A DNA stretch of 64,000 nucleotides, taken from positions 1 to 64,000 of IMG/VR virus record IMGVR_UViG_3300042402_003388. The stretch is one strand, 5' to 3'. The position numbers and the translations under genes are program-made. Positions 1 through 64,000 of this stretch are shown in pieces. The notes beneath the pieces are model-generated. The model was not told the origin of the DNA, made no database searches, and worked only from the letters and a program-made list of their open reading frames with translations. Positions within the stretch are counted from its first letter, which is position 1. Each line of letters begins with the position of its first letter. Source of the stretch: a virus.

Positions 1-180
1 ACGCTCTAAATCTCATAACATTATCCGTCGGTTCTATATTTCCTAATGCCGAATTCTTAACCCGTCACAAGAATATTTACACAAGTAAATTTTGTGTAAA
101 TTGTAAAGAATATTGTGAAGGTATAGTTCCTTACGTATACTAACAATTATTTGTTTTATTAAATAAAATAATTTATATTT

Positions 181-561
181 GTGGATATGACTACAATCCA
201 ACAAATAGAATTCTTTTTAAAGACCCTTTACCCTGGGTTGGAATTTCATTTGCATCCACAATGGAAAAATCATAGTGAAATGGATTTACCTCACACTTGG
301 ACCTATAGTGTTGAAGCTTTAAATGTTAGTCCTTACCTTATTTACGACCCACAAACCTTTAATCCTGTAGTAAAATTGACAAATGGTAGTATTTTTGACT
401 ATGTAACCGTAGGAGAAATGTTATTATCCTTCGCACCTACCCTATTTGATAAACTTGACTCTATTTTTTACTTAAGAGACACAGGAGAAATCCTTGATTT
501 ATACCGTAAAGAATACGTTAAGGACAATTTACACAAGTCTAGATTAGTTAATTACGCATAA
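181..561 (+). CDS. hypothetical protein
   Basis: 126-aa ORF, no recognisable motif. Confidence 0.6.
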   Translation: MDMTTIQQIEFFLKTLYPGLEFHLHPQWKNHSEMDLPHTWTYSVEALNVSPYLIYDPQTFNPVVKLTNGSIFDYVTVGEMLLSFAPTLFDKLDSIFYLRDTGEILDLYRKEYVKDNLHKSRLVNYA

Positions 562-578
562 CCTGAGTATTTATCAGT

Positions 579-1415
579 ATGAATTACGACATAAACAACA
601 TTGTTAAACAAGTTATTACTGAAATTCACCTCAACGACTACTCTGATGAAGACTTTATTGAAGTTTTTATTAATAAGTTTAGACCTTGGGTTAAGAAAAA
701 ACACGGTGATGATATTGGTGGATATCCTATGTCATTAATTATTAAGACGTATTTTGAAGAATTTTGTAAAGATTTTAATTTGTACGCTAGAGGATATGGT
801 GGTCCAGCCGCTAAAATGGCTTCTGCAGGTAGAGATATTGTTGAAAAAGGTCTTCACAAACTACCATCTTTAGGTAAAAAAGAACAATTTACTGAAAAAT
901 ATAAGAAAGGTATTGAAATTTTGGTTAGAAATCTGGATTTGCCTGATTTTATTACGATTAAATTTGAAGAAGAAAGACCTTATTTAGTTTATGGGTCTAT
1001 TGATGTTGATTTTGATAAATTTATAAATTCAGATATTTCTCTTGAAACATATCGTACGGTAAACCAAATTGGAAGTATTTTAAGAAATAATTTTGAACAC
1101 TTTTTAGGGGCGTCTTATGGTAATCCATCCCACGGTTTCTTAGATTTTAGATTTAGCAGTAGCCCAAATATGATTGGAGAAGAAAGTTGGATTAAAACTG
1201 TTCTTAACAAAGTAATAAAGAAAGAAATTAAAAAAATCCCTGGAGGTTCTCAAATACACTCAATCAAATACGAACGTAATTCATTCACGATTAGACTTAA
1301 ATTAGTTTTTAAAAGTAGTTGTGGGTGGTCTACACAACGAGAAGTAACCGATAAAGCAAGAACACTTGTAAGAGAATTGGGTTACAGTCCTGAAATACTT
1401 AAGGTAGACAATTAA
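579..1415 (+). CDS. hypothetical late protein
   Basis: 278-aa ORF, TATTTAT just upstream, N-terminal IVKQVITE leader. Confidence 0.75.
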   Translation: MNYDINNIVKQVITEIHLNDYSDEDFIEVFINKFRPWVKKKHGDDIGGYPMSLIIKTYFEEFCKDFNLYARGYGGPAAKMASAGRDIVEKGLHKLPSLGKKEQFTEKYKKGIEILVRNLDLPDFITIKFEEERPYLVYGSIDVDFDKFINSDISLETYRTVNQIGSILRNNFEHFLGASYGNPSHGFLDFRFSSSPNMIGEESWIKTVLNKVIKKEIKKIPGGSQIHSIKYERNSFTIRLKLVFKSSCGWSTQREVTDKARTLVRELGYSPEILKVDN

Positions 1416-1416
1416 T

Positions 1417-1797
1417 ATGGAATATAAAGTTACAAACGAACAGTTACTTAAAGTCTTTACTACAGTAATGGAACCTTATTCTAATTTAGACGAGGGAGAA
1501 AGAAGTTATGATTTTTGGGTTCAGGAAAAACATAGATATGTTGATTTAAATGTCTTTAATTATTATAAAGATATTGAAGAGGGATGGGAAGATGATTCTT
1601 GGATATTCCAAGCGCAATACGACAAAGGAGATGCTGGTGAAAACCTTGAACGTCCGATATTAAGATACTCAGAATGGGACTTTAGAAACATTATCATAAT
1701 GTTCGGGGATTATTTTGAACCATTATTAAAAGAATGGTTTAATACGGTTTACCCTGTTAAAATACCCATCAAATCGGTCACTAAAGAACAGGATTAG
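1417..1797 (+). CDS. hypothetical protein
   Basis: 126-aa ORF abutting the previous gene. Confidence 0.7.
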   Translation: MEYKVTNEQLLKVFTTVMEPYSNLDEGERSYDFWVQEKHRYVDLNVFNYYKDIEEGWEDDSWIFQAQYDKGDAGENLERPILRYSEWDFRNIIIMFGDYFEPLLKEWFNTVYPVKIPIKSVTKEQD

Positions 1798-1843
1798 TAT
1801 TTATTAAACTAATAAATGAATTATTATTATAAAAACGGAAATT

Positions 1844-2029
1844 ATGAACCAAGAACTAAAAGCCCAAACTTACGGAAATTTACTAAACGAACATAGAAAA
1901 CTTTCAAATCAGATTTCAGATATTAAATCAGAGAATTTTGAACTGAGCCCTGAACAAACTCAAAAGGTTAGAATGTTGGAAAACAAACAAGTTGAGGTTA
2001 TGGCAAAGATTAGACAATTATTCGAATAA
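1844..2029 (+). CDS. small coiled-coil hypothetical protein
   Basis: 61-aa ORF followed by terminator. Confidence 0.7.
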   Translation: MNQELKAQTYGNLLNEHRKLSNQISDIKSENFELSPEQTQKVRMLENKQVEVMAKIRQLFE

Positions 2030-2030
2030 A

Positions 2031-2058
2031 AAATCCCCACATTTAAGTGGGGTTTTTT
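2031..2058 (+). terminator. intrinsic terminator
   Basis: AATCCCCAC/GTGGGGTT stem + T tract. Confidence 0.75.
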
Positions 2059-2093
2059 GTTTCTAAAGATATTTATAATAAAAATTAAAAATT

Positions 2094-2378
2094 ATGGCAA
2101 AGAAAATAGTAAGACTTAACGAGAGAGAATTGACTCAGTTAATCAAAAGTGTAATACAAGAACAAGGTCCGACAGACCCGACAATGGCGACAGGTGCCGA
2201 TTCTCAAAAATGTCAAAAACAAACATCACAACCAAACTGTTCAGAATTTGAACCTGCAAGAACTACAGGTGGTAGAATTTTCAATACTGAAGGTAGAGTT
2301 GTTATGATGGTTAAAGACGAAAAGGGATGTCCTCAACTTTGTAGAGTTAACGATAAAGAACTTTATAAATTATCGTAA
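2094..2378 (+). CDS. putative virion-associated protein with KKIVRLNE leader
   Basis: shared N-terminal motif, TATTTATA upstream. Confidence 0.7.
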   Translation: MAKKIVRLNERELTQLIKSVIQEQGPTDPTMATGADSQKCQKQTSQPNCSEFEPARTTGGRIFNTEGRVVMMVKDEKGCPQLCRVNDKELYKLS

Positions 2379-2379
2379 T

Positions 2380-2769
2380 ATGAATTCAGTTATTAATGAA
2401 ATTAATGAAATGAAGTACCTTCTTGGTTATAAAAGAGGTATGGTGATTTCTGAACAATCCCAAAAAAAAGAAACTGAAGATAATTTAGGTGACATTTACT
2501 ATCAAAGATGTGAAGGTGGTGAAGCTCTTATTGACCCACAAAGTTATGTTTTAACTGACACGGTATCTGAAGATGGTAAACCTGTGATTAAATTCATTAA
2601 GGAACCAAGAATAGGTAAAGATGTATTCAATAACGGTGAAAGTGATAGTATTGGAACTTGTTTAGGAGGAGATATCCCTATGATTAATAGATGTTGGTCA
2701 GTATTAGACTATAATGGACAGAAACAAGCCAATTGGGAAGTTGATTGTTCAACAGGAAAAGAAAAATAA
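2380..2769 (+). CDS. putative virion-associated protein
   Basis: INEINEMKYLL...ISEQ leader. Confidence 0.7.
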   Translation: MNSVINEINEMKYLLGYKRGMVISEQSQKKETEDNLGDIYYQRCEGGEALIDPQSYVLTDTVSEDGKPVIKFIKEPRIGKDVFNNGESDSIGTCLGGDIPMINRCWSVLDYNGQKQANWEVDCSTGKEK

Positions 2770-2773
2770 TAAA

Positions 2774-2800
2774 AAAACCCTCAGTAATGAGGGTTTTTTG
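2774..2800. terminator. bidirectional intrinsic terminator
   Basis: AAAACCCTCA-GTAA-TGAGGGTTTT between convergent genes. Confidence 0.8.
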
Positions 2801-2802
2801 TT

Positions 2803-3201
2803 TTAGTGATACATTTGTAGGATTACCTCAAATTCACCGTTATATCGGTCAATAAAGACCATAAATTGTGGTTTTTCTAACGTATTTTGACCAATATACT
2901 CATTTACACCACCTAATCGATTAGAAGTTGATTTGTAAACCACTTTAGTATTGTAGTAGTCAGGATTATCTAACTTATCATAAACTTCTTTTGTGACCCA
3001 TACTACAGAATCAGGATTAACCCCACACTCACTGATACAATCATTCAACAAGATTTTCTCATCAGGTGTTAGTAATTCCATTACTTCAGGTCTCATACCA
3101 CCTGCATAACGTAAATTTTTTGAAGTTTGGTTGTAGAACACTTGAGCAAATCCAAATTGTACTACAAAAAGGAAGACGATTACTGAGATAATTTTTTTCA
3201 T
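2803..3201 (-). CDS. secreted hypothetical protein
   Basis: Sec signal peptide MKKIISVIVFLFVVQFGFA-Q. Confidence 0.7.
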   Translation of the reverse strand: MKKIISVIVFLFVVQFGFAQVFYNQTSKNLRYAGGMRPEVMELLTPDEKILLNDCISECGVNPDSVVWVTKEVYDKLDNPDYYNTKVVYKSTSNRLGGVNEYIGQNTLEKPQFMVFIDRYNGEFEVILQMYH

Positions 3202-3285
3202 ATAGGACTTATTTATTTATACAATACGAAGATACTACTTTTTTTTCTAAAAACCAAAATATTTATTACTATAAACAGAAATTTA

Positions 3286-3885
3286 ATGAAAAAAATTATA
3301 AAATTAACCGAATCCGACTTAGTTAGGATAGTTAAAAAAGTTATCAGTGAAAATGCCTTACCTAAATTTGATTATATCTTTAGAAGAAATGATGGAGTTA
3401 ACGAACCTACAGTAGCCCAAGATTTATATTTTATCTCTAATGGAAGTGGGTTTGATGTTTGGATGAAAGAATATAAGAAAGACGGTTCAATTGGTCGAGT
3501 TGTTGATACAGGTAAAACATTACCTACATTAGATGATTTAGGGATTGTCTACAACGAGGCTAATCGGAATTTCAAAAACACTGATGGAGGTCTTAACGGA
3601 AACGATGTTGCAAGGTTAATTACCCCTTCAATGGAAAGGGCTAAAGGTAATTGGATATTTTTTGTCAATAGTGACGGAGTTCCAACTAAAGCAAGAATGA
3701 CAATTGCTCAGGACACCCCAATAAAAGGTATGTTAGATAAAAATGGTGAAGGTCACCCATTAAGAGATGGTGAAATTATTACGGGTAGTGATTATTTTAT
3801 TAAGGTAAAACCGTCGAGAAAAGACGAGTATGGTAAAGGTATTTCAATCTCTATTGAGGATATGGAACCTTCTAAAAAAGCGTAA
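3286..3885 (+). CDS. putative virion-associated protein with MKKIIKLTESDL leader
   Basis: first 12 residues identical to those of 11193..12206. Confidence 0.75.
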   Translation: MKKIIKLTESDLVRIVKKVISENALPKFDYIFRRNDGVNEPTVAQDLYFISNGSGFDVWMKEYKKDGSIGRVVDTGKTLPTLDDLGIVYNEANRNFKNTDGGLNGNDVARLITPSMERAKGNWIFFVNSDGVPTKARMTIAQDTPIKGMLDKNGEGHPLRDGEIITGSDYFIKVKPSRKDEYGKGISISIEDMEPSKKA

Positions 3886-3921
3886 TCTTTATTATTCCAC
3901 AATAACATTTATTATTTGACT

Positions 3922-4158
3922 ATGAATAAACCCTTAGTCGAAAAAATTTTTAAATCTCTATATCCTGAATTGGATATGGAGATTATTTCTTTTGAGGTAT
4001 TACCAAGAAATCAACTTAACGAACAACAAGAATGGATTGAAGACACTCCCGCAATATTTGTTGGTGTTAATATGAAATCGTGGCCAAGTCAGGCAATTGA
4101 TGTTAGTGAAAAGTTGAGTTTATATACGGGATATGAATTTAATGTCTTTAGGAATTAA
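3922..4158 (+). CDS. hypothetical protein
   Basis: ORF, ATG start chosen at 3922. Confidence 0.65.
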   Translation: MNKPLVEKIFKSLYPELDMEIISFEVLPRNQLNEQQEWIEDTPAIFVGVNMKSWPSQAIDVSEKLSLYTGYEFNVFRN

Positions 4159-4241
4159 AATTTCATAAAAAACAGATATTTATAACTAGTTCTAGCTTTC
4201 TAGTGCAACTAGTTTACTAGAATTTTTAAATTATTATTATA

Positions 4242-6038
4242 ATGAAATTATTAAATTTATTAAGTAAAAATATTATACTGGAGGTTTCTGAAAAAGTGAA
4301 AAACCAACTGTATGCCAAATTTAGTGCCGACACTACGGATAGCCGTGAAGAGATAATTTCAAATATTGATTTATTTGATAGATACAAACAAGGTTTACCT
4401 GCAGAAAAAAGAGATATTATGAAATACTCTTATGAGGATTTAAAAAACCTCATCCAATCTAAACAAACTGCTAAAGGTTTAGATGATATTTTCACAGAGT
4501 TTAAGAAAAAAGAGAAAGGTATTGAGAATAATAACCTTAAAAGATACATTAAGAAATTTTTAGAGATTCAATCAGAATTACCTAAAGACAAACAAAACAT
4601 ATCTAAGTTTAGTTTTTTAAATTTGGTTAAAATTATTGACGATTTATATCCGAGATTAATTGTTAAAAAAATGTTAGAGAAATACTCTAAAGAGAATCCT
4701 AACCTAACCCAAGACCAAATACTTTATTATATTGATTCTTATACCACTAATTTCGACCAAATTCCATTTAATGTAAAAGGAGTTGACAAGATGAAATTTA
4801 GCGAATTAGAACACCTTTTAGACGGTTTACAAGGTAAAAAAGGTCCATCAGGTGAGAAAAAAGAAGATTTAGGTAATATTGATTTAAAATATGATGAAAA
4901 TAATTTAAAAATATTTGCACCAAAGACTAAAGACCAATGTATTAGATTACGAAATGGTAGAGGATGGTGTACAAGTCGTGAAGGTAGTGGGAATATGTAC
5001 TACAATTACAGATTAGGACACGAGAGAACTCTTTATTATGTTATTGATGAAGATAAAGACTTTGATGATTTAAACTTCGCCACGGTCATCCTTGTTGACC
5101 CTAATGGAAGAAAATCAATGGCCGACAAGTCAAACTCAGGAAAATACGGTGGTAGTACAAATCTACCTTGGAGTGAGATTGTGTCTAAAGTTCCAAAATT
5201 AAAAGATTTGGAGTATGTTTTCGAACCACAACCACTTACACAAGAAGAAAGACAATTAATTAATACTGTTAGAAACGCAAGAGTTGGTGACAACCCTATG
5301 GAATCATTTAACACCCCTCAGGAAGTTGAGATGTGGTTAGAGTATAACAGTCCAAGATTAAGTGATATTCAATATTCTAACATAACTCCAGACCTTAAAA
5401 AGAAATACATCGCTTTAGGTATGGACTTATCGTCTAATATGATTAAGTCATCTGAACCTGAAGTATTAAGATACTATATTTCTAAAAAAATTGATAGACT
5501 TAAAAACACAAGTGTTAACAATTTAAGTAGAGAAGATATTGCTTTACTTAACACACCAATATTGAAAAAAGTTAAAGAAGAATTTAAACCAAAATTTGCA
5601 AAAGATTTAACCACAGGTGGTGGTACTAAAATTGAAATTGAATACCCTAACGGTAATGCGTCTAAATTTGTAGCTTTATATGGATTTGATGAATTATTTG
5701 ATAGTTTACCTGAAAATATAACTAACTTCCTATTCAATAATAAATCTAATGATGATTTTAATTTAGAATTACCAAAAACAATTTCAAGATTTAAAAACTT
5801 GGAAGCGTTATTATTGATGAAGTGTGTTAGTTCAGTCCCTGAGGAAATTGGTGAGTTAAAAAATCTTTCTTTCTTAGCTTTACCTGATAATCCTAATTTG
5901 AGTAGTTTACCATCTTCAATTTTAGATTTACCTAACTTAATGTTTGTGAATTTGAAAGGTTCTGAACCATCATTACCTGAAGGATTTAACAATTCATTTA
6001 ATAATGAGGGGTCAGGATTCTACACTAAGAAATTCTAA
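4242..6038 (+). CDS. WCT-motif (PcfJ-like) domain protein with C-terminal leucine-rich repeats
   Basis: GRGWCTS..YYNY..LYYVID motif; LxxLxL..N.LxxLP repeats at C-terminus. Confidence 0.7.
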   Translation: MKLLNLLSKNIILEVSEKVKNQLYAKFSADTTDSREEIISNIDLFDRYKQGLPAEKRDIMKYSYEDLKNLIQSKQTAKGLDDIFTEFKKKEKGIENNNLKRYIKKFLEIQSELPKDKQNISKFSFLNLVKIIDDLYPRLIVKKMLEKYSKENPNLTQDQILYYIDSYTTNFDQIPFNVKGVDKMKFSELEHLLDGLQGKKGPSGEKKEDLGNIDLKYDENNLKIFAPKTKDQCIRLRNGRGWCTSREGSGNMYYNYRLGHERTLYYVIDEDKDFDDLNFATVILVDPNGRKSMADKSNSGKYGGSTNLPWSEIVSKVPKLKDLEYVFEPQPLTQEERQLINTVRNARVGDNPMESFNTPQEVEMWLEYNSPRLSDIQYSNITPDLKKKYIALGMDLSSNMIKSSEPEVLRYYISKKIDRLKNTSVNNLSREDIALLNTPILKKVKEEFKPKFAKDLTTGGGTKIEIEYPNGNASKFVALYGFDELFDSLPENITNFLFNNKSNDDFNLELPKTISRFKNLEALLLMKCVSSVPEEIGELKNLSFLALPDNPNLSSLPSSILDLPNLMFVNLKGSEPSLPEGFNNSFNNEGSGFYTKKF

Positions 6039-6304
6039 AGAACATCCAAAGAATTAACTAATGTTAGTTCTTCATTGTATCCCATATATTTCCAACCCTC
6101 ATTAACCAACATATTTAAACCTGTTGGGAAAATGTCTATTGAGTCATCTACATCAGTAGCAAGTACTTTAGAATGAATTACTATTTTTTTAGTGTTGGTG
6201 GAATATGTTACAGACTCAATCACAACCTTACTACCCTTTCCGAACATTAGTTCGAGGTCTTCCTTTTGGATTACGTTAATAAGATGTTCAAGCATTCTTT
6301 TCAT
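6035..6304 (-). CDS. hypothetical protein
   Basis: 89-aa ORF. Confidence 0.7.
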   Translation of the reverse strand: MKRMLEHLINVIQKEDLELMFGKGSKVVIESVTYSTNTKKIVIHSKVLATDVDDSIDIFPTGLNMLVNEGWKYMGYNEELTLVNSLDVL

Positions 6305-6348
6305 ATTGATAATTATAACTATAATTAAATTTAAGTGTATTTATAACT

Positions 6349-6657
6349 ATGAGACTTATTATAACTGAGGAAGAGAAAAATGACATTATAAGTAAGTATA
6401 ATGGAAATACTGATGAAAGACTTTTAAATTATCTTAAAAGACATTTCCCTATCCATAGACGTGAGATTGACTTTGGGGATAGACCTTTTGTTCATAGAGT
6501 GATAATGATTGATGATAGAGGTAGAAACTTAGATGATAATAAAAAATATTTGGTTAGTAAAATTTACAATGAGATTGAAGACGAATTTCCAAATTTAGAT
6601 ATTAACATTGCAAGAAGAACCATAAAATACTATATTGACGTTAATCGATTTGAATAA
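6349..6657 (+). CDS. hypothetical late protein
   Basis: MRLIITEEEK leader, TATTTATA upstream. Confidence 0.7.
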   Translation: MRLIITEEEKNDIISKYNGNTDERLLNYLKRHFPIHRREIDFGDRPFVHRVIMIDDRGRNLDDNKKYLVSKIYNEIEDEFPNLDINIARRTIKYYIDVNRFE

Positions 6658-6687
6658 ACTTGAATATTTATAGTAATAATATAAAAA

Positions 6688-7236
6688 ATGGATATTAGAA
6701 AAATTATTAGAAAGGTTTTACTTGAACAGGGACAACCTCAAACAGAAAATCCTAAAACTGATGAATCCCAATACTATATGAATTGGAGAGGTGTTTATGA
6801 TATCCCTAAAACATATGGAGGTAAACCTGTTATTGTTGGAAGGACTATTAAAACCATACCGAATGTTAATGATTATAATATTGGTTGGTTTGAAGATGCC
6901 TGTAAAAAATATTTGGAGTTGCCTAATAATAAATACCCCAATTTAGAATCTTGTATTATCGCACAAAAACAAGCGTTATTAGGTCAAATGGAAATTGGTG
7001 GTGTGACGGATTTTGAGTGGAATGGTCAAAGATATTCCGCGTGTGTTAGACGAAATAATACAAAACAATATAGTGAATTTTCAGGCTATTATGGGTCCCA
7101 TCAGGGAAGTAGTTGTTACGCTCCCGAATTTTATTGGGATATTAAGGAGAAAAAAATATCTAAAGACAATAAAAAATCAAGTCCTGGATTTACTAAGTCA
7201 ACGTCTTTAACTGTCACAGGTCCTGACTTTAAATAA
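6688..7236 (+). CDS. putative virion-associated protein
   Basis: IRKIIRKVLLEQ leader, TATTTATA upstream. Confidence 0.7.
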   Translation: MDIRKIIRKVLLEQGQPQTENPKTDESQYYMNWRGVYDIPKTYGGKPVIVGRTIKTIPNVNDYNIGWFEDACKKYLELPNNKYPNLESCIIAQKQALLGQMEIGGVTDFEWNGQRYSACVRRNNTKQYSEFSGYYGSHQGSSCYAPEFYWDIKEKKISKDNKKSSPGFTKSTSLTVTGPDFK

Positions 7237-7249
7237 AAAAATAATAAAT

Positions 7250-7945
7250 ATGAAAAATAGTTTAGCATTAGTTATTACAGAAAACGATAAAAGTCACATT
7301 AGAAACATATATGGTTCTAAAAATTCTTTATTAAATGAACAGACGTTCACTCCACCAGCCGAGTTAAATAGTACTGAAAAGATAATTGAATTCCAAAGGT
7401 ATATGAATTCCGAAGACCCAACGTGGTATAAAGGAGGAACTTTACCTAATGAGGATATGGGTACTTATGGACCTGCGACTGATGGAGTGTGGAGTACTCA
7501 TAAAGACGCTTACCTGATTAGATTAAATTCTAGTTTAAATAACGGGTCAACTCAGGGTGAGACACCTAAAAAAGTTGAGGAAGGTTGGTATTATTATAAA
7601 GACGGGAACCAAATGGGACCTGTTAAATTGCAAGACTTAAAAGGACAACTTGATGATAAAACATACGTTTGGAATGGTAAAGTAACTTCAGGGTGGGTTA
7701 AATCAAATGATAAGAGTGTACAATCCCAACTTGGGGATATTGTAGGACCTCCTAAATTTACACCACCTTCAGAACCTAAAAAAACATCTGAGGCTGACGC
7801 TTTATTGAGAGATAAACAAACAAACAGTTATTACGATTTACAAAAAGCTATTCCGACAATAACTCCAGCAAAGACTGAAACCACAACAACTACAACTACT
7901 GTTGCACCACCACCGACCGAAAATAATACCGAAACACCTCAATAA
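7250..7945 (+). CDS. protein with peptidoglycan-binding-like segment and GYF_2 (DUF4339)-like domain
   Basis: EFQRYMN..G.YGPAT..W; WYYYKDGNQMGP..L......DKTYVW....GW. Confidence 0.6.
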   Translation: MKNSLALVITENDKSHIRNIYGSKNSLLNEQTFTPPAELNSTEKIIEFQRYMNSEDPTWYKGGTLPNEDMGTYGPATDGVWSTHKDAYLIRLNSSLNNGSTQGETPKKVEEGWYYYKDGNQMGPVKLQDLKGQLDDKTYVWNGKVTSGWVKSNDKSVQSQLGDIVGPPKFTPPSEPKKTSEADALLRDKQTNSYYDLQKAIPTITPAKTETTTTTTTVAPPPTENNTETPQ

Positions 7946-7994
7946 TAATTGATTTGTTAGTTTTTATCTATTATGTTTAGATAAAAATGTAATT

Positions 7995-8213
7995 ATGGTC
8001 TATTTGAATTTTATTTTAACGGTATTGTGTTTAATTTTATTAACTTTTTTAGTCGGAATCATCTATTTTTGGAAAAAAATCGGTAAAAAATTGGTAAATA
8101 AGGTGAATAATAACCCATTTATTGGTAACTCCCCTAATATTGGAGACCCTAAACAAATGGCGGAATCGATGAAAATAATTGGTAGTTTATTTAAAAATCT
8201 ACCTAAAAGATAA
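7995..8213 (+). CDS. small membrane protein
   Basis: single N-terminal hydrophobic helix. Confidence 0.7.
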   Translation: MVYLNFILTVLCLILLTFLVGIIYFWKKIGKKLVNKVNNNPFIGNSPNIGDPKQMAESMKIIGSLFKNLPKR

Positions 8214-8239
8214 CAAAAAACCCCCTTTCGGGGGTTTTT

Positions 8240-8836
8240 TTATTTAATGTCAGCAGATTCTATCAGTGTGTAAGTGAAACTATTACCGTGAATGTCTCTA
8301 GCCTTTTTACAAATAGACATAAAAGAATCAAAATCTTTCACATTTGCAAATACTTGACATCCTTCAGACCAGTTTTCAACAAATGTTGACGTACCCGTTG
8401 CAGAACTACGGTGAATGTTAATTCCGAATATACCTTCTTGAATTACGTTCTCATCGTATTGCATATCTTTATCTTTATCTCGGTATACTTTAACGTTTTT
8501 AGCTTGTCTTAACGCTTCGTACTTTCCTTGGTGTAAACCGATAGTATGTGAACCACGATACTGACCTTCAACTAATCTTGCAACACCGTTAGCGTTGTGG
8601 TATTCTAACATCGCCTTTTTTCCTGGGTCAGTTGTGATTTTCCATTGATGGAATTTCCATACCCCACCCTCTTTGTAAGATACTGTCATAGTATCGTCAA
8701 ATACGTTTGTGACTTTATCACCCGTTGCCGAGTTTCTAACCCCGACAATATTAACGTCAAAGTCTTTTGTGCCCTCAAACCAAACATAACCTTTTGATTT
8801 TACTGCGGATTCAATTTGTTCTCTTGTGTAACTCAT
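8240..8836 (-). CDS. L,D-transpeptidase (YkuD)-like peptidoglycan enzyme
   Basis: GINIHRS...NWSEGCQV matches the H-x(n)-S-x-G-C catalytic motif. Confidence 0.6.
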   Translation of the reverse strand: MSYTREQIESAVKSKGYVWFEGTKDFDVNIVGVRNSATGDKVTNVFDDTMTVSYKEGGVWKFHQWKITTDPGKKAMLEYHNANGVARLVEGQYRGSHTIGLHQGKYEALRQAKNVKVYRDKDKDMQYDENVIQEGIFGINIHRSSATGTSTFVENWSEGCQVFANVKDFDSFMSICKKARDIHGNSFTYTLIESADIK

Positions 8837-8871
8837 AACTTTTTTTAATATAAATATGAGTTAGTAAAAAA

Positions 8872-8900
8872 AAGAACCCCCACCTTTTGAGTGGGGGTTT
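8872..8900 (-). terminator. intrinsic terminator
   Basis: AACCCCCAC/GTGGGGGTT stem with A tract on + strand side. Confidence 0.75.
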
Positions 8901-8922
8901 GAAACCTTGTTATTATTTTTAA

Positions 8923-9711
8923 TTAGAATTTTGTACCACAGTTAGGACAAAATTTATGAGAATCTTTTTTTCTTTTTGAACCACATTCGGTACAGTAAAC
9001 TTTCAAATCTTTTGGTTCGTAAGGTTTGACTGAATCAGGAAGAATTTTCCAAACTGATTTTGATACTGTCCAAGAATTAAAATCTTTGTCGACAGTTGAG
9101 AATGATTGATTACTACTTCCACCCTTCTCGATTCTACCAGTTTCTAAACTTTTAGATTTTTTTAACCTTGGTACTGAACTTCTTATGTTTGGACCTGTAA
9201 AGGTGTTAGATGAATTAGAGAAATAAGACATTGAAACATTTGAAGAATAGTTAGTTGATGTTTGACCTAACCCTGTTGTGGTAAAGGTATTGGTACTATA
9301 GTGTAGTGGTTGAGATGGTGGGTAATTAGTAATCCATACAGGATTTGACATAATTGGTTTGATGTACTCCTCGTAGAATTCTATCGAGACATCACCATTG
9401 TTTGCAATGGCATTCAATACTTCATTGGATGACCCGTCAACTTCGTAAGTTTCAAATTTAAATTTTTTAGCATCGTCTAAATACCTTTCAAGAAAAACTC
9501 TTTGACCAGGTTTAATTACAAGACCACCACCTGAAAGATAGTTTCCGTTAATTTTAATTTTTGCTAACACTGTTGATTGGGATGGGTTGAATAATTCAAT
9601 TTCAAATTCTTCCCCATTTTTAAGATAGACTGATTGTCCAAATTGTTTAAGACGTTGTCTGTCTTTTGTAATGAACGCGCAAGGCGTTGCAGTTTTTGTT
9701 TGATAATACAT
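8923..9711 (-). CDS. conserved hypothetical protein with C-terminal zinc ribbon
   Basis: CTECG...FCPNCG at C-terminus; beta-rich N-domain; S/T-rich linker. Confidence 0.8.
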   Translation of the reverse strand: MYYQTKTATPCAFITKDRQRLKQFGQSVYLKNGEEFEIELFNPSQSTVLAKIKINGNYLSGGGLVIKPGQRVFLERYLDDAKKFKFETYEVDGSSNEVLNAIANNGDVSIEFYEEYIKPIMSNPVWITNYPPSQPLHYSTNTFTTTGLGQTSTNYSSNVSMSYFSNSSNTFTGPNIRSSVPRLKKSKSLETGRIEKGGSSNQSFSTVDKDFNSWTVSKSVWKILPDSVKPYEPKDLKVYCTECGSKRKKDSHKFCPNCGTKF

Positions 9712-9737
9712 TTTTTCCTTATTTTAATTTTTATGTT

Positions 9738-9814
9738 TATTGAACCCCACTTTGTTGGTATTCCTCCAACTCAACCGTTATAAAAAACGGGTGGACCTCA
9801 GTAACAAGGTTTCA
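9738..9814 (-). promoter_or_regulatory. structured 5' leader (three-way junction)
   Basis: stems UCCAC/GUGGG, CCGUU/AACGG, GUUGG/CCAAC in the UTR of 8923..9711. Confidence 0.55.
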
Positions 9815-9903
9815 CTATTAAATATATTATTGTTATATTTATTGTAAACAACTTTTCAAAAGTTCTCGAAAGAGATAAATCTTTAGATATTATTTTATGG
9901 ACG

Positions 9904-10158
9904 GTGACAGTTATAGGGAAGAAAAACATAAAGAGAAAATTGGCGATGCTGAGTCTGATACTGGCAACGTTCTTCAATCCGTTAGGGTTCGACGCTCTGT
10001 TCGCGTTAATAATGAAATGGACAGGGTCTTATTGGACTACGGATTTAATTTTCTATTGCCTTTCGGCGTTGTTCTTTGGATTGTATTTTTGGTTATCACC
10101 AACGTCTAAAAGAGGGTACTATAACCTAAAAAGGAAGTTAAGGAGTTTTATTAAATAA
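9904..10158 (+). CDS. small two-TM membrane protein
   Basis: LATFFNPLGFDALF..WTGSYW hydrophobic ORF; start uncertain. Confidence 0.6.
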   Translation: MTVIGKKNIKRKLAMLSLILATFFNPLGFDALFALIMKWTGSYWTTDLIFYCLSALFFGLYFWLSPTSKRGYYNLKRKLRSFIK

Positions 10159-10719
10159 CGAACTTAACTTAATTAATGATTCGGTTACAGGTTCTTTTGT
10201 TTGTGAACTTTTTTTAATCAAATCTTCAACTGTTTCATCAGGTACAATTAAATCTTGGTCATCTAATAATTCGCGAGGTACCCAAGGAACATCTTTACCA
10301 TTAATTTTGTCAACTTGTACCATATAATAGGCGAGGGTTTCTCTATCAACTATATATTTTCCCGTAGAAACTGTATGAAGAGAACCGTCTTCACAATATT
10401 CTGACGCCCATTTACCTATCGTTAATAATTCTTCGTCACTCAAATTTGGATAATCAACAATTAAATCAACGAATAAAGTGATGTGAACTGCATCATTATC
10501 CACATCTTCCATATCATAATCTAAAATATAGAAGTCAAATTCGTACTCATTCCCACTGGCTTTAAAAATTAACCAACCTTTAGAATTTTTTTGTATAAAA
10601 GATTTTAACTCATCGCTACCTTTACTTAGTTCACGTAATTTGTCAAAACCCCCAAAATACTTGGCGGCGTTAAATATATTACCTTGTTTTTTTATGAAAT
10701 CGATGATATTATTAGACAT
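10138..10719 (-). CDS. hypothetical protein
   Basis: ATG at 10719 follows a TATTTAT motif on - strand. Confidence 0.65.
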   Translation of the reverse strand: MSNNIIDFIKKQGNIFNAAKYFGGFDKLRELSKGSDELKSFIQKNSKGWLIFKASGNEYEFDFYILDYDMEDVDNDAVHITLFVDLIVDYPNLSDEELLTIGKWASEYCEDGSLHTVSTGKYIVDRETLAYYMVQVDKINGKDVPWVPRELLDDQDLIVPDETVEDLIKKSSQTKEPVTESLIKLSSLFNKTP

Positions 10720-10756
10720 ATCAATAAATATAGTAATTTCTTGGTATTTATATAGT

Positions 10757-11152
10757 ATGAAGGTCAAAATTAAACATAATAACAATATTAATCAGGAAGA
10801 ACTTCCCTTACTTGAAGATTTTTTTAAGTTTTTAAATAAAGAACTTACATTAAATGATGATATTATTATTGATTTTAATAGTGACAAGGACGAAAATATG
10901 ACCACAGGTGTTAGAATGAAAAAACACCACATTAAGGTATTAAAGAATGGTAGAATGTTCATTGATGTTCTAAGAACTTTAGCCCACGAATGGGTTCACG
11001 AGTACCAACATCAAAAAATGGGATTAACTGATTCTATGAAAAAATTAAAAATAGGTGGTTGGTCCGAGAATCACGCAAATGCGGTTGCGGGTATTCTAAT
11101 TAAGAAATTCGCTAAAAGCCATAAAGAGATTGAAGATAAATTATACGAATAA
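10757..11152 (+). CDS. HEXXH zincin-like metallopeptidase
   Basis: RTLAHEWVH ... ENHANA. Confidence 0.65.
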   Translation: MKVKIKHNNNINQEELPLLEDFFKFLNKELTLNDDIIIDFNSDKDENMTTGVRMKKHHIKVLKNGRMFIDVLRTLAHEWVHEYQHQKMGLTDSMKKLKIGGWSENHANAVAGILIKKFAKSHKEIEDKLYE

Positions 11153-11192
11153 CATTCGGTAGTAAACAAGTATTTATAAACAACAGTATATT

Positions 11193-12206
11193 ATGAAAAA
11201 AATTATAAAATTAACCGAATCTGACTTAAGAAGAATTGTTACTCGAGTTATTAAAGAACACGATGACAATTTAACTCACGCAGGAGAATATTTTGCTCTT
11301 GGTGGTTTTTATTTTTATGTCGATAACGGTAGAATGTGTTTAGCGGATAAATCGACGGGAGAGTTAAGTCCTAATATGTCGGTTGAGTTTCCATCAACAA
11401 ATGAAATTTCAGCCGAGTGGACTCAAAAGACACAAGAAGTTGATGATGAAAATATTAAAGGAAAAGAGTTGTCAGGACTTAATTTTGACGAGAGAATGAA
11501 AAATGCGATTAACTACGGTAAGTACATTTATGGTAAAAACGAAGCAATTGCGAATTTTGGAAGTATGTTACCAATCGTATTTTATTCTCAAAAATATATG
11601 GCCCCAACTTTGGGAGGTTTTGTTGTTGGAACTGAATTCCCTGACGGTGTTGAAGGTAGGTTAAATACCATTGATGCGAAACCTGGAAATAAAATATTTT
11701 TCCAACAATCGGCATTTAAACACGGTAAGGATTATGGTATCAGACTTGAGGTTTCAATGCACGGACAACCAATATCGTTAAAAGATTTTGGGCTTAACCA
11801 AAATATGTTAAAATTGCCAAAGACATATAATATTGGTGATTTTTTCGCGGAAAATAGTGATACTCCTCACAATTTACATACCGCATCATTTATTGATACT
11901 ATTAAAAAACATATTGCAGATGGTGGTAAAATTAATCGACTTATGATTAACGCATCGACATCTAAAGTACCTGCAGGGCATATTGATAATGACGGGACTA
12001 AACCAAAGTGGTCGGATACTATGGACTACGATGATTTAGTTGTCGGAAACAATGACGATGGAACAGGTAATCTACAGTTGTGTAAGGCTAAAGCTTATAA
12101 AACGTATAATGAGTTAAAAAATGCAATTCCTGAATTGAATAGTGCTCCTTATGTGTTGAAAGCTGCAGGCCCACTAGGTGAATACGTTCACATAAAATTC
12201 GAATAA
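11193..12206 (+). CDS. putative virion-associated protein with MKKIIKLTESDL leader
   Basis: shared leader, TATTTATA upstream. Confidence 0.75.
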   Translation: MKKIIKLTESDLRRIVTRVIKEHDDNLTHAGEYFALGGFYFYVDNGRMCLADKSTGELSPNMSVEFPSTNEISAEWTQKTQEVDDENIKGKELSGLNFDERMKNAINYGKYIYGKNEAIANFGSMLPIVFYSQKYMAPTLGGFVVGTEFPDGVEGRLNTIDAKPGNKIFFQQSAFKHGKDYGIRLEVSMHGQPISLKDFGLNQNMLKLPKTYNIGDFFAENSDTPHNLHTASFIDTIKKHIADGGKINRLMINASTSKVPAGHIDNDGTKPKWSDTMDYDDLVVGNNDDGTGNLQLCKAKAYKTYNELKNAIPELNSAPYVLKAAGPLGEYVHIKFE

Positions 12207-12218
12207 TACAATTAGAAA

Positions 12219-12350
12219 ATGGCAAAGGCTAAAGGCAATTCATCTAATGGTATGAAAGTTTCCTTCGGTAAAAAGGGGAAAGGTAAGTACCAAAAAAAAC
12301 GTAACAAACACGACAAATCTGAGAAAAACTACAGAGGACAAGGAAGATGA
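12219..12350 (+). CDS. small basic protein ending YRGQGR (43 aa, below ORF-track cutoff)
   Basis: MAKAKGNSSNGMKVSFGKKGKGKYQKKRNKHDKSEKNYRGQGR; ending resembles small basic proteins of T4-like phages. Confidence 0.7.
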   Translation: MAKAKGNSSNGMKVSFGKKGKGKYQKKRNKHDKSEKNYRGQGR

Positions 12351-12376
12351 AAATCTTCCTTTTTTTTTCTTTAAAA

Positions 12377-12408
12377 TTTGACTGTTGTTTAAAAAGTTGT
12401 TATCTTTG
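12377..12408 (+). promoter_or_regulatory. Bacteroidota-type promoter
   Basis: TTTG-N20-TATCTTTG. Confidence 0.65.
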
Positions 12409-12432
12409 TATTGTTGTTCTTTGAAACATATT

Positions 12433-12506
12433 GGTAGTGGTAGCTCAGAAGGTAGAGCATCCGTTCGAACAACGGTGTGCCATTGGTTCGATTCCAGTCC
12501 CTACCA
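12433..12506 (+). tRNA. degenerate tRNA-Phe(GAA)-like element
   Basis: cloverleaf with D and T arms, bulged acceptor stem, non-canonical C33 and C37. Confidence 0.5.
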
Positions 12507-12559
12507 CAAAAAAAGATTTGACATTTTAAAATAATGTTAGTATCTTTGAAGTATTGAAC

Positions 12560-12857
12560 AGAGGGATTTTCTTTCAAGGGTTTTCAGTCACTACACCCGC
12601 AGATTTTGTTACACCTCTCTAAACTAAAAAACAAAACGAACGCAAAGTGATAAGGTTTATAGGTCGGAAATACCTTAACTACAACCTAGTGTACACTAAA
12701 ATAAGTTTAAAGTCGCCAGGTTTTTTCCTAACTTTAACCCTTTAAAAAAAGTTGTGGATGTTCAACCCACACAGGTCCAAGGAGTCCTAAGTAAAAATTC
12801 TTAAAAATCCCTGACGGGGGGTGTACAAAGGGGGACGACGGTCTCCCTTTTTTTTTT
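12560..12857 (+). ncRNA. unknown ~300-nt structured RNA
   Basis: own promoter (TATCTTTG 12541), closing stem AGGGATTTT/AAAATCCCT, own terminator, no ORF. Confidence 0.6.
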
Positions 12858-12896
12858 GTTTTTTTCAGGTATTTATAGGTATAAAACTACCAAGAT

Positions 12897-13169
12897 ATGA
12901 AAAAAATTATTGACTGGGTCTCAGGACTTTTTAAAGACGAAAACGGAACACCTTCATCTAAAAGATTTGTAGGTATTGTATGTGCATTAACACTATGTAT
13001 TACTATGTATGTGAACAGTTATTCTCACGGGGATATTAAACCTGCGGATTCTTTAGTTAACGCAGTTGCATTATTGGCGTTTGGTTGTTTAGGTTTATCT
13101 TCTGCGGATAAATTTATTGCAATGAAAAAAGATGTTGCAAACGCAACTAAAGAAGAGGAAACTAATTAA
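12897..13169 (+). CDS. two-TM holin-like membrane protein
   Basis: PSSKRF motif then two hydrophobic helices. Confidence 0.55.
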   Translation: MKKIIDWVSGLFKDENGTPSSKRFVGIVCALTLCITMYVNSYSHGDIKPADSLVNAVALLAFGCLGLSSADKFIAMKKDVANATKEEETN

Positions 13170-13235
13170 TATATTTCTTCTAAAAAAATTAAAACCCCCT
13201 TTGATTCATTGGGGGTTTTTTGTTATAATTGGGTT

Positions 13236-13649
13236 ATGGAACTTTTAAACACTCACCCAATTAAAAAATCCGATTTAGGTTTTCACGGAAACTTATTTGG
13301 AGGAAAACTTTTAGCTTGGATTGACGCCGCAGCTGCGGGTTATTCAATGCAATTATGTGACTCACCAAGAATGGTCACAGTATCTATCGATAAATGTTTT
13401 TTTGAGAAGCCAGCTAAAGAAGGGCAACTTTTAAAAATTTATGGATACCCAAGTAAATTAGGTAATACGTCAGTTAGTTTATATATGGAGGCGAGAGCTC
13501 ATAATGTGTACACAGGTAATCAGGCGGTTGTTTTAAAAACACACATCAGATTCGTTAGAATTGACGAGGAAGGTAACCCAATTCCAATCAACGAAAAAGG
13601 TAGAAGTAGAATCGCTAAATTAATTGAAGAAAATAAATTTGGCGAATAA
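13236..13649 (+). CDS. acyl-CoA thioesterase (hotdog fold, YciA-like)
   Basis: HGNLFGGKLLAWIDAAA...VTVSID..F.KP motif. Confidence 0.85.
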   Translation: MELLNTHPIKKSDLGFHGNLFGGKLLAWIDAAAAGYSMQLCDSPRMVTVSIDKCFFEKPAKEGQLLKIYGYPSKLGNTSVSLYMEARAHNVYTGNQAVVLKTHIRFVRIDEEGNPIPINEKGRSRIAKLIEENKFGE

Positions 13650-13673
13650 AAAAATTTATTATATCTTAGCCGT

Positions 13674-13820
13674 ATGAACTCAAAATTGATGAAAATAGGA
13701 TTAACAACTGTCGGACTAAGTTTAGTCGGATTAATAGTTGGTTTGTCATTAGTTATGCTAATGTCTTGTGTTTATATTGCTAAGTGGGTTTTCTTAAAGA
13801 TTTGGGGGGTATTTTTTTAA
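13674..13820 (+). CDS. 48-aa membrane peptide (below ORF-track cutoff)
   Basis: hydrophobic ORF followed by terminator. Confidence 0.5.
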   Translation: MNSKLMKIGLTTVGLSLVGLIVGLSLVMLMSCVYIAKWVFLKIWGVFF

Positions 13821-13823
13821 AGT

Positions 13824-13852
13824 AAAAAGGGGAGTAGCGAATTCCCCTTTTT
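13824..13852. terminator. bidirectional intrinsic terminator
   Basis: AAAAGGGGAGT/ATTCCCCTTTT. Confidence 0.75.
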
Positions 13853-13970
13853 GTTTGTTACCACAACGGTAACGGTCCTAAAAGTCCCCAATTTAATGAG
13901 GAGGCTTGTTTATTAATAAATAGTTTTTTATACTTGAATATACGATTTAACAAATAATATTATAATAAAG

Positions 13971-15101
13971 ATGTCGAGAATTGATGAATTAAAAAAACAA
14001 AACCCTTCATTTGGGGTTAACCTTATTGAGGTGATAAACAATTTAGTGGATAAGCCAAAATACACTGAAATGTTAGTAAATCTTATAAAATATAAGTACG
14101 ATAAACAGTCCACATCCTTAAAAGATGTAACTCACGAATTAGTAAACGAATATAAGATTCCTGAATCTAAATTGGAAGGGATGTCGTATTTTGAATTACA
14201 AAATTATCTTAGAGTGATTGGGGATTATATTGGTCATCAGAATTATTCTACCGTAACTAAGTTTATCGAGATGAATGAACGAAAGTTAATTGAAAATTCA
14301 GATTTAACTTCATATAAAACGTTTCAAGAGTTAGAATTACAAATGTCTTTGGCCGATTTGAAATTGGTTGACAAAGAAATGGAAAAACAAATTGAAAAGT
14401 TGTTTGAAGATGATGAATGGTTAGTATTGAAACCTTTATCTTATCTATCGTCTAAAAAATATGGGGCATCAACTAAATGGTGTACCGCATCTGATAGAGA
14501 ACCTGATTATTATTATCGATACGTAAAAAGAGGTATCTTAATCTACGTAATTAATAAAAAAACAGGTGATAAAGTTGCGGGGTTCAAAAACATTGATTCG
14601 TCATACGAAAGAGAAACCTCTTTTTGGGATATTGTAGACCAAAGAGTGGATTCGTTAGACACAGGATTACCTAATCACATTATGGATATCTTTAAGGAAC
14701 AATTCCATAACGTTAAAATAACAAATTGGAACAGTTTAACTGATGACGAACGAAATAGACAACTATTGTGGTTGGAGAATGAATATTATGGTCAAAAAAA
14801 ATCCTCAGATAGATTAATGCCAAGAGCGGTAGGGATGGATGTTGAAAGACCTATGAGAGTTTTAGAAAATATTCTAGTTGATGTAACAAATGAGGAGATA
14901 GATAGGTCAATTGGTGAAATGGTTATGGAAGAACCTATGGGGGAAATGATGATGGAAGAATCTATGGGTTATGAGGTAGAAGAGACCATCACCAGACAAC
15001 TTAATAATCTACTTGAGGATTTGGCCGAAAGAGATTATCAAGAAAACGGTGGGAGAGTTGTCCAAATGTATCCTGATGAATCACCTCGAGAATCAAGATA
15101 A
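13971..15101 (+). CDS. WCT-motif (PcfJ-like) domain protein
   Basis: KYGASTKWCTAS..YYYRY..LIYVINK, related to 4242..6038. Confidence 0.7.
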   Translation: MSRIDELKKQNPSFGVNLIEVINNLVDKPKYTEMLVNLIKYKYDKQSTSLKDVTHELVNEYKIPESKLEGMSYFELQNYLRVIGDYIGHQNYSTVTKFIEMNERKLIENSDLTSYKTFQELELQMSLADLKLVDKEMEKQIEKLFEDDEWLVLKPLSYLSSKKYGASTKWCTASDREPDYYYRYVKRGILIYVINKKTGDKVAGFKNIDSSYERETSFWDIVDQRVDSLDTGLPNHIMDIFKEQFHNVKITNWNSLTDDERNRQLLWLENEYYGQKKSSDRLMPRAVGMDVERPMRVLENILVDVTNEEIDRSIGEMVMEEPMGEMMMEESMGYEVEETITRQLNNLLEDLAERDYQENGGRVVQMYPDESPRESR

Positions 15102-15136
15102 ATAAAAAACCCCCAATTAAGGGGGTTTTTATATTT

Positions 15137-15502
15137 TTACCAAGTTCTACACGCCCAATAACGTGGTTTCCATCTAGGCCCTGGGTTATCACATCTCATT
15201 CTGGCTCTAAAACTTTTTCTTCTTTCAGGGTTATTTTTTTTAATGACCATTCGTTTACCTTTAGCGGATTTACCACCAAACCCAAAGTTAACTTTGACAA
15301 CATTTCCTTTATCGTTTTTAACGTATACTTTAAATTTTTTAACGTCACCTTGCATTATTTTACCTAACTGTACTTTTCTTCCTTTGTACTCGGCTTCTGT
15401 AATTGTTGTTTGTTCTACCGAACCAAACTCATCTTCATAAATGAATTTGTTAGTACTGAATTCTTCTCGTAAAATTTGTTTTATTAAACTTTCTAAGTCC
15501 AT
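15137..15502 (-). CDS. conserved basic phage protein (RRKSFRAR..C...RYW.C..W family)
   Basis: C-terminal motif typical of T4-like phage conserved proteins; IKQILRE leader. Confidence 0.7.
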   Translation of the reverse strand: MDLESLIKQILREEFSTNKFIYEDEFGSVEQTTITEAEYKGRKVQLGKIMQGDVKKFKVYVKNDKGNVVKVNFGFGGKSAKGKRMVIKKNNPERRKSFRARMRCDNPGPRWKPRYWACRTW

Positions 15503-15582
15503 AGTTGTTGTTTTAAAATAAATATCTGATTTATTTGATTTAATCACAATAAAAGATTACATTTGTGTTTAAATATATTAGG

Positions 15583-15987
15583 ATGGAGAATAAAATTTTA
15601 TACATTGTTAGAGGAATACCTGGTAGTGGTAAAACTACATTTGCAAAAACATTAGGAGGAGTTCATTTTGAGGCCGACCAATATTTTATGGTTGATGGGG
15701 AATATAAATTTGACTTTACGAAGTTAAAAAACGCCCACACTTGGTGTCAAAATGAAGTTAGTAATGCTATGATTCTAAATCACACCGCCAATTTAAATAA
15801 CACCATCGTAGTATCCAATACATTTACCCAAGAGTGGGAAATGGAACCGTATGTTGAAATGGCCAAGGAATGGGGGTATACTGTTTTTACCATTGTGGTT
15901 GAAAATAGACACGGTGGTAAAAATGTCCACGGAGTTCCTGATGATAAATTAGAGATAATGCGTAATAGATTCGAAATTAAATTATGA
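15583..15987 (+). CDS. P-loop kinase (AAA_33, polynucleotide-kinase-like)
   Basis: RGIPGSGKTT Walker A; EADQYF; VSNTFTQEWE; HGVP. Confidence 0.85.
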   Translation: MENKILYIVRGIPGSGKTTFAKTLGGVHFEADQYFMVDGEYKFDFTKLKNAHTWCQNEVSNAMILNHTANLNNTIVVSNTFTQEWEMEPYVEMAKEWGYTVFTIVVENRHGGKNVHGVPDDKLEIMRNRFEIKL

Positions 15988-16202
15988 TAAAAGCACTTAA
16001 AATATTATTAACCGCAGGGATTGTTGTCGGTAGAATATACTTAATCTTTAAAGTTATTGAAGGTCTAATGATTAGTAAACAACATCCTGAATATTCATTA
16101 GATAATATACAGTGGTATTTGTATGTTTTACTATTGGATTTGTATATTGTTAAGATTATGGATAATTCTGACTCCGAAGATATTTATTCTAAAAAAGAGT
16201 AA
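15984..16202 (+). CDS. small membrane protein
   Basis: two hydrophobic segments. Confidence 0.6.
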   Translation: MIKALKILLTAGIVVGRIYLIFKVIEGLMISKQHPEYSLDNIQWYLYVLLLDLYIVKIMDNSDSEDIYSKKE

Positions 16203-16204
16203 GT

Positions 16205-16993
16205 ATGGATAATAATAAAAAAATATTAGAGGAGATAAAAAGATTCCAGCAACTATCAAATATACAAGAATCTTCAATTAAAGAAGGGTTCATTGATGAT
16301 ATTATTGATTTAGGTTCTAAAGCCGTTGATACTGTATCTAAAACCGATTTAGTTAAAAAAATTAAATCATATATGTCAGATGATAAAAATGACAAGGAGG
16401 ATAATAGTGTGTTAAAAAAAATAAAAGATATTTTTAAAGGTACTGATTCGGAAGACGATATTGAAGATTTAGAGTTAGATAATATTAGTGAAAAAGGTCA
16501 AAAATTATTGGACAATGAAGTTTTCCAAGAAAAATTAGAAGAAATTTCAAAAGCGATAGACATTGACAAAAGTTCAATTATTAAGTTAATGAAACACGAA
16601 TCAGGTTTAGACCCTAAAATCAAAAATAGTATTGGTTGTGTTGGATTAATTCAATTCTGCCCTGGAGGAGGTTCAACTAAAACCGTAAATGGTAAAACAT
16701 ATACTTTAGACGAACTTGGGGACAACCTAAGTGTTCAGATGGACGCTATTAAAGATTTTTGGGTTAAAGGATATGAAAATGGTAAGATACAAAGTCCTGA
16801 GGATTTATACATTTATAATTTCTTCCCTGTTGCCGCTGGAAAACCAGATGATTTTGTGTTAAAAAGTAGTGGATTATCGGCAAAAACAGTTGCGAGAGCT
16901 AACCCAGTGTTTAATAGAGTGTTAGGCCAAGAGAATGACCAATTAACTGTTGGGGACCTCAAAAATTATTATAGAAAAACTGGAATGGTCTAA
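16205..16993 (+). CDS. lytic transglycosylase (SLT-like), probably virion-associated
   Basis: HESGLDP..KNSIGCVGLIQF; ILEEIKRFQQL..IQE leader. Confidence 0.75.
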   Translation: MDNNKKILEEIKRFQQLSNIQESSIKEGFIDDIIDLGSKAVDTVSKTDLVKKIKSYMSDDKNDKEDNSVLKKIKDIFKGTDSEDDIEDLELDNISEKGQKLLDNEVFQEKLEEISKAIDIDKSSIIKLMKHESGLDPKIKNSIGCVGLIQFCPGGGSTKTVNGKTYTLDELGDNLSVQMDAIKDFWVKGYENGKIQSPEDLYIYNFFPVAAGKPDDFVLKSSGLSAKTVARANPVFNRVLGQENDQLTVGDLKNYYRKTGMV

Positions 16994-17213
16994 AATTAGA
17001 CCATTAAAAATTTTTGTACGACATCAATAGAATAAATAACTACTCTAGTTGTTGTAAGATATGTTTTATATATAATACTTCTCATAATTTTTACACCTAT
17101 AATTACTTGTAAAGTAAGAATTTTCCCGTTTTTAGAAATAGTTTACTAATTTAAGGTAATAATCCGTATAAATAAAATATTTATTAGGAAATAAATTACC
17201 AAGATATTAAACT

Positions 17214-19115
17214 ATGAAAAAACTCTTAGCGGTTGCCTCATTTCTATTAATGAGTGCAATCGGATTCTCTCAAACGTGTCCTACCCCGACCACAACAGGG
17301 GTCTTCGTTACGTTAGATTCAAACTACCAATTGGCACCGTCGGCGGCTGGTTTTACTAACGTAGGATTGTGTTTCTACAATAACACTACAACCCTAATCA
17401 CCGCGGCTCAATTCAGAGTATACTACGACAAACTTGCATTTTCAGGTGTTGACACAGTTACCTCATTAAACACATCGTATTCTCAGTATTTACAATATGT
17501 GGATAACCCCGCAAACGGATATGTAACAATTACATTATCTTATACGGGTAGTTTATCAACTTTTGAGATTCCTGACGGAGCGTTTGTACAATTAAAATTA
17601 CAACATATTACAGGATTCTCATCATTAACATCTGTTGGTAATATGTCGTTTAGTGGTGTAAACACATACCCTTCTATCTCTACAAGACAAGACGGTACTG
17701 ATAATACATTAACCTTACAAAACTTTGGTGGGGTTATGTTACCTCAGACATTTTCTTTTACAGGTACATTTACAAACGTTACAGGTACAGGGGCCAAAGA
17801 CTTAACAGTTGGTCTTGAGAAAAAACTTAGACCTAGTGGGTCTTGGACACCAGTAACAAGTACATTAACTAATACCTCAGGTGTCTTCGCATTTAACGAT
17901 ATTGCGGTCGATACTACAGGTTACGATGTTCGTATTAAAATTGTTGGAGATACTATGTCGGTAGGTAACGTTATCTCTACGGCAGATGCACAAAAAGTTA
18001 ATGACTATGTATTAGGTACTCAAACCCCAACAGGATTTGATTATTACGCGGCTGATGTTAACGGTGATAATAATATAACAATATCGGATGCTTATGGTGT
18101 ATTTGGTAGAATCTCAGGAAGATTCTCAGTTTGGCCAAACAGTGTTAAAGACGTTAAATTCTTTACATCCGCAGAATACACAACAATTAATGGTTCATCT
18201 ACGAATTACTTGTCATCAATTCCTGGTACTACAAACTTCACATTTAATATTATTGCGGGGGCACCTTCACCTACATTCTACGTGTTAGTTCCTGGTGACG
18301 CTAACGGTACAGGTTATCATATGGCTCGTGTTACACCAATTGAAGTGTTAATAAACCCACAACCTGGTGTTGAATCTCAAATTTATAATGTGATTGACAA
18401 TAGAGTTGAGTATGATTTCCCAACGACTTCGATTGAAGTTAATGTACCAAGATTATCAGTACAAGAAGGTAATTTAGTTAATATACCTGTAAAAGTTTTT
18501 ACAAGTGGTACTGACTTAGGTTCATTACAGTTTGGGTTAAAATATAATGATACATTATTGGAATTCAAAGGTATTGATTCTAAATCATCGGCTTCAAGTT
18601 GGTTAACATACTTAAATACTAACGATAACATTATTACTTGGGGTGGTTATGATAATAGTAATCATTTAAAACCTATACGTAACAACGATGAGGTGGTTAC
18701 TTTAAAATTTATAGCTAAACAACCACAAAATTTATGGGATGAAAGTCCTCTTTGGACTACAGATAAATTTGCTGGGGATAACCAATGTAAAGATTTGGAA
18801 ATAACCCCAACAAATGGAATTGTTCAAGTTTATAAAATGGTAAATGGACATATGACAGATGTTAATGGTATGATTGTTTACCCAAATCCGACTGAAGATT
18901 ACGTTACGGTTAAATTCGAAGTTAAAGAATATGGTAATGTTAGACTTTCGGTATACGGTGTTGATGGTAAGGAATATAAAGTAATGGTTAACGATAAAAT
19001 GCCTCAGGGCGATTATCAATACAGTACTAACTTAGGTTATCTACCTTCAGGTGTTTATATGGCGGTTCTTAAAAGAAGTGACATACAACTTACAAGTAAA
19101 ATTATTTTAAAATAA
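17214..19115 (+). CDS. secreted cohesin/dockerin-like protein with T9SS type A C-terminal sorting domain
   Basis: signal peptide; two cohesin-like segments; DVNGDNNITISD dockerin-like loop; VYPNP...LPSGVY...KIILK CTD. Confidence 0.75.
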   Translation: MKKLLAVASFLLMSAIGFSQTCPTPTTTGVFVTLDSNYQLAPSAAGFTNVGLCFYNNTTTLITAAQFRVYYDKLAFSGVDTVTSLNTSYSQYLQYVDNPANGYVTITLSYTGSLSTFEIPDGAFVQLKLQHITGFSSLTSVGNMSFSGVNTYPSISTRQDGTDNTLTLQNFGGVMLPQTFSFTGTFTNVTGTGAKDLTVGLEKKLRPSGSWTPVTSTLTNTSGVFAFNDIAVDTTGYDVRIKIVGDTMSVGNVISTADAQKVNDYVLGTQTPTGFDYYAADVNGDNNITISDAYGVFGRISGRFSVWPNSVKDVKFFTSAEYTTINGSSTNYLSSIPGTTNFTFNIIAGAPSPTFYVLVPGDANGTGYHMARVTPIEVLINPQPGVESQIYNVIDNRVEYDFPTTSIEVNVPRLSVQEGNLVNIPVKVFTSGTDLGSLQFGLKYNDTLLEFKGIDSKSSASSWLTYLNTNDNIITWGGYDNSNHLKPIRNNDEVVTLKFIAKQPQNLWDESPLWTTDKFAGDNQCKDLEITPTNGIVQVYKMVNGHMTDVNGMIVYPNPTEDYVTVKFEVKEYGNVRLSVYGVDGKEYKVMVNDKMPQGDYQYSTNLGYLPSGVYMAVLKRSDIQLTSKIILK

Positions 19116-19183
19116 AAAATGAGGTCACAAATTGTGACCTCTTAGCCTTTAAACAATAAACTAAATTAAAACAAACAAATATT

Positions 19184-19522
19184 ATGTCAGAGGAAACAAA
19201 CGTACCTGAATCAGATGGAACTTGGTCAGGGTTAAAGAAAACAATCATCGGAACACTAACTACAGTAATTGCTGGAGGTGGGGTATGGGTATCAACAATG
19301 TTATTTGGAGGTCATTCAGAAGAAAAAGAAGAACCTAAAACTGAACAAACTGCGGCACCCGCACCAGTTATAGTTAACGTACAACAAAATCAAGAAAATA
19401 AACAAAAAGTTGAAAACGGTGGTGGTACTAACACAATCATTAAAGAACGTGTTATTGAAAAACCTGCGGCTCAGACAACTGAACCTGCTAAACCTGTTAA
19501 AAAAGAAGAGGAATCTTGGTAA
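19184..19522 (+). CDS. single-TM membrane protein with low-complexity tail
   Basis: hydrophobic helix near N-terminus; in operon. Confidence 0.7.
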   Translation: MSEETNVPESDGTWSGLKKTIIGTLTTVIAGGGVWVSTMLFGGHSEEKEEPKTEQTAAPAPVIVNVQQNQENKQKVENGGGTNTIIKERVIEKPAAQTTEPAKPVKKEEESW

Positions 19523-20238
19523 TGAAAAAGTTATTGTACACCCTACTACCCATAATATTACTTTCTTGTAAAGTTAGTGGTCAAATAGGAACGGTTAAAA
19601 CCGAACAGTATCAAGCGGATTTTGAAAAAAAACAATCCATATCTGTTGTGTCGGATTATACAGATACAATTGTAATTCCTATTCAGGTTCTTAAAATCGG
19701 AATCAATGAGGAATTATACTCTATGTACCCTGAACTTAAAGATAAAAGAGTCGGTTTAGGGGTGGCAAATATCGTTTTAGAATACTTGGAATCTACTGAT
19801 AGATTTAAATTTACTGAAGATAAAGAGGAAATTAAACAGAAAATGATTGCACAAGACAAAGCTTCTGATAAAGGAATTTCAAGTAACAAAATAGAGGTTA
19901 AGGGTAATGTAATCTTAGCCAAATATTTTGTTTATATCGAAGTGTATGACTTTTCAGTTTCTGAAGATGAGGTCGTTAAAGCGACTGATGGTGCTAAAAC
20001 AACTCAAACAACTCGTTTAGGGTTACAAGTTAGATTTGTGGATGCTGAGACAGGTGAAATCTACACAGGTAGTGGTTTAGGTGAAGCGTCAACGGTTAAA
20101 ACATCATCATTGTTGTCAGATGTTGAAGACATTAAATTTAATCAATCAACAATAGGTATTTCGACAAAAAAGGCTCTTGAAACGGCATCGTCAAGAGTTG
20201 TGTCAAAATTAATAAAAAAGGGTGTCTTTAAATCTTAA
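19522..20238 (+). CDS. CsgG/HfaB-like lipoprotein
   Basis: lipobox LLSC; RF.F.ED; LGLQVRFVDAETGEIYTGSG. Confidence 0.7.
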   Translation: MKKLLYTLLPIILLSCKVSGQIGTVKTEQYQADFEKKQSISVVSDYTDTIVIPIQVLKIGINEELYSMYPELKDKRVGLGVANIVLEYLESTDRFKFTEDKEEIKQKMIAQDKASDKGISSNKIEVKGNVILAKYFVYIEVYDFSVSEDEVVKATDGAKTTQTTRLGLQVRFVDAETGEIYTGSGLGEASTVKTSSLLSDVEDIKFNQSTIGISTKKALETASSRVVSKLIKKGVFKS

Positions 20239-20243
20239 AAAAA

Positions 20244-20591
20244 ATGAGTTTAAAAAATTTATTAATGGGTGAAACCAAACTTGTAAAAGTAGAAGATAAA
20301 AATCGTTTCTATTATATGTTACAACAAATGCAATCAAACCGTTGGAGAATTACCGCAGTAGTGTTGGGATTATTTTTCTTCATAATCTTAGGAATCAACG
20401 CGGGTATATTCTTTGGAATGACTGTAGGTGAGGATTGGAAAGAAATGTTATTAATTTTATTAGGTGCCTTTGTTGGTAACTTAAATAAAGTTGTTGACTA
20501 TTGGTTTAACTCTGAAGATAGAGATAAAATGTTAATTCAAAAAGTGGACGAAGAAGACGGAGTTTCTTTATCTAACACAACTGAAATCTAA
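20244..20591 (+). CDS. two-TM membrane protein
   Basis: two helices, LLGAF..VVDYWF. Confidence 0.7.
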   Translation: MSLKNLLMGETKLVKVEDKNRFYYMLQQMQSNRWRITAVVLGLFFFIILGINAGIFFGMTVGEDWKEMLLILLGAFVGNLNKVVDYWFNSEDRDKMLIQKVDEEDGVSLSNTTEI

Positions 20592-20592
20592 G

Positions 20593-22188
20593 ATGAACAT
20601 TAAGAAAATTTTATTAACACTAAGTTTTCTGTTCACAACATTAATGGTATTTGGACAGGGGTTTTCGTATACATATACGGACCCCTGTACTAATAAAATT
20701 AAAGAACTTTTCATTAATAACCCTAATGGAAATATTGCCTTAATGTATTATGGTCAGGTGCAAAGTTTTACCCCAACTCAATTACAATCAGGTGCCTTGG
20801 AGCAATGGATTACTCAAATTAATTCATCAAATCCTTCAGGACCTTGTAGTGGTGTTGCGTTATACCAAAATACGACAATGAATGCAATTATAGCTGCAAA
20901 TAATATTGCGGTACTAACTAATGTCCTATCGGCATTAAGTGACATATCATCAATGGGAGGAGCCAATATTGGGGGTATTGTTGAAGCTAAGGAAAAATCT
21001 AATTCCGAAGACGGTAAAACAAAACCTAAAGAAGGTCAATCAACCAACGGAGGGACAACTCAAAATAACTCTCAAAATACAGGTTCTCAGGGGTCTAATC
21101 CCCAAACAACCAACGGAACAACCAACGGAAATCCAATCCAAAATGGTGGTTCTAACGGTCAAACAACCTCAAATTCGGGGTCATCGACCATTAACAATCA
21201 AACACAAAATAATGGTACCACAAATAACAATGGAGGAGGTTCAGTTACTTCTGGAGGAAATCAAACGAACTCGCAATCACAAACAAGTAATGGAACTAAC
21301 CAAAACTCTGGAGGAGGTAATTCAGGTCAAGGAACAACAACATCAACAACAGGAGGAAACACTACAAATACAGGTAACTCACCTCAAGGAGGAGGTCAAA
21401 CGACTCAATCATCTGTAACAACGTCTAATGGTGGGGGTTCCCAAGGTTCAGGAGGAAATACTACTAACAATGGAAATGAAAAACCAAATGAGGATAAGTT
21501 AAATGATATGACTAAAACCTCATCATCTAATTCATCTCAAGTTAAATCTAAAGTTGCCAATGCAAAACAAGGTGGAATTTTATTAACGGGTGATATTGTT
21601 GCGATTAGCAGTGCGTCGGGTGAAGAGGCTCAACAGTTTAGGGTTAATATGAGTTTAACAAAATCAAATACGGATAACACATTTGTTAGAGGTGCTTTAC
21701 TTAATTTTACCAGTTCTATTAACAATTCAAATATTACCTTTTTTGCGGGATACCGAAGAAAAAACTTAACATCGATTATAGCCAATTCATCGATGTTAAA
21801 CTTTGAAAAAGATTTTTTCAATACAACCTCAATAATGGAATCTTATAAATATAAAAATATTACAGGTACTTTAGGGGTTAATTACACCACAGGTAATTTA
21901 GGTTCCGCGAGATTCCAAAGTTTATCCGCATTAGGGGGATTAATTGGTACTTTTAAAGTTACAAAAAAAATAAATAACACAACTATGTTAGTATTTGTAT
22001 ATTCACCATATGTATATTATTATGAAGGGTTGTGGTACGAATCAGGATGGTTGGCGGTACCATTCACTGCGTTTGATTATCGAATAAGTAGTAAATTTAA
22101 ATTAAATTTAAGTTTCAGTGGGGTTCAACAAGTCAAAGACGCCACATTAAATTACCAAGTATTACTTGGGGCTAAAGCTTTATTATAA
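20593..22188 (+). CDS. secreted protein with G/N/Q/S/T-rich linker and putative C-terminal beta-barrel
   Basis: signal peptide; ~190-aa low-complexity linker; amphipathic beta-strand C-terminus. Confidence 0.65.
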   Translation: MNIKKILLTLSFLFTTLMVFGQGFSYTYTDPCTNKIKELFINNPNGNIALMYYGQVQSFTPTQLQSGALEQWITQINSSNPSGPCSGVALYQNTTMNAIIAANNIAVLTNVLSALSDISSMGGANIGGIVEAKEKSNSEDGKTKPKEGQSTNGGTTQNNSQNTGSQGSNPQTTNGTTNGNPIQNGGSNGQTTSNSGSSTINNQTQNNGTTNNNGGGSVTSGGNQTNSQSQTSNGTNQNSGGGNSGQGTTTSTTGGNTTNTGNSPQGGGQTTQSSVTTSNGGGSQGSGGNTTNNGNEKPNEDKLNDMTKTSSSNSSQVKSKVANAKQGGILLTGDIVAISSASGEEAQQFRVNMSLTKSNTDNTFVRGALLNFTSSINNSNITFFAGYRRKNLTSIIANSSMLNFEKDFFNTTSIMESYKYKNITGTLGVNYTTGNLGSARFQSLSALGGLIGTFKVTKKINNTTMLVFVYSPYVYYYEGLWYESGWLAVPFTAFDYRISSKFKLNLSFSGVQQVKDATLNYQVLLGAKALL

Positions 22189-22189
22189 A

Positions 22190-22642
22190 ATGAAAACATT
22201 ATTATTAATTACATTGGCAACTTTAATGTCAATAACATCTTACTCTCAGTCGTGTTTTACTGTTAAAAGTGTTCAAACTAAAGACAGTATTCAAGGGATT
22301 AGCCCTAAACGATTCACATTGGGGGTAAAACAAATAACTGAAGAGGTATTATCTGAAAAATATTCTATATGTGAAGACGGGAAACCTGTTTCAGTTGTGA
22401 TTGAAAGTATTGAGGCTCCTACTACAGGTATCTCAATAGGTCCGTTCGAGAAAAAAAGAAAGGTTACTATAGTAACATTAAAAGTGACTATCGACAATAA
22501 AGATTACATTGGTGTTGGGGAGAGTAAAATTGATGTCAAATCAACTTTTATTGAATTACAAGATGAAAATATACCATTTGAAAAATCTTCATTTTCGGCA
22601 GGTTTGAAAAAGGCTTTAATTAATGCGGTTAATAAAATCTAA
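22190..22642 (+). CDS. secreted hypothetical protein
   Basis: signal peptide MKTLLLITLATLMSITSYS-Q. Confidence 0.7.
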   Translation: MKTLLLITLATLMSITSYSQSCFTVKSVQTKDSIQGISPKRFTLGVKQITEEVLSEKYSICEDGKPVSVVIESIEAPTTGISIGPFEKKRKVTIVTLKVTIDNKDYIGVGESKIDVKSTFIELQDENIPFEKSSFSAGLKKALINAVNKI

Positions 22643-24320
22643 GGTTAGAAACATAATATTTGTTTTGGTTTTGTTCTTCACAAATGTTGTTGTGGGGCAA
22701 AATTTTACTTATTCGGGGTATATCTACAATTCAAATGGGGTTGGGGCTTCAAATGTCCCTGTGAGATTATATAAAAGAACGACTCCATCATTAAACGGAT
22801 TTACATCCCAAACCAACTATAATGGACACTCATATTATCGTTCAACAGGTTCAATGTTTTGGTTAGACGCAAAAACCGCTTGTGAAAATATGAACGGTCA
22901 TTTAGCGACAATCTCAGATGTTTCCGAGAGAAATTTTCTTTTTAACACTTGGCCTTCAGGGTGGATAGGATATTATCAAGATAAAACAGGTCCCTTTTTT
23001 TCAGAACCTTTAGGTGGGTGGAGATGGACCGAAAATTATGTAACCGCAACTCAAACTAATAATTACGATGTTAGTAGTTATAGTTCAGGTAGTGTTTTAA
23101 CTGATTTAAAAAATTCAAAAAATATTACATTATATAATTCGCCAGTCCTTACTACAGGTGGTGGAAAATACCTAACATTTAATGGTGTTAATACCTATGG
23201 GATTACACCAAGTTTAACAAGTCATTTCACAAATTCAAACGTAATCACATTAGTACTATGGGTGTACCCAACAGGAAATGGTGTTATATTAAGTGAATTA
23301 GGAATCCCATCACCATCTTCAGGATGGCACGAATCTGTGGTCGAGATTACTGGTGGTAATACATTAAGATGTGGTTTTTGGAATGGTACGGGAATTACTC
23401 AAATATCTACAAGTATTACGTTAAATCAGTGGTGTATGATAGCATTAACCTATAATGGGTCGACAATGACAGGATATAGAAATGGAGTGTCTTTTGGTAG
23501 TACAACATTTAGTAGATTTAGTCCTCATTTAAATGGTGGTGGAGACCAAATTTTTGCGTTAGGATTAACTGATGCGACTAATATGGGTCACGGTGGATAT
23601 GGTTCTTTCAGATTAGGTGCGTTCCAAGTGTATAATACTTCTTTAACTTCAGATGAAATAAATAGAAATTATATGTCATTATCTTACAGGTTTGGTATAA
23701 ATCCATATCTATCGTGGAATGGTGGAGAACCGAATAATTCAGGAACTGAGGATTACGCTCAATTTGTTGGAGGTGGTCTATGGAACGACTTACCTAATAA
23801 TGTTTCGTTACCTTATGTACTTGAATTTGATTATATCGTTACCTTTACTCCTTGGGTATTATTTAAAACCGTGTATACGGATTTTACAGGTAAATACACA
23901 ATTAATGAATCCACCAACCCATCAGTTGAGTGGTATATTCAATTAGACGCTCCTACCACAATTACAGGTCTACAAAATATTGATGCAATAGCGGCGTCCA
24001 CAAAGGCAATAAGTAGGTCCTTCACTTCTTTAGATTATTATAAGTACGATGTTAATAATGATGGTAATATTACGGTATCTGACGAGTATTATATTTTTAT
24101 GAAAAAGAATGGAAGGTTTTCAAGTTGGGGTCCCTCTTTACCGAGCGTTAGATTATTTACTTCATCCCAATTTTCAATAATTAATTCGTCGACTAATGAC
24201 TTAAGAAGTACTTATCCTGGTGTTCAAAGTATAACTATATCAACACCAACCAATGGAGGTAGTTCAAATTATTATTTAATTAATACGGGGTATTCTAATA
24301 GTACTATTTTAGGGTATTAA
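22623..24320 (+). CDS. secreted C-type lectin + LamG-like + dockerin-like protein
   Basis: YNGHSYY..W.DAK.AC...GHLATI; WNGGEPNN..EDY..WND; LamG-like insert; DVNNDGNITVSD. Confidence 0.75.
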   Translation: MRLIKSKVRNIIFVLVLFFTNVVVGQNFTYSGYIYNSNGVGASNVPVRLYKRTTPSLNGFTSQTNYNGHSYYRSTGSMFWLDAKTACENMNGHLATISDVSERNFLFNTWPSGWIGYYQDKTGPFFSEPLGGWRWTENYVTATQTNNYDVSSYSSGSVLTDLKNSKNITLYNSPVLTTGGGKYLTFNGVNTYGITPSLTSHFTNSNVITLVLWVYPTGNGVILSELGIPSPSSGWHESVVEITGGNTLRCGFWNGTGITQISTSITLNQWCMIALTYNGSTMTGYRNGVSFGSTTFSRFSPHLNGGGDQIFALGLTDATNMGHGGYGSFRLGAFQVYNTSLTSDEINRNYMSLSYRFGINPYLSWNGGEPNNSGTEDYAQFVGGGLWNDLPNNVSLPYVLEFDYIVTFTPWVLFKTVYTDFTGKYTINESTNPSVEWYIQLDAPTTITGLQNIDAIAASTKAISRSFTSLDYYKYDVNNDGNITVSDEYYIFMKKNGRFSSWGPSLPSVRLFTSSQFSIINSSTNDLRSTYPGVQSITISTPTNGGSSNYYLINTGYSNSTILGY

Positions 24321-24390
24321 TATACTATCTAAGATATATGTTGTTTTTCAAATATTTATAGTAAATAAACTATTATAAAATATTAAAACA

Positions 24391-25212
24391 ATGTTATTAA
24401 AAAAAGGTTCTAAAGGTGAAGACGTAAAAAAATTACAATCAAAATTAGGTCTTGTCGCTGATGGAGATTTCGGTCCTGGTACTGAAACAAAAGTTAAAGA
24501 ATGGCAAGCGGCAAACGGTTTAACTGCAGATGGTATCGTAGGTGACGGTACTTGGGGTAAAATGTTTGCGGGAGAAGTCATTAAAGAAGACGTGGTAATC
24601 CCAACGGGAGGACCATTAAAATTAGAAAAATTAAAAGGTCATATTCCTGACGCGGTAATCGCTCAAATTCCTGAGACTGCTGCTAAATTCAATATTACAA
24701 CACCATTAAGATTAGCCCATTTCTTGGCACAATGTGGTCACGAATCAGGAGGTTTTAAGGCGGTTAGTGAGAATGTAAACTATTCTGCAGATGGTCTTAA
24801 AAAAATATTTGGGAAGTACTTCCCTGGTAATTTGGCAGAGTCTTACGCAAGACAACCTGAAAAAATTGCATCTCGTGTTTACGGGGGTAGAATGGGTAAC
24901 GGTGACGAAGCGTCAAAAGAAGGGTTTAAATTCCGTGGAAGAGGCTACATCCAATTAACTGGAAAATCAAACTATACAAACTTTGCCAAGTTTATTGGTG
25001 AGGATACTGTGGCAAATCCTGATTTGGTTGCAACTAAATACCCATTAGCATCTGCGGCGTTTTTCTTTGACTCAAATAAACTTTGGTCTATTTGTGATAA
25101 AGGTGCTGACGAAGCGACAGTAACTGCGGTGACTAAAAGAGTGAATGGTGGGACTATTGGATTAGTCGATAGATTAAAACATTTTAAAGAATATTATTCA
25201 CTTTTAGCATAA
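24391..25212 (+). CDS. endolysin: PG-binding domain + glycoside hydrolase family 19
   Basis: DGDFGPGTE..VK.WQ..GL.ADGIVG; HFLAQCGHESGG; FRGRGYIQLTG; KRVNGG. Confidence 0.9.
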   Translation: MLLKKGSKGEDVKKLQSKLGLVADGDFGPGTETKVKEWQAANGLTADGIVGDGTWGKMFAGEVIKEDVVIPTGGPLKLEKLKGHIPDAVIAQIPETAAKFNITTPLRLAHFLAQCGHESGGFKAVSENVNYSADGLKKIFGKYFPGNLAESYARQPEKIASRVYGGRMGNGDEASKEGFKFRGRGYIQLTGKSNYTNFAKFIGEDTVANPDLVATKYPLASAAFFFDSNKLWSICDKGADEATVTAVTKRVNGGTIGLVDRLKHFKEYYSLLA

Positions 25213-25271
25213 ATCGTCATTGATTTAAAAAAAATTGTTTATATTTGCATTACACGATTAATAAGAAAAGT

Positions 25272-25499
25272 ATGATTGAAGATTTCAAAAAAGATTATGA
25301 TTGGGTAATCAACGTATTACAGTCTTGTACTAAACAAGGTCAATTAGACACTACTGAAAAATGTTATGGACAGTTTAAAGATAAGTGGTCAAGTTTTTTT
25401 AAATCAAACGATAGTCAAATAGATAAACTCACATTTGAATATGATGAAAAGTTTCAAATTATTTTGACTCATAAAAGAAACACATTGGGGTGGAACTAA
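25272..25499 (+). CDS. hypothetical protein
   Basis: ORF after TATATTTG promoter. Confidence 0.65.
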   Translation: MIEDFKKDYDWVINVLQSCTKQGQLDTTEKCYGQFKDKWSSFFKSNDSQIDKLTFEYDEKFQIILTHKRNTLGWN

Positions 25500-25519
25500 A
25501 CCACCCCATTTTTTAAAAT

Positions 25520-25954
25520 ATGGAACAGACACAAATAGAATATAAAAGTGAATTTTTACCTGATGTAACCATTGTTGTGGTATTCAGTAACGACCCATTA
25601 TATCCGCAAGTTAAAGAGTATTTCGAGGAATATGGTTACGGTTTTATGGTACCAAATAAAAATTTGGTTATTATTGACGGTGATGTTTTAATGGATGAAG
25701 GTAATGAAGGGGTTTTGAAATTTATTGAGGCTCACGAAGTATCTCATATACTTTTAGACCATTCAGGTCCTAGAGATGAAAGAGAAGAGCTTGAAGCGGA
25801 TTTAGGGGCTTACCTTATTTTACAATATTATGGGTATGAAAAACCTATCGAATTATTATTAAAACACTTTAAAGAGCGACACGGTATGGAGTTTAATGAA
25901 GACTTATTACCTGAAATATCAAAAAAATTGGGTCTAACAGACTCTGAAGATTGA
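25520..25954 (+). CDS. HEXXH metallopeptidase-like protein
   Basis: AHEVSH ... ELEADLGA. Confidence 0.65.
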   Translation: MEQTQIEYKSEFLPDVTIVVVFSNDPLYPQVKEYFEEYGYGFMVPNKNLVIIDGDVLMDEGNEGVLKFIEAHEVSHILLDHSGPRDEREELEADLGAYLILQYYGYEKPIELLLKHFKERHGMEFNEDLLPEISKKLGLTDSED

Positions 25955-25984
25955 TTTTTTTAAATATTTGTTATATTTATTAAA

Positions 25985-26056
25985 ACATCCGCCCTTCTTT
26001 GGGTGTCTATATATATCCTGTATCAAAAGACCTGAGAGAAATCTTAGGTCTTTTTT
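25985..26056 (+). ncRNA. candidate ~70-nt small RNA
   Basis: TATTTAT motif, 5' hairpin ACATCC/GGGTGT, terminator; 21 nt identical to 41387-41407. Confidence 0.5.
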
Positions 26057-26100
26057 GTTTTATTAAAAATTAATCACTATCTTTGTAAAAAATTAAAATT

Positions 26101-26736
26101 ATGAAAGTAGGATTTGCGGATAGTTTTGGAGACAGTCTTAAAAGAATGATACAACACCAAACTTGGTGGTATAAAACATATGAATTATTTAGGTATGACC
26201 TACCAAGATTCTTTAAGAATGTTTGGACGTTTAGAAAGGCATTATGGAAACATTATTGGTTTGACCATCACGGAACGTTAATGTTTCTTGAGATTGGATT
26301 AACTAATATCTCAGATACTGTTGAAAAGTACGGTAATGAGGTCGATGGTCCCCGTTTAAAGAAGGTTGCAGCGATGCGTAGAGCAATTGAGTTAATCAGA
26401 AACTACAATCAAGACAAGTACATTGAGATGGCGGAAAAAGAGATTGGTGAATTAGTGATTCACGATTGGGAATTTGAACCTGTTGAGGATAAACCAGGGT
26501 ACAGTCGTTTAATCGATAAAGATACTGACGAAGAAAGAATTCACAATCGTAAAGTATTTGACAGAGCACACGAGATTGAGGAACAAGAATGGAATGAACT
26601 TTTTAAAATCTTAAAAGGTCAGGATTATAAAGAATATCGTGAATTATACGACTCTCAAACAGAAGAAGAGAAAAAAGAACGAGAACTTTGGAACGAATGG
26701 TTCGATGGTTCTGGAATAAAAGGTTGGTGGGATTAG
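26101..26736 (+). CDS. conserved phage hypothetical protein ending GWWD
   Basis: 211-aa ORF after TATCTTTG promoter. Confidence 0.75.
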   Translation: MKVGFADSFGDSLKRMIQHQTWWYKTYELFRYDLPRFFKNVWTFRKALWKHYWFDHHGTLMFLEIGLTNISDTVEKYGNEVDGPRLKKVAAMRRAIELIRNYNQDKYIEMAEKEIGELVIHDWEFEPVEDKPGYSRLIDKDTDEERIHNRKVFDRAHEIEEQEWNELFKILKGQDYKEYRELYDSQTEEEKKERELWNEWFDGSGIKGWWD

Positions 26737-26758
26737 AAATTATTATTATCTTTGTACT

Positions 26759-27475
26759 ATGAAAATTACATTTATATCAGATACACACACAAAACACAAA
26801 CACATAACTCAGGATTTACCTGGTGGTGATTTGTTAATCCACGCAGGAGATATGTCTTCTATGGGTTATGAACACGAAATTAGAGAATTTTGTAAATGGT
26901 TCGATAGTATTGATAACTACGACCACAAAATCTTTATTGCGGGTAATCACGATTGGGGTTTCCAAAACAATGCTGAGAAATCAATGGAGATTGTTAACTC
27001 ATACAAAACCGTTGACTATCTACAAGATGATTGGATGATTGTTGGAGATGGTGACCCTCATTCTGCGGATGTAAAAACCGCCAAAGTCTACGGTAGTCCT
27101 TGGCAGCCTGAGTTTTATAATTGGGCGTTCAACCTACCAAAAAATGGTTCTGAGTTATTAGAGAAATGGAATGCAATCCCTGAGGATACGGATATCTTAA
27201 TTACTCACGGTCCTGCGTGGGGATTCTTGGATGATGTTGAAGGTAGAAGAGGAGACCATTTAGGTTGTGAATTATTAGCAGAGAGAATTAAAACTATCAA
27301 ACCAAAAATTCACGTTTGTGGTCACATCCACACTGGATACGGCCACTACTTTGATGGACACACTCATTATTTCAACGCGTCGGTATTGAACGAAAGATAC
27401 CTTTACGCACATACCCCTTGGAATATCGATTGGGACCCAATCACAAATAAAGTTACTTTTTTGGGTAATGATTAA
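26759..27475 (+). CDS. calcineurin-like metallophosphoesterase
   Basis: SDTH, HAGD, AGNHD, THGP, GHIH motifs. Confidence 0.9.
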   Translation: MKITFISDTHTKHKHITQDLPGGDLLIHAGDMSSMGYEHEIREFCKWFDSIDNYDHKIFIAGNHDWGFQNNAEKSMEIVNSYKTVDYLQDDWMIVGDGDPHSADVKTAKVYGSPWQPEFYNWAFNLPKNGSELLEKWNAIPEDTDILITHGPAWGFLDDVEGRRGDHLGCELLAERIKTIKPKIHVCGHIHTGYGHYFDGHTHYFNASVLNERYLYAHTPWNIDWDPITNKVTFLGND

Positions 27476-27522
27476 AAGAGCCACCTTCGGGTGGTTTTTT
27501 TATTTCCAAAGTATTTATTTGT

Positions 27523-28110
27523 ATGAGAAGATTTGAAAATGAATTACCTGTATCGGTATTAAAAATGATTATCAAAGAAATTGATAAAGAATCCGCAGAA
27601 AAAAATATTGATTGGACTTACGACGACGTTTATGATGATAATGTTTTAAACTTAATTGATTCTTCTCTTAAGAAATTTGGTATTACTGACATTGATTGGG
27701 AAGACTATGGATTTTTTTGGAAATTATACCAAGACAACCATAACTTTAACGGGGATGGGGATATTACAATCCCAAGAATGATGGAATTTCCTGTCACGAT
27801 TAGAGTTGATGTAAGTAAACAGACTACTGAAAAATATTTACACAGTATTAATACATATTCTAAAGATTATGTTAGCGGGTTTATTTATAATGACCCTGAT
27901 GGGTTTGATTATTATACTGGTGAGTTTATTGATGAAGATATCTATGATTCTGACACAGGAGATTGGGAAATTACTCATATTGGGAAAGCAACATTAGTAG
28001 AATCAAAGAGACCTAAAAAAGTTTTGACAGAATCTCAAAATAGAGAATTACAAGACTTACTAATAATGAAAAAAACAATAGAACAAAGAATTAAGACCCT
28101 TTCTTCCTAA
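27523..28110 (+). CDS. hypothetical late protein
   Basis: TATTTAT upstream; 195 aa. Confidence 0.7.
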   Translation: MRRFENELPVSVLKMIIKEIDKESAEKNIDWTYDDVYDDNVLNLIDSSLKKFGITDIDWEDYGFFWKLYQDNHNFNGDGDITIPRMMEFPVTIRVDVSKQTTEKYLHSINTYSKDYVSGFIYNDPDGFDYYTGEFIDEDIYDSDTGDWEITHIGKATLVESKRPKKVLTESQNRELQDLLIMKKTIEQRIKTLSS

Positions 28111-28324
28111 CGGTTTTCTTTTCCGCAGCAATATGGTCTTTTAAGGTCTTTTTCTTATCAGGGGTTTCGTGAACGTAACCCTTTTTATATTTAACCTCAA
28201 CCTCAACAGGACCTGTTGTAGTTCTATTTAAATCGTACTTCCATATTGAAATTGTAAATTCATCTTCATAAATTCTTTCAAATTTAGTTGGTCTGTCTCC
28301 TTTAATGTTATTTGGTTTACTCAT
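28091..28324 (-). CDS. hypothetical protein
   Basis: 77-aa ORF. Confidence 0.65.
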   Translation of the reverse strand: MSKPNNIKGDRPTKFERIYEDEFTISIWKYDLNRTTTGPVEVEVKYKKGYVHETPDKKKTLKDHIAAEKKTVRKKGS

Positions 28325-28380
28325 AGGACAAAGTTATAAATATTTTTGTAAAATAAAAAATAAAATTGTATTTTTGTACT

Positions 28381-28839
28381 ATGAAAAAAATAATATTATT
28401 CCTTTTAGTTTTAATTAGTGTTCCGTCTTACGGACAATACTCAGGATTAACGGTAATCCCTGAGGATAGAAGTGTAATTTGTTCATTCGAGAATATCAAT
28501 GACGATAACTTTGGATTTTATATTGGGGCCTTTTATAAAATTGGTGCAACATCTAATCCGTATATCTATCGAACCCCTTACGCATATTTTAATAGAATAG
28601 GTATTAACTACGGATTTTTAAAGTGTGGGTTAGTTGTTGGTGCTGGTGTTAAGACTGATTTAACTATAGGTCCTGACCCTGTTTTTTATCCTGATGTTAT
28701 GGTTAAACTACAACCAATAAAACTTTTAACCCGTAATAAAGACATATGGGATATATCTGTTACTGTTGGAGTTACTGACATACCGTATATTGGTTTTGGA
28801 ATTTCTATACCTTATCGGTACGGAACCTACTATCGATAG
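28381..28839 (+). CDS. secreted, possible small outer-membrane beta-barrel protein
   Basis: signal peptide; alternating beta-strand pattern. Confidence 0.6.
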   Translation: MKKIILFLLVLISVPSYGQYSGLTVIPEDRSVICSFENINDDNFGFYIGAFYKIGATSNPYIYRTPYAYFNRIGINYGFLKCGLVVGAGVKTDLTIGPDPVFYPDVMVKLQPIKLLTRNKDIWDISVTVGVTDIPYIGFGISIPYRYGTYYR

Positions 28840-28850
28840 TATTTATTGTT

Positions 28851-29843
28851 ATGAACAATAACCCAAATTTATATAATATAGTCAATAGAGTAATTAAAGA
28901 TAAGGTTTTCCAATACGAGGGACCTTTTGTTAGTGGAGCCCCTGATTTCAAGATTAAGTGTTCATTTAAAATTGAATTAGTGGGTGACGTTGAGTTACTT
29001 CATATGGGGGAACCTAGAAATCACGTTGGGGTTAAAGTTTATATTACTGAATTTACTCCACATCAGTTTTCGGACTTATTAGATAAATGTGATACTCGAA
29101 ATAAGTGTTGGGATAGGTCCTACCATTTTACAAGAGAACTTACTCAATACATTTGGAGAGTATTACAACATTTTAGTATAAATGATGACCCTAGTATTGA
29201 ATCAATCGAATATATAGGTAAAAAATATGACCCATTAGAAACACACCCTGAAATGATTAAAGAAACTAAATCAGAAAAAAGAAACGTAGTTAGAAAAGTT
29301 GTTGAAGATATTGTTAGAGTATTTAAAACCCGAGGAGAGGGGGATTATTTATTGCCTGAGGATATTAGTGAAGAAATTACGTATAACTTTCATAATTTAA
29401 AAACAGAATTTAATCTTGAGTTAACCATTATTAAATCGGATGAAATCGAGGATTACGAACTTGATGGTGGTTATTATGATGATGAGGACACTATGGAGAT
29501 TGAAATTATCTACAATGAAAATGCGTTTCCACAAAAAATGTATGATTTAGTTGGTAGTTTAAATGAAACTGTTAGACACGAATTACAACATTTAATACAG
29601 TCGGAAAGGGGTGATTACAAACCAAGTAACCCGACTAACAATCCTAAGAAATATTATGTACAACCACACGAGTTAGATGCTCAGGTTGCGGGTCTTAAAC
29701 GAATTTCTAAAATAAGAAAACAACCATTTGAACAAAGTGCACGAGAATGGTTTGCAAAAAATAAATCTAAACATACCTTAGATGATAAACATCAAGAGAA
29801 GGTAATTCAAAGAATCTTACAGTACTATAAGGATGGCAAATAA
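28851..29843 (+). CDS. protein with C-terminal HEXXH zincin-like domain
   Basis: VRHELQHLIQ ... YY..PHELDA. Confidence 0.7.
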   Translation: MNNNPNLYNIVNRVIKDKVFQYEGPFVSGAPDFKIKCSFKIELVGDVELLHMGEPRNHVGVKVYITEFTPHQFSDLLDKCDTRNKCWDRSYHFTRELTQYIWRVLQHFSINDDPSIESIEYIGKKYDPLETHPEMIKETKSEKRNVVRKVVEDIVRVFKTRGEGDYLLPEDISEEITYNFHNLKTEFNLELTIIKSDEIEDYELDGGYYDDEDTMEIEIIYNENAFPQKMYDLVGSLNETVRHELQHLIQSERGDYKPSNPTNNPKKYYVQPHELDAQVAGLKRISKIRKQPFEQSAREWFAKNKSKHTLDDKHQEKVIQRILQYYKDGK

Positions 29844-30954
29844 AGTATTAAGGAGAGTCGTAACTGAATATCTTAAAAGATTGGCTGAACCCAGAGTTAA
29901 AAAACTAACAGGGATAGATATTGATATCTCATTATGGGGTGTTAATAGTTATAATGAACTTTCGGGTACTCAAGGTAAAGTTTTTATAGATTTTGACCCT
30001 ATGGTTAATCGAAATACAAAAGAGGGTAAAATTATTGGTAAAGTAATAACCACATATGCCGAAGACGCTCTAAAGTTTGTTGGTCAGGAAAAGTATTATA
30101 AAGTTTATATTAACCAAAGAACTTTAGACCCTTTGGATGAACAGGTTGAAGAAGATGTTGAGGAACCCGTCAATAGTAACGAATATAAATTACTCGAGAG
30201 ATTATTATCCCATAAGGAGTATGAAGATAATGGGATTGTTTTTAAATTCGCCAATTTCACACACAAAAAAAATGTATTATCGGTTACAGTTAATTGTGAA
30301 GTACCTGAAAATAGGGGTTGGAATGAGTATATGCTTGAATTCTTTGCATATAATGTGATAAATGAAAAAATTAAGTTTATCGACCCAACAGGTTTGATGG
30401 ATGTTAAATTAGATAGGGTTTATGTTAATGGTATCCCGATTAAAAAAAATGATTATTACCTACCTACTAAGTTAGAAGATAAATTAGAAAATATTTTTAA
30501 AAAACTACCTGATTTTGGTATTTCTTATAATGACTTTGGTGTTTTATTTAATGTAAAATATGAGGGTATGTATGACCTATATAATGATGATTATCAAATT
30601 GTGGTTAACTGTGGGTTTACGATTGATAAGATTATTTTAAAAAAATACGATTCAAATAAAAAAATAGTAATTACTTCGGTACCTCAGGATTTGGCAGAAT
30701 CTTTATATACTTTATTAATGGAAAGTACTGACACCGAACTAGAAGAACTTAGGTATCATATCGAAGGTCTCACATATAGAGAAGTTTTTGTTGACGCATT
30801 TAGTCTAAATGAGACTGAAGAAAATTATTTGGCAGTTTATTTAATACCTCAAAAAATATGTGGTAAAAAAATAGAAGCTTATTCTGGTGGTGATATGGAT
30901 GAAAATGATATTGAAGAATACTTCAGAAAATTAGTCTCTAAATCTATTAACTAA
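29833..30954 (+). CDS. hypothetical protein
   Basis: 373-aa ORF. Confidence 0.75.
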   Translation: MANKVLRRVVTEYLKRLAEPRVKKLTGIDIDISLWGVNSYNELSGTQGKVFIDFDPMVNRNTKEGKIIGKVITTYAEDALKFVGQEKYYKVYINQRTLDPLDEQVEEDVEEPVNSNEYKLLERLLSHKEYEDNGIVFKFANFTHKKNVLSVTVNCEVPENRGWNEYMLEFFAYNVINEKIKFIDPTGLMDVKLDRVYVNGIPIKKNDYYLPTKLEDKLENIFKKLPDFGISYNDFGVLFNVKYEGMYDLYNDDYQIVVNCGFTIDKIILKKYDSNKKIVITSVPQDLAESLYTLLMESTDTELEELRYHIEGLTYREVFVDAFSLNETEENYLAVYLIPQKICGKKIEAYSGGDMDENDIEEYFRKLVSKSIN

Positions 30955-31551
30955 TTTTGTAATCAACTCTCTTAAGGTATTACCCGAAATCGCCGTTAAT
31001 CCAAACGACATTAATCTAATTACAATTTCTTTAACCTCTGGTTTAGTAACACCAGTTTGAGACATATCCCACAATATAGGTAAGATAGGGATGATAAATG
31101 CGTAACTCATAATATTAGTTACACTTGATAAAGTCATATTAAGACTTTGAATAAAATTAAGAAATACTTTCTTTAATTTAGAACCTTTTGATAAAACTCT
31201 GTTAAACTCATCAACAATACCTTCATCCTTAATAACTTTAAGTAATTCGTTTATAACACTTTTACTTTCACCATAAAGGATTGCCGTAGTTGCACATAAT
31301 ATAGATGCAATTTGAAAGTCGTTTAAATTGAAATCTCCGTTTTGAATGAATTCATTTAAAGGGGCCATTACACCACCTACACCTGCACCCCATATTAATA
31401 ACATCTTTAAGTTAATCCCAACGTCCTGTTGAGTCTTTTCAATAACCATTGTTGCAAACTCTTTTAAATCCTCTAAAACATTGTTTAATGAGTTTTTAGA
31501 CGATTCTAATAGAATTGTTCGATATTGATTCTCTGTTATTAATACTTTCAT
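30931..31551 (-). CDS. membrane-associated late protein with MKVLITENQ leader
   Basis: ATG at 31551 after TATTTAT; hydrophobic helices. Confidence 0.7.
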   Translation of the reverse strand: MKVLITENQYRTILLESSKNSLNNVLEDLKEFATMVIEKTQQDVGINLKMLLIWGAGVGGVMAPLNEFIQNGDFNLNDFQIASILCATTAILYGESKSVINELLKVIKDEGIVDEFNRVLSKGSKLKKVFLNFIQSLNMTLSSVTNIMSYAFIIPILPILWDMSQTGVTKPEVKEIVIRLMSFGLTAISGNTLRELITKLVNRFRD

Positions 31552-31594
31552 ACAACAATAAATATAATGAATATATTTATTATTAAAAAAAGAT

Positions 31595-32176
31595 ATGATA
31601 AATCCCGAGTTACAAGTTGATGATAAAGTAATGTTACTACATATGGAAGGTGAGATGATGTCACCTGGTAGTAAAGGTACCGTCATTAAAGTAAGTAGAG
31701 ACCCTTTTGAAAAGGATGGTGTGATTTATAGTGTTAGATGGGAAGACGGTAGTCAATTATCTTTATTATCTGTAACAGATGCTTGGAAAAAATTAGAGCC
31801 GATTCAAGAAAACTCATTTGATAAAGCAAAATGGTTTATTGATAATAAAACTATTGTTGAGAATTTTAATACAAGATTTTTAGGTCAATACTTGGAAAAG
31901 GTAAGAGAGTCAGGAATAACTAATATGTTTGGGGCTTCACCATATCTTTATCTTGGTAAAGAACGAATTGAACACGAATTTAAATATAAAAATATTGGTG
32001 ATGAAGAGTCTTTTGATGAGGTTTTAGAATTGGCTGATAAATCTCAACACGAGATGGTTAAGGGTGTTATGAAAGTTCTCGAGAAAGAAGGTAAAGAAAT
32101 GGACATTAACCTAATAAACAGATATATTCAAAGGTACGCATCCCTGATGTTAAATTATTGGATTAAAATCCATTAA
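31595..32176 (+). CDS. hypothetical protein (DUF4314-like N-terminus, RESG.TNMFGA motif)
   Basis: LLHM..G.KGTV..V.WEDGS.L.L; KVRESGITNMFGASPYL. Confidence 0.65.
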   Translation: MINPELQVDDKVMLLHMEGEMMSPGSKGTVIKVSRDPFEKDGVIYSVRWEDGSQLSLLSVTDAWKKLEPIQENSFDKAKWFIDNKTIVENFNTRFLGQYLEKVRESGITNMFGASPYLYLGKERIEHEFKYKNIGDEESFDEVLELADKSQHEMVKGVMKVLEKEGKEMDINLINRYIQRYASLMLNYWIKIH

Positions 32177-32313
32177 AAGAAAGAATGGGAAGAGTAATGA
32201 AGAGAAATAAGTTACCAAGATATTAAACCAAAAACCCTTCCCCAATTCTTATATATCAAACATAACAAACATTAACTGAGAGGTCAATATATTTATATAA
32301 AAAAACAAAAACT

Positions 32314-32766
32314 ATGAGCGGATTATTTTTAGCAATAACAAAAGAAGAAAAAGAGAATATATTAGATAAACACAAAACCGTGTATGATGGTTACGCAACA
32401 AATAACCAACAATCTAATATGACTCCATTATATACCCAAGATTTTGCAAATGATAAAGATGGGGTACAGATTGACCATTTAGGTAATGTGTCAAAATACA
32501 ACAATAAAATGTATATGAAAGAATCTAAGAACGTTTGTGATGAGTGTGGATTATACGAAGAGGTTTGTGAATGTGGTCACGGTGAAGTTAAAGGTATTGG
32601 AGGTTCTGATGAGTTTGACTACGTTGAGGAAGAAGAATGTACTGAATGTGGTGAAATGGAAGAAATGGATTCAGAATACTTAGAGGATGACTCTATCGAA
32701 GACGACTTCAAAGAAAAATTACAAGAATCTTTAGATATGTTCAAAAGATTTAAAAAATATAATTAA
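32314..32766 (+). CDS. acidic late protein with CxECG repeats
   Basis: CDECG, CECG, CTECG; acidic. Confidence 0.7.
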   Translation: MSGLFLAITKEEKENILDKHKTVYDGYATNNQQSNMTPLYTQDFANDKDGVQIDHLGNVSKYNNKMYMKESKNVCDECGLYEEVCECGHGEVKGIGGSDEFDYVEEEECTECGEMEEMDSEYLEDDSIEDDFKEKLQESLDMFKRFKKYN

Positions 32767-32817
32767 AAGTGGATTTTTAATTTTTTTGAGATATTTTATT
32801 GTTATAAATAATATTTT

Positions 32818-33114
32818 ATGGAAATAGTAGAAATTATATCATACTACGTTAATCATTCAATAGACACTATTGAAGTAAAGTTTAGACTTAATGAAGATAA
32901 TAACGATGAGATTCGTGTTGATGAAATAGAATTAAGTGAATCGGATGATTTTGGTTATAATCTGATAATGGAAGATTTAGATTTTTATGACGAAGACGAC
33001 GAAGATGATGTTGAGAACTTAGATGACGGTGTTGATGAAGATGAATTATTGGCATTCCTAAATGAATACTATATGATATATCCTGAAAGATTACCAACTA
33101 AAGACTTATACTAA
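32818..33114 (+). CDS. acidic hypothetical protein
   Basis: 98-aa ORF followed by terminator. Confidence 0.7.
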   Translation: MEIVEIISYYVNHSIDTIEVKFRLNEDNNDEIRVDEIELSESDDFGYNLIMEDLDFYDEDDEDDVENLDDGVDEDELLAFLNEYYMIYPERLPTKDLY

Positions 33115-33118
33115 AATA

Positions 33119-33146
33119 AAAAACCCTCAGGAATGAGGGTTTTTTT
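33119..33146. terminator. bidirectional intrinsic terminator
   Basis: AAAACCCTCA-GGAA-TGAGGGTTTT. Confidence 0.8.
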
Positions 33147-33651
33147 ATGGGCCAATTCTCGTTAAATGTAAGGTTACTGAAATATCGGGGCCAATTTGGG
33201 CGTATCCCCACTGACCTGTGGACCTTAAGGTTATACTCTCCGCTTGGTCATCAATAATTTTAAATACTCGTCTACTCCCATCACAATTAAAATCTAAATA
33301 ACCTAAATCATAATTTGAATAATGATTAATTACCGAATAGAAATATTGTTTGGTCCAAATGTATTGACCAGTATTTGTCGGTATTGGTTTCATTGATATC
33401 ACGGAATAATCCAAATGCCATTTAGTAAACCCAACACGAATACTATCCATAGGAAATCTTTCCAAAGGATTTATGTACATAGTTCCAGGTTGGTAAATGG
33501 TGTCATCAGGGGTTACCGCGTTGTCCACTTTTTCAAACGTAATCTTATCAATTACGTATTCGCCGCTTAAACTTAATAACGTAGGTTGTTCGTATTTCTC
33601 ACAAGAAATTAACAATCCAAAAATCCCGAATAATAGTAATAAATTTTTCAT
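33145..33651 (-). CDS. lipoprotein
   Basis: MKNLLLLFGIFGLLISC lipobox followed by EKYE; TACATTTG promoter. Confidence 0.75.
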   Translation of the reverse strand: MKNLLLLFGIFGLLISCEKYEQPTLLSLSGEYVIDKITFEKVDNAVTPDDTIYQPGTMYINPLERFPMDSIRVGFTKWHLDYSVISMKPIPTNTGQYIWTKQYFYSVINHYSNYDLGYLDFNCDGSRRVFKIIDDQAESITLRSTGQWGYAQIGPDISVTLHLTRIGP

Positions 33652-33703
33652 ACGACAAATGTATTGATTTTTTTCCACAAAAACAAAATATTTATAAATA
33701 ATT

Positions 33704-33940
33704 ATGAGGATAGACGTTGATTATTTAATACGTTTGATGGAAAAATACACCACATCAAATGAAAAAACCGAAATTGAGGAGGACGAAGCGGACTCTGGAG
33801 GTTCTACGGGTGGTGGTAACGTAACTACTTGGTCAGGTATTGTTGGGTCTAAATTAACTAGAGGTCCTGCAAATCCAATTTCAAATGAGAAAAGACCTGA
33901 TAGGGTTAAACGAGATGGTCCTGCAAATCAATTATTCTAA
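33704..33940 (+). CDS. small late protein with repeated GPAN motif
   Basis: LTRGPANPI..RDGPANQL. Confidence 0.7.
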   Translation: MRIDVDYLIRLMEKYTTSNEKTEIEEDEADSGGSTGGGNVTTWSGIVGSKLTRGPANPISNEKRPDRVKRDGPANQLF

Positions 33941-33951
33941 TATTTAAAAGT

Positions 33952-35664
33952 ATGGACAATAAAGAACAATCTTTAGATAGAATTAAATTATTGATGAAAT
34001 ACTCAGTAGGTAATACCCTATCTGAAAATATTACAGTATTACAGGGTAAGTTACTTAAAGAAGACTCTATGAGTGCCGAGAGAATGATTAATGCTCATAA
34101 TCGGGAAGTGTTAGGTGCCGATTGGGACAAACAAAAAAGTAATGACCCGTTTGCGGAAAGAAGACAAATCATTTCTATACCAGGTTTTAATAATCAAAAA
34201 ATTAACGTTGTTGAAGGAACTACTAATAATTTGTTCACGTCACAAGATGACTCAGGAACTTTATTTGCACATAGAGGTTTAAAAAAAGATAAATATGGTT
34301 GGTATGAGGTTAGAGATAATACTAAAGTATATTACCCCGAAAAAAGTTTTTGGGAAACCGTGGTTGGTTCGACTAAAAACTTTAAAACAGGTCCTACCGT
34401 TAGTAATCCTAATGGTGACTCTTACCACTTTATTTTAAATTTAGATGATAATGGGTGGTCTTATGCTACTATAGGGTATAAACAAGCTATAAATAAAGCC
34501 AGTAGAGGTTGGAAAATAACTCCTTGGTACTACAAAAGTGACGGTGACCAACAAATACCTTATGATGAATCTACAATAGACACTAGAGATTCTTTTGATA
34601 AGTTTTGGGATGAAAATGGAACCGCAATCCAAATTGTTGGAGGGATTGCTTTAGGTTTTTTAACCGCAGGTATTGGTAGTTTAATTACTGCTGCAATAAT
34701 CGCGGATGCGGGTATTATTGCCGCTGAGGGAGCGTTAATATTGTCAGAAGTCGCCACCGTAGTTAATGCGGTTAATACTGGTAGAAGATGGGCGTTTGCA
34801 TTAGAAGTAATAACTGAGGCGGCGGTTAATATCCCTATCGGTATTTACGAGGAAGGTAGACAAGAAGGTAGTGGTACTATGTCTTTTGTATTTGCGGCAT
34901 TACCGTTTATAAAAGTTTTACCAGGGTTTAGTAGAGTTTTCAATACGTCTATAAACTTCACGCAAAAAGAAATTGATGAAATTACTACCGCTTTAGATAC
35001 TTTCACCAATGACCCATCGGTATTCAAAACTATGTCAAAAAAATCTCAACAAGTTTTTGAAGAGGTTGTTAAAGGTGTTAACAAGAACCCTGAAGGTTTT
35101 GGAAAATTAGCTGAGGCCGCTTTAGCTGAAAAAATGTCGAAAGCGTCTGGAGATAAACAGTTTTCGAATAAAGTTATAAATTGGACCGCAATTATGGGCA
35201 GAACCACTTATAGAACTGTAAAACATATTGCAACCACTGGAGGTAAAGAACTTGGTTTAGTTATTGGTTTAGAAAAAATGACTGATAAAGTTAGAGAGTC
35301 TTGGGATAAATTATTATTATCTTACGAGAAGAAAAACGGTAAAGAAATGCCTGAGGAGGAGATTAAACGAATCTCAACGGAAGTTCAAAAGTTACCAACT
35401 GAAGAAGAACAAGTTAAGTATATTGAAGATTTAGCACAATCTATTGATAGGGGTAATAAAGTAACTTCAGATAGTCCTATAATATCTAAAGCAACTGAAG
35501 AACTTAATATCGAAAATACTGCACATATTAAATCAGTTGGGATTGATACTATGGCAGCAAAATATAAAAACTATAATTTTTCAAAAAAATCTGAAACAAC
35601 ACAACCTGTTAAAGATACAATACCAACAACAGATAGTGGAAACCCTTTCGATAGAAGTAATTAG
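33952..35664 (+). CDS. large virion/ejection-type protein with hydrophobic helices
   Basis: 570 aa; Ala/Gly-rich hydrophobic helices in the middle. Confidence 0.7.
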   Translation: MDNKEQSLDRIKLLMKYSVGNTLSENITVLQGKLLKEDSMSAERMINAHNREVLGADWDKQKSNDPFAERRQIISIPGFNNQKINVVEGTTNNLFTSQDDSGTLFAHRGLKKDKYGWYEVRDNTKVYYPEKSFWETVVGSTKNFKTGPTVSNPNGDSYHFILNLDDNGWSYATIGYKQAINKASRGWKITPWYYKSDGDQQIPYDESTIDTRDSFDKFWDENGTAIQIVGGIALGFLTAGIGSLITAAIIADAGIIAAEGALILSEVATVVNAVNTGRRWAFALEVITEAAVNIPIGIYEEGRQEGSGTMSFVFAALPFIKVLPGFSRVFNTSINFTQKEIDEITTALDTFTNDPSVFKTMSKKSQQVFEEVVKGVNKNPEGFGKLAEAALAEKMSKASGDKQFSNKVINWTAIMGRTTYRTVKHIATTGGKELGLVIGLEKMTDKVRESWDKLLLSYEKKNGKEMPEEEIKRISTEVQKLPTEEEQVKYIEDLAQSIDRGNKVTSDSPIISKATEELNIENTAHIKSVGIDTMAAKYKNYNFSKKSETTQPVKDTIPTTDSGNPFDRSN

Positions 35665-35736
35665 TAATTGTTAATATCTAAACTATATAAACATTTTAAA
35701 CAACCCAACTATTTATAATTAAAAAATAATATTAAT

Positions 35737-37197
35737 ATGGAGAATAAGAAATTAATTAACGAAATAACCCGAATTCAAGAGATGATGGGGGTCAATATCA
35801 TAACTGAAAGTGGTCTTAGTAAATTTGTTGATAAACAAGTTGCAAGATTTTTTGATGAATTATTACCAGGTGTAGAAAAATTAGCCAAAACAGGTACCAA
35901 AGAACTTGATAATGAAATTATGCAAGATGTTGCGACTAAATTTAATCAAGAGTTAGAGAGTAAATCGGGTATGCCGTACTCTAAAAAATTAAAATCTTTA
36001 AATATTAATAATTTAGATGACTTGGTTAAAAGTGCTGAAAAGTTCTCAGAAAAACAATTTAAAGAAATTAGTTCATATATCCTTACAAAATCTTTGAAAG
36101 AGATTGAATCTACGGGTAAATTATCAAGTCTTATAGATGATAATATTCTAAAAGGAGATACTCTTAAACCCATTAGAGATATATTAGAGGTACCAGTTCC
36201 CGATAAAATAGAGGACATAGAAGGTGTTAAAACGTATCTTGATGATTTAAAAAAGGTAAGAAACGATATTGAAGTTAACGGATATAACCTATCAAATGAA
36301 GGGAAACAAAAATTAATTTCAGATTATGATGCAAAAATATCAGAAGTTGAAGGTAAGATTCAAAAAACAATTGAACCTGATTTAGGTAAAGGTGCTGCGG
36401 ATGCAGGTACGGATATGATTAATAACACTGCAGAAGAAGCTACAGAAGAAACTGACATTATTAAAGGAATGTCAGATATTTTAGATAATCTTGATAAAGG
36501 TAATGACGGTAAATACGTAATCGATAAGAAACGAATCACGGCATTATTAGAATCTAAAGGTGTTACAGGAAGTAAGGCTAAAAAAATTATTAGTATTATT
36601 GAACGAGCTTCGGTAAAATCTGATGCTGAAATGTTAAAAGTATTTGAGGATAGTGTTACTACTATATTGAAAAAAGAAGGTGCGAGTCCTGAGATTATAA
36701 GTAAATTTTTAACAAAATTTGACGCGGCTAAAGAGGCTTTTGGTAGATTAGGGTTTGCAGGTAAAGTTACATTTTGGATAGCAACTGATTTAATAGTTGC
36801 AAATACCGTACAAGGTCTTATGTATATGACCGCTCTTGACCAAACATTTCCAACAGTTTATGGTATCTTTCAAATTTTAGGTTTCCATTTGGCACCTGGT
36901 ATTAATACAATAAGACAGTCGTTTGTTGATAGTGCGGAAGAAATTAAAAAAGGGCCTGAACAAAATAATTCAAGTACTTCAGCACCTAATAACAGTGCAT
37001 CTACTGAAGCAACTAAAGATGACTTTAAAACTTGGTATGATAAAAAGTATCCTCAATATAGCAGTATGTTAACATCTTGGGAAGTTGATGGTTCAGATAA
37101 AAGTATAATCATAGCTAAAGGTAAAAAGAATGACGGTACTGAAGTAACTCAAAAATATAAAAAACTAACAGATGGGACTTATGAATTCCAAAAATAA
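35737..37197 (+). CDS. large helical virion/ejection-type protein
   Basis: LINEITRIQEMMGV..ITE leader; hydrophobic hairpin. Confidence 0.7.
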   Translation: MENKKLINEITRIQEMMGVNIITESGLSKFVDKQVARFFDELLPGVEKLAKTGTKELDNEIMQDVATKFNQELESKSGMPYSKKLKSLNINNLDDLVKSAEKFSEKQFKEISSYILTKSLKEIESTGKLSSLIDDNILKGDTLKPIRDILEVPVPDKIEDIEGVKTYLDDLKKVRNDIEVNGYNLSNEGKQKLISDYDAKISEVEGKIQKTIEPDLGKGAADAGTDMINNTAEEATEETDIIKGMSDILDNLDKGNDGKYVIDKKRITALLESKGVTGSKAKKIISIIERASVKSDAEMLKVFEDSVTTILKKEGASPEIISKFLTKFDAAKEAFGRLGFAGKVTFWIATDLIVANTVQGLMYMTALDQTFPTVYGIFQILGFHLAPGINTIRQSFVDSAEEIKKGPEQNNSSTSAPNNSASTEATKDDFKTWYDKKYPQYSSMLTSWEVDGSDKSIIIAKGKKNDGTEVTQKYKKLTDGTYEFQK

Positions 37198-38827
37198 TAA
37201 AAAGATTAACGTTAATACCATTATTAATAAATTATTTGAATACGAAAATCCAAATAATTTAAATGGTATGCGTAAAATATTGGCCGAGAATCCTTTTGAC
37301 CAAGGTAATAGTGGTGGTAACAATCCTTTTGAACAAGGTAATAGTGGCGGTAACAATCCTTTTGAACAAGGTAATAGTGGTGGTAATAACCAAAACAATA
37401 ACAACCAAAACAATAACAACCAAAACAATAACAACCAAAACAATAACAACCAAAACAATAACAACCAAAATAACAATAACAACCAAAACAATAACAATTC
37501 AACTATAAGTAATCAAACTACTTTTGAAGCTGCGATTGCCGCTGGATTTCCAAAATGTGTTGCAATTCAAAACGGTACTTTGAACAATCAAAAAGAGATG
37601 GTTGTTAACTATCAGAGTGTTACTTACACATTTAAAACTGATGGGACATACAAAAGAAGTGATAATACCTCTGGAACTTGGAAGTGTAATGGGGATACTG
37701 ATGTAACAATAACCGAATCAGGAGGAAGTAATAACAACCAACAAAGCGGAGGTGATTGGATGGCAGGGTTTCCTGAATGTGTTAAGTCATTTAAACAAAG
37801 TAATCCATATTTGTATACAAATGGTAAGGATAATAAAGGCGTTGAAGTTGAGATATTCTTCACAAAAGTTGCAAGACAAGGAGGAAATTACGCAGCCATC
37901 TCAAGACCTATTGGTTCGAGAGACGCATCTGAACAAGTTAAATTATCCTACAACTGTAATAATGGTTTAAAAATTACCGACATATACGGATTAGAATATA
38001 CTGTAGGTCCTGTAGGTATGAGTAATACTCAACAATCCAATTTAACTTCTGAACAATCAGAGACTTATAATATGGTTACCGAGACTAATAATTTTTTAGG
38101 TCTTAAAGTTATTATGGGTAATTACAGATTAAATACTGTCGAATTAACTCAAGCAACTGAGGCGGTTATTTCAGGTATTAATTCAAAATATAGAAGTAAT
38201 GGTTTTGGATACTATGCAACTTTCTTAGAAAATTTAATTGAGTTTTATTCGTCTATGGGGGAAAAGTATCAAAGATACGTTACAACCTTGAATGAAAATT
38301 TCACTCAAGTTAAAGGAGCTATGACAAACGCAACAAATGCGTTAGCTCAGACAAGTAATCAATCAAATTGGAATCCATTAACAAATCCACCTCAAAAAGA
38401 TATAATGAATTACACTGAGGTTAAATTTGATAAAGCACCATTTACAACACCATTTACTGCTTATGTGTTAAAAGGTCAAAATATGACTACTAACGCCACT
38501 GCAAACATTGATGCGAATCTTTCGAAATATATGGAAGGTAATAAATTAACCGCCGAATTCTGTAAAACAACTATCTCTAAATTATTGGAGTGTATCCAAT
38601 ATCAAGAAACAGGGTTATTTAAGAAGAAAGCGGAATCGGTTACAAGTTGTGAAGCGTTTGAGATTGGCGAATTAAAAGCAATGAAACAAGTTGTTGCGAA
38701 TTGTGCAAGAAAACGAATTATTACTGATAGAAATCAAATAAGTGCGTTGTCTGACGAAGGATTAGAAGATAGATACAGAGTGTCATTCGCGTCTATGAAG
38801 TCTATGGACCAACCACCATTACAATAA
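37181..38827 (+). CDS. large protein with Asn-rich repeats
   Basis: ORF 37172-38827, ATG at 37181 preferred. Confidence 0.75.
   Translation: MNSKNNKKINVNTIINKLFEYENPNNLNGMRKILAENPFDQGNSGGNNPFEQGNSGGNNPFEQGNSGGNNQNNNNQNNNNQNNNNQNNNNQNNNNQNNNNNQNNNNSTISNQTTFEAAIAAGFPKCVAIQNGTLNNQKEMVVNYQSVTYTFKTDGTYKRSDNTSGTWKCNGDTDVTITESGGSNNNQQSGGDWMAGFPECVKSFKQSNPYLYTNGKDNKGVEVEIFFTKVARQGGNYAAISRPIGSRDASEQVKLSYNCNNGLKITDIYGLEYTVGPVGMSNTQQSNLTSEQSETYNMVTETNNFLGLKVIMGNYRLNTVELTQATEAVISGINSKYRSNGFGYYATFLENLIEFYSSMGEKYQRYVTTLNENFTQVKGAMTNATNALAQTSNQSNWNPLTNPPQKDIMNYTEVKFDKAPFTTPFTAYVLKGQNMTTNATANIDANLSKYMEGNKLTAEFCKTTISKLLECIQYQETGLFKKKAESVTSCEAFEIGELKAMKQVVANCARKRIITDRNQISALSDEGLEDRYRVSFASMKSMDQPPLQ
37289..37497 (+). 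repeat. intragenic tandem repeats: 3x30 nt (NPF[DE]QGNSGGN) then ~7x15 nt (NQNNN)
   Basis: AATCCTTTTGA[AC]CAAGGTAATAGTGG x3; AACCAAAACAATAAC array. Confidence 0.9.
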
Positions 38828-38843
38828 AAAAACAAATAAAGAT

Positions 38844-39533
38844 ATGAGTCTTAAAAACAATATAAGAAAACAATTAATCGAAACTAAAGAAAGTAAAAAT
38901 CGATTGTTAGGTGAATCTAAGATAATTCAAACAAGATTCTTAATGATTGCTGAATCTTCTAAGATTAAAACTAAAAAACAGTTAGACGAAACTTTTGTTA
39001 ATCTTCTTTCTGAGATGATTTACTTACATAAACAAGGTTTTGATAGTAATTTAATTAAAGAGAACGCTGAAAGTGTTTTCACCGTTTTAGGTAACTTATT
39101 TGGTGGAAGTACTAATGCAGTAGTTGAATTATTTAAAGAAAAAGGAGTTAGATGGATATTAGAAAAATTAGGAATTGAGGATAACAATTTCCTTAAGAAT
39201 TTCTTAATTACCGCTTTAGGTAATACGGATTTAAAAGATGTCCCTAAATTATTTTCAGATTGTGAGTTTTTAACAGAAAAAATATCAGAGTCTATCCCTG
39301 AGGCGTACCTAAGACAATTAGAGTATGAAAAAGGTATGGGTGGTGATTTTATGGACTTCGTTAGAAATTCATTATATGATGTGATTAAAAGTAGTGACTT
39401 TGGAGACAAAGTTAAAGAAAAGATTTCAGGTATTGTTTGTCCATTAGTGGACAAAATGTCTGAAAAATTCGGCAATCAATTAGATTCAATGAAATCTTCT
39501 TTGATTCCCGCTGACTCGGATACTCAATCGTAA
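38844..39533 (+). CDS. helical late protein
   Basis: 229 aa, multiple (I/L)xE motifs at N-terminus. Confidence 0.7.
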   Translation: MSLKNNIRKQLIETKESKNRLLGESKIIQTRFLMIAESSKIKTKKQLDETFVNLLSEMIYLHKQGFDSNLIKENAESVFTVLGNLFGGSTNAVVELFKEKGVRWILEKLGIEDNNFLKNFLITALGNTDLKDVPKLFSDCEFLTEKISESIPEAYLRQLEYEKGMGGDFMDFVRNSLYDVIKSSDFGDKVKEKISGIVCPLVDKMSEKFGNQLDSMKSSLIPADSDTQS

Positions 39534-39585
39534 TTGATTGTTTATTATAAATAGATAAAAAAAAGGAGGGTAATTTTTCCTGTGG

Positions 39586-39613
39586 AAAAGGAGGTCATTT
39601 GACCTCCTTTTTT
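39586..39613. terminator. bidirectional intrinsic terminator
   Basis: AAAAGGAGGTCA-TT-TGACCTCCTTTT. Confidence 0.75.
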
Positions 39614-39617
39614 CATT

Positions 39618-40292
39618 TTACCCCTTCTTAGATTTTACGATTTCATCAATGATACCGTAATTAAGTGCCTCTTGTGAAGATAACCATAAGTCACGACTTG
39701 CATCTTTCATTACCTGTTTTGCCGTTTTATCACAGTAACTACCAAGTAATTCAAATAGAGTCTCGTTGATTTTTTTCCATTCTTTCATATCGATTTCCGC
39801 ATCTTGGATATTTCCACGGAATCCCCCTGAAGATTGGTGTAACATTGTTCTTGAGAAACGTAATGAAGAACGTTTTCCTTTAGTACCTGCACCTAACAAT
39901 ACTGAACCCATTGACGCCGCCATACCTGTGTTTACTGTACGGATATCACATTTAATGTAATCCATTACGTCAACCATACTTAGACCTGATTTAACCGACC
40001 CACCTGGACTGTCAATGTGCATTGTGATGTCTGTACTGTCAGCAGAATCCAAGAACATTAACTGAGCTTGAACAATAGTTGACATATTATCATTAACCTC
40101 ACCCGCAACCCATAAGATACGGTCTCTCATTAATCTTGAGAAGATGTCAATTTGAGTTGCTCTCATTTCTCTTTCCTCCAAAATGTATGGAGTCATTGAA
40201 TTCTCAATTTGTTTTGAGTAGTAATCCAAATGACTTGATGGTTTATACAAGTGTTTCGTGTAATACGATTTAAATTCTTTTGCGTTATCCAT
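39618..40292 (-). CDS. clpP: ATP-dependent Clp protease proteolytic subunit
   Basis: DIFSRLMRDRI; IDSPGGSV; GMAASMGS; MLHQ; RDLWLS..EA..YGIID. Confidence 0.95.
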   Translation of the reverse strand: MDNAKEFKSYYTKHLYKPSSHLDYYSKQIENSMTPYILEEREMRATQIDIFSRLMRDRILWVAGEVNDNMSTIVQAQLMFLDSADSTDITMHIDSPGGSVKSGLSMVDVMDYIKCDIRTVNTGMAASMGSVLLGAGTKGKRSSLRFSRTMLHQSSGGFRGNIQDAEIDMKEWKKINETLFELLGSYCDKTAKQVMKDASRDLWLSSQEALNYGIIDEIVKSKKG

Positions 40293-40311
40293 AGTTAAAT
40301 TTTAAATTTAG

Positions 40312-40391
40312 TATCAGAGGAGGGACTCGAACCCTCACGCCGTAGCATATGCTCCTAAGGCATACGTGTCTACCAATTCCACCACTCTGAT
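40312..40391 (-). tRNA. tRNA-Leu(TAG)
   Basis: cloverleaf ATCAGAG/CTCTGAT, loop CT-TAG-GA, variable arm. Confidence 0.9.
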
Positions 40392-40602
40392 ATTTGGCCC
40401 CACCTGAGATTACGGTGAGTAGATATTCCTAGTTTTTCCTATTGAAAAACCCTGCGTGTCTTACCACTTAAAACGTCAAACATACTCGGTGGATTTGTTA
40501 CGTCCAGGCTCCGACGAACCCCCTCTCTAAAGTCGTGGAAGGCGACAACTATAACATCTTGAAAGAACGTTACCAAACTTTCAGAGTATCTCTTACTCTT
40601 AG
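40392..40602 (-). ncRNA. unknown ~210-nt structured RNA between Leu tRNAs
   Basis: GC-enriched, multiple hairpins, no credible ORF. Confidence 0.45.
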
Positions 40603-40688
40603 TACTCGGGGCGGGAATCGAACCCGCACGGACCTTACGGTCCATCAGATTTTAAGTCTGACGTGTCTACCTATTCCACCACCCGAGC
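40603..40688 (-). tRNA. tRNA-Leu(TAA)
   Basis: GCTCGGG/CCCGAGT, loop CT-TAA-AA, long variable arm. Confidence 0.92.
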
Positions 40689-40690
40689 GT

Positions 40691-40700
40691 TTCAAAGAAC
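40691..40700 (-). promoter_or_regulatory. boxA-like element
   Basis: GTTCTTTGAA between TACATTTG promoter and tRNA-Leu. Confidence 0.6.
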
Positions 40701-40730
40701 TATGGTACAAATGTACGAAAGAAATTTCAA

Positions 40731-41228
40731 TTAATCAAATCCCATCGAACTTTTATATTCAATCCACACACGTTCAATTGAATTATTTAGAACATCTGAG
40801 AATAAGGATGGTTCATATGGTTTTGCCCTCATATTCAAACCCGCTTCTTGTGGTGTTCTGTCTGCTTTGTATAAATTACACTTATGACAACAAGTTACCA
40901 AGTTACTCCAAGTATTCTTACCACCCTTTGATTTTGGTATAACGTGGTCTAACGTTAATTGTTTTGTTGAACCACAATAAACACATTCTCCATTATCTCT
41001 TCTGTAAATTCTATTTCTGTTAACCCTAATATTCCTAACTCTGTATTTTACATACTTCAATAGACGAATGATTAATGGACGAACAAAATTTTGATAACCT
41101 GCATAGATAGGGTTGTCGGAACTCTTTAAGATTTCCGCTTTACCTTTAAACACTAACTTAAAACCTCTTTGAGGTGAAGTTACGTTTATTGGGGTATAAT
41201 CCGAATTTAATACTAATACTCTATCCAT
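40731..41228 (-). CDS. HNH endonuclease
   Basis: RD...CVYCG...TLDHVIPKSKGG...W.NLV.CC.KCN..K. Confidence 0.9.
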   Translation of the reverse strand: MDRVLVLNSDYTPINVTSPQRGFKLVFKGKAEILKSSDNPIYAGYQNFVRPLIIRLLKYVKYRVRNIRVNRNRIYRRDNGECVYCGSTKQLTLDHVIPKSKGGKNTWSNLVTCCHKCNLYKADRTPQEAGLNMRAKPYEPSLFSDVLNNSIERVWIEYKSSMGFD

Positions 41229-41263
41229 AACTGTGCAAATTTAATACATTTTTTTTATAAAAC

Positions 41264-41293
41264 AAAAAAAGGTCACAATTTCTTGTGACCTTT
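41264..41293 (-). terminator. attenuator-type terminator 3
   Basis: AAAGGUCACAA-GAAA-UUGUGACCUUU + U tract; 5' arm complementary to leader GUGACCUU (41347-41354). Confidence 0.75.
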
Positions 41294-41321
41294 CTTTTAT
41301 ACGTTTTTAGTTTAACTAATC

Positions 41322-41426
41322 TTATTTTTGTTTATCTAAACCGCGTAAGGTCACTATACCATTGCCACATAACGATGTGATAATGTTATCCTGTATCAAA
41401 AGACCTGTGTTGTTATACGTTTTCAT
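41322..41426 (-). CDS. putative leader peptide 3 (34 aa)
   Basis: MKTYNNTGLLIQDNIITSLCGNGIVTLRGLDKQK; contains antiterminator segment. Confidence 0.6.
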   Translation of the reverse strand: MKTYNNTGLLIQDNIITSLCGNGIVTLRGLDKQK

Positions 41427-41458
41427 AAATTACGGTTTTCTTTCTTATAAATATGTTC

Positions 41459-42283
41459 CTATTCTGAAACCGCCCTACCTTTTAAAGATTTCCAATCTTG
41501 TTCAGGACGAACTTCTAAATTAGTTTTCCAAGCCGACTCTAATACGTTCATATTACAACCTACTTCTTTAGCCATAGTAATTAACGCATTTATATCCTTT
41601 GGGAAACAAGTTCCACCAAAACCTAATTTACCATCAGGACCTGGAACGTGTAAATGGGAATCCCCAATTCTACCATCGGAAGCAAACCCGTAAAGAGCGT
41701 CTTCCCAATTAACACCAATTAATTGACTTAATCTATAATATTCATTCATCAGACTAACTTTTGCCGCGAAGAATGTGTTATTCATATATTTCACAAACTC
41801 AGCAGTTTTGGAATCAGTGTGAATGATGTGTCTATTCATAAATCGGTCGTTGAATAATTCCTCAACTTGTTTAGTTAACGATGGTTCACCTCCTAAAATA
41901 ATTCTTGCCTGTGTTAACATATCTAACTTGGCAGTTCTCTCAGTTAAAAACTCAGGTGAAAATATAATGTTATGACCGTATTTTTTAATTAAAGAGTCGG
42001 TAGTACCTGGTAATACGGTTGATTTGATAATGAAAATAGTATTTTCATTGTAAATAATGTTACCGAAAAAGTCTTCAATAAATGAAATATCTTGAGACCC
42101 ATCACTGAACATTGGGGTTGGTAAACATACAAAAATAAATTCTTGTTCCATTACTTCTTCTAATGTGTGAGTAGCCTTTAACGGATTAATGTCGTAAACT
42201 TTAACATCTGATGTTGGGCTAAATGCGAATGCAATAGTTTCCCCAACAAAACCATTACCTATTACTCCTACTGTTTTTTTCAT
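41459..42283 (-). CDS. UDP-glucose/GDP-mannose dehydrogenase family protein
   Basis: GNGFVG; CLPTP; KSTVLPGT; SPEFL; GFGGTCFPKD. Confidence 0.92.
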   Translation of the reverse strand: MKKTVGVIGNGFVGETIAFAFSPTSDVKVYDINPLKATHTLEEVMEQEFIFVCLPTPMFSDGSQDISFIEDFFGNIIYNENTIFIIKSTVLPGTTDSLIKKYGHNIIFSPEFLTERTAKLDMLTQARIILGGEPSLTKQVEELFNDRFMNRHIIHTDSKTAEFVKYMNNTFFAAKVSLMNEYYRLSQLIGVNWEDALYGFASDGRIGDSHLHVPGPDGKLGFGGTCFPKDINALITMAKEVGCNMNVLESAWKTNLEVRPEQDWKSLKGRAVSE

Positions 42284-42336
42284 ATTATTTATTTAAAAAT
42301 TATTATACATATAATTATAATAAGAAAAATAATTAA

Positions 42337-42822
42337 ATGAATAGTGAAGTAAATTACGAATCTTTTGGGGGGTGGGCCATCTCAAGAAAACTGTTTGAAT
42401 GGATTTTAAACCATTTACCGAAAGGAAGTACAATACTTGAACTAGGTAGTGGTAATGGTACTAAAGAGTTAGTTAAATTCTACAATGTGTATAGTGTGGA
42501 ACATAACATTGAATGGGTTAATTTGGTTCCCGAATCTACGTATATTTACGCCCCTTTAATTAATGGATGGTATGATGTTGAAATTTTAAAACAAGAATTA
42601 CCGACTCACTATGATTTACTACTTATCGACGGTCCAATAGGTAAAAATAGGGTTAATATTATTAATCATTACAAAATGTTTAAAACTGATATACCTATAA
42701 TTATTGATGATACTAATCGTGAAGATGATAATAACCTTTCAATATTTTTAAGAAAAACCCTAAATAAAAAAGCATCACTATCTGTGACCTGTGAAGATAA
42801 AATATTTACAATTATTTACTAA
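42337..42822 (+). CDS. class I SAM-dependent methyltransferase
   Basis: ILELGSG.GT; LLLIDGP; IIIDD. Confidence 0.8.
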   Translation: MNSEVNYESFGGWAISRKLFEWILNHLPKGSTILELGSGNGTKELVKFYNVYSVEHNIEWVNLVPESTYIYAPLINGWYDVEILKQELPTHYDLLLIDGPIGKNRVNIINHYKMFKTDIPIIIDDTNREDDNNLSIFLRKTLNKKASLSVTCEDKIFTIIY

Positions 42823-43526
42823 TGGAGGAAAATGAAAAATACGACTTTTGTATTGTTATTACGACATATGAAAGAGAGGATATGTTAAAACAGTTACTGA
42901 AAGATATTTTTGAATACACTGAATATAAAATGTATGTGGTCGTTTTTGATGATGGAAGTAAACACCCTTATGACTTAAGTGAGTATGACGTAAAATATGT
43001 TAAATATGTAAAAAATAATGGGTTAAAGAATCTTTGGAGAGTGATAAGCGACACTTTTAAATTTTGTAAAAATATAGACGCTAAGTATTATTTCTATTTT
43101 CAGGATGATTTGCGTCTGAAAAAAAACTTTTTCCAAGAAAGTATTAGAATTTTTGAAAATATCCCTGACGAGAATAAAATTAGTTTAGGGACATTAATGA
43201 TTGACACCCAAAGAAACATACCTAAATGGACGGGAGTTTATCCAATTGAGTATGACGAATATTATAAAACACAATGGTGTGAGTTAGTTTTTATGTGTGA
43301 ATACAAGTTTTTCGAATCTTTAGAATTTAAACTTAACCCAATACCTATGTCAAGATGGGATAAAAATCCTAATAATAGTAGCGGTGTTGGTCAACAAATT
43401 AGTGTTAGATTATTTGAAAAAGGTTTAAATATGTATCACGTAATTAATACATTAACCACTCACGGTGACCACGAGTCTGTAATATTACCCGAACTTAGAA
43501 AAAATGAAAAATTAATTGCAATATAA
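42822..43526 (+). CDS. glycosyltransferase family 2
   Basis: VITTYER; FDDGS; FQDD. Confidence 0.85.
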   Translation: MEENEKYDFCIVITTYEREDMLKQLLKDIFEYTEYKMYVVVFDDGSKHPYDLSEYDVKYVKYVKNNGLKNLWRVISDTFKFCKNIDAKYYFYFQDDLRLKKNFFQESIRIFENIPDENKISLGTLMIDTQRNIPKWTGVYPIEYDEYYKTQWCELVFMCEYKFFESLEFKLNPIPMSRWDKNPNNSSGVGQQISVRLFEKGLNMYHVINTLTTHGDHESVILPELRKNEKLIAI

Positions 43527-43540
43527 AATTTAAAAATAAT

Positions 43541-45307
43541 ATGGATAAAATAATATATAATGTTGCAAGCTATAAAAGAGGAGATACTTTAATAAAAACT
43601 ATACAATCAATTTATAATCAATGTGATATTATCAACGTTGCACTTAATGATTATGATGAAATACCTGTTGAATTGTACGATAAAAAAATAAATTTATTTA
43701 TTACGGATAATGACAGAGGGGATGCGTATAAATTTTATAAATTAATGAATTCTGAGGGTTATTATTTCACAATTGATGATGATTTAATATACCCCGAAAA
43801 TTATACCGAATATATGGTTGATAAAGTTAATCAATATGGTAAAAAATCGATAATTACACAACACTCAAGAAGTTTTAATTCATTTCCTATTAATAATTTT
43901 TATGGTCGTAATACCTTAGTTAATCATTTTAAACAACTACAAACTAACGATATTAAAGTTCAATTTGGAGGTACTGGTGTTATGTGTTTTCACACTGATT
44001 TATTTAAAGTACCTATTGAATATTTTGATAGACCAAATATGGCTGATGTGTGGATTGGTAAATACGCAAAAGAAAATGATATTGATATTATATGCGTCAA
44101 ACATAATAGCGGGTTTGTAGTACAACAAAATTTTGAGGACTCAATATATACCTCCGATTCCAAAAATGATACAATTCAGACAATTTTGACTAACGACTGT
44201 TATATGGATAAGGAAGTGTCGATAATCATACCTACATTTGATAATGTTGAATATATTCAAGAATGTTTAGATTCCGTAGTATCCTCGTGTTCTATGATTA
44301 ATAACTTTGAAATATTGGTAGGTATCGACTATTGTCCAAAAACTTTAAAATTTATAATGGAAAATAGTTTTGACTATCGAATAAGATTTTATTTTTTTAA
44401 TGACAATGTCGGTCCGTATATCATTAAAAATTCATTATCAAGAATTTCTAAATCGGATAATATAATTTTTTTTGATTCTGATGATGTTATGGATAAAGAT
44501 ATGGTTAGTGAGGTTTTGTTAGGACTTAAAACTTCAGAATGTGTTAAACCAATGTTTCATAATTTTACTAATTATATTGATTATGACGACCCAAAATATA
44601 ACTTAGAAACTAAGTTATTTGGTGAAGGGGTATTCGGAATTAAAAAAAATATTTTTTTAAATTTTAACGGGTTTGAAGGGTGGAGATGTGCCGCGGATTC
44701 TGACTTTATGGTTAGAATTCAAAAAAATGGAGTAACATTTAATTGGGCTAAAAAATTATTGTTTTACCGAAGAATACACGATAAAGGTTTAACAACGATT
44801 CCTGAAACTAATTATGGGTCTAAATTACGTAAACATTATATTGAGTTAACAAATTCAAAAACAAATTTTGGGCCACTGGATGAAATGAAGATTTCGGATT
44901 TTACAAGAATTTATACTAAAACAGAAATAACTAAAATTAGTTATCGTAATATTATACCGACCAAACCTGTAATTGAGACTCCACAACATAGTACTGAGGA
45001 TACTTTAAAACAAGTTTATTCTAAAAGTACGGTTATCGATAATAAAGTTAAACCAATTAATACTGAGGATAAAATTCTATCTAAATCAATTGAAAAGTCG
45101 GATAATAGTACAGTAGAAGATATTCGTAAAAATGTTTTATCATTATTGTCTGATAAAAAAGTTGTTAAAAAAATTGATAAGGATTTGATTGACCAAAAAA
45201 GACAAAATAGTAGAGATGTTGTAATACCGTATACAATTCAACCTGTTAAAAAGACCAGTAGAACGAGTGGGATTAACACAAAAAGAGGGGGAGGATTTAA
45301 TTTTTAA
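43541..45307 (+). CDS. two-domain GT-A glycosyltransferase
   Basis: TIDDDLIYP; VSIIIPTF; FFDSDD; DSDF. Confidence 0.85.
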   Translation: MDKIIYNVASYKRGDTLIKTIQSIYNQCDIINVALNDYDEIPVELYDKKINLFITDNDRGDAYKFYKLMNSEGYYFTIDDDLIYPENYTEYMVDKVNQYGKKSIITQHSRSFNSFPINNFYGRNTLVNHFKQLQTNDIKVQFGGTGVMCFHTDLFKVPIEYFDRPNMADVWIGKYAKENDIDIICVKHNSGFVVQQNFEDSIYTSDSKNDTIQTILTNDCYMDKEVSIIIPTFDNVEYIQECLDSVVSSCSMINNFEILVGIDYCPKTLKFIMENSFDYRIRFYFFNDNVGPYIIKNSLSRISKSDNIIFFDSDDVMDKDMVSEVLLGLKTSECVKPMFHNFTNYIDYDDPKYNLETKLFGEGVFGIKKNIFLNFNGFEGWRCAADSDFMVRIQKNGVTFNWAKKLLFYRRIHDKGLTTIPETNYGSKLRKHYIELTNSKTNFGPLDEMKISDFTRIYTKTEITKISYRNIIPTKPVIETPQHSTEDTLKQVYSKSTVIDNKVKPINTEDKILSKSIEKSDNSTVEDIRKNVLSLLSDKKVVKKIDKDLIDQKRQNSRDVVIPYTIQPVKKTSRTSGINTKRGGGFNF

Positions 45308-45369
45308 AAATAAAATTTGACTTTTTACGTTACATACGTATATTTAATTAAAAACAAGTAAAACTGCAA

Positions 45370-45444
45370 ATGAAAACAACACATATCATACTAATAGGCG
45401 GGACAGATAGAACTGAAGCGACTACTCCAATGGAGATGGTGTGA
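45370..45444 (+). CDS. leader peptide 1 (24 aa) of tRNA array 1
   Basis: MKTTHIILIGGTDRTEATTPMEMV; codons match array-1 tRNAs; TGGAGATGG pairs with terminator arm. Confidence 0.8.
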   Translation: MKTTHIILIGGTDRTEATTPMEMV

Positions 45445-45468
45445 TATTCCTATACTATGAATTCACTG

Positions 45469-45497
45469 AACCCATCTCCAAAAGAGATGGGTTTTTT
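45469..45497 (+). terminator. attenuator terminator 1
   Basis: AACCCATCTC-CAAAA-GAGATGGGTT + T tract. Confidence 0.85.
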
Positions 45498-45520
45498 GTT
45501 TTTAGATTGTTAAACATTTT

Positions 45521-45530
45521 GTTCTTTGAA
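45521..45530 (+). promoter_or_regulatory. boxA-like element
   Basis: GTTCTTTGAA ahead of first tRNA; overlaps a second TTTG..TATCTTTG promoter. Confidence 0.6.
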
Positions 45531-45564
45531 ATATTGGTTGTATCTTTGTAAAAGATTTAAAAAT

Positions 45565-45636
45565 GGTCCCTTCGTCTATCGGTTAGGACATATCCCTTTC
45601 ACGGATAAAAGACGGGTTCGATTCCCGTAGGGACTA
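45565..45636 (+). tRNA. tRNA-Glu(TTC)
   Basis: cloverleaf, loop CT-TTC-AC. Confidence 0.9.
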
Positions 45637-45657
45637 CAAAACTTAAAAAATATTATT

Positions 45658-45921
45658 ATGCCAGAATTTAACACTTATGTTGATGTAGACGTTTACGAAT
45701 TTATTGATGAATGTTCAAAAAGTGAAATTAATGAGTTAATTGACGATTTAATTGATAGGGGTTACTTAAACAAAAATAGTAAAGGGGTTGGTAAACCACC
45801 GAAATATTCATTAATTGAGGAAACTCATAGAGATTATTGTGATGTTTTGGCGAATTCTTACCATAGAATGAGTAAGGAAGACGAAGAAACAATCGCGAAT
45901 ATTGCTAAAAAATATTCGTAA
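45658..45921 (+). CDS. hypothetical protein
   Basis: 87-aa ORF inside tRNA array. Confidence 0.7.
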   Translation: MPEFNTYVDVDVYEFIDECSKSEINELIDDLIDRGYLNKNSKGVGKPPKYSLIEETHRDYCDVLANSYHRMSKEDEETIANIAKKYS

Positions 45922-45928
45922 TAAAAAT

Positions 45929-46002
45929 GGGGGTGTATGTCTCAAGGCCGACGAGAATGATTTGCAATCAATCTGGGGTGAGTTCGATTCTCACCATCTC
46001 CA
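45929..46002 (+). tRNA. tRNA-Ala(TGC), atypical
   Basis: G3:U70 pair, loop TT-TGC-AA, mismatch in anticodon stem, unusual D arm. Confidence 0.7.
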
Positions 46003-46006
46003 CAAT

Positions 46007-46097
46007 GTTATCATAGCTCAGTAGGATGAGGCCGCAATCGGATTCCTTTAAACAACGCGTGAGGGGCGGCTTTCACGATGTGGCTGAAGTGATAACA
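46007..46097 (+). ncRNA. tRNA-like element with expanded anticodon arm
   Basis: acceptor GTTATCA/TGATAAC, TAGCTCAG D arm, GCCGC/GCGGC stem enclosing ~30 nt, non-canonical T loop. Confidence 0.55.
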
Positions 46098-46107
46098 AAT
46101 AATATAT

Positions 46108-46179
46108 CGCGGGATAGAGCAGTGGTAGCTCGCAAGGCTCATAACCTTGAGGTCGGGGGTTCGAATCCCTCTCCCGCAA
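46108..46179 (+). tRNA. initiator tRNA-fMet(CAT)
   Basis: C1:A72 mismatch, CGCGGG start, loop CT-CAT-AA. Confidence 0.9.
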
Positions 46180-46188
46180 CTAATATAT

Positions 46189-46262
46189 CGTGGGTTAGAC
46201 TGGAGGTGGTTCCAGCTTGGTCTCATAAGCCAAAGACGGGGGTTCGAGTCCCTCACCCGCAA
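46189..46262 (+). tRNA. tRNA-Met(CAT), initiator-like
   Basis: C1:A72 mismatch, loop CT-CAT-AA, unusual D arm. Confidence 0.75.
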
Positions 46263-46340
46263 CAAAGTGTCTCGGTCCGCTCTGACGAAAGTTAACGACG
46301 AGGTCTCGGTAGACAGAACGCGTCTGATTCTACCCAAAAT

Positions 46341-46413
46341 GCGAGAGTAGCTCAGTTGGTAGAGCACAACCTTGCCAAGGTTGGGGTCGCGGGTTCGAAT
46401 CCCGTCTCTCGCT
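46341..46413 (+). tRNA. tRNA-Gly(GCC)
   Basis: canonical cloverleaf. Confidence 0.95.
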
Positions 46414-46422
46414 CAATAATAA

Positions 46423-46495
46423 GCGGATATCGTATAATGGCTTATTACTTCAGCCTTCCAAGCTGAAGATGTGAGTTCGATTCTCACTATCCGCT
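46423..46495 (+). tRNA. tRNA-Gly(TCC)
   Basis: canonical cloverleaf. Confidence 0.92.
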
Positions 46496-46500
46496 CAAAA

Positions 46501-46573
46501 GGTCCCGTGGTTGAATGGTTACAATTCCACCCTGTCACGGTGCGAGGTACGGGTTCGAATCCCGTCGGGACCG
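46501..46573 (+). tRNA. tRNA-Asp(GTC)
   Basis: loop CT-GTC-AC, G73. Confidence 0.9.
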
Positions 46574-46581
46574 CAAACTTT

Positions 46582-46653
46582 GGTCTATTCGTTCATCGGC
46601 TAGGATGCTACCCTGTCACGGTAGTGAGGAGGGTTCGATTCCCTCATAGACCG
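46582..46653 (+). tRNA. tRNA-Asp(GTC), second divergent copy
   Basis: loop CT-GTC-AC, G73. Confidence 0.9.
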
Positions 46654-46683
46654 CAAAAATAAATTAATTTATACTTATTGAGT

Positions 46684-46842
46684 ATGGATAAAGAAAAATG
46701 GGATTCTGATGAATGGCAAGGGCGTTCTAAAGACAGGGTCGAAAAAAACAATAAAGTTTTTGGATACTCTATATTACTTACAATACTTGGTACAGTAATT
46801 TGTTATTTATACGTCATAATATCCACTTATTTTAGATTTTGA
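46684..46842 (+). CDS. 52-aa membrane protein (below ORF-track cutoff)
   Basis: MDKEKWDSDEWQGRS... plus C-terminal TM helix. Confidence 0.6.
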   Translation: MDKEKWDSDEWQGRSKDRVEKNNKVFGYSILLTILGTVICYLYVIISTYFRF

Positions 46843-46892
46843 TTTGTTATTTCGTAAAAAATTTACTAAATTTGTAGTGTAAATAAAATATT

Positions 46893-47069
46893 ATGTGGGT
46901 AATTGTAAAATTAATGGAAAGTCTTAATGGTGTTAAAGTTCCTGTCATTATCTTAGATGGACACTCAGAAATTTGGGAATTTGAAACTGAAGAAGAGGCG
47001 GTTAAAATGAGAGACATTTTTTCTAAAAACTCGGACTCAGGTCACGTTTACTTAGTTAAAAAAGTCTAA
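46893..47069 (+). CDS. 58-aa hypothetical protein (below ORF-track cutoff)
   Basis: MWVIVKLMESLNGVKVPVIILDGHSEIWEFETEEEA... Confidence 0.65.
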   Translation: MWVIVKLMESLNGVKVPVIILDGHSEIWEFETEEEAVKMRDIFSKNSDSGHVYLVKKV

Positions 47070-47074
47070 CAAAT

Positions 47075-47148
47075 GGTTCCGTAGCTCAGCTGGATAGAGC
47101 AACTGCCTTCTAAGCAGTAGGTCACAGGTTCGAATCCTGTCGGGACTA
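47075..47148 (+). tRNA. tRNA-Arg(TCT)
   Basis: canonical cloverleaf. Confidence 0.95.
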
Positions 47149-47163
47149 CTAAATTAAAAAATT

Positions 47164-47418
47164 ATGGTTGATATTAATCAAGATATTGTATTTGAGGAAG
47201 AACATAATGAGTTTATTAAAAGTGAGTTATTCTGTCAAATGATGAAAGAAAAAATAGAACATTCTGCGTATCATAAATTTGATGGTATTGCACCTGAAGG
47301 ATTTACGTTGGTACCAAATGAGGTGTTAGAAGAACTTAAGGACTTTGACAATTGGAAGGAGTTTAAATACGATTTAGAATGGATTAAGAAAAATTCTATA
47401 AAGTATTTGGTAGTTTAA
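47164..47418 (+). CDS. hypothetical protein
   Basis: 84-aa ORF. Confidence 0.65.
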   Translation: MVDINQDIVFEEEHNEFIKSELFCQMMKEKIEHSAYHKFDGIAPEGFTLVPNEVLEELKDFDNWKEFKYDLEWIKKNSIKYLVV

Positions 47419-47435
47419 CTTATAAAAAATAATAT

Positions 47436-47714
47436 ATGAAAAAATTTGCACCATACGTATTAGTACTTATTTGGTTTTTAGTTATTGGGTTATTGGCGTT
47501 CTTATTGACAGGATGTAAAAATAAGAATAAAATAGAACCTGGTGATAAAGTAGTTAAATGTGTAATTGATAGTGTTTCAACTGAAGGACCTCGTTCAACT
47601 ATTGAACCGTATGTAAGATATTATTACTATACCAAATGTGGTGAAAGACTTATTACCAATCGAGATGACATTTACAAAATTGGGGACACGATAACTTACG
47701 TATATAAAAAATAA
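47436..47714 (+). CDS. lipoprotein/membrane protein
   Basis: hydrophobic N-terminus ending LTGC. Confidence 0.65.
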   Translation: MKKFAPYVLVLIWFLVIGLLAFLLTGCKNKNKIEPGDKVVKCVIDSVSTEGPRSTIEPYVRYYYYTKCGERLITNRDDIYKIGDTITYVYKK

Positions 47715-47719
47715 AATAA

Positions 47720-47792
47720 GCCTCCTTAGCTCAGCTGGTAGAGCACTTCACTTGTAATGAAGGGGTCGTAGGTTCGAATCCTACAGGAGGCT
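47720..47792 (+). tRNA. tRNA-Thr(TGT)
   Basis: canonical cloverleaf. Confidence 0.95.
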
Positions 47793-47798
47793 CAAATT

Positions 47799-47872
47799 GG
47801 TCCTTTAGCTCAGTTGGTTAGAGCAGCTCACTCATAATGAGAAGGTCACAGGTTCAAGTCCTGTATGGACCA
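47799..47872 (+). tRNA. tRNA-Ile2(CAT, lysidine type; reads ATA)
   Basis: CAT anticodon with ileX-like body (GGTCCTT, GGTTAGAGCA, TTCAAGT). Confidence 0.75.
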
Positions 47873-47893
47873 CAAATATCTAAAAACACAAAT

Positions 47894-48061
47894 ATGCAAC
47901 TTATATTCAATATTATCGCAACAATTGTATTCCTAATCTTTGGGATTATATGGAGTAAGAAAACGTTCACAGACATTATAGCCAAAATAATTTGTCTTGG
48001 TTTATCCATTTTAGGAATTATTCTAATTTTGATACAATGCGGGTATATTATTAAAAAATAG
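47894..48061 (+). CDS. small two-TM membrane protein
   Basis: ATG at 47894; upstream extension overlaps tRNA. Confidence 0.6.
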   Translation: MQLIFNIIATIVFLIFGIIWSKKTFTDIIAKIICLGLSILGIILILIQCGYIIKK

Positions 48062-48076
48062 TCATATATTTGTACT

Positions 48077-48352
48077 ATGAAAAGTTACCTGATTATTAGA
48101 GAGGATTATTTTAATGAAAAAGGAATTGGTAACAATACTCATTTCTGTATTAAAGAATCTAAAAAATTTTTATGGTTTGAATGGTGGTCGTACGTGAAAT
48201 ACAAAGAATGTTACGAAAGTGGTTCATATAACACTGTTTTAAAGTTCACTAATTTATATGAAGCAGAAAAATTTGTTAATGAAGTTTTGTTAAAAAACGG
48301 ACCAAGACAAAAATGGTCATCTATGACCCTAAAAGAAATAAAAGAAAAATGA
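48077..48352 (+). CDS. hypothetical protein
   Basis: 91-aa ORF after TATATTTG. Confidence 0.65.
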   Translation: MKSYLIIREDYFNEKGIGNNTHFCIKESKKFLWFEWWSYVKYKECYESGSYNTVLKFTNLYEAEKFVNEVLLKNGPRQKWSSMTLKEIKEK

Positions 48353-48936
48353 AAACGATATTTTTAGACCACGATGGAGTAATCTGTTTATCCACAGAGT
48401 GGGGTGGTCGTTACAAGAAACAAAAAAAATGGGGAGAACTTAAAATGTCTATGGGGATGAATGAAATCCCTATTGAATTTAGATTTGACAATTTTAATAA
48501 GAAGGCAATCAAAATTCTGAATTCAATTATTGAAGAAACTGGTGCTGAGATAGTAGTTTCATCTGATTGGAAACGATGGGCAACTGTTGAGGAAATGGGA
48601 CAATACTACGAATCTCAAGGGATTATCAAAAAACCAATCTCATTTACTCCAAACTTAAGTGAATGTAATAACTATGATGGTTCATTTCCTTGGAATAGAG
48701 ATTGGGATTTAGAACAAACTCGTACATTAGAAATTAACCAATATTTGAAGGACCATCCTGAGGTGACAGAATGGGTTGCAATCGATGACCTTAATATGGG
48801 AAAAGAGGGGATGTCATATTCAATTAAATGGGTTCACGATTGGGGTTTAGATAATTTTGTACTAACACCAAAAGGTAATGAAGGGTTAAAACAATCAGGA
48901 ATTAAAGAAAAAGTTTTATCTTTTTTAATAAAATAA
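48349..48936 (+). CDS. HAD phosphatase (Swiss-army-knife RNA-repair type)
   Basis: IFLDHDGVI; IVVSSDWK; WVAIDD. Confidence 0.85.
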   Translation: MKTIFLDHDGVICLSTEWGGRYKKQKKWGELKMSMGMNEIPIEFRFDNFNKKAIKILNSIIEETGAEIVVSSDWKRWATVEEMGQYYESQGIIKKPISFTPNLSECNNYDGSFPWNRDWDLEQTRTLEINQYLKDHPEVTEWVAIDDLNMGKEGMSYSIKWVHDWGLDNFVLTPKGNEGLKQSGIKEKVLSFLIK

Positions 48937-48943
48937 AAAAATA

Positions 48944-48974
48944 TTTGACAATTACGGAATTTTTCGTAACTTTG
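48944..48974 (+). promoter_or_regulatory. Bacteroidota-type promoter of leader 2
   Basis: TTTG-N19-TAACTTTG. Confidence 0.7.
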
Positions 48975-49019
48975 TAGTAATTATAGAAACAGGTAGAAAT
49001 ACCACAACAAATAGAAAAA

Positions 49020-49130
49020 ATGAAAAACACTAATAAACATATGAACGTCGTGATTTGGAAACAACAATTTAGTAATTGTTCGTATCCGCGTATTTCGCAT
49101 ACAAGTTCAGTTGATGAAGGTTTAGTGTAA
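49020..49130 (+). CDS. leader peptide 2 (36 aa) of tRNA array 2
   Basis: MKNTNKHMNVVIWKQQFSNCSYPRISHTSSVDEGLV; codons 5-27 match array-2 tRNAs; AGTTCAG pairs with terminator arm. Confidence 0.85.
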   Translation: MKNTNKHMNVVIWKQQFSNCSYPRISHTSSVDEGLV

Positions 49131-49164
49131 TGTAAATAAAATAACATACAACAAATATCTCAAG

Positions 49165-49196
49165 TCCTGAACTCAAAAAGTTCAGGATTTTTTTTT
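49165..49196 (+). terminator. attenuator terminator 2
   Basis: TCCTGAACT-CAAAA-AGTTCAGGA + 9 T. Confidence 0.85.
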
Positions 49197-49206
49197 GTTA
49201 TAAAGT

Positions 49207-49216
49207 GTTCTTTGAC
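49207..49216 (+). promoter_or_regulatory. boxA-like element
   Basis: GTTCTTTGAC right after the terminator. Confidence 0.65.
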
Positions 49217-49236
49217 ATATTGGTAAGAAAAGTAAA

Positions 49237-49308
49237 CGGGGTGTAGTCTCGAGGAGAGACGCGTGTTTTGGGAACACGAGGCGGCAGGTTCGACTCCTGT
49301 CACCCCGA
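49237..49308 (+). tRNA. tRNA-Pro(TGG)
   Basis: CGGGGTG/CACCCCG, loop TT-TGG-GA. Confidence 0.9.
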
Positions 49309-49314
49309 CTATAT

Positions 49315-49388
49315 TGTCACATAGCTCAGTTGGTTAGAGCGTTCGCCTGATACGCGAAAGGTCGATGGTTCGAGTCCATCTGTGACAA
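49315..49388 (+). tRNA. tRNA-Ile(GAT)
   Basis: canonical cloverleaf. Confidence 0.92.
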
Positions 49389-49394
49389 CTTAAT

Positions 49395-49469
49395 GTCTTC
49401 GTAGCTCAGTTGGTTTAGAGCACCTCACTTTTAATGAGGGAGTCACAGGTTCGAGTCCTGTCGGGGACA
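49395..49469 (+). tRNA. tRNA-Lys(TTT)
   Basis: canonical cloverleaf. Confidence 0.92.
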
Positions 49470-49475
49470 CAATAT

Positions 49476-49547
49476 GGTCGGTTGGCCGAGTGGCTTAGGC
49501 GATAGTCTGCAAAACTATCTACACAGGTTCGATTCCTGTACCGACCT
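49476..49547 (+). tRNA. tRNA-Cys(GCA)
   Basis: loop CT-GCA-AA, U73. Confidence 0.92.
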
Positions 49548-49552
49548 CAAAT

Positions 49553-49625
49553 ACGTCTGTAGCTCAGTTGGTAGAGCACTGGTCTCCAAAACCAGGTGTC
49601 GGTGGTTCGAATCCATCCAGGCGTG
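49553..49625 (+). tRNA. tRNA-Trp(CCA)
   Basis: loop CT-CCA-AA. Confidence 0.92.
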
Positions 49626-49629
49626 CAAT

Positions 49630-49703
49630 GACTCAGTAGCTCAGGGGTTTAGAGCAGTTGACTGTTAATCAACGGGTCGTAGGTTCGATTCCTACCTGGG
49701 TCG
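49630..49703 (+). tRNA. tRNA-Asn(GTT)
   Basis: loop CT-GTT-AA. Confidence 0.92.
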
Positions 49704-49706
49704 CAA

Positions 49707-49841
49707 TAGGTTGATTAGGGAATGATTGTACTGATAGTTCGAGAGTGAATACTGACTAGTACAATCGGAGTTTGCAGGTATTCACCCGAGTAATGCTAAT
49801 CGTAAAAACAGATGTCCACTGAACCATCTTCTGTTTTCCTA
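49707..49841 (+). ncRNA. unknown ~135-nt RNA with loop-loop pseudoknot
   Basis: GATTAG/CTAATC, GATTGTACT/AGTACAATC, GTGAATACT/GGTATTCAC, AAAACAGA/TCTGTTTT. Confidence 0.6.
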
Positions 49842-49845
49842 AATT

Positions 49846-49926
49846 GGGAGTGTTGAGCAACGGTTGCTTAGCTGACTGTAAATCAGTGGTCTTACGACAT
49901 TGGGGGTTCGAATCCCTCCACTCCCA
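49846..49926 (+). tRNA. tRNA-Tyr(GTA)
   Basis: loop CT-GTA-AA, variable arm. Confidence 0.9.
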
Positions 49927-49934
49927 CAAAATAA

Positions 49935-49961
49935 AAAAGGGGATATAAATCCCCTCTTTTT
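49935..49961. terminator. bidirectional intrinsic terminator
   Basis: AGGGGAT-ATAA-ATCCCCT flanked by A and T tracts. Confidence 0.65.
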
Positions 49962-49979
49962 CGATTAGGTCGTTATCAA

Positions 49980-50144
49980 TTATTTCTGTTTAGCAATAAT
50001 TGACCATACACCACCAACTAATGTAACTGCAGCTCCGATAAGTTCTTGAACTGTTGAATCAGTTGCAAGACCTTTCATAATCAGGATACCACCCACAAAA
50101 GTAAGTGCGTGTCTAACGATACCTTGGATTTGTTCTTTAGTCAT
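49980..50144 (-). CDS. small two-TM putative holin
   Basis: MTKEQIQGIVRHALTFVGG...GVWS; TATTTATA upstream on - strand. Confidence 0.7.
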   Translation of the reverse strand: MTKEQIQGIVRHALTFVGGILIMKGLATDSTVQELIGAAVTLVGGVWSIIAKQK

Positions 50145-50200
50145 TATAAATTTGATTAAAGGTTTATGCCAGACTATAAATATTGGAAAAACGGTCAAAC

Positions 50201-50271
50201 TGTCCTTTCGTCTAATGGCAGGACACGTGGTTTTGGTCCACGCGGTGGAGGTTCGAATCCTCCAGGGACAA
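50201..50271 (+). tRNA. tRNA-Gln(TTG)
   Basis: loop TT-TTG-GT, U1-A72. Confidence 0.9.
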
Positions 50272-50325
50272 CAAGGGGTTAGGTGGAAACCCAAGAGTAG
50301 GTGATGAGTCTACGTCCACCAAAAT

Positions 50326-50397
50326 ACCGATGTAGCTCAGTGGTAGAGCACTTCTTTCATACGGAAGGTGTCGGAAGTTCAATTCTTCCCATCGGTA
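50326..50397 (+). tRNA. tRNA-Met(CAT), elongator
   Basis: paired 1-72, loop TT-CAT-AC. Confidence 0.8.
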
Positions 50398-50403
50398 CTT
50401 AAC

Positions 50404-50478
50404 AGTTCCTTAGCTCAGTTGGTTTAGAGCACTTCTTTTACACGGAAGGGGTCGTAGGTTCGAATCCTACAGGGACTA
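50404..50478 (+). tRNA. tRNA-Val(TAC)
   Basis: loop TT-TAC-AC. Confidence 0.92.
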
Positions 50479-50485
50479 CAAAATG

Positions 50486-50522
50486 CCAAACTCGGTAGTA
50501 AAACACGTCCAAACTCGGTAGT
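50486..50522 (+). repeat. 14-nt direct repeat CCAAACTCGGTAGT x2
   Basis: copies at 50486 and 50509, just upstream of a TTTG..TACCTTTG promoter. Confidence 0.8.
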
Positions 50523-50633
50523 TTTAAAAAAAGTTTGGTGAATTGAAAAATGTTTCATACCTTTGTATTCACAAACAACGGGGGGTAGGAGTTAGTAAGT
50601 CGGTGGCCTACCCCCCCTGAGACAAGATAGAAA

Positions 50634-50643
50634 GTTCTTTGAA
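50634..50643 (+). promoter_or_regulatory. boxA-like element
   Basis: GTTCTTTGAA after strong GC hairpin 50580-50617. Confidence 0.55.
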
Positions 50644-50652
50644 TTAAAATAC

Positions 50653-50787
50653 TGATAATGGTTTTCCCCACTCAACGGATGTCGACAATCCAGAATGGAA
50701 TCGGAATTCAGCACCCCCTGCCGAGGCCTCGTAAAACTACGATTAAGCAGTTAAGATTGGAGCGAGATGGGTACTCCAACATTATCA
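50653..50787 (+). ncRNA. unknown multibranch RNA
   Basis: closing stem TGATAATG/CATTATCA with four internal hairpins. Confidence 0.5.
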
Positions 50788-50792
50788 TACTT

Positions 50793-50865
50793 GGAACGGT
50801 AGCTCAGTTGGTAGAGCACTTGCCTGAAGAGCAAGGTGTCGGCGGTTCGATTCCGCCCCGTTCCA
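50793..50865 (+). tRNA. tRNA-Phe(GAA)
   Basis: canonical cloverleaf. Confidence 0.92.
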
Positions 50866-50939
50866 CGGAGTCCTGAAATAACAGGAAACCCCCACTCCCA
50901 TATGGCAGCCAGTCCATTAACCTGGTGAAGTGGGGTAAT

Positions 50940-51073
50940 AGTCGAGTGGGCGTAATGAGGGATGGTACCCGAGTCCCCAAGACCAATAGTCCCAGACACT
51001 TGTGGGTTCTATGGAGTCGTAAGGTTGTCTAATCCGTCTTGAACGGTATTCGGTTCGAGTCCGACCTTGACTA
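50940..51073 (+). ncRNA. tRNA-like element (134 nt) with enlarged central domain
   Basis: acceptor AGTCGAG/CTTGACT-A, T arm TCGG-TTCGAGT-CCGA. Confidence 0.6.
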
Positions 51074-51079
51074 CAAAAT

Positions 51080-51181
51080 AGTCAGGAGTCCATTGGTTGG
51101 AGTCACCTCCCCAAGGTTGAGTAACAGTAAGGCTGACTCTTTATGGCAAAGACGGAACAGGTTCGAATCCTGTCCTGACTA
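51080..51181 (+). ncRNA. tRNA-like element (102 nt) with enlarged anticodon loop
   Basis: acceptor AGTCAGG/CCTGACT-A, T arm ACAGG-TTCGAAT-CCTGT, GTCA/TGAC stem with ~28-nt insert. Confidence 0.65.
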
Positions 51182-51185
51182 CACG

Positions 51186-51394
51186 AGTCGAGTAGTATAC
51201 GACTAGTTTGCTCCCGAATGATGAGAAGTGGTGTTACAACCATAGGGACCTGAGCCGATTACTTGAGTCTAAGTCGGTTGGTTAGTGTACCAGTAACAGG
51301 AGTAAGTTAACACACAAGTTCTAACCCCTCACGAAATTGGTGAGTTGCCGCTGAAATTCGGTATTGGGGACAGTCAAAAATGATTGAACGACTA
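51186..51394 (+). ncRNA. unknown ~210-nt structured RNA
   Basis: TTGCTCC/GGAGTAA, AGCCGATT/AAGTCGGTT, CCCC/GGGG multibranch domains. Confidence 0.5.
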
Positions 51395-51397
51395 TAT

Positions 51398-51471
51398 GGT
51401 GGTTATAGCTCAGTTGGTAGAGCACTTGATTGTGGTTCAAGGTGTCACGGGTTCGATTCCCGTTAATCACC
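51398..51471 (+). tRNA. tRNA-His(GTG)
   Basis: G-1:C73, loop TT-GTG-GT. Confidence 0.92.
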
Positions 51472-51477
51472 CAAAAA

Positions 51478-51565
51478 GGAGGAATGGCAGAGTGGTCGAT
51501 TGCACTAGTCTTGAAAACTAGCGTACCGAAAGGTACCGTAGGTTCGAATCCTACTTCCTCCGCCA
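51478..51565 (+). tRNA. tRNA-Ser(TGA)
   Basis: long variable arm, G73, encoded CCA. Confidence 0.95.
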
Positions 51566-51567
51566 AA

Positions 51568-51975
51568 GACCCCACGATTAACGGAAGTATCCGACCGTTA
51601 CGGAGTGTGAACCTGACTTGAAGGCTTCAAGGCTATGGGGGAGGCAACACAAACAAACAAGGATTCCCCATTATGGATTAAGGGGGTAAGGGGCTTTAAT
51701 TAGTCGTAATACAATCCACAAGTTGTAAGAATACTGAACAATCTTACAATACACACTCAGCTTCCGAGTGAGACTCGCCACGTAACTTTGGGGGTAGGGT
51801 GAAGATGTTCTGAGGGTAACCCTGAAATATGGGTGAGAGTAGAAACCCACCGTGGACGGTTACTATGGGCTAACGAATCTTAGTCATATCGGTGAGGGAT
51901 ACTAATGACGCCAGACTATATTAAAAACTAAAAGGTTCTCCTCAAAGGCGGAGGGACGATTCAGGACCTTTTTTA
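51568..51975 (+). ncRNA. 400-nt GC-enriched structured non-coding block (probably several RNAs)
   Basis: successive closed domains, no ORF, ends in hairpin + T tract. Confidence 0.5.
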
Positions 51976-52002
51976 ATCCTACACTTAAAAAATCTAAAAT
52001 AT

Positions 52003-52206
52003 ATGACAGACAAATTACAAGAGTTGTTAGAAACATCTCAAATCGGTGAGCCCGAAATTGTTGACTTATTAAACTCAATGTACAAATTGGTTGAAACTAA
52101 ATTATTTACACAGGATGAGTTCAATGTTGTGTTAGATAGGTTAGGAATCAAACAAGAAGGGAATTCCTTCATTTTTAATGAAGATATGGTTTATACCTTC
52201 AATTAA
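52003..52206 (+). CDS. hypothetical protein
   Basis: 67-aa ORF. Confidence 0.65.
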   Translation: MTDKLQELLETSQIGEPEIVDLLNSMYKLVETKLFTQDEFNVVLDRLGIKQEGNSFIFNEDMVYTFN

Positions 52207-52212
52207 AAGTAT

Positions 52213-52284
52213 AGTCCCTTGGTGTAACGGATAGCACGAAACACTACGGATGTTTTAGTGGGGGTTCGAATCCCTCAGGGACTA
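52213..52284 (+). tRNA. tRNA-Arg(ACG)
   Basis: loop CT-ACG-GA. Confidence 0.9.
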
Positions 52285-52289
52285 CTATT

Positions 52290-52375
52290 GGAAGATTACC
52301 CAAGTTGGTGAAGGGGCTTGTTTGCTAAACAAGTAGGACTGTAAGGTCGCGAGGGTTCGAGCCCCTCATCTTCCG
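52290..52375 (+). tRNA. tRNA-Ser(GCT)
   Basis: loop TT-GCT-AA, long variable arm, G73. Confidence 0.92.
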
Positions 52376-52379
52376 CACA

Positions 52380-52922
52380 TTATCTTAATTGATTATATAC
52401 CGATAACGACTTATTAATGAATACCTTTCTGTCTGATTTTTGATAACAGTCGGATGCGAAATATCCATCAGCGTCATACCTATCAATATGGAATCTTGTA
52501 TCACCAATAGTTTCAATAGACACTATAAAGTTATGACTATCGATATACCCAACCCTAATAATGTTACCAATCAATCTATTAGAGTTATCTTTATTTGATT
52601 GACCAAAACTTATAAAATCAGCGTCAATATCTTTAATATTATCCCATAGTTCAGGATGTAGTAATGTGTCGTCATCATTTGAGTATACATAACCATCCTT
52701 AATCATATCAATAGCGTAATTTCGTTGTGCGTGGCCTGCGGTACTTCTCGGATTTCTATGTAAATACGTCTCACAATTATCAGGAATTAACTTTTTGTCG
52801 GGTAGTTCGTCAAAATCAAAAACAACTATCCATCGATAATTTTCTTTTGGGATGTTTATACTTTCAGAGATTAAATGTAAATTCTCAGGTCTACTACAAG
52901 GTGTTATGATATTTAATTTCAT
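52380..52922 (-). CDS. GT-A fold glycosyltransferase
   Basis: IITPCSRP; WIVVFD; QRN.A; NDDD. Confidence 0.8.
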   Translation of the reverse strand: MKLNIITPCSRPENLHLISESINIPKENYRWIVVFDFDELPDKKLIPDNCETYLHRNPRSTAGHAQRNYAIDMIKDGYVYSNDDDTLLHPELWDNIKDIDADFISFGQSNKDNSNRLIGNIIRVGYIDSHNFIVSIETIGDTRFHIDRYDADGYFASDCYQKSDRKVFINKSLSVYNQLR

Positions 52923-53506
52923 TTTAACTTATCTAATTTTTTAATCCAACTTGTGTCTTGGAATATTTTATCAGGTTCACCTAATTTTTCGTGGATTGCA
53001 TTTACAACTCCTTGCCATACTGAATGATAATCGTGTCCACAAATAAAACCTGATTTATTAATTATAGGTTGGTAATTTTCAATATCAGTTTTAACTTGGT
53101 CGTACGTATGTAAACCATCAATGTAAACTAAATCTACCTTTAGGTCTTTTAATTCTTTAATAGCTTCGTCTGAAATTTTACGGATATGAGTAACATTATT
53201 ATATTTCGACATTCTTGAGTTAAACGTATCATATACTTTAGTTAAATCCATATATTGACAGGTCACATCATTTTTGTCGTAATCGTTGAAGAACGGGTCA
53301 ATTGCAATTACTTTTTTAAACTTATTTGCGAATAATTCTGTAGATTCACCAGCGTATGAACCGATTTCAATCATCACCATTTCTTTAGTGTCTGAAAACG
53401 TGTTAACATATTCGATTAAATCTTCTAATCCTTGACGATATTTCTCGTCTCTCATTACATATAATTTATCTTTGTGTAAATTTTTTTTGTCTAAATTTTC
53501 TACCAT
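52919..53506 (-). CDS. class I SAM methyltransferase (Methyltransf_24-like)
   Basis: IEIGSYAGES; VYIDGLHTY; GHDY. Confidence 0.85.
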   Translation of the reverse strand: MVENLDKKNLHKDKLYVMRDEKYRQGLEDLIEYVNTFSDTKEMVMIEIGSYAGESTELFANKFKKVIAIDPFFNDYDKNDVTCQYMDLTKVYDTFNSRMSKYNNVTHIRKISDEAIKELKDLKVDLVYIDGLHTYDQVKTDIENYQPIINKSGFICGHDYHSVWQGVVNAIHEKLGEPDKIFQDTSWIKKLDKLK

Positions 53507-54123
53507 TTTTTTTGATTTAATAAGTTAGTATGTGGGTGAACAGACCCATTAGTGTAGTTATGGAAATCATTAATAATTCTATCAGGGTGTGATTCTAAAA
53601 ATTTAGAATTCTTTAAGAATATCCCCACATAATCTGACCAAATGTCCGATTCCTTATTACTGGTATATTGTTCCAATAGTGTTGAGTCGTGACCATTTCG
53701 GTTACCCCATTTAATTAACGACTGACCACTATCAGGAAAAAATCTCCAACTGTCAATTGGGTATTGGTGGAAGTCCCCATTAGACGGTGCGTTTAAATAA
53801 AAAACTCCTGAAGGTTTTAGTACTCTCATAATCTCCAAATACGATAACCAAAAGAAATCAATGTGTTCAAAACAAGATGAACTAATAACAAAATCAAACG
53901 TATTATCTTCAAAGGGTAATACATATGGGTCTGTCAATACTACATCGACTCCTGGACCCTCAGACAGGTCAACACCGACATACTTAGAGTTTTGAGGGTT
54001 TAAAGAACGAATGTTGAACCCTCCAATATATGAACCAATTTCTAAAATTGTCATCTCTTCTTTGTTTGGGTAAACATATTTGTTGAAAAATCTATAAGCG
54101 TTTTGTTCTGCGGTTTTGTGCAT
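53500..54123 (-). CDS. class I SAM methyltransferase (Methyltransf_11-like)
   Basis: LEIGS; LPFEDNTFD..ISSSCFEH; RVLKPSG; P.DSWRF. Confidence 0.85.
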   Translation of the reverse strand: MHKTAEQNAYRFFNKYVYPNKEEMTILEIGSYIGGFNIRSLNPQNSKYVGVDLSEGPGVDVVLTDPYVLPFEDNTFDFVISSSCFEHIDFFWLSYLEIMRVLKPSGVFYLNAPSNGDFHQYPIDSWRFFPDSGQSLIKWGNRNGHDSTLLEQYTSNKESDIWSDYVGIFLKNSKFLESHPDRIINDFHNYTNGSVHPHTNLLNQKKW

Positions 54124-54230
54124 AATATTTTTTTAAATAAATGTAATATCTTTGGATAATATATCAATAGTCATTCATTTTTGAGTAATCAATTTTTTGT
54201 CAGTCTAAATTTTTTTTGTATCTTTGTCTT

Positions 54231-54731
54231 ATGAAAAATCAACTACCATACTGTAAGACATCTGATGCGATTAAAGGTTATGATAATTCTTCTATCGCAA
54301 AATCTGAAACTAATGATTGTGTTGTGAGAGCGATAGCTTCGGCTTTTGACATTGAGTATGATAAAGCTCACAAATTTGTCGCCGATAAATTTGGACGTAA
54401 ACCAAGACAAGGAACTTTTGGGTTTATCCTTGGAATGAATAAATTTGCTAAAGACCGTACTCGTATTGGTCGTAAATGTTGTAAAGAGATGGGTAGACCT
54501 GTTGAACACTCATCTTTCAGCACCCTTGAGTATACCGTTACCGTAAAAGGTGAGAAAGTTAATCGTCAAATGACTGTAGGTACCTTCATTAAAAAATACC
54601 CAAAAGGAACTTATGTTTTGTGTGTTAGTAGACACGCGTTTACAATTAAAGACGGTGTTGTAATCGGTAATACAGATGACGCCACTAAAAAAAGAAAAAT
54701 TGTAAACTTCGCTTGGAAAGTCGGTAGTTAA
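54231..54731 (+). CDS. papain-like (C39-like) cysteine peptidase fold protein
   Basis: NDCVVRAIA ... RHAFTIKDG. Confidence 0.55.
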   Translation: MKNQLPYCKTSDAIKGYDNSSIAKSETNDCVVRAIASAFDIEYDKAHKFVADKFGRKPRQGTFGFILGMNKFAKDRTRIGRKCCKEMGRPVEHSSFSTLEYTVTVKGEKVNRQMTVGTFIKKYPKGTYVLCVSRHAFTIKDGVVIGNTDDATKKRKIVNFAWKVGS

Positions 54732-54777
54732 TCCCTATATTTGTATGATGAAGAGAATTAGTAAAAAAAATTATAGT

Positions 54778-55188
54778 ATGAAACAAAGAATATATTTGGA
54801 CGATGTAAGAACTCCTGTTGAGAAAGACCAATGGGTTGTGGTTCGTTCTTACGATGAATTTGTGGAAAAAGTAACTGAGATTGGTTTAGACAATATTGGG
54901 TTAATTTCTTTGGACCACGATTTAGGTGACACCGCAATGGCCGAGTGGCATAAAAACGTTTACCACAATTACGAATTGAATTACGACAACATCACCGAAA
55001 AGACTGGAATGGATTGTACTAAATGGTTAGTTGAACAGTGGATGAACGGACAACCTGTAGTTGATGTTGTTATTCACTCAGCAAATGCTATCGGTAGTGC
55101 GAATATGATGGGGTACATCAACAACTACCGACACATTAATCGTTTACCTCAAAATTGTATCAGAGTACAAATCGAACACACAGTATAA
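54778..55188 (+). CDS. cyclic-phosphate-processing receiver-domain protein
   Basis: IYLDDVRTP; ISLDHDLG; TG.DC.KWL; IHSAN..G..NM. Confidence 0.8.
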   Translation: MKQRIYLDDVRTPVEKDQWVVVRSYDEFVEKVTEIGLDNIGLISLDHDLGDTAMAEWHKNVYHNYELNYDNITEKTGMDCTKWLVEQWMNGQPVVDVVIHSANAIGSANMMGYINNYRHINRLPQNCIRVQIEHTV

Positions 55189-55189
55189 T

Positions 55190-55423
55190 ATGGAAAAATT
55201 AAAGTATAAAATAAATGCGTTTCTTGAAGTACTTTGGATGATATTACTTCCGTTAGTAATCGCTAACGGAATATTTTATCTCCTTGGTAGTTTTATTGCT
55301 TGGGACTTTAACCCATTTAATTGGTGGGCGTTTACAAGTACTTTTGGTAGAGTTTTAATGGTAATTGTTGAGGTTGCCATATTAGTTAACATTCCTACTT
55401 GGTGGGAGCAATTCGATAAATAA
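55190..55423 (+). CDS. two-TM membrane protein
   Basis: YLLGSFIAWDFNP.NW. Confidence 0.65.
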   Translation: MEKLKYKINAFLEVLWMILLPLVIANGIFYLLGSFIAWDFNPFNWWAFTSTFGRVLMVIVEVAILVNIPTWWEQFDK

Positions 55424-55920
55424 TGAATATTTTTATTCTTGATTATGACGTTAAAAAATGTGCACAATATCACGTAGATAAGCACGTTGTTAAAATGATA
55501 TTAGAGACCGCTCAGTTATTGTGTGGAGTTCATCACTTAACCCCCCAAGTCACCACCCAAGTCCCATACAAGTTGTCTCATAAGAATCACCCTTGTTCAA
55601 TTTGGACAAGAGAGTCATTATCAAATTACTTGTACTTGTGTGAGTTGGGTTTGGAGTTATGTAAGGAATATACTTACCGATATGGAAAAAGACATAAATC
55701 TCAGGATGTAATTGAGTGGTGTTTGATTAACAAACCAAACATTCCTGATATCGGATTTACAGAACCTGCTATGGCGATGCCTGACGAATATAAAGTCAAA
55801 TCTGTGGTTGAATCCTATAGAAATTATTATATGGGTGCGAAATCAGGATTTGCGGTTTGGAAAAATAGAGAAAAACCTGAATGGTTTAAAGAAAAAGTAT
55901 TAGATTTACAATATGATTAA
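55423..55920 (+). CDS. pyrimidine-dimer DNA glycosylase-like protein
   Basis: MNIF.LD; DKHVVKMILETAQLL; H.NHPC..W; EY..RYGK.H. Confidence 0.75.
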   Translation: MNIFILDYDVKKCAQYHVDKHVVKMILETAQLLCGVHHLTPQVTTQVPYKLSHKNHPCSIWTRESLSNYLYLCELGLELCKEYTYRYGKRHKSQDVIEWCLINKPNIPDIGFTEPAMAMPDEYKVKSVVESYRNYYMGAKSGFAVWKNREKPEWFKEKVLDLQYD

Positions 55921-56572
55921 GATAGATAACAATTTTAAAGGTAATGTGTGGATTTTTTCGGACCCACATTACAATCACAAAAATATATGTCGTGGTACGA
56001 CAAACTGGCGTATGCCAGACGGTTCAATCCCAATCTCGCAAACTCGTGATTTTGAATCATTGGACAAAATGAACGCGTCAATCGTTAACAACATTAACGA
56101 AAATGTAATGCAAGACGATATCTTGATTTGTCTTGGAGATTGGAGTTTTGGTGGATTTGAATCTATCAAAGAATTTTGGGACCGAATCGTTTGTAAAAAC
56201 ATTCACCTTATTCTTGGCAACCACGACCACCATATTGAAAACAACCGACAAGGATGCCAGGGTTATTTCTTGAGTGTTAGTCACTATAACACTTTGAAAA
56301 TTGCCGAACACACATTTCGTTTGATGCACTACCCAATTAGTTCTTGGGACGGTTTAAATAAAGGGGTTATGCACCTTCACGGGCACTGTCACTTACCGAC
56401 TAGTTTGAGATTTGGTAAAGGACAACGTATGGATGTGGGGATGGACGGACACCCTGAGTTCCGACCTTACAATATTATGAGAGAAGTAGTTCCATTATTA
56501 CGTCACAGAGATAAAGTGTCTGAAATGGATAACGACCATCACACAGATGAACTAAAGGGGGTTGTAGGATAA
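55913..56572 (+). CDS. calcineurin-like phosphoesterase
   Basis: SDPH; LGD; GNHD; HYP; HGHCH; DVGMD. Confidence 0.88.
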   Translation: MIKIDNNFKGNVWIFSDPHYNHKNICRGTTNWRMPDGSIPISQTRDFESLDKMNASIVNNINENVMQDDILICLGDWSFGGFESIKEFWDRIVCKNIHLILGNHDHHIENNRQGCQGYFLSVSHYNTLKIAEHTFRLMHYPISSWDGLNKGVMHLHGHCHLPTSLRFGKGQRMDVGMDGHPEFRPYNIMREVVPLLRHRDKVSEMDNDHHTDELKGVVG

Positions 56573-56790
56573 TGGCTTGTAAAGAATGTCCTTGGGTTGT
56601 GAGGAATAAACATAATGATATGATTGTGGGGGTCTCCAAAAGATTGGACAAACCCCACAACTGTCATATGAAAAATGGTGGAAAAGAACTTTGGAATATA
56701 AACGAAAAAACTAAATGTGATGGGAGGAAAGAATACGAGAAAGACCGTGATTCACGAGGAACTCAACGAGAAACAACAGAAAATGTATGA
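56572..56790 (+). CDS. small Cys/His metal-binding protein
   Basis: CKECPW..H.CHM..C. Confidence 0.55.
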   Translation: MACKECPWVVRNKHNDMIVGVSKRLDKPHNCHMKNGGKELWNINEKTKCDGRKEYEKDRDSRGTQRETTENV

Positions 56791-56938
56791 TGAGTGGTTA
56801 TCACACATTAAAGCGATTTATGGTGAATATGGACATTTCACTTGGAAAATAAGTCCAACAGGTATTGGTAGTGGTATTGTGGTTTATAGTCACCATACCA
56901 GAACAGAATTGGATTTAACCGACGTTGATAGTTGGTAA
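56717..56938 (+). CDS. hypothetical protein
   Basis: PTGIG...LDLTDVDSW motif; start uncertain. Confidence 0.6.
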   Translation: MMGGKNTRKTVIHEELNEKQQKMYDEWLSHIKAIYGEYGHFTWKISPTGIGSGIVVYSHHTRTELDLTDVDSW

Positions 56939-56965
56939 TTAAAAAAAAAGTATTACCTTTGTAGA

Positions 56966-58048
56966 ATGTTAGAAAGATTGAACAAATATTATGAGGATGA
57001 GTTGGTGCAAAAACAAGTGCACCCTACACTTCCTTTGACTATATGGAACTACACTCCAAAAGTTCAATACGGTGAAGGTAATAACCAATATAAATTTTGG
57101 GATGAAATCACAAAACAATGTCGTGGATTGGTCACCGACAATGAAGGTAATGTAGTTGCAAGACCATTTAAGAAATTCTTTAACATAGAAGAAAAACAAC
57201 ATACTCCAACTGAAGAGTTTGATGTCTATGAAAAAATGGATGGTTCTTTAGGTATCCTATTCAACTATAAAGGTGAGTGGATTCTTGCAACTCGAGGTTC
57301 TTTTACTTCTGACCAATCAGTTAAAGGTACTGAGTTACTTCAGAAATACGATTATGACAGATTGAATCCTGATTACACTTATTTGTTTGAGATAATATAT
57401 CCTGAGAATAGGATAGTTTGTACTTACGATTTTGAGGATTTGGTGTTGTTAGGAATGATACATACTCAAAGTGGTTATGAAGTTAATATCCACTCAGGTA
57501 ATGATGAGGACGTTAGATTCAAAAATCTTTTGAATAACTTGGGATTCAATATCGTTAGGAAGTATGATGGTATATCGGACTACACTTACTTAAAACACGC
57601 AATTGCCGACAATAAAGAGGGATTTGTTGTTCGATTCACTAATGGAGATAGAATGAAGATAAAAGGGGAGGAATACCTTCGTCTTCATAAGATAATGACT
57701 AACCTATCCACTACAGGTGTTTGGGAAGTATTGAGTACTGGTGGTAAAATGGAGGATTACTTGAAGGATGTTCCTGATGAGTTCTACAAAAAAGTTAAAA
57801 TGTACGTTCAAGATTTAAATTATAACTTCTATCGTTATTCTGAATATGCTGGTAAAGTACACGATTATTTTAGATACGGTAAGTATGGTGATAGGGAAGT
57901 TGAACCAACTAAAAAAGAATTTGCGGAACATTTGGTTAATTGTGAGGTACACCCTAAAGTAAAATCTATCTGTTTTGCAATGTGGGATAGAAAACCATAT
58001 GACCATATTATATGGAATCTAGTTAAACCTAAGTTTGAAAAGCTTTAA
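56966..58048 (+). CDS. RNA ligase (T4 Rnl1-like)
   Basis: CRGL; ARPFKKFFN; EKMDGS; TRGSF; FEII; EGFVV; KIKG..Y. Confidence 0.9.
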   Translation: MLERLNKYYEDELVQKQVHPTLPLTIWNYTPKVQYGEGNNQYKFWDEITKQCRGLVTDNEGNVVARPFKKFFNIEEKQHTPTEEFDVYEKMDGSLGILFNYKGEWILATRGSFTSDQSVKGTELLQKYDYDRLNPDYTYLFEIIYPENRIVCTYDFEDLVLLGMIHTQSGYEVNIHSGNDEDVRFKNLLNNLGFNIVRKYDGISDYTYLKHAIADNKEGFVVRFTNGDRMKIKGEEYLRLHKIMTNLSTTGVWEVLSTGGKMEDYLKDVPDEFYKKVKMYVQDLNYNFYRYSEYAGKVHDYFRYGKYGDREVEPTKKEFAEHLVNCEVHPKVKSICFAMWDRKPYDHIIWNLVKPKFEKL

Positions 58049-58119
58049 AATACGACATTATGTCGTATTTTTTTTTATATTAGAATATTTATTAAACATA
58101 AAACAAAAATTATCAATTG

Positions 58120-58725
58120 ATGTCGAGTGAAGTAATCGTAGCATTTATTACGGGGGTATTAGGACCCGTAGTTCTTTTATACTTGAAGAGTAAGTTAGAA
58201 AAGAAAAAGGAAAAACCTGATATGGTAAAAGAAGCCTTAGAAGTTAGTGAATTAGTTAGCTCAAAAATTGACCATATTCGTGAGGAATTTAAACCTGATA
58301 GAGTTTGGGTCGCCCAATTCCATAATGGAGGTCATTTTTATCCTACGGGGAAATCAATGGCTAAATTCAGTATTATCTACGAAACTGTTAGTCAAGGTGC
58401 AACATCAATCCAAAGTAATTTCCAAAATATACCAGTTAATTTATTTAGTAAATCTATAAATCAGTTATTAGAAAACGATGTAATTGAAATACCTGACTTC
58501 AAAGACGAGTCAATCGCCACTTATGGTTTAAAATATATTGCGGAAGAATCAGGATGTAAATCAGGTTATTTATTTGCAATTCACACCATTGATGATAAAT
58601 TCATTGGAATCTTAGGGTTGGATTATACAAAAAGAAAAACAAAACTTGATATGGAATCTATTAATCACCTTTTAGTTCACGCAACATCTATGGGTGGTGT
58701 ACTAATGGGCCACTTAAATAAGTAA
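58120..58725 (+). CDS. N-terminal TM + GAF-like domain protein (possible holin)
   Basis: TM helix; DRVWVAQFHNGG..KFS..YE; IGILGLDY. Confidence 0.6.
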   Translation: MSSEVIVAFITGVLGPVVLLYLKSKLEKKKEKPDMVKEALEVSELVSSKIDHIREEFKPDRVWVAQFHNGGHFYPTGKSMAKFSIIYETVSQGATSIQSNFQNIPVNLFSKSINQLLENDVIEIPDFKDESIATYGLKYIAEESGCKSGYLFAIHTIDDKFIGILGLDYTKRKTKLDMESINHLLVHATSMGGVLMGHLNK

Positions 58726-59505
58726 TTACATAAATTCGGATAGACTATCAAAAAATCCTGAATAAAGAATTCTCCCATTACCGTAAACAAGTTGTTCACT
58801 CACTTCTTCATCACTAATTTCTAATAGTTGTGTAGTATCCGCAAATTTACTATTAATAGACTCGCTTTGACCCTCATCAACCCCTGTCGAATCAACCGAC
58901 AATAAAAATGTTTTTTTAGAGTTAAATTCGGGGTCCAAAGTATTATTCCTCAATAATTTTTGTTCTAATGTAGTTTTAAGTTGGGTATCATATGAAATAT
59001 AATATCCAATGTCATACGGAACGTAATCTTCTGTATCATTATATCCTTGGCCATCACAATAATTACATTCTTCGTTACCCTCACCACTACAATTATTACA
59101 TTCGACTTTACCACCACCTTGACATTCGTGACAAGAATCCCCCTCTTCATCTTCTCCTGAACCATCACATTCGTCACAATCTACTTCACCTAAACCGTCA
59201 CACGATGTACACTCGTAGTTACCATCCCCCATACAATATTCACAATCAATAGTTTGTTCATTACTTCCAAATTCTACTGTAGAAAATACAAAAAGATTAT
59301 TATCAAGTTGAGACATCATTTCTCTGGGGTCTTCATTATTTGATATTTTTTTGGTAATAAAAACTAATTTAACCAATTCAATTGGAGTTAACATACTTTT
59401 AAATGGTAACGATTTGTTAGTTAAGATTTCTTTATATATTCCTTCTAACGTAATGTTTTTTTGAATGAATGGTTGAACGGCTTTTGCAAATGCGATTAGT
59501 TTCAT
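58726..59505 (-). CDS. protein with DnaJ-type CxxCxGxG zinc-finger repeats
   Basis: six CxxCxGxG units. Confidence 0.8.
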   Translation of the reverse strand: MKLIAFAKAVQPFIQKNITLEGIYKEILTNKSLPFKSMLTPIELVKLVFITKKISNNEDPREMMSQLDNNLFVFSTVEFGSNEQTIDCEYCMGDGNYECTSCDGLGEVDCDECDGSGEDEEGDSCHECQGGGKVECNNCSGEGNEECNYCDGQGYNDTEDYVPYDIGYYISYDTQLKTTLEQKLLRNNTLDPEFNSKKTFLLSVDSTGVDEGQSESINSKFADTTQLLEISDEEVSEQLVYGNGRILYSGFFDSLSEFM

Positions 59506-59546
59506 CGTTGTTTTAATTTAATTATAAATACCAGTATTTATAACAT

Positions 59547-60260
59547 ATGGTAGCAGGTTTAGAAAAAATACTTAAACACTTTATAAATGGAAAAGAATAT
59601 TCTCCAGGTTTGATTGTTAATATTATCAGTGTTGAATCTGATATGTACGACAATGTCAGAGTTGTGTTTGATGTTGATAACGTTGGAGATGTTCCATATA
59701 ATCTATTAATAGTCGGTGTTAACTTAAGGAGTGAAGTTGAAAAATTATCAGAATACATATCATTCGAACCTAACCATATTTATGTGAGTTACGTTGGTCA
59801 GAAAAAAGGTATTCAGGATGTATTTCATATACAAGGTTCTGAGGTTCCATTTAGTGAAATATTTTATTTAACGAAATCGTTCAAATCAGAATTACTACAT
59901 AACCTACAAGATATTACTCAATTACCTGTTGGATACCATCACGGAAAAAAAGAACATCTTAAAATATTTGGAAAGTTTATACCAAGAATAGGTGTTAGTG
60001 ATTTTAGAGATGAACTATTTTTAGATTTAACATTTAGAGTTAAGGATACTGAACCTAAAATAGAATATGATTTGCAACAATTAGAGGGAGACGTGGATGA
60101 AGAACTTATTCAAGAAGGATTTCCAGAATATAAACGTATTCGAGAGGCGTTATCAGAAACTTTCGATAAATGGCCAAGAAACTTTTACTTTGATGATTCG
60201 GGAATTGATTTACCGTATTGGATGGAAGAAGTCTTTAGAGTATCAATAAGTTTAGTTTAA
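59547..60260 (+). CDS. hypothetical late protein
   Basis: TATTTATA upstream. Confidence 0.7.
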   Translation: MVAGLEKILKHFINGKEYSPGLIVNIISVESDMYDNVRVVFDVDNVGDVPYNLLIVGVNLRSEVEKLSEYISFEPNHIYVSYVGQKKGIQDVFHIQGSEVPFSEIFYLTKSFKSELLHNLQDITQLPVGYHHGKKEHLKIFGKFIPRIGVSDFRDELFLDLTFRVKDTEPKIEYDLQQLEGDVDEELIQEGFPEYKRIREALSETFDKWPRNFYFDDSGIDLPYWMEEVFRVSISLV

Positions 60261-60277
60261 AACAAATATTTAATAAT

Positions 60278-60865
60278 ATGAAACATAATTTAATAGAAGA
60301 AATTAAAAGAAATAGAGAATTAATGAATATCAATGAATCAGACATTGATGGTATTGATGAGTTAGTTTATAATCCTGCAACCAAAACAGGTGGTGAGATA
60401 GGTCACGGATATGACCACGGTACAAGAATTAACGGAATCACTTGGTCAGGACACGAAGACCATTTACATATTGGGTTTACCGATAGAGATGTTGCGATAA
60501 AGGTAATCGATAAAGCAGATAGTATGGGACTAAGAACAACTGAAAACCCTTACGCTAAAAAAGACCCAAATGGTAAGGTCGATAACGTACATACCACAGG
60601 TAGTTTTCATTATAAAACATTTCCAGGGGAACCTGAAGTAGGTGCTGGTGTTGATATTAGTGGTAATGAGGAAAAAATAGTAGAATTAATTATGTGGATT
60701 GAGGAGGAATACGCAAATGGTGATTATAAAATTAATTATAGAACAGATGATGACGCGAATCTGTTATCCAAAATAATGGATTATAAAGTTGGGGATACTA
60801 CACTCAAAGATTTGGTATCAAATGCCTCGACAGGAATTAAAGATTTTTTTTCAAAATTAGTATAA
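60278..60865 (+). CDS. M15/LAS-like zinc peptidase, apparently permuted
   Basis: HEDHLHIGF precedes GSFHY..GVDIS; LIEEIKR..INE leader. Confidence 0.5.
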   Translation: MKHNLIEEIKRNRELMNINESDIDGIDELVYNPATKTGGEIGHGYDHGTRINGITWSGHEDHLHIGFTDRDVAIKVIDKADSMGLRTTENPYAKKDPNGKVDNVHTTGSFHYKTFPGEPEVGAGVDISGNEEKIVELIMWIEEEYANGDYKINYRTDDDANLLSKIMDYKVGDTTLKDLVSNASTGIKDFFSKLV

Positions 60866-60913
60866 CAAAAAAACCCTCCAATTGGAGGGTTTATTATTTG
60901 GGCTCAGTAATAA

Positions 60914-61078
60914 TTATTTTACTGATGTAGTGTCAACTTTTGTTGAATCTACAACCATTTTAGTAGTGTCAGTTGAAACTGCAGTTGAATCAACACTAGT
61001 TCCTTCTGTTTTAGAAGCGTTACCACCACAAGATGATAAAATTGCTACTACTCCGATTGCGAAAAATACTTTTTTCAT
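60914..61078 (-). CDS. 54-aa lipoprotein with four D-(S/T)-T O-glycosylation motifs (below ORF-track cutoff)
   Basis: MKKVFFAIGVVAILSSCGGNASKTEGTSVDSTAVSTDTTKMVVDSTKVDTTSVK. Confidence 0.8.
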   Translation of the reverse strand: MKKVFFAIGVVAILSSCGGNASKTEGTSVDSTAVSTDTTKMVVDSTKVDTTSVK

Positions 61079-61199
61079 TGTCTGATTTTTGTTTTTAGTT
61101 AAGATTTATTGTTTAAATTAGAATATAAATATAGTTTATTAATTTAAATTTGTCAATGGGTTAAAAAATAAGGGACGATTAAATCCCTTATTTTTTTAA

Positions 61200-61585
61200 T
61201 GGTGGAGATGGAGAGATTCGAACTCTCGTCTTGTTCACTTTACATATAAGTGACTACACGTTTAGGTCAACATTTTCTAATGTTCCGAAATTCACAATTC
61301 CCTTATTTTATAGTGGTTCGGTTTACTGAGAACTAATCCTCCACTTGTTTCTTTTCAGATAGAAACCACACCTATAAAGACTTCTGTTCCTAGGTTATAA
61401 GTCCGCCGACCCGAATGTTTTTGTGCTTACGCTACAGAAACAAGCTCATCTTGTTTAACAAGACCTAATAGAGCCATTTTGTCTAAAACGTTGCCGTTTA
61501 CAGTTTTGAATCAGTTTTTACGGAATTAATTCAGTTCCGACGTGCCACCGATACGCAACAATGCCAATCGATTCCATTCATCCCC
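61200..61585 (-). ncRNA. ssrA: tmRNA
   Basis: GGGGATG/CATCTCC-ACCA with G3:U, T arm GAGAG-TTCGAAT-CTCTC, internal tag ORF 61495-61427. Confidence 0.93.
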
Positions 61586-61590
61586 ATATT

Positions 61591-61600
61591 TTCAAAGAAC
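61591..61600 (-). promoter_or_regulatory. boxA-like element
   Basis: GTTCTTTGAA between TATCTTTG promoter and tmRNA. Confidence 0.6.
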
Positions 61601-61669
61601 ATTACAAAGATACGATTTGTTTTTTAAATATCCAAATGTTCGTTGTATTTATTGTTAAAGTAAATATAG

Positions 61670-62698
61670 ATGAAAATACTAAAAGAGTCAAACCCTGATT
61701 GGTTATATATGCAATTACATATGTTTAAGAGGGGATTAATTGATGGTAAAGGGTTAAACGATGAGTTAATATTCAATGTTAGAGATAACGGAATTATAAC
61801 TTTGAAGTTTGATAATGACGAACAATATTTTAGATTGTTTGACCTATCAGATGATGATATTTGGTTTTTAAATAATTTATACTCATCATATGGAAACTTA
61901 GAATTGTTTGACAGTTATAGAGCCGAGGAAGATTGGAACGAAGGGTACGTTTTCCCTTATTTTAATGACGAGAATAAAGAATTAATGGAGGAGATTAAAA
62001 GATTAATTGCTCCAAATCTAAACTTACAGGATGATGGTCAGGCGGTAGAATTTTGTAGATTACTCAATGACTTATTTAGTAAAAGAGTTGATTACATTAT
62101 TGGTGATTATGAGGTTGAGATGGACTCAGGGATGAAGAACTCTATGGAAAAGGAAATCACTAATGAATTGTGTGACATTTTTTTAGAAAACGGTATTCAT
62201 AATACTCAAGGGTGTTTTTATAAGTATATGACAACTGTTGACGCCATAATTAAATTGTATGATAAGTATGGTGATAAAAATAGTGATTTATTAACGTTAT
62301 TAGGTAAGGTCGGTCACGATAAATCGGTTGACGGTGATTATTGGAGTAATATGTACGAATATATGGGTACTAATGAATTTGATTCCGAATCGTTTAATAG
62401 AAGTACAAAATACCAATTAGAGTCTATCATATCCGATATGGAGGATGATGATAAATTTACTAATTTAGATGAGTATAAAAAAATTGTATCACAAATCACT
62501 AAAAAATTCAAGTATAATGTTTGGTACGGTAGACCAAAAGATGAAAATAAAATGATGTTCAAAGTCATAAGAATAAATCCTGAAAACAATAAAATTGAAA
62601 TTGAATATAAGAAAAAAGGTACTATGGATTTTAATAGAGGAAATTACGATTTAGAACAATTTAATAATTTTTTATATCATCCAGAGTTGTTTGATTAA
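61670..62698 (+). CDS. hypothetical late protein
   Basis: 342-aa acidic ORF, TATTTAT upstream. Confidence 0.75.
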   Translation: MKILKESNPDWLYMQLHMFKRGLIDGKGLNDELIFNVRDNGIITLKFDNDEQYFRLFDLSDDDIWFLNNLYSSYGNLELFDSYRAEEDWNEGYVFPYFNDENKELMEEIKRLIAPNLNLQDDGQAVEFCRLLNDLFSKRVDYIIGDYEVEMDSGMKNSMEKEITNELCDIFLENGIHNTQGCFYKYMTTVDAIIKLYDKYGDKNSDLLTLLGKVGHDKSVDGDYWSNMYEYMGTNEFDSESFNRSTKYQLESIISDMEDDDKFTNLDEYKKIVSQITKKFKYNVWYGRPKDENKMMFKVIRINPENNKIEIEYKKKGTMDFNRGNYDLEQFNNFLYHPELFD

Positions 62699-62736
62699 AT
62701 TATTTTACTTATCTTTGTGTCTAATATACTAAAATT

Positions 62737-63567
62737 ATGGCAAGAGATTTGCAGTTACTTAAGGAGGTACTTTCAGTTCCTACCTACACATATCAAGAAG
62801 ATTTAATGGTTCAATTTATTGTTGATTGGTTGAAGTCTAATAATATTGAACACTACGTTGATGAACATTTAAATGTTTATGCGATAAAACAAACAGGTGA
62901 ACTACCTGAAGACTTTATGTTCCCTTGCGTTGTTGCACATACAGACACTGTTCACAAGTTAGACACTATTAACGTTAGAGAAGAAATGTTACCTAATTCT
63001 AATGGTGATTTAAAACTTTCGTTAAAAGCGTATAATGATAATGGATTACCAACAGGGATAGGTGGGGATGATAAATGTGGTGTATTTGCCTGTTTTGAAT
63101 TATTAAAAGAACTTCCAAATCTTAAAGCCGCGTTTTTTGTATCTGAAGAAACAGGTTGTCACGGTTCAAAAATGGCGGACCCAAGTTTTTTTACTAACGT
63201 TGGATACGCAATTCAATTCGACGCACCTGAAAATTGGATGGTAACTGAAACTTGTTATGGTGCAAGATTATTTGACAGGGAGGGTGAATTCTTTGAGAAA
63301 TGTAACAAAGTCATTACTGAAAGTATGAATGAGAAACGTGAATATATGATACACCCATACACAGACGTTTACGCATTAAAGACTAAGTTTGATTTCTCCT
63401 GTATTAACTTCTCAATTGGATATTATCGATACCATACTAATCAAGAATATGTTGTTGTCGAGGATACTTTTAACGGTATTGAAATGGGTAAACAAATGAT
63501 AGAGTTATTAGGTTATAAAAAATATACCCACGAACCCCAAAAATCATCAACATTTAGATATTGGTAA
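62737..63567 (+). CDS. M20/M28 family zinc peptidase
   Basis: VAHTDTVH; GGDDKCG; SEETG; YTDV; SIGYY.YHT. Confidence 0.85.
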   Translation: MARDLQLLKEVLSVPTYTYQEDLMVQFIVDWLKSNNIEHYVDEHLNVYAIKQTGELPEDFMFPCVVAHTDTVHKLDTINVREEMLPNSNGDLKLSLKAYNDNGLPTGIGGDDKCGVFACFELLKELPNLKAAFFVSEETGCHGSKMADPSFFTNVGYAIQFDAPENWMVTETCYGARLFDREGEFFEKCNKVITESMNEKREYMIHPYTDVYALKTKFDFSCINFSIGYYRYHTNQEYVVVEDTFNGIEMGKQMIELLGYKKYTHEPQKSSTFRYW

Positions 63568-63620
63568 AATAAACCCCTTCAGAAACGGAGGGGTTTTTTA
63601 TTTTAAGTCTATTTATTAGT

Positions 63621-63839
63621 ATGAAGTATTTTATACGATATACACTTTCTTGGGTTTCTCAAAATTTATCAATACCATTTTGGGTTGTTGGACATATTCA
63701 TTTAACTATGAACATATATGACGACATTTATGAAATATTGGCATCTTTAGGAATGAATATTATCGTTGGGTTAGGGTTTTATTTAGATTATATTGATTAT
63801 CAAAAAGATAAAATAAAGAATAAAAAAAAGGGGTTTTAA
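63621..63839 (+). CDS. small membrane protein
   Basis: 72-aa hydrophobic ORF. Confidence 0.6.
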   Translation: MKYFIRYTLSWVSQNLSIPFWVVGHIHLTMNIYDDIYEILASLGMNIIVGLGFYLDYIDYQKDKIKNKKKGF

Positions 63840-64000
63840 ACCCCTTTTTTCTTTTTAGTTTGTACTGTTACATTTTCCCCATCCTCGGTAATAAGAACAT
63901 ATTTAACCTCTTCTTTAAGATTACCTTTAAGAACCTCCTCAGAGATATAATCTTCGACTTTATCCTGAATTGCTCTCTTCAAAGGACGAGCCCCATACAT
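63836..64000 (-). CDS. C-terminal fragment of ClpC/ClpB-type AAA+ ATPase (runs off window)
   Basis: YGARPLKRAIQDKVED sensor-2 motif. Confidence 0.85.
   Translation of the reverse strand: MYGARPLKRAIQDKVEDYISEEVLKGNLKEEVKYVLITEDGENVTVQTKKKKGV

Follow-up and report, generated by a model that had tools for sequence, protein, structure and literature searches.

Predicted leader-peptide attenuators that sample the codons of the tRNA arrays they precede in an uncultured lake phage

Both large tRNA arrays of a lake phage whose host appears to be a member of the Bacteroidota are preceded by the same series of elements: a promoter, a short ORF beginning with ATG, a strong intrinsic terminator, a boxA of the rRNA type, and then the tRNA genes. 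Judging from sequence features, we consider it likely that transcription of each array is controlled by ribosome-mediated attenuation, in which the leader ORF samples the codons that the tRNAs of that array decode. The window analyzed was a stretch of 64,000 nucleotides (IMG/VR record IMGVR_UViG_3300042402_003388). A preliminary description of this DNA had proposed the same order of elements and the same interpretation. Every part was located at its claimed place (Table 1), and the leader-attenuator interpretation is supported by the architecture, by a codon match at the level of isoacceptors, and by co-variation in relatives.

Table 1. Elements of the two leaders and their tRNA arrays, with neighboring features, by position in the window
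Feature	Coordinates	Strand	Basis
Leader 1 promoter: -35-like hexamer, 16 nt, -10/-7-like element	45317..45344	+	score 10/12
Leader ORF 1: 24 codons, predicted sensing stretch codons 2-17	45370..45444	+	ORF reading, simulation, fold
Antiterminator strand 1: 9 nt, complementary to 45472-45480 (terminator 5' arm)	45431..45439	+	complement, fold, relatives
Intrinsic terminator 1: 11-pair stem, 5-nt loop, T run	45468..45501	+	fold; relatives
Possible internal promoter (TTTG, 19 nt, TAnnTTTG-type), overlapping boxA-like element 1	45515..45548	+	consensus match only
boxA-like element 1	45520..45538	+	motif match
tRNA array 1: 11 genes, small ORFs interspersed	45565..47873	+	tRNA gene calls
HAD domain protein, RNA-repair 'Swiss army knife' type	48349..48936	+	PF18143, E 2.8e-21
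Leader 2 promoter, Bacteroidota type (TTTG, 19 nt, TAnnTTTG)	48944..48974	+	read from sequence
Leader ORF 2: 36 codons, predicted sensing stretch codons 2-27	49020..49130	+	ORF reading, simulation, fold
Antiterminator strand 2: 7 nt complementary to 49166-49172, plus 4 pairs in fold	49104..49114	+	complement, fold
Intrinsic terminator 2: 12-pair stem, 5-nt loop, T run	49162..49199	+	fold
boxA-like element 2, 13 nt before tRNA-Pro	49206..49224	+	motif match
tRNA array 2: 15 genes, other structured RNAs in between	49237..52376	+	tRNA gene calls
Promoter-like site, GC hairpin and boxA-like core inside array 2, before tRNA-Phe	50534..50645	+	consensus match only

Array 1 encodes tRNAs for Glu and Ala, two with a CAT anticodon, Gly-GCC, Gly-TCC, two for Asp, Arg-TCT, Thr-TGT, and a third with CAT. 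Array 2 begins with Pro, Ile-GAT, Lys, Cys, Trp, Asn, Tyr, and Gln and continues with Met, Val, Phe, His, Ser-TGA, Arg-ACG, and Ser-GCT. The near absence of overlap that had been claimed was borne out, because only the CAT genes and Arg are common to both arrays, and Arg is served through different isoacceptors. The CAT genes at 46108 and 46189 in array 1 are of the initiator type, with C1 and A72 unpaired. In the one at 47799 positions 1 and 72 are paired, and the pairs C4-G69 and C5-G68 are present; by these features it is putatively Ile2-like. The CAT gene at 50326 in array 2 is of the elongator type.

The preliminary description had put forward a comparison of leader codons with array anticodons, for which we took the chance expectation from the codon usage of 34 long ORFs in the window. 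The match exceeded chance at both leaders. Array 1 can read 17 of the 23 codons of leader 1, which covers all nine of its species (P for both, 3.5e-5 by simulation), and array 2 can read 29 of the 35 codons of leader 2, with 15 of 15 species covered (0 matches in 200,000 simulations; P < 5e-6). The sensing stretch of leader 1 also holds codons that array 1 does not serve (Lys, His, Ile-ATC, and Leu-CTA). Most species are sampled by single codons, and sensitivity to a mild shortage may be low because each has only one to a few.

A distant search of a phage collection with the whole region as the query returned only tRNA-sized matches and no close relative. The same design was found in 46 leader units on viral contigs from uncultured phages, each with an ORF of 20 to 51 codons that ends 21 to 39 nt before a terminator, followed by boxA and tRNAs. 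A second viral scan with a longer pattern yielded just 6 further loci, which indicates that most exact matches had already been caught by the first. The loci share descent, with fewer independent events than loci, and arrays were permuted among 21 cluster representatives; 69.3% of leader residues matched their own array, compared with 51.0% for permuted arrays (z 7.3; none of 20,000 permutations was as high). For tRNAs of the array, the leader contained the corresponding amino acid in 192 of 198 cases; amino acids that the array lacks were present in 122 of 201. Compared with leader-like composition, 16 of the 21 representatives were individually significant. Co-variation of leader codons with array content in relatives had been predicted, and these results provide it.

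The match extends to isoacceptors for Arg, Ile, and Leu across the relatives, as had been claimed for Arg and Ile in the window. Arrays with Arg-TCT only accompany leaders with seven AGR and no CGN codons, and arrays with Arg-ACG only accompany leaders with two AGR and 18 CGN codons. Leaders of Ile-TAT arrays have seven ATA and two ATY codons, those of Ile-GAT arrays have five ATA and 50 ATY, and those of arrays with Leu-TAA only have 26 TTR and one CTN. On contigs with two leaders, each leader favors its own array (142 versus 45 residues). Homologous leaders retain their amino acid set in an altered order; for example, the position of the Trp codon differs between the window and a relative (L091).

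We set aside a z-score from permutation within classes, where single-linkage clustering had placed 36 of 42 leaders into one class. By eye, class A leaders with at least three Thr codons accompany an array Thr tRNA, with no clean relation for Ala and Arg; array bounds were set by a 1,500-nt gap rule and by locus ends, which limits this fine-scale reading of class A.

The terminator hairpins at 45468-45494 and 49162-49190 have fold z-scores of -4.1 and -3.9, respectively. A complement of the terminator 5' arm at the end of the ORF had been claimed for both leaders, and for leader 1 it stands. Antiterminator strand 1 lies 3 to 11 nt upstream of the stop codon, its 9 pairs were equalled by 0 of 200 shuffles, and a fold simulation gives this pairing as the lowest-energy structure of the nascent RNA. 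In 12 class A relatives, 92.6% of cells are paired, with two compensatory pairs, which equals the terminator itself. In the full-length fold of leader 1 a long-range hairpin spans the ORF, whereas the nascent RNA prefers the antiterminator. For leader 2 the claim does not reach significance on its own, with only 7 contiguous pairs (P about 0.2). However, the relatives support a leader 2 antiterminator as judged by its placement: the position is conserved in L018 and L091, and L106, whose stem differs, still has its complement at that place in the ORF. Taken singly, 54% of loci have a significant complement of the terminator arm.

The short ORFs might be chance neighbors of ordinary terminators, or they might encode small functional peptides unrelated to tRNAs. 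They are indeed short and unannotated, and the leader 2 antiterminator is weak by itself. However, the permutation results exclude this explanation (P < 1e-4), and it is also opposed by the codon and isoacceptor matches, the antiterminator complement with its compensatory pairs, and the amino acid sets that homologous leaders retain despite their changed order. We regard it as practically untenable.

The antiterminator strand mostly falls within the last 2 to 26 nt of the leader ORF. Array-matching codons are enriched at least five codons upstream of it (70% versus 54%; P 4e-7), in agreement with the fold simulation. With the stop codon 21 to 39 nt before the stem, the antiterminator at the ORF end, and the matching codons upstream, the arrangement is consistent with stall-dependent antitermination. 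Under a reversed logic, efficient leader translation would favor read-through, as in pyrBI-type coupling, and would exert positive feed-forward on phage tRNA synthesis. However, in 46 of 46 units the stop codon is too far from the stem for a terminating ribosome to melt it, the conserved complement of the 5' arm mostly occupies the region that would be under such a ribosome, and the matching codons lie upstream of that region. This makes the reversed logic very unlikely.

At equilibrium the antiterminator arises even without any ribosome, and the nascent RNA adopts it by default. Therefore, the device may report a general failure of translation and not the lack of one tRNA. In that case the leaders would be general sensors of translation capacity or amino acid starvation, opened by any slowing of the leader ribosome or by failed loading, and the array match would be a by-product of sampling many codons, as the use of single codons for most species might suggest. 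However, leader content follows array content both between phages and between the two arrays of one phage, and a general sensor would not need the isoacceptor-level tracking seen for Arg, Ile, and Leu. We consider this explanation unlikely.

Each leader has its own promoter. That of leader 1 lies about 25 nt upstream of the ATG, and its elements and their spacing are conserved in the 12 class A relatives; the motif of leader 2 is present upstream of most class B relatives. The boxA-like core has five matches in the 100.5-kb record, all five upstream of stable RNA genes, and as in rrn operons the boxA consensus lies in the transcribed leader of such genes. Several Bacteroidota genomes have an identical 18-mer in their 16S-23S spacer. 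Bacterial contexts were usable only with an upstream tRNA-Ile or tRNA-Ala or a downstream 23S motif, and the rRNA motif patterns left the context of most bacterial matches unclassified. Exact copies of the 18-mer are rare among bacterial genomes (116 places), and for this reason we call the element boxA-like and not a proven boxA. In most loci the T run of the terminator abuts it, and the first tRNA begins 24 to 32 nt further on. Therefore, in those loci it cannot be a -35 element, and there is no room for a promoter.

Internal promoters had also been named, and the two sites, at 45515-45548 and 50534-50565, are both genuine consensus matches. The first, a full motif match, lies 16 nt before tRNA-Glu. 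Going by the motifs, array 1 and the distal third of array 2 could be transcribed from these sites independently of the attenuators. Of 43 leaders, 11 have a promoter-like site between the terminator and the first tRNA, and the leader of array 1 in the window is one of these. These sites would suit a scheme in which the leader-terminator units chiefly insulate the arrays from upstream transcription and internal promoters drive essentially all tRNA synthesis. However, the lack of promoter space in most loci argues against it, and it leaves the conserved leader promoters and the codon co-variation unexplained. We give it scarcely any weight.

Leader 2 was covered by RNA contigs in three of four metatranscriptomes, one contig running from the leader 2 ORF through the terminator and boxA to tRNA-Pro. 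These contigs are of low depth, and strand and 3' ends are not readable from them. The flanking protein genes had no contig cover, which is no evidence of silence. Cover of leader 1 (depth of about 1, in one run) was too thin for use.

Taken together, the leaders have their own promoter and short ORF, a terminator before the genes, and codons linked to the function of those genes. They also have an alternative pairing that shares a terminator strand and could be occluded at the ORF end, weak for leader 2 alone. We propose the following attenuation mechanism. Polymerase would initiate at the leader promoter, and a ribosome would translate the leader. If all sampled codons were decoded fast, the ribosome would reach the ORF end and cover the antiterminator strand, the terminator hairpin would form, and transcription would end before boxA. 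If any sampled aminoacyl-tRNA were scarce, the ribosome would stall in the sensing stretch and leave the antiterminator strand free to pair with the 5' arm once that is made, and the terminator would be blocked. Polymerase would then continue through boxA, which might recruit host Nus factors as in rRNA operons, and the array would be made. The new tRNAs would relieve the stall and close a negative feedback loop. The device is proposed to be an OR gate over about 8 species for leader 1 and 15 for leader 2, and slow reading of its codons by ribosomes is the probable trigger for the phage to make each tRNA set.

Multivalent attenuators exist in enterobacteria, where the ilvGMEDA leader senses Ile, Leu, and Val and the thr leader senses Thr and Ile. 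Like the phage leaders, these have a promoter, a short leader ORF with regulatory codons for several amino acids, and alternative hairpins, and a stall opens the operon. However, they regulate biosynthetic enzymes, whereas the phage leaders sample up to 15 species mostly once or twice and not in runs, follow isoacceptors in codon choice, are phage borne, and would regulate tRNA genes and yield as product the molecule that is sensed. In the trp, his, phe, and leu leaders the position of the ribosome on the leader ORF selects between two folds upstream of a terminator, as is proposed for the phage leaders, but the input is a single amino acid, read at tandem codons, and there are four segments, including a 1:2 pause hairpin, whereas only two competing helices could be made out in the phage leaders. 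Leader-peptide attenuation also controls a component of the translation machinery at pheST (pheM leader), with a single amino acid as input and a protein as product, unlike the phage leaders. T-box riboswitches, too, respond to the state of a particular tRNA by antitermination, but they do so through direct binding of uncharged tRNA, independently of translation, and with one specifier codon. The boxA of rRNA operons (boxA/Nus) and of lambda nut shares the core and, as here, stands upstream of stable RNA genes; the phage element differs in lying behind a conditional terminator and before phage tRNA genes, and its factor binding is putative.

The preliminary description had claimed that this architecture was undescribed, and neither Rfam nor the searched literature held a precedent. 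Across 44900-52600, Rfam gave tRNA models and sub-threshold chance matches overlapping tRNA genes only, with no T-box and no family at the leaders. Our literature search found no account of leader-type control of tRNA genes or of a sensor for phage tRNA synthesis. Phage tRNA arrays have been explained as codon compensation or as counter-defense against tRNA-cleaving immunity (PMC10264068 and PMC11555353). In the portions of these papers available to us, the subject is what phage tRNAs do, whereas the phage leaders would be a sensor controlling tRNA synthesis.

The gene for the HAD domain protein lies between array 1 and leader 2, and this RNA-repair protein and an Rnl1-type ligase adjoin the large phage tRNA set. 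More tentatively, the leaders may be programmable multi-input sensors of tRNA damage, a widespread counter-defense in Bacteroidota phages that induces the exact replacement set. With one codon sampled per phage tRNA, the leaders would register when tRNA-targeting immunity cleaves or depletes any single host tRNA, and the replacement set would be induced beside a tRNA repair kit (the ligase and the HAD protein) and a phage tmRNA.

More than 50 years after phage tRNA genes became known, there is still debate about what they are for. As far as we could find, control of phage tRNA synthesis is undescribed. If the attenuation proposal is true, these leaders would be the first attenuators whose product is the molecule they sense, and as a homeostat for tRNA they would have as many as 15 inputs. 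Since the monitored codons would be spelled out in the leader, one could test directly when a phage needs its own tRNAs, and the co-variation across dozens of uncultured phages would offer ready-made natural mutants. The leaders would also connect phage tRNA arrays with tRNA-targeting immunity and repair and would provide a compact natural design for codon-specific translational sensors.

An identically ordered set of elements precedes both large tRNA arrays of this uncultured virus: a promoter, an ORF with an ATG start, an intrinsic terminator, and a boxA-like element (table). ARAGORN found 29 tRNA genes in the window, the first 64 kb of a record of 100.5 kb that CheckV estimates to be 33% complete. 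Near-identical DNA is present in 16 studies of lake and freshwater metagenomes. The arrays have in common only CAT-anticodon genes and Arg, for which the isoacceptors differ. Two CAT genes of array 1 have an unpaired C1/A72, as in initiators. In the third, the acceptor end is paired, with C4-G69 and C5-G68 present; we take these, as a lead only, to be Ile2 (lysidine) features. The CAT gene of array 2 resembles an elongator Met. The tRNA-Ala (TGC) gene called by ARAGORN scored 21.6 bits with the Rfam tRNA model, under the gathering score, and is an unusual tRNA.

Features of the leaders, the tRNA arrays, and other genes in the window
Feature	Position	Strand	Details
tRNA-Phe unit	12360-12507	+	promoter and boxA-like core; no leader ORF or terminator
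Leu-TAA/Leu-TAG unit	40311-40740	-	promoter and boxA-like core; no leader ORF or terminator
HNH endonuclease gene	40749-41228	-	directly upstream of Leu unit
Leader 1 promoter	45317-45344
Leader ORF 1	45370-45444		24 codons, ATG start
Antiterminator strand 1	45431-45439		9 nt, just 5' of stop codon, perfect complement of terminator 5' arm
Terminator 1	45468-45494		strong intrinsic
Promoter-like site	45515-45548
boxA-like element 1	45520-45538		18-19 nt
tRNA array 1	45565-47873		11 tRNA genes (ARAGORN)
tRNA-Ala (TGC)	45929-46003	+
RNA-repair HAD protein	48349-48936	+	PF18143
Leader 2 promoter	48944-48974
Leader ORF 2	49020-49130		36 codons, ATG start
Antiterminator strand 2	49104-49110		7-nt complement of terminator 5' arm
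Terminator 2	49162-49190		strong intrinsic
boxA-like element 2	49206-49224		18-19 nt
tRNA array 2	49237-52376		15 tRNA genes (ARAGORN)
Promoter-like site	50534-50565
Structured non-tRNA block	51566-51904	+	interior of array 2
T4 Rnl1-type RNA ligase	57116-57673	+	PF09511, E 2e-20
tmRNA	61200-61585	-	Rfam RF00023, 99.6 bits; missed by ARAGORN
tmRNA promoter-like site and boxA core	61586-61640	-	directly ahead of tmRNA

The preliminary description held that the 5' arm of each terminator is complementary to the end of its leader ORF, and such a complement was found in both leaders and in most of the related loci (see below). None of 200 shuffles reached the complement length of leader 1; that of leader 2 was not significant taken alone. 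With the nascent RNA folded as far as the terminator loop, the minimum-energy structure of both leaders was the antiterminator. In the fold model, it was masked only with the ribosome A site at or beyond codon 18 (leader 1) or codon 28 (leader 2). Therefore, the predicted sensing stretches are codons 2 to 17 and codons 2 to 27, respectively. The antiterminator also formed in the ribosome-free equilibrium fold. Therefore, any block of leader translation should open the gate.

Each leader had been proposed to use the codons of its own array, down to the level of isoacceptors. We compared the leaders with random ORFs simulated from the codon usage of the 34 long ORFs of the window. Array 1 reads 17 of the 23 codons of leader 1, with all nine species covered (joint P of 3.5e-5). 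Array 2 reads 29 of the 35 codons of leader 2, with 15 of 15 species covered, and none of 200,000 simulations did as well. Most of the unmatched codons were in the 3'-terminal part of each ORF, where antiterminator pairing dictates the sequence. For four codons in the sensing stretch of leader 1, the matching tRNA is in array 2 or the Leu pair instead of array 1. AGA and ATA are used in leader 1, and CGT and ATT in leader 2. Both parts of the proposal agree with the window, and the isoacceptor part also agrees with the Arg, Ile, and Leu-TAA counts in relatives.

Relatives were collected by scanning viral contigs for the boxA motif, which yielded 118 stretches and, in a second scan, 6 more. A leader unit consisted of a terminator 2 to 117 nt ahead of boxA plus an ORF of 20 to 51 codons that starts with ATG and ends 21 to 39 nt before that terminator. 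ORFs were picked on this geometry only, blind to the arrays, and 46 units were found. The leaders are widely diverse, and so are the arrays. In 21 representatives of clusters formed at 60% identity, amino acids of the own array made up 69.3% of leader residues, versus 51.0% (standard deviation, 2.5) with arrays permuted (z of 7.3; 0 of 20,000 permutations as high). The expected co-variation of leader and array content was found. Against a null of leader-like composition, 16 of the 21 were individually significant, 13 of them with P < 0.01. When an array had the tRNA for an amino acid, its leader contained that amino acid in 192 of 198 cases, versus 122 of 201 when the array had none (Fisher 5e-21, uncorrected for relatedness). 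Pooled P values such as this are inflated by kinship among loci; tests by cluster and the contrast within contigs below are less affected. For example, one array (L071) has Asp, Glu, Val, Leu, Ala, and Trp, and its leader is rich in just those residues. Three others (L056, L108, and L120) have Glu, Asp, Tyr, Asn, Cys, Met, and Ile, and their leaders consist almost solely of those.

Isoacceptors followed suit. Leaders had 7 AGR and 0 CGN codons where the array had only Arg-TCT, and 2 AGR and 18 CGN with only Arg-ACG. Counts were 7 ATA and 2 ATY with Ile-TAT, and 5 ATA and 50 ATY with Ile-GAT. With only Leu-TAA there were 26 TTR and 1 CTN, and with only Leu-TAG, 5 of each. A genome-wide composition effect might produce such matches, but on four contigs with two leaders, residues exclusive to the own array numbered 142 versus 45 for the other array, which excludes it.

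The switch itself is also retained. In most loci, the complement to the terminator 5' arm lies in the last 2 to 26 nt of the ORF, and it was individually significant in 54% of loci versus 5% expected. The stems are entirely different across leader classes; nevertheless, the complement is kept. In 12 leaders of class A, the class of leader 1, 92.6% of cells in the antiterminator helix were paired, versus 41 to 60% with the partner slid, and two pairs had compensatory changes. The terminator helix was 93.9% paired, with three compensatory pairs. Array-matching residues made up 70% of positions at least five codons upstream of the antiterminator versus 54% nearer or inside it (P of 4e-7), the pattern expected of a sensing stretch. 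One class A leader (L022:1112-1206) has a premature stop just ahead of the antiterminator strand. It may be decayed, frameshifted, or an assembly error.

Class A leaders have a common conserved promoter about 25 nt ahead of the ATG, and most leaders of class B, the class of leader 2, have a Bacteroidota-type promoter motif. Most boxA matches of the viral scan were 24 to 32 nt ahead of the first tRNA of the array, a spacing that rules out a -35 element. Each of the five boxA cores in the 100.5-kb record lies ahead of stable RNA genes (tRNA-Phe at 12433, the Leu pair, arrays 1 and 2, and the tmRNA), with 0.21 matches expected by chance. In several Bacteroidota genomes, an identical 18-mer follows tRNA-Ala within the 16S-23S spacer, which supports reading the element as boxA and the host as a member of the Bacteroidota. 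The element presumably loads Nus factors. In some relatives (L003, L043, L062, L119, and others), one tRNA lies between terminator and boxA, such as Ala-TGC in L043, and boxA motifs recur within arrays, 3' of a tRNA.

The tmRNA unit has a promoter and boxA and, like the Phe and Leu units, lacks a leader. Therefore, the attenuator is an extra element peculiar to the two large arrays, and attenuation covers part of the tRNA units of this phage, not all. Internal promoters had been suggested near 45518-45548 and at 50534-50565, and promoter-like sequences are present there. Sites of this kind were also seen in 11 of 43 relatives. Transcription from such sites could bypass the attenuators and still reach the arrays.

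RNA data were contigs of four freshwater metatranscriptomes. Leader 2 was covered in three of the four runs, at low depth and with ends and strand not visible, and one contig (49034-49242) links the ORF to tRNA-Pro across the terminator and boxA. None of the four runs had contigs, at this low depth, on the flanking protein-coding regions at 44800-45307 and 48102-48609. This suggests that leader 2 gives rise to RNA, some of it reading through the terminator. In each of the four metatranscriptomes, no part of the region was better covered than the structured block in array 2 (contig depths of about 60 to 900). It matched no Rfam family.

Parts, geometry, codon match, co-variation in relatives, and compensatory pairs were all observed here, and ribosome-mediated attenuation with negative feedback most likely controls the arrays. 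The leaders are presumably translated, and a stall in the leader would lead to read-through of the terminator. No Rfam family matched either leader, and full-text literature searches found papers on phage tRNA function and none describing control of tRNA genes by a leader peptide. The ligase and HAD protein near the arrays suggest a tRNA repair kit. The selective purpose of the leaders is something that we infer. As context and not as proof, the HAD protein, the ligase, and the tmRNA are consistent with a phage prepared for tRNA damage and stalled ribosomes.

Follow-up and report, generated by a model that had tools for sequence, protein, structure and literature searches.

A probable ribosome-mediated transcription attenuator upstream of a phage tRNA gene array

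Introduction

What decides whether a phage transcribes its own tRNA genes? Clusters of such genes are familiar from the tRNA regions of T4 and T5, and the tRNA-cleaving defences of bacteria include PARIS, retrons and PrrC. Phage tRNA arrays are described in one published account as substituting for scarce or cleaved host tRNAs (PMC12409363). In our literature searches we came upon neither a sensing or feedback element described for phage tRNA clusters nor any case of leader-peptide (trp-operon-style) control of tRNA genes.

The question arises acutely in a phage with two long tRNA arrays. The window analysed here is the stretch of 64,000 nucleotides formed by positions 1-64,000 of the 100.5-kb IMG/VR virus record IMGVR_UViG_3300042402_003388. 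The completeness of this record was judged to be 33%, so the phage should have a genome of roughly 300 kb. It has a G+C content of 33% and carries 29 tRNA genes as predicted by ARAGORN, most of which fall into the arrays:

45565-47873, plus strand: tRNA array 1 (Glu, Ala, two Met/initiator-like CAT, Gly-GCC, Gly-TCC, two Asp, Arg-TCT, Thr and Ile2 (CAT))
49237-52376, plus strand: tRNA array 2 (Pro, Ile-GAT, Lys, Cys, Trp, Asn, Tyr, Gln, Met, Val, Phe, His, Ser-TGA, Arg-ACG and Ser-GCT)
outside both arrays: one lone Phe tRNA; two Leu tRNAs, minus strand

The eleven tRNA genes of array 1 are interspersed with three small ORFs. Near-identical DNA occurs in lake and freshwater metagenomes of many studies; a megablast search of the GenBank phage collection with the region returned a tRNA-Met match only and no relatives. 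The promoter patterns described below, together with a boxA-like 18-mer otherwise almost confined to Bacteroidota genomes, point to a host among the Bacteroidota, probably a freshwater member of the Flavobacteriia or Chitinophagia. The segment ahead of array 1 had been interpreted, from its letters alone, as a classical attenuator whose short ORF lists the tRNAs encoded behind it. Here we examine that proposal against relatives, null models and RNA folding.

Results

Two sister modules, each ahead of a tRNA array

The segment upstream of array 1, and a second one of the same design upstream of array 2, contain the following elements, all on the plus strand:

45316-45346, plus strand: promoter P1, with TTTG/TTGACT at 45316-45322 and TATATT(TA) at 45339-45346
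45326-45330 and 45336-45340, plus strand: inverted repeat in the P1 spacer
45370-45444, plus strand: leader ORF 1, ATG start, 24 codons and TGA
45388-45420, plus strand: sensing zone, codons 7-17, with at least one codon each for Ile2, Gly-GCC, Gly-TCC, Thr, Asp, Arg-TCT, Glu and Ala
45431-45444, plus strand: antiterminator 5' strand, the 9-mer TGGAGATGG (45431-45439) and GTGA (45441-45444), spanning the final codons and the stop
45463-45480, plus strand: antiterminator 3' strand, TCAC (45463-45466) and the 9-mer CCATCTCCA (45472-45480)
45468-45503, plus strand: intrinsic terminator 1, an 11-bp stem with a CAAAA loop (45468-45494) and a T-tract
45521-45538, plus strand: boxA-like element, with a second copy at 49207-49224
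45518-45548, plus strand: possible bypass promoter P2, TTTG-N19-TATCTTTG with TATCTTTG at 45541-45548, overlapping the boxA-like element; recognised from sequence only
48944-49224, plus strand: sister module 2, followed by array 2
48944-48974, plus strand: module 2 promoter
49020-49130, plus strand: module 2 leader ORF
49103-49111, plus strand: module 2 antiterminator segment
49162-49190, plus strand: module 2 terminator, with a CAAAA loop
49207-49224, plus strand: module 2 boxA-like element

P1 agrees with the sigma-70 consensus at 10 of 12 positions and also fits the Bacteroidota pattern TTTG-N19-TAnnTTT(A/G). Leader ORF 1 follows an A-rich region without a Shine-Dalgarno sequence; in Bacteroidota translation generally starts without one. 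The arrangement of a promoter with a short ATG ORF directly downstream is kept in relatives. As the sequence-only reading had claimed, TGGAGATGG is the exact reverse complement of CCATCTCCA, the GTGA/TCAC extension pairs, and the two terminators share a CAAAA loop; CCATCTCCA also makes up most of the 5' arm of terminator 1. An Rfam search (E<=1) found no family, T-box included, in 45200-45564, and none on either leader.

Each leader lists the tRNAs of its own array

Chance expectations for the codon match were taken from the phage's own codon usage in ORFs longer than 200 aa. In leader 1, 17 of 23 codons are read by array-1 tRNAs and all nine species (9/9) are covered; at least 17 of 23 matches with full coverage would have a probability of 6e-5 if wobble is treated leniently and of 3e-4 if it is treated strictly. 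All eight elongator species of array 1 fall within codons 7-17, and the chance of finding all eight in codons 2-17 is 6e-4. The codons listed earlier for positions 7-19 were read correctly, including CTA as the sole one among them that no array-1 tRNA decodes. This lone outsider is explained by the Leu tRNAs, which sit elsewhere in the window, one CTA being left in the leader. Leader 2, which draws on 19 of the 20 amino acids, has 29 of 35 codons matched and 15 of 15 array-2 species covered (P<=1e-5), with all 14 non-Met species in codons 2-24 (P=2e-6).

The two leaders are also specific with respect to each other. Leaving out ATG, array-1 and array-2 codons stand at 15:5 in leader 1 and 5:28 in leader 2 (Fisher test of leader by array, 2e-5 with lenient and 2e-4 with strict wobble). 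Among the 336 ATG ORFs of 20-45 codons in the 100-kb record, the matched fraction of leader 1 is reached by leader 1 only, and array 2 is fully covered by leader 2 only. The codon match between leader and array is not a chance event. The leader devotes only 1-3 codons to each tRNA species, as compared to the 4-8 regulatory codons per species of most classical attenuator leaders, so its sensitivity to a partial shortage is uncertain.

The ATA codons of leader 1 had been taken as support for an Ile2 identity of the CAT tRNA at 47799, and this identity holds up independently of the leader: from end to end the gene has 83% identity with a CAT tRNA that is annotated as tRNA-Ile on an E. coli plasmid, and its D arm is shared with the phage Ile-GAT tRNA. 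A comparison with the TAT-anticodon tRNAs of relatives (28-64% identity) was uninformative, and the E. coli comparison was used in its place.

Leaders and arrays change together in relatives

One relative of 158 kb (L002/L013/L019) shares about 86% identity overall. In L002 both modules match those of the window at 94-100% identity across promoter, leader, spacer and terminator, the same level as the tRNA genes, as compared to only 79-83% for flanking protein genes; P1 reaches 98% (flanking CDS, 79%) and leader ORF 1 98.7%. Conservation above the flanking coding sequence suggests that the leader modules are under purifying selection.

A search of IMG/VR with the first codons of leader 2 yielded 25 loci, and all 25 are short ORFs that precede a tRNA array, at 180-315 nt from its first tRNA gene. 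They form two types that have their composition in common and differ in codon order beyond the N-terminus; the type with Thr and Leu tRNAs in its arrays carries Thr and Leu codons. With the tail of leader 1 plus its terminator arm as query, 73 loci were recovered, whose leaders, 22-24 codons long, come in about 30 distinct versions. In these, a constant set of codons (ATA, Gly, Ala, Glu, Asp and Thr, with or without AGA and Leu) appears in permuted order, the N-terminus of the peptide is conserved, and synonymous changes are tolerated. Sub-families with AGA have Arg-TCT in the array, while in a closely related sub-family Gly codons replace AGA and Arg-TCT is absent. Likewise, TTA and CTT are found in leaders whose own array holds Leu-TAA and Leu-TAG.

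Across 54 distinct leaders, an array tRNA is left without a cognate leader codon in about 16 of 450 cells, and codon and tRNA are associated for Arg-TCT (p=2e-6) and Glu (p=3e-9), values that carry no correction for phylogeny. The fit is not perfect. L002 retains the GGC codon though Gly-GCC tRNA is absent, and some leaders retain Ala or AGA codons with no corresponding tRNA in range. The leader of L003/L039 fits its rearranged array in part (10 of 12 species, Asp and Glu codons being absent), and no leader was found for the tRNA group His to Asp of L004-L006 or for the lone Arg-TCT tRNA of L003.

An unbiased sample of leader families

These searches began from the leaders themselves. To sample the design without reference to any leader, we searched with the T-tract fused to boxA alone, which returned 37 loci. 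Nearly all of them have a promoter, a short ORF, a terminator, the box and a tRNA array, and many of their leaders are unrelated to leaders 1 and 2. For instance, the leader of L124 is rich in Asn, Tyr, Cys, Asp, Glu and Ile codons and precedes an array of Glu, Tyr, Asp, Asn, Cys, Met and Ile tRNAs; that of L117, rich in Leu, Asp, Val, Ala, Glu and Trp codons, precedes Asp, Glu, Val, Leu, Ala and Trp tRNAs.

Leaders were then chosen by an algorithmic ORF rule, one for each of 16 families, with modules 1 and 2 of the window standing for their own. Leaders cover 97% of the species in their own arrays as compared to 73% when arrays are permuted, and 58.5% of their codons are read by their own array as compared to 39%; none of 100,000 permutations attains the observed coverage or precision (P<=1e-5). 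Coverage is 0.96 in the reading frame versus 0.68 and 0.61 in the other two, and an ATG ORF of 22-49 codons is open in all families. A match confined to the reading frame argues for translation and against an effect of base composition or of RNA alone.

Terminator, antiterminator and the position of the ribosome

In 35 relatives of leader 1, 98% of the cells of terminator 1 are paired and three pairs are changed on both sides. The antiterminator pairing (9+4 bp) is the minimum free energy (MFE) fold of the nascent RNA, with a duplex energy of -11.6 kcal/mol (P=0.012 against shuffles). Its core pairs in the alignment of leader-1 relatives (A2) are fixed by the search pattern, and the support from this alignment is to that extent forced. 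In L045 a compensating change runs through all three strands, that is, the leader tail, the 5' arm and the 3' arm, and a different triple change preserves both pairings in L111, L113, L127 and L132, four loci that came from the box search, which left the antiterminator bases unconstrained. For most families, the stretch that best complements the terminator 5' arm is located at the end of the leader ORF, in its final 1-41 nt, and these complements differ in sequence and are unrelated between families. Measured against shuffles, 11 of 20 modules have a complement at P<=0.05, several of them with 0 of 500 shuffles as good.

We then folded the stretch of nascent RNA between a ribosome (footprint A site -15/+12) and the terminator 3' arm. 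With the ribosome on leader 1, the 5' arm stays sequestered while the A site is at codons 2-17 and is released from codons 18-20 on; with leader 2 it stays sequestered at A-site codons 2-24, with the boundary between 24 and 27. This outcome is tied to the footprint that was assumed (-15/+12 nt). Each leader introduces its last new tRNA species exactly at the last open codon, GCG at codon 17 in leader 1 and CGT at codon 24 in leader 2. In nearly all families, 24-34 nt separate the stop codon from the terminator stem downstream.

The antiterminator also forms in folds without a ribosome. At equilibrium the terminator is favoured (P=0.97), so that the switch must be kinetic, as in classical systems; equilibrium folds in which pairs were allowed across the masked ribosome gave no contrast, the terminator standing at 0.97 throughout. 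The folds showed no conserved pause hairpin and no stable trp-style 1:2 protector, and a pairing of 45383-45393 with 45437-45447 appears in the full-length MFE structure but not in the nascent RNA. Since no stable protector is predicted, the folds predict read-through when the leader is untranslated, and the switch would be OFF only where a ribosome translates the leader without delay as far as its end.

The boxA-like element and a possible bypass promoter

The boxA-like element has two near-exact copies in the phage genome, at 45521-45538 and 49207-49224, and no others. The exact 18-mer has more than 120 matches in a set of species-representative genomes, almost all in Bacteroidota. Of 15 Bacteroidota loci examined, two, both in Flavobacteriales, place it in the 16S-23S spacer directly before the 23S gene; no rRNA gene lies within 8 kb of the other 13. 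A literature search with the boxA string gave no match. On this distribution the 18-mer is a plausible candidate for an rrn-type boxA.

A second, host-type promoter behind the terminator had been offered as a source of basal expression. The motif TTTG-N19-TATCTTTG is indeed present and is conserved in L002, and a basal bypass through this putative P2 is possible in module 1 of the window. It overlaps the boxA-like element, however, and is absent from module 2 and from many relatives, in which nothing promoter-like was seen between the T-tract and the box or first tRNA. In many relatives the boxA or the first tRNA is found within 10-40 nt of the T-tract, and many fuse boxA to the T-tract; this leaves no room for a promoter, so the tRNAs there can be reached by read-through only. 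The distribution argues that read-through was the ancestral route into the tRNAs. In one subgroup of leader 1, most relatives have a clear promoter, sometimes with an extra ORF, between the terminator and the tRNAs; their antiterminator is weaker and codon 22, inside it, is variable. This subgroup looks like a partial decay of the control.

Contigs from RNA libraries

Leader contigs were found (Logan) in four freshwater metatranscriptome runs from different studies. One contig corresponds to 45374-45553 and contains leader 1, the terminator and boxA; another, 49034-49242, contains leader 2, the terminator, boxA and the start of tRNA-Pro; further module-2 contigs span 49016-49209 and 48991-49142. 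They weakly support transcription across the terminators, as such contigs carry no strand, end or abundance information and may stem from DNA carry-over.

The same RNA-library contigs have zero depth on the flanking protein genes (44800-45372 and 48047-48619), an observation that we did not count as evidence.

Discussion

We consider 45316-45548 to be a ribosome-mediated transcription attenuator governing read-through into array 1, and put the probability of this reading at about 0.72. The phage would then probably make more array-1 tRNAs only when ribosomes read the leader codons slowly. We infer the following course of events. Host RNA polymerase would initiate at P1, and a ribosome following closely behind would translate the 24-codon leader, in which codons 7-17 offer at least one codon for every elongator tRNA species of array 1. 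With prompt decoding the ribosome would reach codons 18-24 and the stop and cover 45431-45444; the terminator (45468-45494) could then fold and transcription would stop. If the ribosome were to stall in the zone through scarcity of a charged tRNA, or if the leader were untranslated, 45431-45444 would pair with 45463-45480 and sequester the 5' arm of the terminator. The polymerase would continue via boxA, probably in a termination-resistant form as in rRNA operons, into the tRNA genes, and the fresh tRNAs would lift the stall, a negative feedback on tRNA supply. Likely triggers would be the loss of host tRNAs after shut-off, tRNA-cleaving defence nucleases, and codons poorly served by the host (ATA, AGA). 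The attenuation proposed in the sequence-only reading survives each of the computational tests: the codon statistics, the co-variation of codons with arrays, the frame specificity, the three-strand co-variation, the footprint folds and the RNA-library contigs across the terminator.

Other explanations deserve consideration. The module might be a general switch for translation health or timing rather than a tRNA-specific one, such that any failure of translation or coupling (host shut-off, a ribosome-targeting defence, amino-acid starvation) opens the terminator and the codon list is a by-product of broad sampling. Read-through in folds without any ribosome, the breadth of leader 2 and the weak specificity expected of single codons per species all speak for it, but leaders are array-specific and score far lower when pairings are swapped, leaders 1 and 2 divide the code as their arrays do, and AGA, Leu and Thr codons are gained and lost together with their tRNAs; we regard this account as unlikely. 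Alternatively, the terminator might insulate a stand-alone small gene, for a 24-aa peptide or a short RNA, from tRNAs transcribed from the promoter at 45518-45548. A gene of this kind would explain the conserved N-terminus of the peptide, and a Bacteroidota-type consensus promoter does follow the terminator here, with a clearer one in many relatives. It would leave unexplained the array- and frame-specific codon match, the permuted order with constant composition, and the recurrence of a terminator-arm complement in the ORF tails of unrelated families, and in module 2 and many relatives a promoter would not fit ahead of boxA or the first tRNA. Altogether we find it quite unlikely.

An RNA switch that is never translated, with terminator and antiterminator set by a protein or by direct, T-box-like tRNA binding and no ribosome, might be suspected from the missing Shine-Dalgarno sequence before the ATG and from an RNA that folds well below shuffled controls (z=-4.2). 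Yet the ORF is kept open in every family, codons match in the reading frame only, synonymous changes are tolerated and the region has no Rfam family, T-box included; initiation free of a Shine-Dalgarno sequence is general in Bacteroidota, and we hold this explanation to be very unlikely. Finally, the polarity might be reversed as in pyrBI, a close ribosome melting the terminator so that a stall brings termination and smooth translation brings tRNA expression. That the stop codon stands beyond a ribosome footprint from the terminator stem in nearly all families, and that a conserved, co-varying antiterminator strand would be purposeless, make this scarcely credible, even though coupling-dependent suppression of terminators near a stop codon is known (PMC4824070). 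Each of these rivals leaves either the array- and frame-specific codon match or the recurrent, co-varying antiterminator unexplained.

The attenuator proposed here has clear counterparts among the amino-acid attenuators. The leaders of ilvGMEDA (Ile/Leu/Val), thr (Thr/Ile), trpL, hisL, leuL and pheL have a like layout of promoter, ORF with regulatory codons and terminator; in these systems, as in module 1, the 5' arm of the terminator has an alternative upstream partner, and in the proposed switch as in theirs the position of the ribosome selects the fold, a stall leading to read-through. The differences are considerable. The genes controlled are tRNA genes rather than biosynthetic enzymes, and instead of runs of one to three amino acids the phage leaders sample from 8 (leader 1) to 15 (leader 2) tRNA species. 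Unlike the amino-acid attenuators, they discriminate isoacceptors by codon (AGA versus CGN, ATA versus ATY, GGC versus GGG), are without a predicted stable 1:2 protector hairpin, have a boxA-like element after the terminator, and are borne by a phage.

T-box riboswitches resemble the module in that they sense the supply or charging of tRNA and control an intrinsic terminator via an antiterminator. A T-box, however, is untranslated; its specifier codon and T-box bulge make direct contact with a single uncharged tRNA, and T-boxes act on synthetase and amino-acid genes, not on tRNA genes; the phage module has a conserved ORF, samples many species and matches no T-box model. A like comparison can be made with rrn-type boxA elements (NusB/NusE), given that the same 18-mer precedes the 23S gene in two Flavobacteriales genomes and that long untranslated RNA genes lie downstream in both settings. 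Unlike in rrn operons, the putative phage boxA stands behind a regulated terminator and before arrays of tRNAs only, and most of its genomic matches are not near rRNA genes.

The nearest printed case that we found is the trn operon of Anabaena sp. PCC 7120, a long tRNA array induced by translational stress (PMC8421152). Here too, an accessory tRNA array is silent until translation is impaired. Its control lies at the promoter, where direct repeats are bound by the RHH repressor TrcR (PMC10272220), and the 2021 paper on the operon (PMC8421152) does not mention attenuation, a leader or a terminator. The Anabaena array is cellular and under a promoter repressor, whereas the phage module is phage-borne and works, in our proposal, through leader and terminator.

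The wider picture that these modules suggest is more tentative, and we would not yet give it even odds. Large freshwater and marine phages of Bacteroidota may possess a modular, evolvable circuit for tRNA supply, in which each array has its own leader and the codon list is rewritten as tRNAs are gained and lost. Host tRNAs that are missing, including those cleaved by anticodon nucleases, would be detected, and only the matching set would be switched on via an rrn-type antitermination complex.

If the attenuator reading is true, leader-peptide attenuation extends to tRNA genes, with direct feedback from decoding speed to tRNA supply. It would provide a testable answer to the question of when phage tRNA arrays are used, and it would tie these arrays to the current question of phage escape from tRNA-targeting defences. 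The leaders would constitute a natural record of the codons that a phage worries about, and might serve synthetic biology as compact multi-codon sensors. With leaders and arrays co-evolving in at least 16 leader families, the hypothesis is unusually well constrained ahead of experiment.

A third module and leader changes among relatives

In addition to the two tRNA arrays that are probably gated by leaders, a third module consisting of a promoter, a 34-codon ORF and a terminator is found on the minus strand:

41264-41453, minus strand: third module
41425, minus strand: start of its ORF
about 41262-41292, minus strand: its terminator

An HNH-type gene lies downstream and is followed by two Leu tRNAs, and a boxA-like GTTCTTTGAA stands immediately 5' of the tRNA-Leu at 40688. 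The fit of this ORF to Leu codons looks weaker than that of leaders 1 and 2 to their arrays.

Leaders and arrays also vary among relatives of the phage. In one subgroup (L022, L033 and L025) the leader-1 terminator is separated from tRNA-Glu by an inserted acidic ORF of 35-50 aa with its own promoter, and the promoter and boxA are duplicated so that they flank the insert on either side. The 158-kb close relative L002 has lost Gly-GCC yet retains the GGC codon in its leader (L002 12791-12864 as compared to window 46341-46496); leader and array can thus temporarily fall out of step.

Unusual tRNA genes and boxA-like copies in cellular genomes

In the second CAT tRNA of array 1 (46189-46263) the C1/A72 end is initiator-like but the D arm is exceptionally long, and the Rfam tRNA score is 38 bits, as compared to 67 for the adjoining tRNA at 46108; initiator, elongator and decoy are its candidate identities. 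ARAGORN also calls odd tRNA-like genes within the arrays of relatives (among them L104, L025, L060 and L107). In some the anticodon loop is of abnormal length (called as "???" with a 2- or 4-base anticodon); the others include a SeC-TCA call and extra Arg-TCG and Ser-CGA genes. Introns, frameshift suppression or a decoy role may account for these odd genes.

Genomes of Chitinophaga and other Bacteroidota (L146, L153, L178, L202, L193 and others) each contain several copies of the boxA-like 18-mer, with no rRNA or tRNA genes within 8 kb of these copies.

Neighboring genes and a possible promoter-level control

Modules 1 and 2 have protein genes upstream and a short inverted repeat in the leader promoter spacer:

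43541-45307 and 42822-43526: two family-2 glycosyltransferase genes, upstream of module 1
45326-45340: inverted repeat, module 1
48313-48936: HAD domain, "Swiss Army Knife" RNA-repair type, upstream of module 2
48952-48969: inverted repeat, module 2

The Anabaena trn operon, a cellular tRNA array, is adjoined by rtcB, much as the RNA-repair-type gene lies next to a tRNA array here. The window repeats read TACGT..ACGTA or TTACG..CGTAA, and many relatives carry ACTTTT..AAAAGT instead. These repeats could be operators for a dimeric repressor, for which the promoter-level control of the Anabaena operon offers a model. If so, the phage leader promoters would be subject to a second control, at the level of the promoter, on top of that proposed for the leader.

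Follow-up and report, generated by a model that had tools for sequence, protein, structure and literature searches.

When phages express their tRNA genes, and at what dose, is largely unknown to date. The locus analyzed here poses this question in a specific form: is an array of 15 tRNA genes gated by the short open reading frame (ORF) in front of it, and does this ORF sense the supply of the very tRNAs that the array encodes? A sequence-only reading had proposed a codon-sensing attenuator at this place. Our analysis supports this reading, as every testable sequence-level prediction is borne out by comparison with the modules of other phages. We regard it as likely, with a probability of roughly 0.8 on sequence evidence, that positions 48945-49236 act as a ribosome-mediated leader-peptide transcription attenuator gating the downstream array (array 2).

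Organization of the leader region

The source is a large uncultured phage infecting Bacteroidota. It is represented by an IMG/VR contig of 100.5 kb with a G+C content of 32.7% and a completeness estimate of 33%. The window, i.e. the whole stretch of DNA that was analyzed, comprises the first 64 kb of this contig and carries all of its 29 tRNA genes as well as one tmRNA (ARAGORN, Rfam). The features of the leader region and of array 2 are the following:

48945-48974, plus strand: predicted promoter P1 of the Bacteroidota sigma-A type (sequence, pattern scan)
48979-49019, plus strand: A-rich 5' untranslated region without Shine-Dalgarno sequence (sequence)
49020-49130, plus strand: leader ORF 2, 36 codons plus TAA (ATG at 49020, TAA at 49128-49130)
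49023-49091, plus strand: sensing window, codons 2-24 (codon-to-tRNA table)
49104-49114, plus strand: antiterminator 5' strand AGTTCAG TTGA, within codons 29-32 (fold, duplex scan)
49160-49173, plus strand: antiterminator 3' strand, identical with the terminator 5' arm (fold)
49162-49196, plus strand: intrinsic terminator with a 12-bp stem, a CAAAA loop and nine T (consensus scan, fold)
49206-49224, plus strand: boxA-type element TGTTCTTTGACATATTGGT, 12 nt upstream of tRNA-Pro (shared with leader 1)
49237-49927, plus strand: proximal tRNA block with Pro, Ile, Lys, Cys, Trp, Asn and Tyr (ARAGORN, Rfam)
49938-49961, no strand assigned: bidirectional terminator-like hairpin within the array, stem at 49938-49955 (terminator consensus scan)
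49980-50141, minus strand: holin gene Phage_holin_10, inside the array (Pfam PF23987, E 7.6e-18)
50201-52376, plus strand: distal tRNAs Gln, Met, Val, Phe, His, Ser-tga, Arg-acg and Ser-gct (ARAGORN)

P1 combines a -33 element, TTG(ACA), at 48945-48950 with the -7 box TAACTTTG at 48967-48974, and transcription would start near 48979. The -7 box, located from -12 to -5, conforms to the sigma-A consensus of flavobacteria, TAnnTTTG (PMC9723704); sites of the form TTG-N17-22-TAnnTTT[G/A] lie upstream of 21 out of 30 leaders from other phages. The 15 nt preceding the ATG consist of 57% A and 6% G in a set of 30 leaders. According to two reports (PMC6847099, PMC13000457), initiation in Bacteroidia proceeds without a Shine-Dalgarno sequence and is served by upstream adenines.

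The peptide of leader 2 (MKNTNKHMNVVIWKQQFSNCSYPRISHTSSVDEGLV) has no match among Pfam or PHROG families, and the ORF belongs to a leader family of other phages that begins with MK(N/T)TxKHM. In its sole close relative among those found, L113, codons 1-31 are unchanged, and all differences fall into codons 32-34 and the spacer. This identity carries no information on constraint and is consistent with the attenuator model. When the region and two further leader regions were compared by blastn with 50,697 phage records, tRNA matches only, or nothing, were obtained. The route via neighboring proteins led to only two related loci, one of which (L114) has no tRNAs at that place. The Rfam scan of the whole window at gathering thresholds yielded only tRNAs and the one tmRNA; hence a known RNA family was rejected for the leader region, and a T-box riboswitch (RF00230) was not matched.

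Codons of leader 2 and tRNA species of its array

Array 2 extends from 49237 to 52376, and its 15 tRNA genes all belong to different species (ARAGORN, Rfam). Their order is Pro-tgg, Ile-gat, Lys-ttt, Cys-gca, Trp-cca, Asn-gtt, Tyr-gta, Gln-ttg, Met-cat, Val-tac, Phe-gaa, His-gtg, Ser-tga, Arg-acg and Ser-gct. It had been claimed that codons 5-27 of the leader sample all of these species and no others. The 23 codons (49032-49100) read exactly as listed earlier, and according to the codon-to-tRNA table all of them are cognate to the 15 species and together sample each one. It also holds that GTC (codon 10) alone requires extended U:C wobble, and that Glu, Asp, Gly, Ala, Thr and Leu codons are missing from the run. 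Under strict wobble, at least one cognate codon is found inside codons 2-24 for 15 of 15 species. The last species to be sampled singly is Arg (CGT, codon 24), right at the limit of the sensing window. Eight of the 15 tRNAs lie past the internal hairpin at 49938, and cognate codons are present in leader 2 for 8/8 of these distal tRNAs.

The chance expectation was derived from the codon usage of the genome's long ORFs, in which 57% of the codons are cognate to array 2. A cognate run of at least 23 within 35 codons has p = 1.5e-5 among simulated ORFs with this codon usage, the limits of the run being post hoc: codon 4 (ACT) and codon 28 (ACA) specify Thr, and codons 32-35 specify Asp, Glu, Gly and Leu. 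None of 400,000 simulated ORFs combines such a run with coverage of all 15 species, and the joint p-value of leader 2 versus random ORFs is below 3e-4.

Alternative structures of terminator and antiterminator

According to the sequence-only reading, AGTTCAG-TTGA (49104-49114) can pair with TCAA..CTGAACT (49160-49173) and thereby disrupt the terminator. Both strands are present at these positions and do pair; when the alternative structures are folded, terminator and antiterminator are both predicted and mutually exclusive. The terminator hairpin (49162-49190, followed by T9) has a predicted energy of -15.0 kcal/mol (z = -4.3), which none of 200 shuffled sequences equals. For the antiterminator, folded over 49100-49178 with the terminator 3' arm omitted, the values are -14.0 kcal/mol and z = -2.2, and 5 of 200 shuffles equal it. 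Taken alone, the predicted antiterminator of leader 2 is thus moderately supported against shuffles, and its energy falls slightly short of that of the terminator. Between the end of its 5' strand and the stop codon lie 14-18 nt, so that a ribosome at the stop may mask the strand incompletely.

The arrangement is not peculiar to leader 2. Most modules of other phages contain a strand complementary to the terminator 5' arm within the last ~8 codons of the ORF (mean z = -2.2). In the family of leaders resembling leader 1 of the same phage (see below), changes in this strand are matched by changes in the terminator, which gives four compensatory states, for example the pairs GGAGATGG/CCATCTCC, GGAGAGGG/CCCTCTCC and GGAGAAGG/CCTTCTCC. 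This family also possesses a region 1:2 helix of 11-12 bp and about -12 kcal/mol, again with variant pairs; for the leader-2 family, no region 1:2 helix is supported (mean z = +0.3).

The codon content follows the same partition of the ORF. The share of cognate codons is 65% in the ORF head and 46% in the tail that bears the antiterminator strand (Fisher p = 5e-7), which is expected if only those stalls are informative that leave the strand free. The limit of this informative part would be set by the usual reach of the ribosome, about 15 nt 3' of the P site.

Paralogous modules in the same phage

Two further modules are located in the window:

45317-45564, plus strand: leader 1 module with promoter, ORF, antiterminator, terminator, boxA and array 1 (sequence, fold)
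41264-41453, minus strand: third module of leader and terminator, followed by an HNH-like ORF and two tRNA-Leu genes

The ORF of leader 1 comprises 24 codons at 45370-45444 and encodes the peptide MKTTHIILIGGTDRTEATTPMEMV. Its terminator (45468-45503) has a predicted energy of -16.6 kcal/mol and is followed by boxA at 45519-45538; the antiterminator TGGAGATGG overlaps the stop codon and reaches -17.3 kcal/mol (z = -3.7). Array 1 contains the tRNAs for Glu, Ala, Met, Gly (two copies), Asp (two copies), Arg-tct and Thr, and codons 10-17 of leader 1 specify Gly (GGC), Gly (GGG), Thr, Asp, Arg (AGA), Thr, Glu and Ala. Thr occurs in leader 1 where its relatives carry Leu, and array 1 is devoid of tRNA-Leu. 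The two leaders of one phage split the code the way their arrays do.

The two tRNA-Leu genes of the third module have their own promoter and a boxA-like word. The whole contig of 100.5 kb was scanned for short ORFs that start with ATGAAA, ATGATG or ATGAAC and end 15-40 nt before a strong terminator. This pattern of ORF plus terminator occurs at three tRNA regions only, apart from one false match inside the holin gene.

Comparative survey of leader modules

A scan of IMG/VR for exact copies of the boxA motif yielded more than 111 loci, and in about 60 places the motif lies directly upstream of a tRNA. At 48 of these ~60 places, a strong terminator is found 0-106 nt upstream, and 47 of the 48 modules contain an ATG ORF of 17-52 codons (typically 20-41) that ends 18-35 nt before the stem. 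Removal of near-duplicates reduced the 48 modules to 33, of which 23 belong to the leader-2-like family and 10 to the leader-1-like family; AAA is the second codon in 27 of the 33 non-redundant leaders. Modules were found via the boxA motif, ORFs were chosen by position, and arrays were delimited by gaps or by the next module, so codon content was never used. The tests cover about 30 independent or semi-independent modules from diverse IMG/VR phages.

The leaders of the 33 modules recall 0.958 of the tRNA species in their own array, compared with 0.718 for permuted arrays (z = 7.8); none of 20,000 permutations is as high, but the modules are related by descent and pooled p-values overstate their independence. 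The precision of the leader codons is 0.59 versus 0.41 for permuted arrays (z = 8.8). When only strict wobble is allowed, recall is 0.926 versus 0.682 (z = 8). Both families contribute to this signal: recall is 0.983 versus 0.81 in the leader-2 family (n = 23, z = 7.2), and the F-score has z = 3.7 in the leader-1 family (n = 10). Random ORFs with the codon usage of this genome would reach a recall of 0.65 as opposed to 0.96. The signal is confined to one reading frame, with a recall of 0.96 in frame and of 0.58 and 0.56 in the other two; full coverage of the array is observed for 26/33 leaders in frame and for 0/33 in the other frames. For tRNAs that lie past gaps of more than 150 nt, recall is still 0.97 versus 0.73 in permuted arrays (z = 6.3).

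Furthermore, the choice between synonymous codons for Arg, Leu and Ile tracks the isoacceptor that is present (pooled odds ratio 16.5, p = 4.5e-11, subject to the same shared descent). The ratio of CGN to AGR codons for Arg is 14:3 if only the acg tRNA is in the array and 0:7 if only the tct tRNA is; TTR and CTN codons for Leu are distributed 16:0 versus 1:11 according to the isoacceptor present, and Ile shows the same trend. The presence of a tRNA likewise predicts the presence of its codon. A Trp codon is found in 94% of the leaders with tRNA-Trp in the array and in 19% of the others; the corresponding values are 100% versus 18% for Tyr and 100% versus 25% for Pro. Codon choice that follows the isoacceptor, together with tRNAs that predict codons, points to selection on decoding and not on the peptide. 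Single modules illustrate this relation: in L018, Ser, Leu, Tyr and His codons abound in the leader, which precedes an array of exactly those tRNAs, and in L048, compared with L045, AGA and a second ATT replace AAA and AAT, while the array of L048 adds Arg-tct and Ile-gat.

A model for tRNA-dependent attenuation

The attenuator that we propose would work as follows. Host RNA polymerase would start at P1 and transcribe the 36-codon ORF. If all sensed codons are decoded promptly, the translating ribosome would cover the antiterminator strand at 49104-49114, the hairpin 49162-49190 with its T9 would form, and transcription would stop. If a matching charged tRNA is scarce, the ribosome would wait at any one of the sensed codons and the sequence from 49104 onward would stay free. 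The free strand would pair with 49160-49173, so that the polymerase reads through into boxA (49206-49224) and then, with host Nus factors probably recruited, enters the tRNA genes. The net effect would be a negative-feedback supply loop for the tRNA pool, with leader 1 acting likewise for the complementary set of tRNAs. Leaders that sample single codons per tRNA are less sensitive than the tandem codons of classical leaders.

It is conceivable, albeit improbable, that the switch is real and the leader translated, but that general translation capacity (as affected by host shut-off or antibiotics) is sensed rather than particular tRNAs. The leader-2 family has no 1:2 helix, and the absence of ribosomes alone should then favor the antiterminator, so that a global block would lead to read-through. 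A sensor of this type has no need of codon matching, yet the leaders change along with the tRNA species and isoacceptors that their arrays gain or lose, and a pair of leaders in one phage shares out the code just as the two arrays do.

Do leader and array form one transcription unit?

The attenuator model presupposes that transcription of the tRNAs passes through the terminator. The first tRNA of 15 of the 48 modules (redundant copies counted) begins 4-22 nt past the T-run, and boxA follows the T-run directly in 10 modules. A gap of 4-22 nt leaves no space for a separate promoter; the tRNAs of these modules are therefore transcribed through the terminator. For leader 2, the pattern scan detected no -7 box in the 40 nt between the T-run and tRNA-Pro.

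These observations bear on a very unlikely alternative, in which ORF and terminator constitute an independent small gene or small RNA, the tRNAs are served by separate promoters, and chance or shared ancestry accounts for the codon match. Sites resembling TTG...TAnnTTTG do lie between the terminator and the first tRNA in some modules, such as leader 1 (45517-45548), L014, L016 and L095, and promoter-like sites occur inside array 2. Against independence, the codon match is specific for the own array, the reading frame and the isoacceptor, and the 3' end of the ORF can pair with the terminator arm and changes in concert with it; moreover, the position of the first tRNA in the 15 of 48 modules mentioned and the absence of a -7 box in the 40 nt before tRNA-Pro of leader 2 speak against it.

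The promoter-like site of leader 1 is located 3' of the terminator, as are those of some other modules, which suggests basal expression in addition to attenuated expression. As for array 2, the sequence-only reading had added the caveat that a terminator at 49935 and a promoter at ~50534 lie inside the array. Both caveats hold: the hairpin is found at 49938-49955, where it also terminates the convergent holin gene, and a promoter-like site is found at 50535-50565. The pattern scan further revealed a promoter-like site at 50124-50154 and a boxA-like word at 50633. Hence, the eight distal tRNAs of array 2 may have their own promoters too and be partly uncoupled from leader 2 by the internal signals.

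A reversed, feed-forward scheme, in which phage tRNAs smooth leader translation and the ribosome melts the terminator to allow read-through, is likewise very improbable: it can invoke the stop codon near the terminator (18-35 nt before the stem), but a ribosome at the stop covers only the next ~12-15 nt, which in nearly all modules is not enough to touch the stem, and the complementary strand inside the ORF would be masked by the translating ribosome, so that smooth translation favors termination.

The boxA element

The boxA motifs of leaders 1 and 2 are identical in 18 of 19 bases, and the same 18-mer is found 6-27 nt upstream of tRNA arrays in dozens of phages. An exact copy of this 18-mer precedes the 23S rRNA gene by ~80 nt (L130, L169) and the 16S rRNA gene by 133 nt (L173) in Bacteroidota genomes. 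Judging from this identity, the motif is the boxA word of the rrn operons of the host phylum, at both canonical positions. Of the 120 genome matches to the motif, most lie away from rRNA and tRNA genes; several Bacteroidales contexts are among the matches.

Other roles of the motif were considered. Its part GTTCTTTG resembles a weak -7 box; this was rejected as the main role, given the 18-mer at the rrn boxA positions in Bacteroidota. The 18-mer is moreover found between adjacent tRNAs, where there is no room for a -33 element.

By analogy with rrn operons, boxA probably recruits host Nus antitermination factors. We infer that polymerases modified at boxA would read on to the distal tRNAs of array 2, because the leaders are tuned to distal tRNAs across phages.

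Relation to known attenuation systems

The phage modules share the plan of the enterobacterial attenuators, such as ilvGMEDA (Ile/Leu/Val), thr (Thr/Ile), trpL, hisL and pheL: a short ORF with regulatory codons is followed by an intrinsic terminator. In both cases the antiterminator uses the terminator 5' arm, and a stall at a hungry codon selects the antiterminator, a step that in phages would depend on translation of the leader. The 1:2 helix of the enterobacterial leaders is found in the leader-1 family, but leaders of the leader-2 type are without a detectable one.

What distinguishes the phage modules is, first of all, their target, since they regulate tRNA genes whereas the enterobacterial leaders regulate biosynthetic enzymes. 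Instead of the runs of one or three amino acids found in enterobacterial leaders, they sample 7-20 tRNA species, mostly once or twice each. Unlike their enterobacterial counterparts, phage leaders choose synonymous codons by isoacceptor, and they reside on phages whose host phylum, the Bacteroidota, initiates without Shine-Dalgarno sequences and uses TAnnTTTG promoters.

Two other systems resemble the phage modules in what they control or sense. In the pheST operon of E. coli, with its pheM leader, leader-peptide attenuation acts on a translation-apparatus gene that handles the sensed tRNA. This system senses one amino acid and controls a synthetase, whereas the phage modules control the tRNAs themselves. 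T-box riboswitches have in common with the phage modules that a particular tRNA determines, by its state, whether the terminator is read through. However, the T-box binds uncharged tRNA directly, via specifier codon and T-box sequence and without a ribosome, in contrast to the frame-dependent signal of the phage modules.

With regard to boxA, the 18-nt word is identical to that of the rrn operons (NusB/NusE), and the phage, like lambda, seems to borrow the Nus system of its host. In the phage modules, unlike at rrn or lambda nut sites, boxA stands 3' of a conditional terminator and before tRNA arrays.

The proposed mechanism is classical multivalent leader-peptide attenuation, which differs from known cases in that tRNA genes are regulated, each species is sampled with one codon, isoacceptors are matched, boxA follows the gate, and the carriers are Bacteroidota phages. 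Leader-peptide attenuation is known for amino-acid operons of a flavobacterium (PMC9723704). A full-text literature search, which covered a minor part of the papers in subscription journals, found no description of tRNA genes or phage tRNA arrays being controlled by attenuation or a leader peptide.

Implications

If the attenuator reading is true, a widespread group of large Bacteroidota phages reuses the principle of trp/his/ilv attenuation, and stable-RNA genes, as well as a phylum whose initiation is not led by Shine-Dalgarno sequences, come within the range of leader-peptide attenuation. The sensor would read the products that it controls, by species and by isoacceptor, and thus form a direct loop between tRNA supply and demand. 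It would also explain why the tRNAs of a phage are split into separate arrays. Reporters could then test whether phage tRNAs answer the depletion of host tRNAs, including depletion by anticodon-nuclease defenses, and the leaders could act as natural, compact sensors of multi-codon decoding.

More tentatively, and with somewhat less than even odds in our view, each leader would perform a multiplexed surveillance of the tRNA pool, in which one hungry codon for any of up to ~20 species turns on the replacement set. The code would be divided among two or three leaders since the sensing window fits ~20 codons; together with boxA, the Rnl1-type ligase, the HAD protein and the tmRNA, the leaders would belong to a programme that sustains translation under tRNA attack. 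Examples of a shortage in such a surveillance scheme are cuts by a host anticodon nuclease and the phage-induced decay of host tRNA. Genes for an Rnl1-type RNA ligase and an RNA-repair HAD protein, as well as the tmRNA, are located on the same contig as the leaders.

Promoters and a conserved word of the leader modules

In both leaders that precede the large tRNA arrays, the promoters carry inverted repeats between their -33 and -7 elements (48952-48969 in leader 2, 45323-45340 in leader 1). The spacer repeat of leader 2 reads TTACG-N8-CGTAA and is retained with one change in L113, a close relative; the repeats in the leader-1 spacer contain ACGT. These inverted repeats could be operator sites. 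Leader 1 has a second, well-formed promoter-like site at 45517-45548 (TTTG-N20-TATCTTTG), which overlaps the boxA, the 18-nt rrn-type motif between terminator and tRNAs, and extends 3' of it, about 10 nt ahead of tRNA-Glu. Similar TAnnTTTG boxes lie 5' or 3' of the boxA in several other phages.

Within the leader ORFs, the word ACATAT (CAT for His, then ATG or ATC) occupies codons 5-7, at 49035-49043 and 45381-45389 in the window. It is kept at one position across both leader families, including leaders without a downstream tRNA-His, and in the leader-1 family it belongs to the 1:2 helix. A relative of this family, L052 (1076-1203), has an ORF truncated by a TAG immediately 5' of the conserved antiterminator word; the coverage of its array by the leader codons is poor (recall 0.5), and the module may be decaying.

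Genes around and within array 2

Array 2, the set of 15 tRNAs that follows leader 2, lies in a region with these further genes:

48313-48936, + strand, directly 5' of leader 2: gene with the HAD domain known from 'Swiss Army Knife' RNA-repair proteins (PF18143, E 3e-21)
49980-50141, - strand, within the array, on the strand opposite to the tRNAs: Phage_holin_10 gene (E 7.6e-18)
56966-58048, + strand, 5 kb past the array: T4 Rnl1-type RNA ligase (PF09511, E 5e-19)
61200-61585, - strand: tmRNA

Together, the HAD gene, the ligase and the tmRNA suggest that this one region encodes functions for repairing tRNAs and rescuing ribosomes. The holin gene ends at a bidirectional hairpin (49938-49955).

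BoxA-like words in other contexts

In Bacteroidales genomes (L116, L119, L135, L142, L164, L168 and others), the 18-nt boxA word is recurrent and is followed by ATTACCG or TTTACACG; near the word, neither rRNA nor tRNA was found within the sequence stretch retrieved for these loci. In the window, a boxA-like word also occurs in the region of leader 3, the third leader and terminator module, whose surroundings contain:

40250-41453, - strand: leader 3 region, with a putative HNH-type-motif ORF between the leader and its two tRNA-Leu genes
39618-40292: ClpP, which comes after them

The two tRNA-Leu genes possess a TAnnTTTG promoter of their own together with the boxA-like word AGTTCTTTGAAA at 40701.
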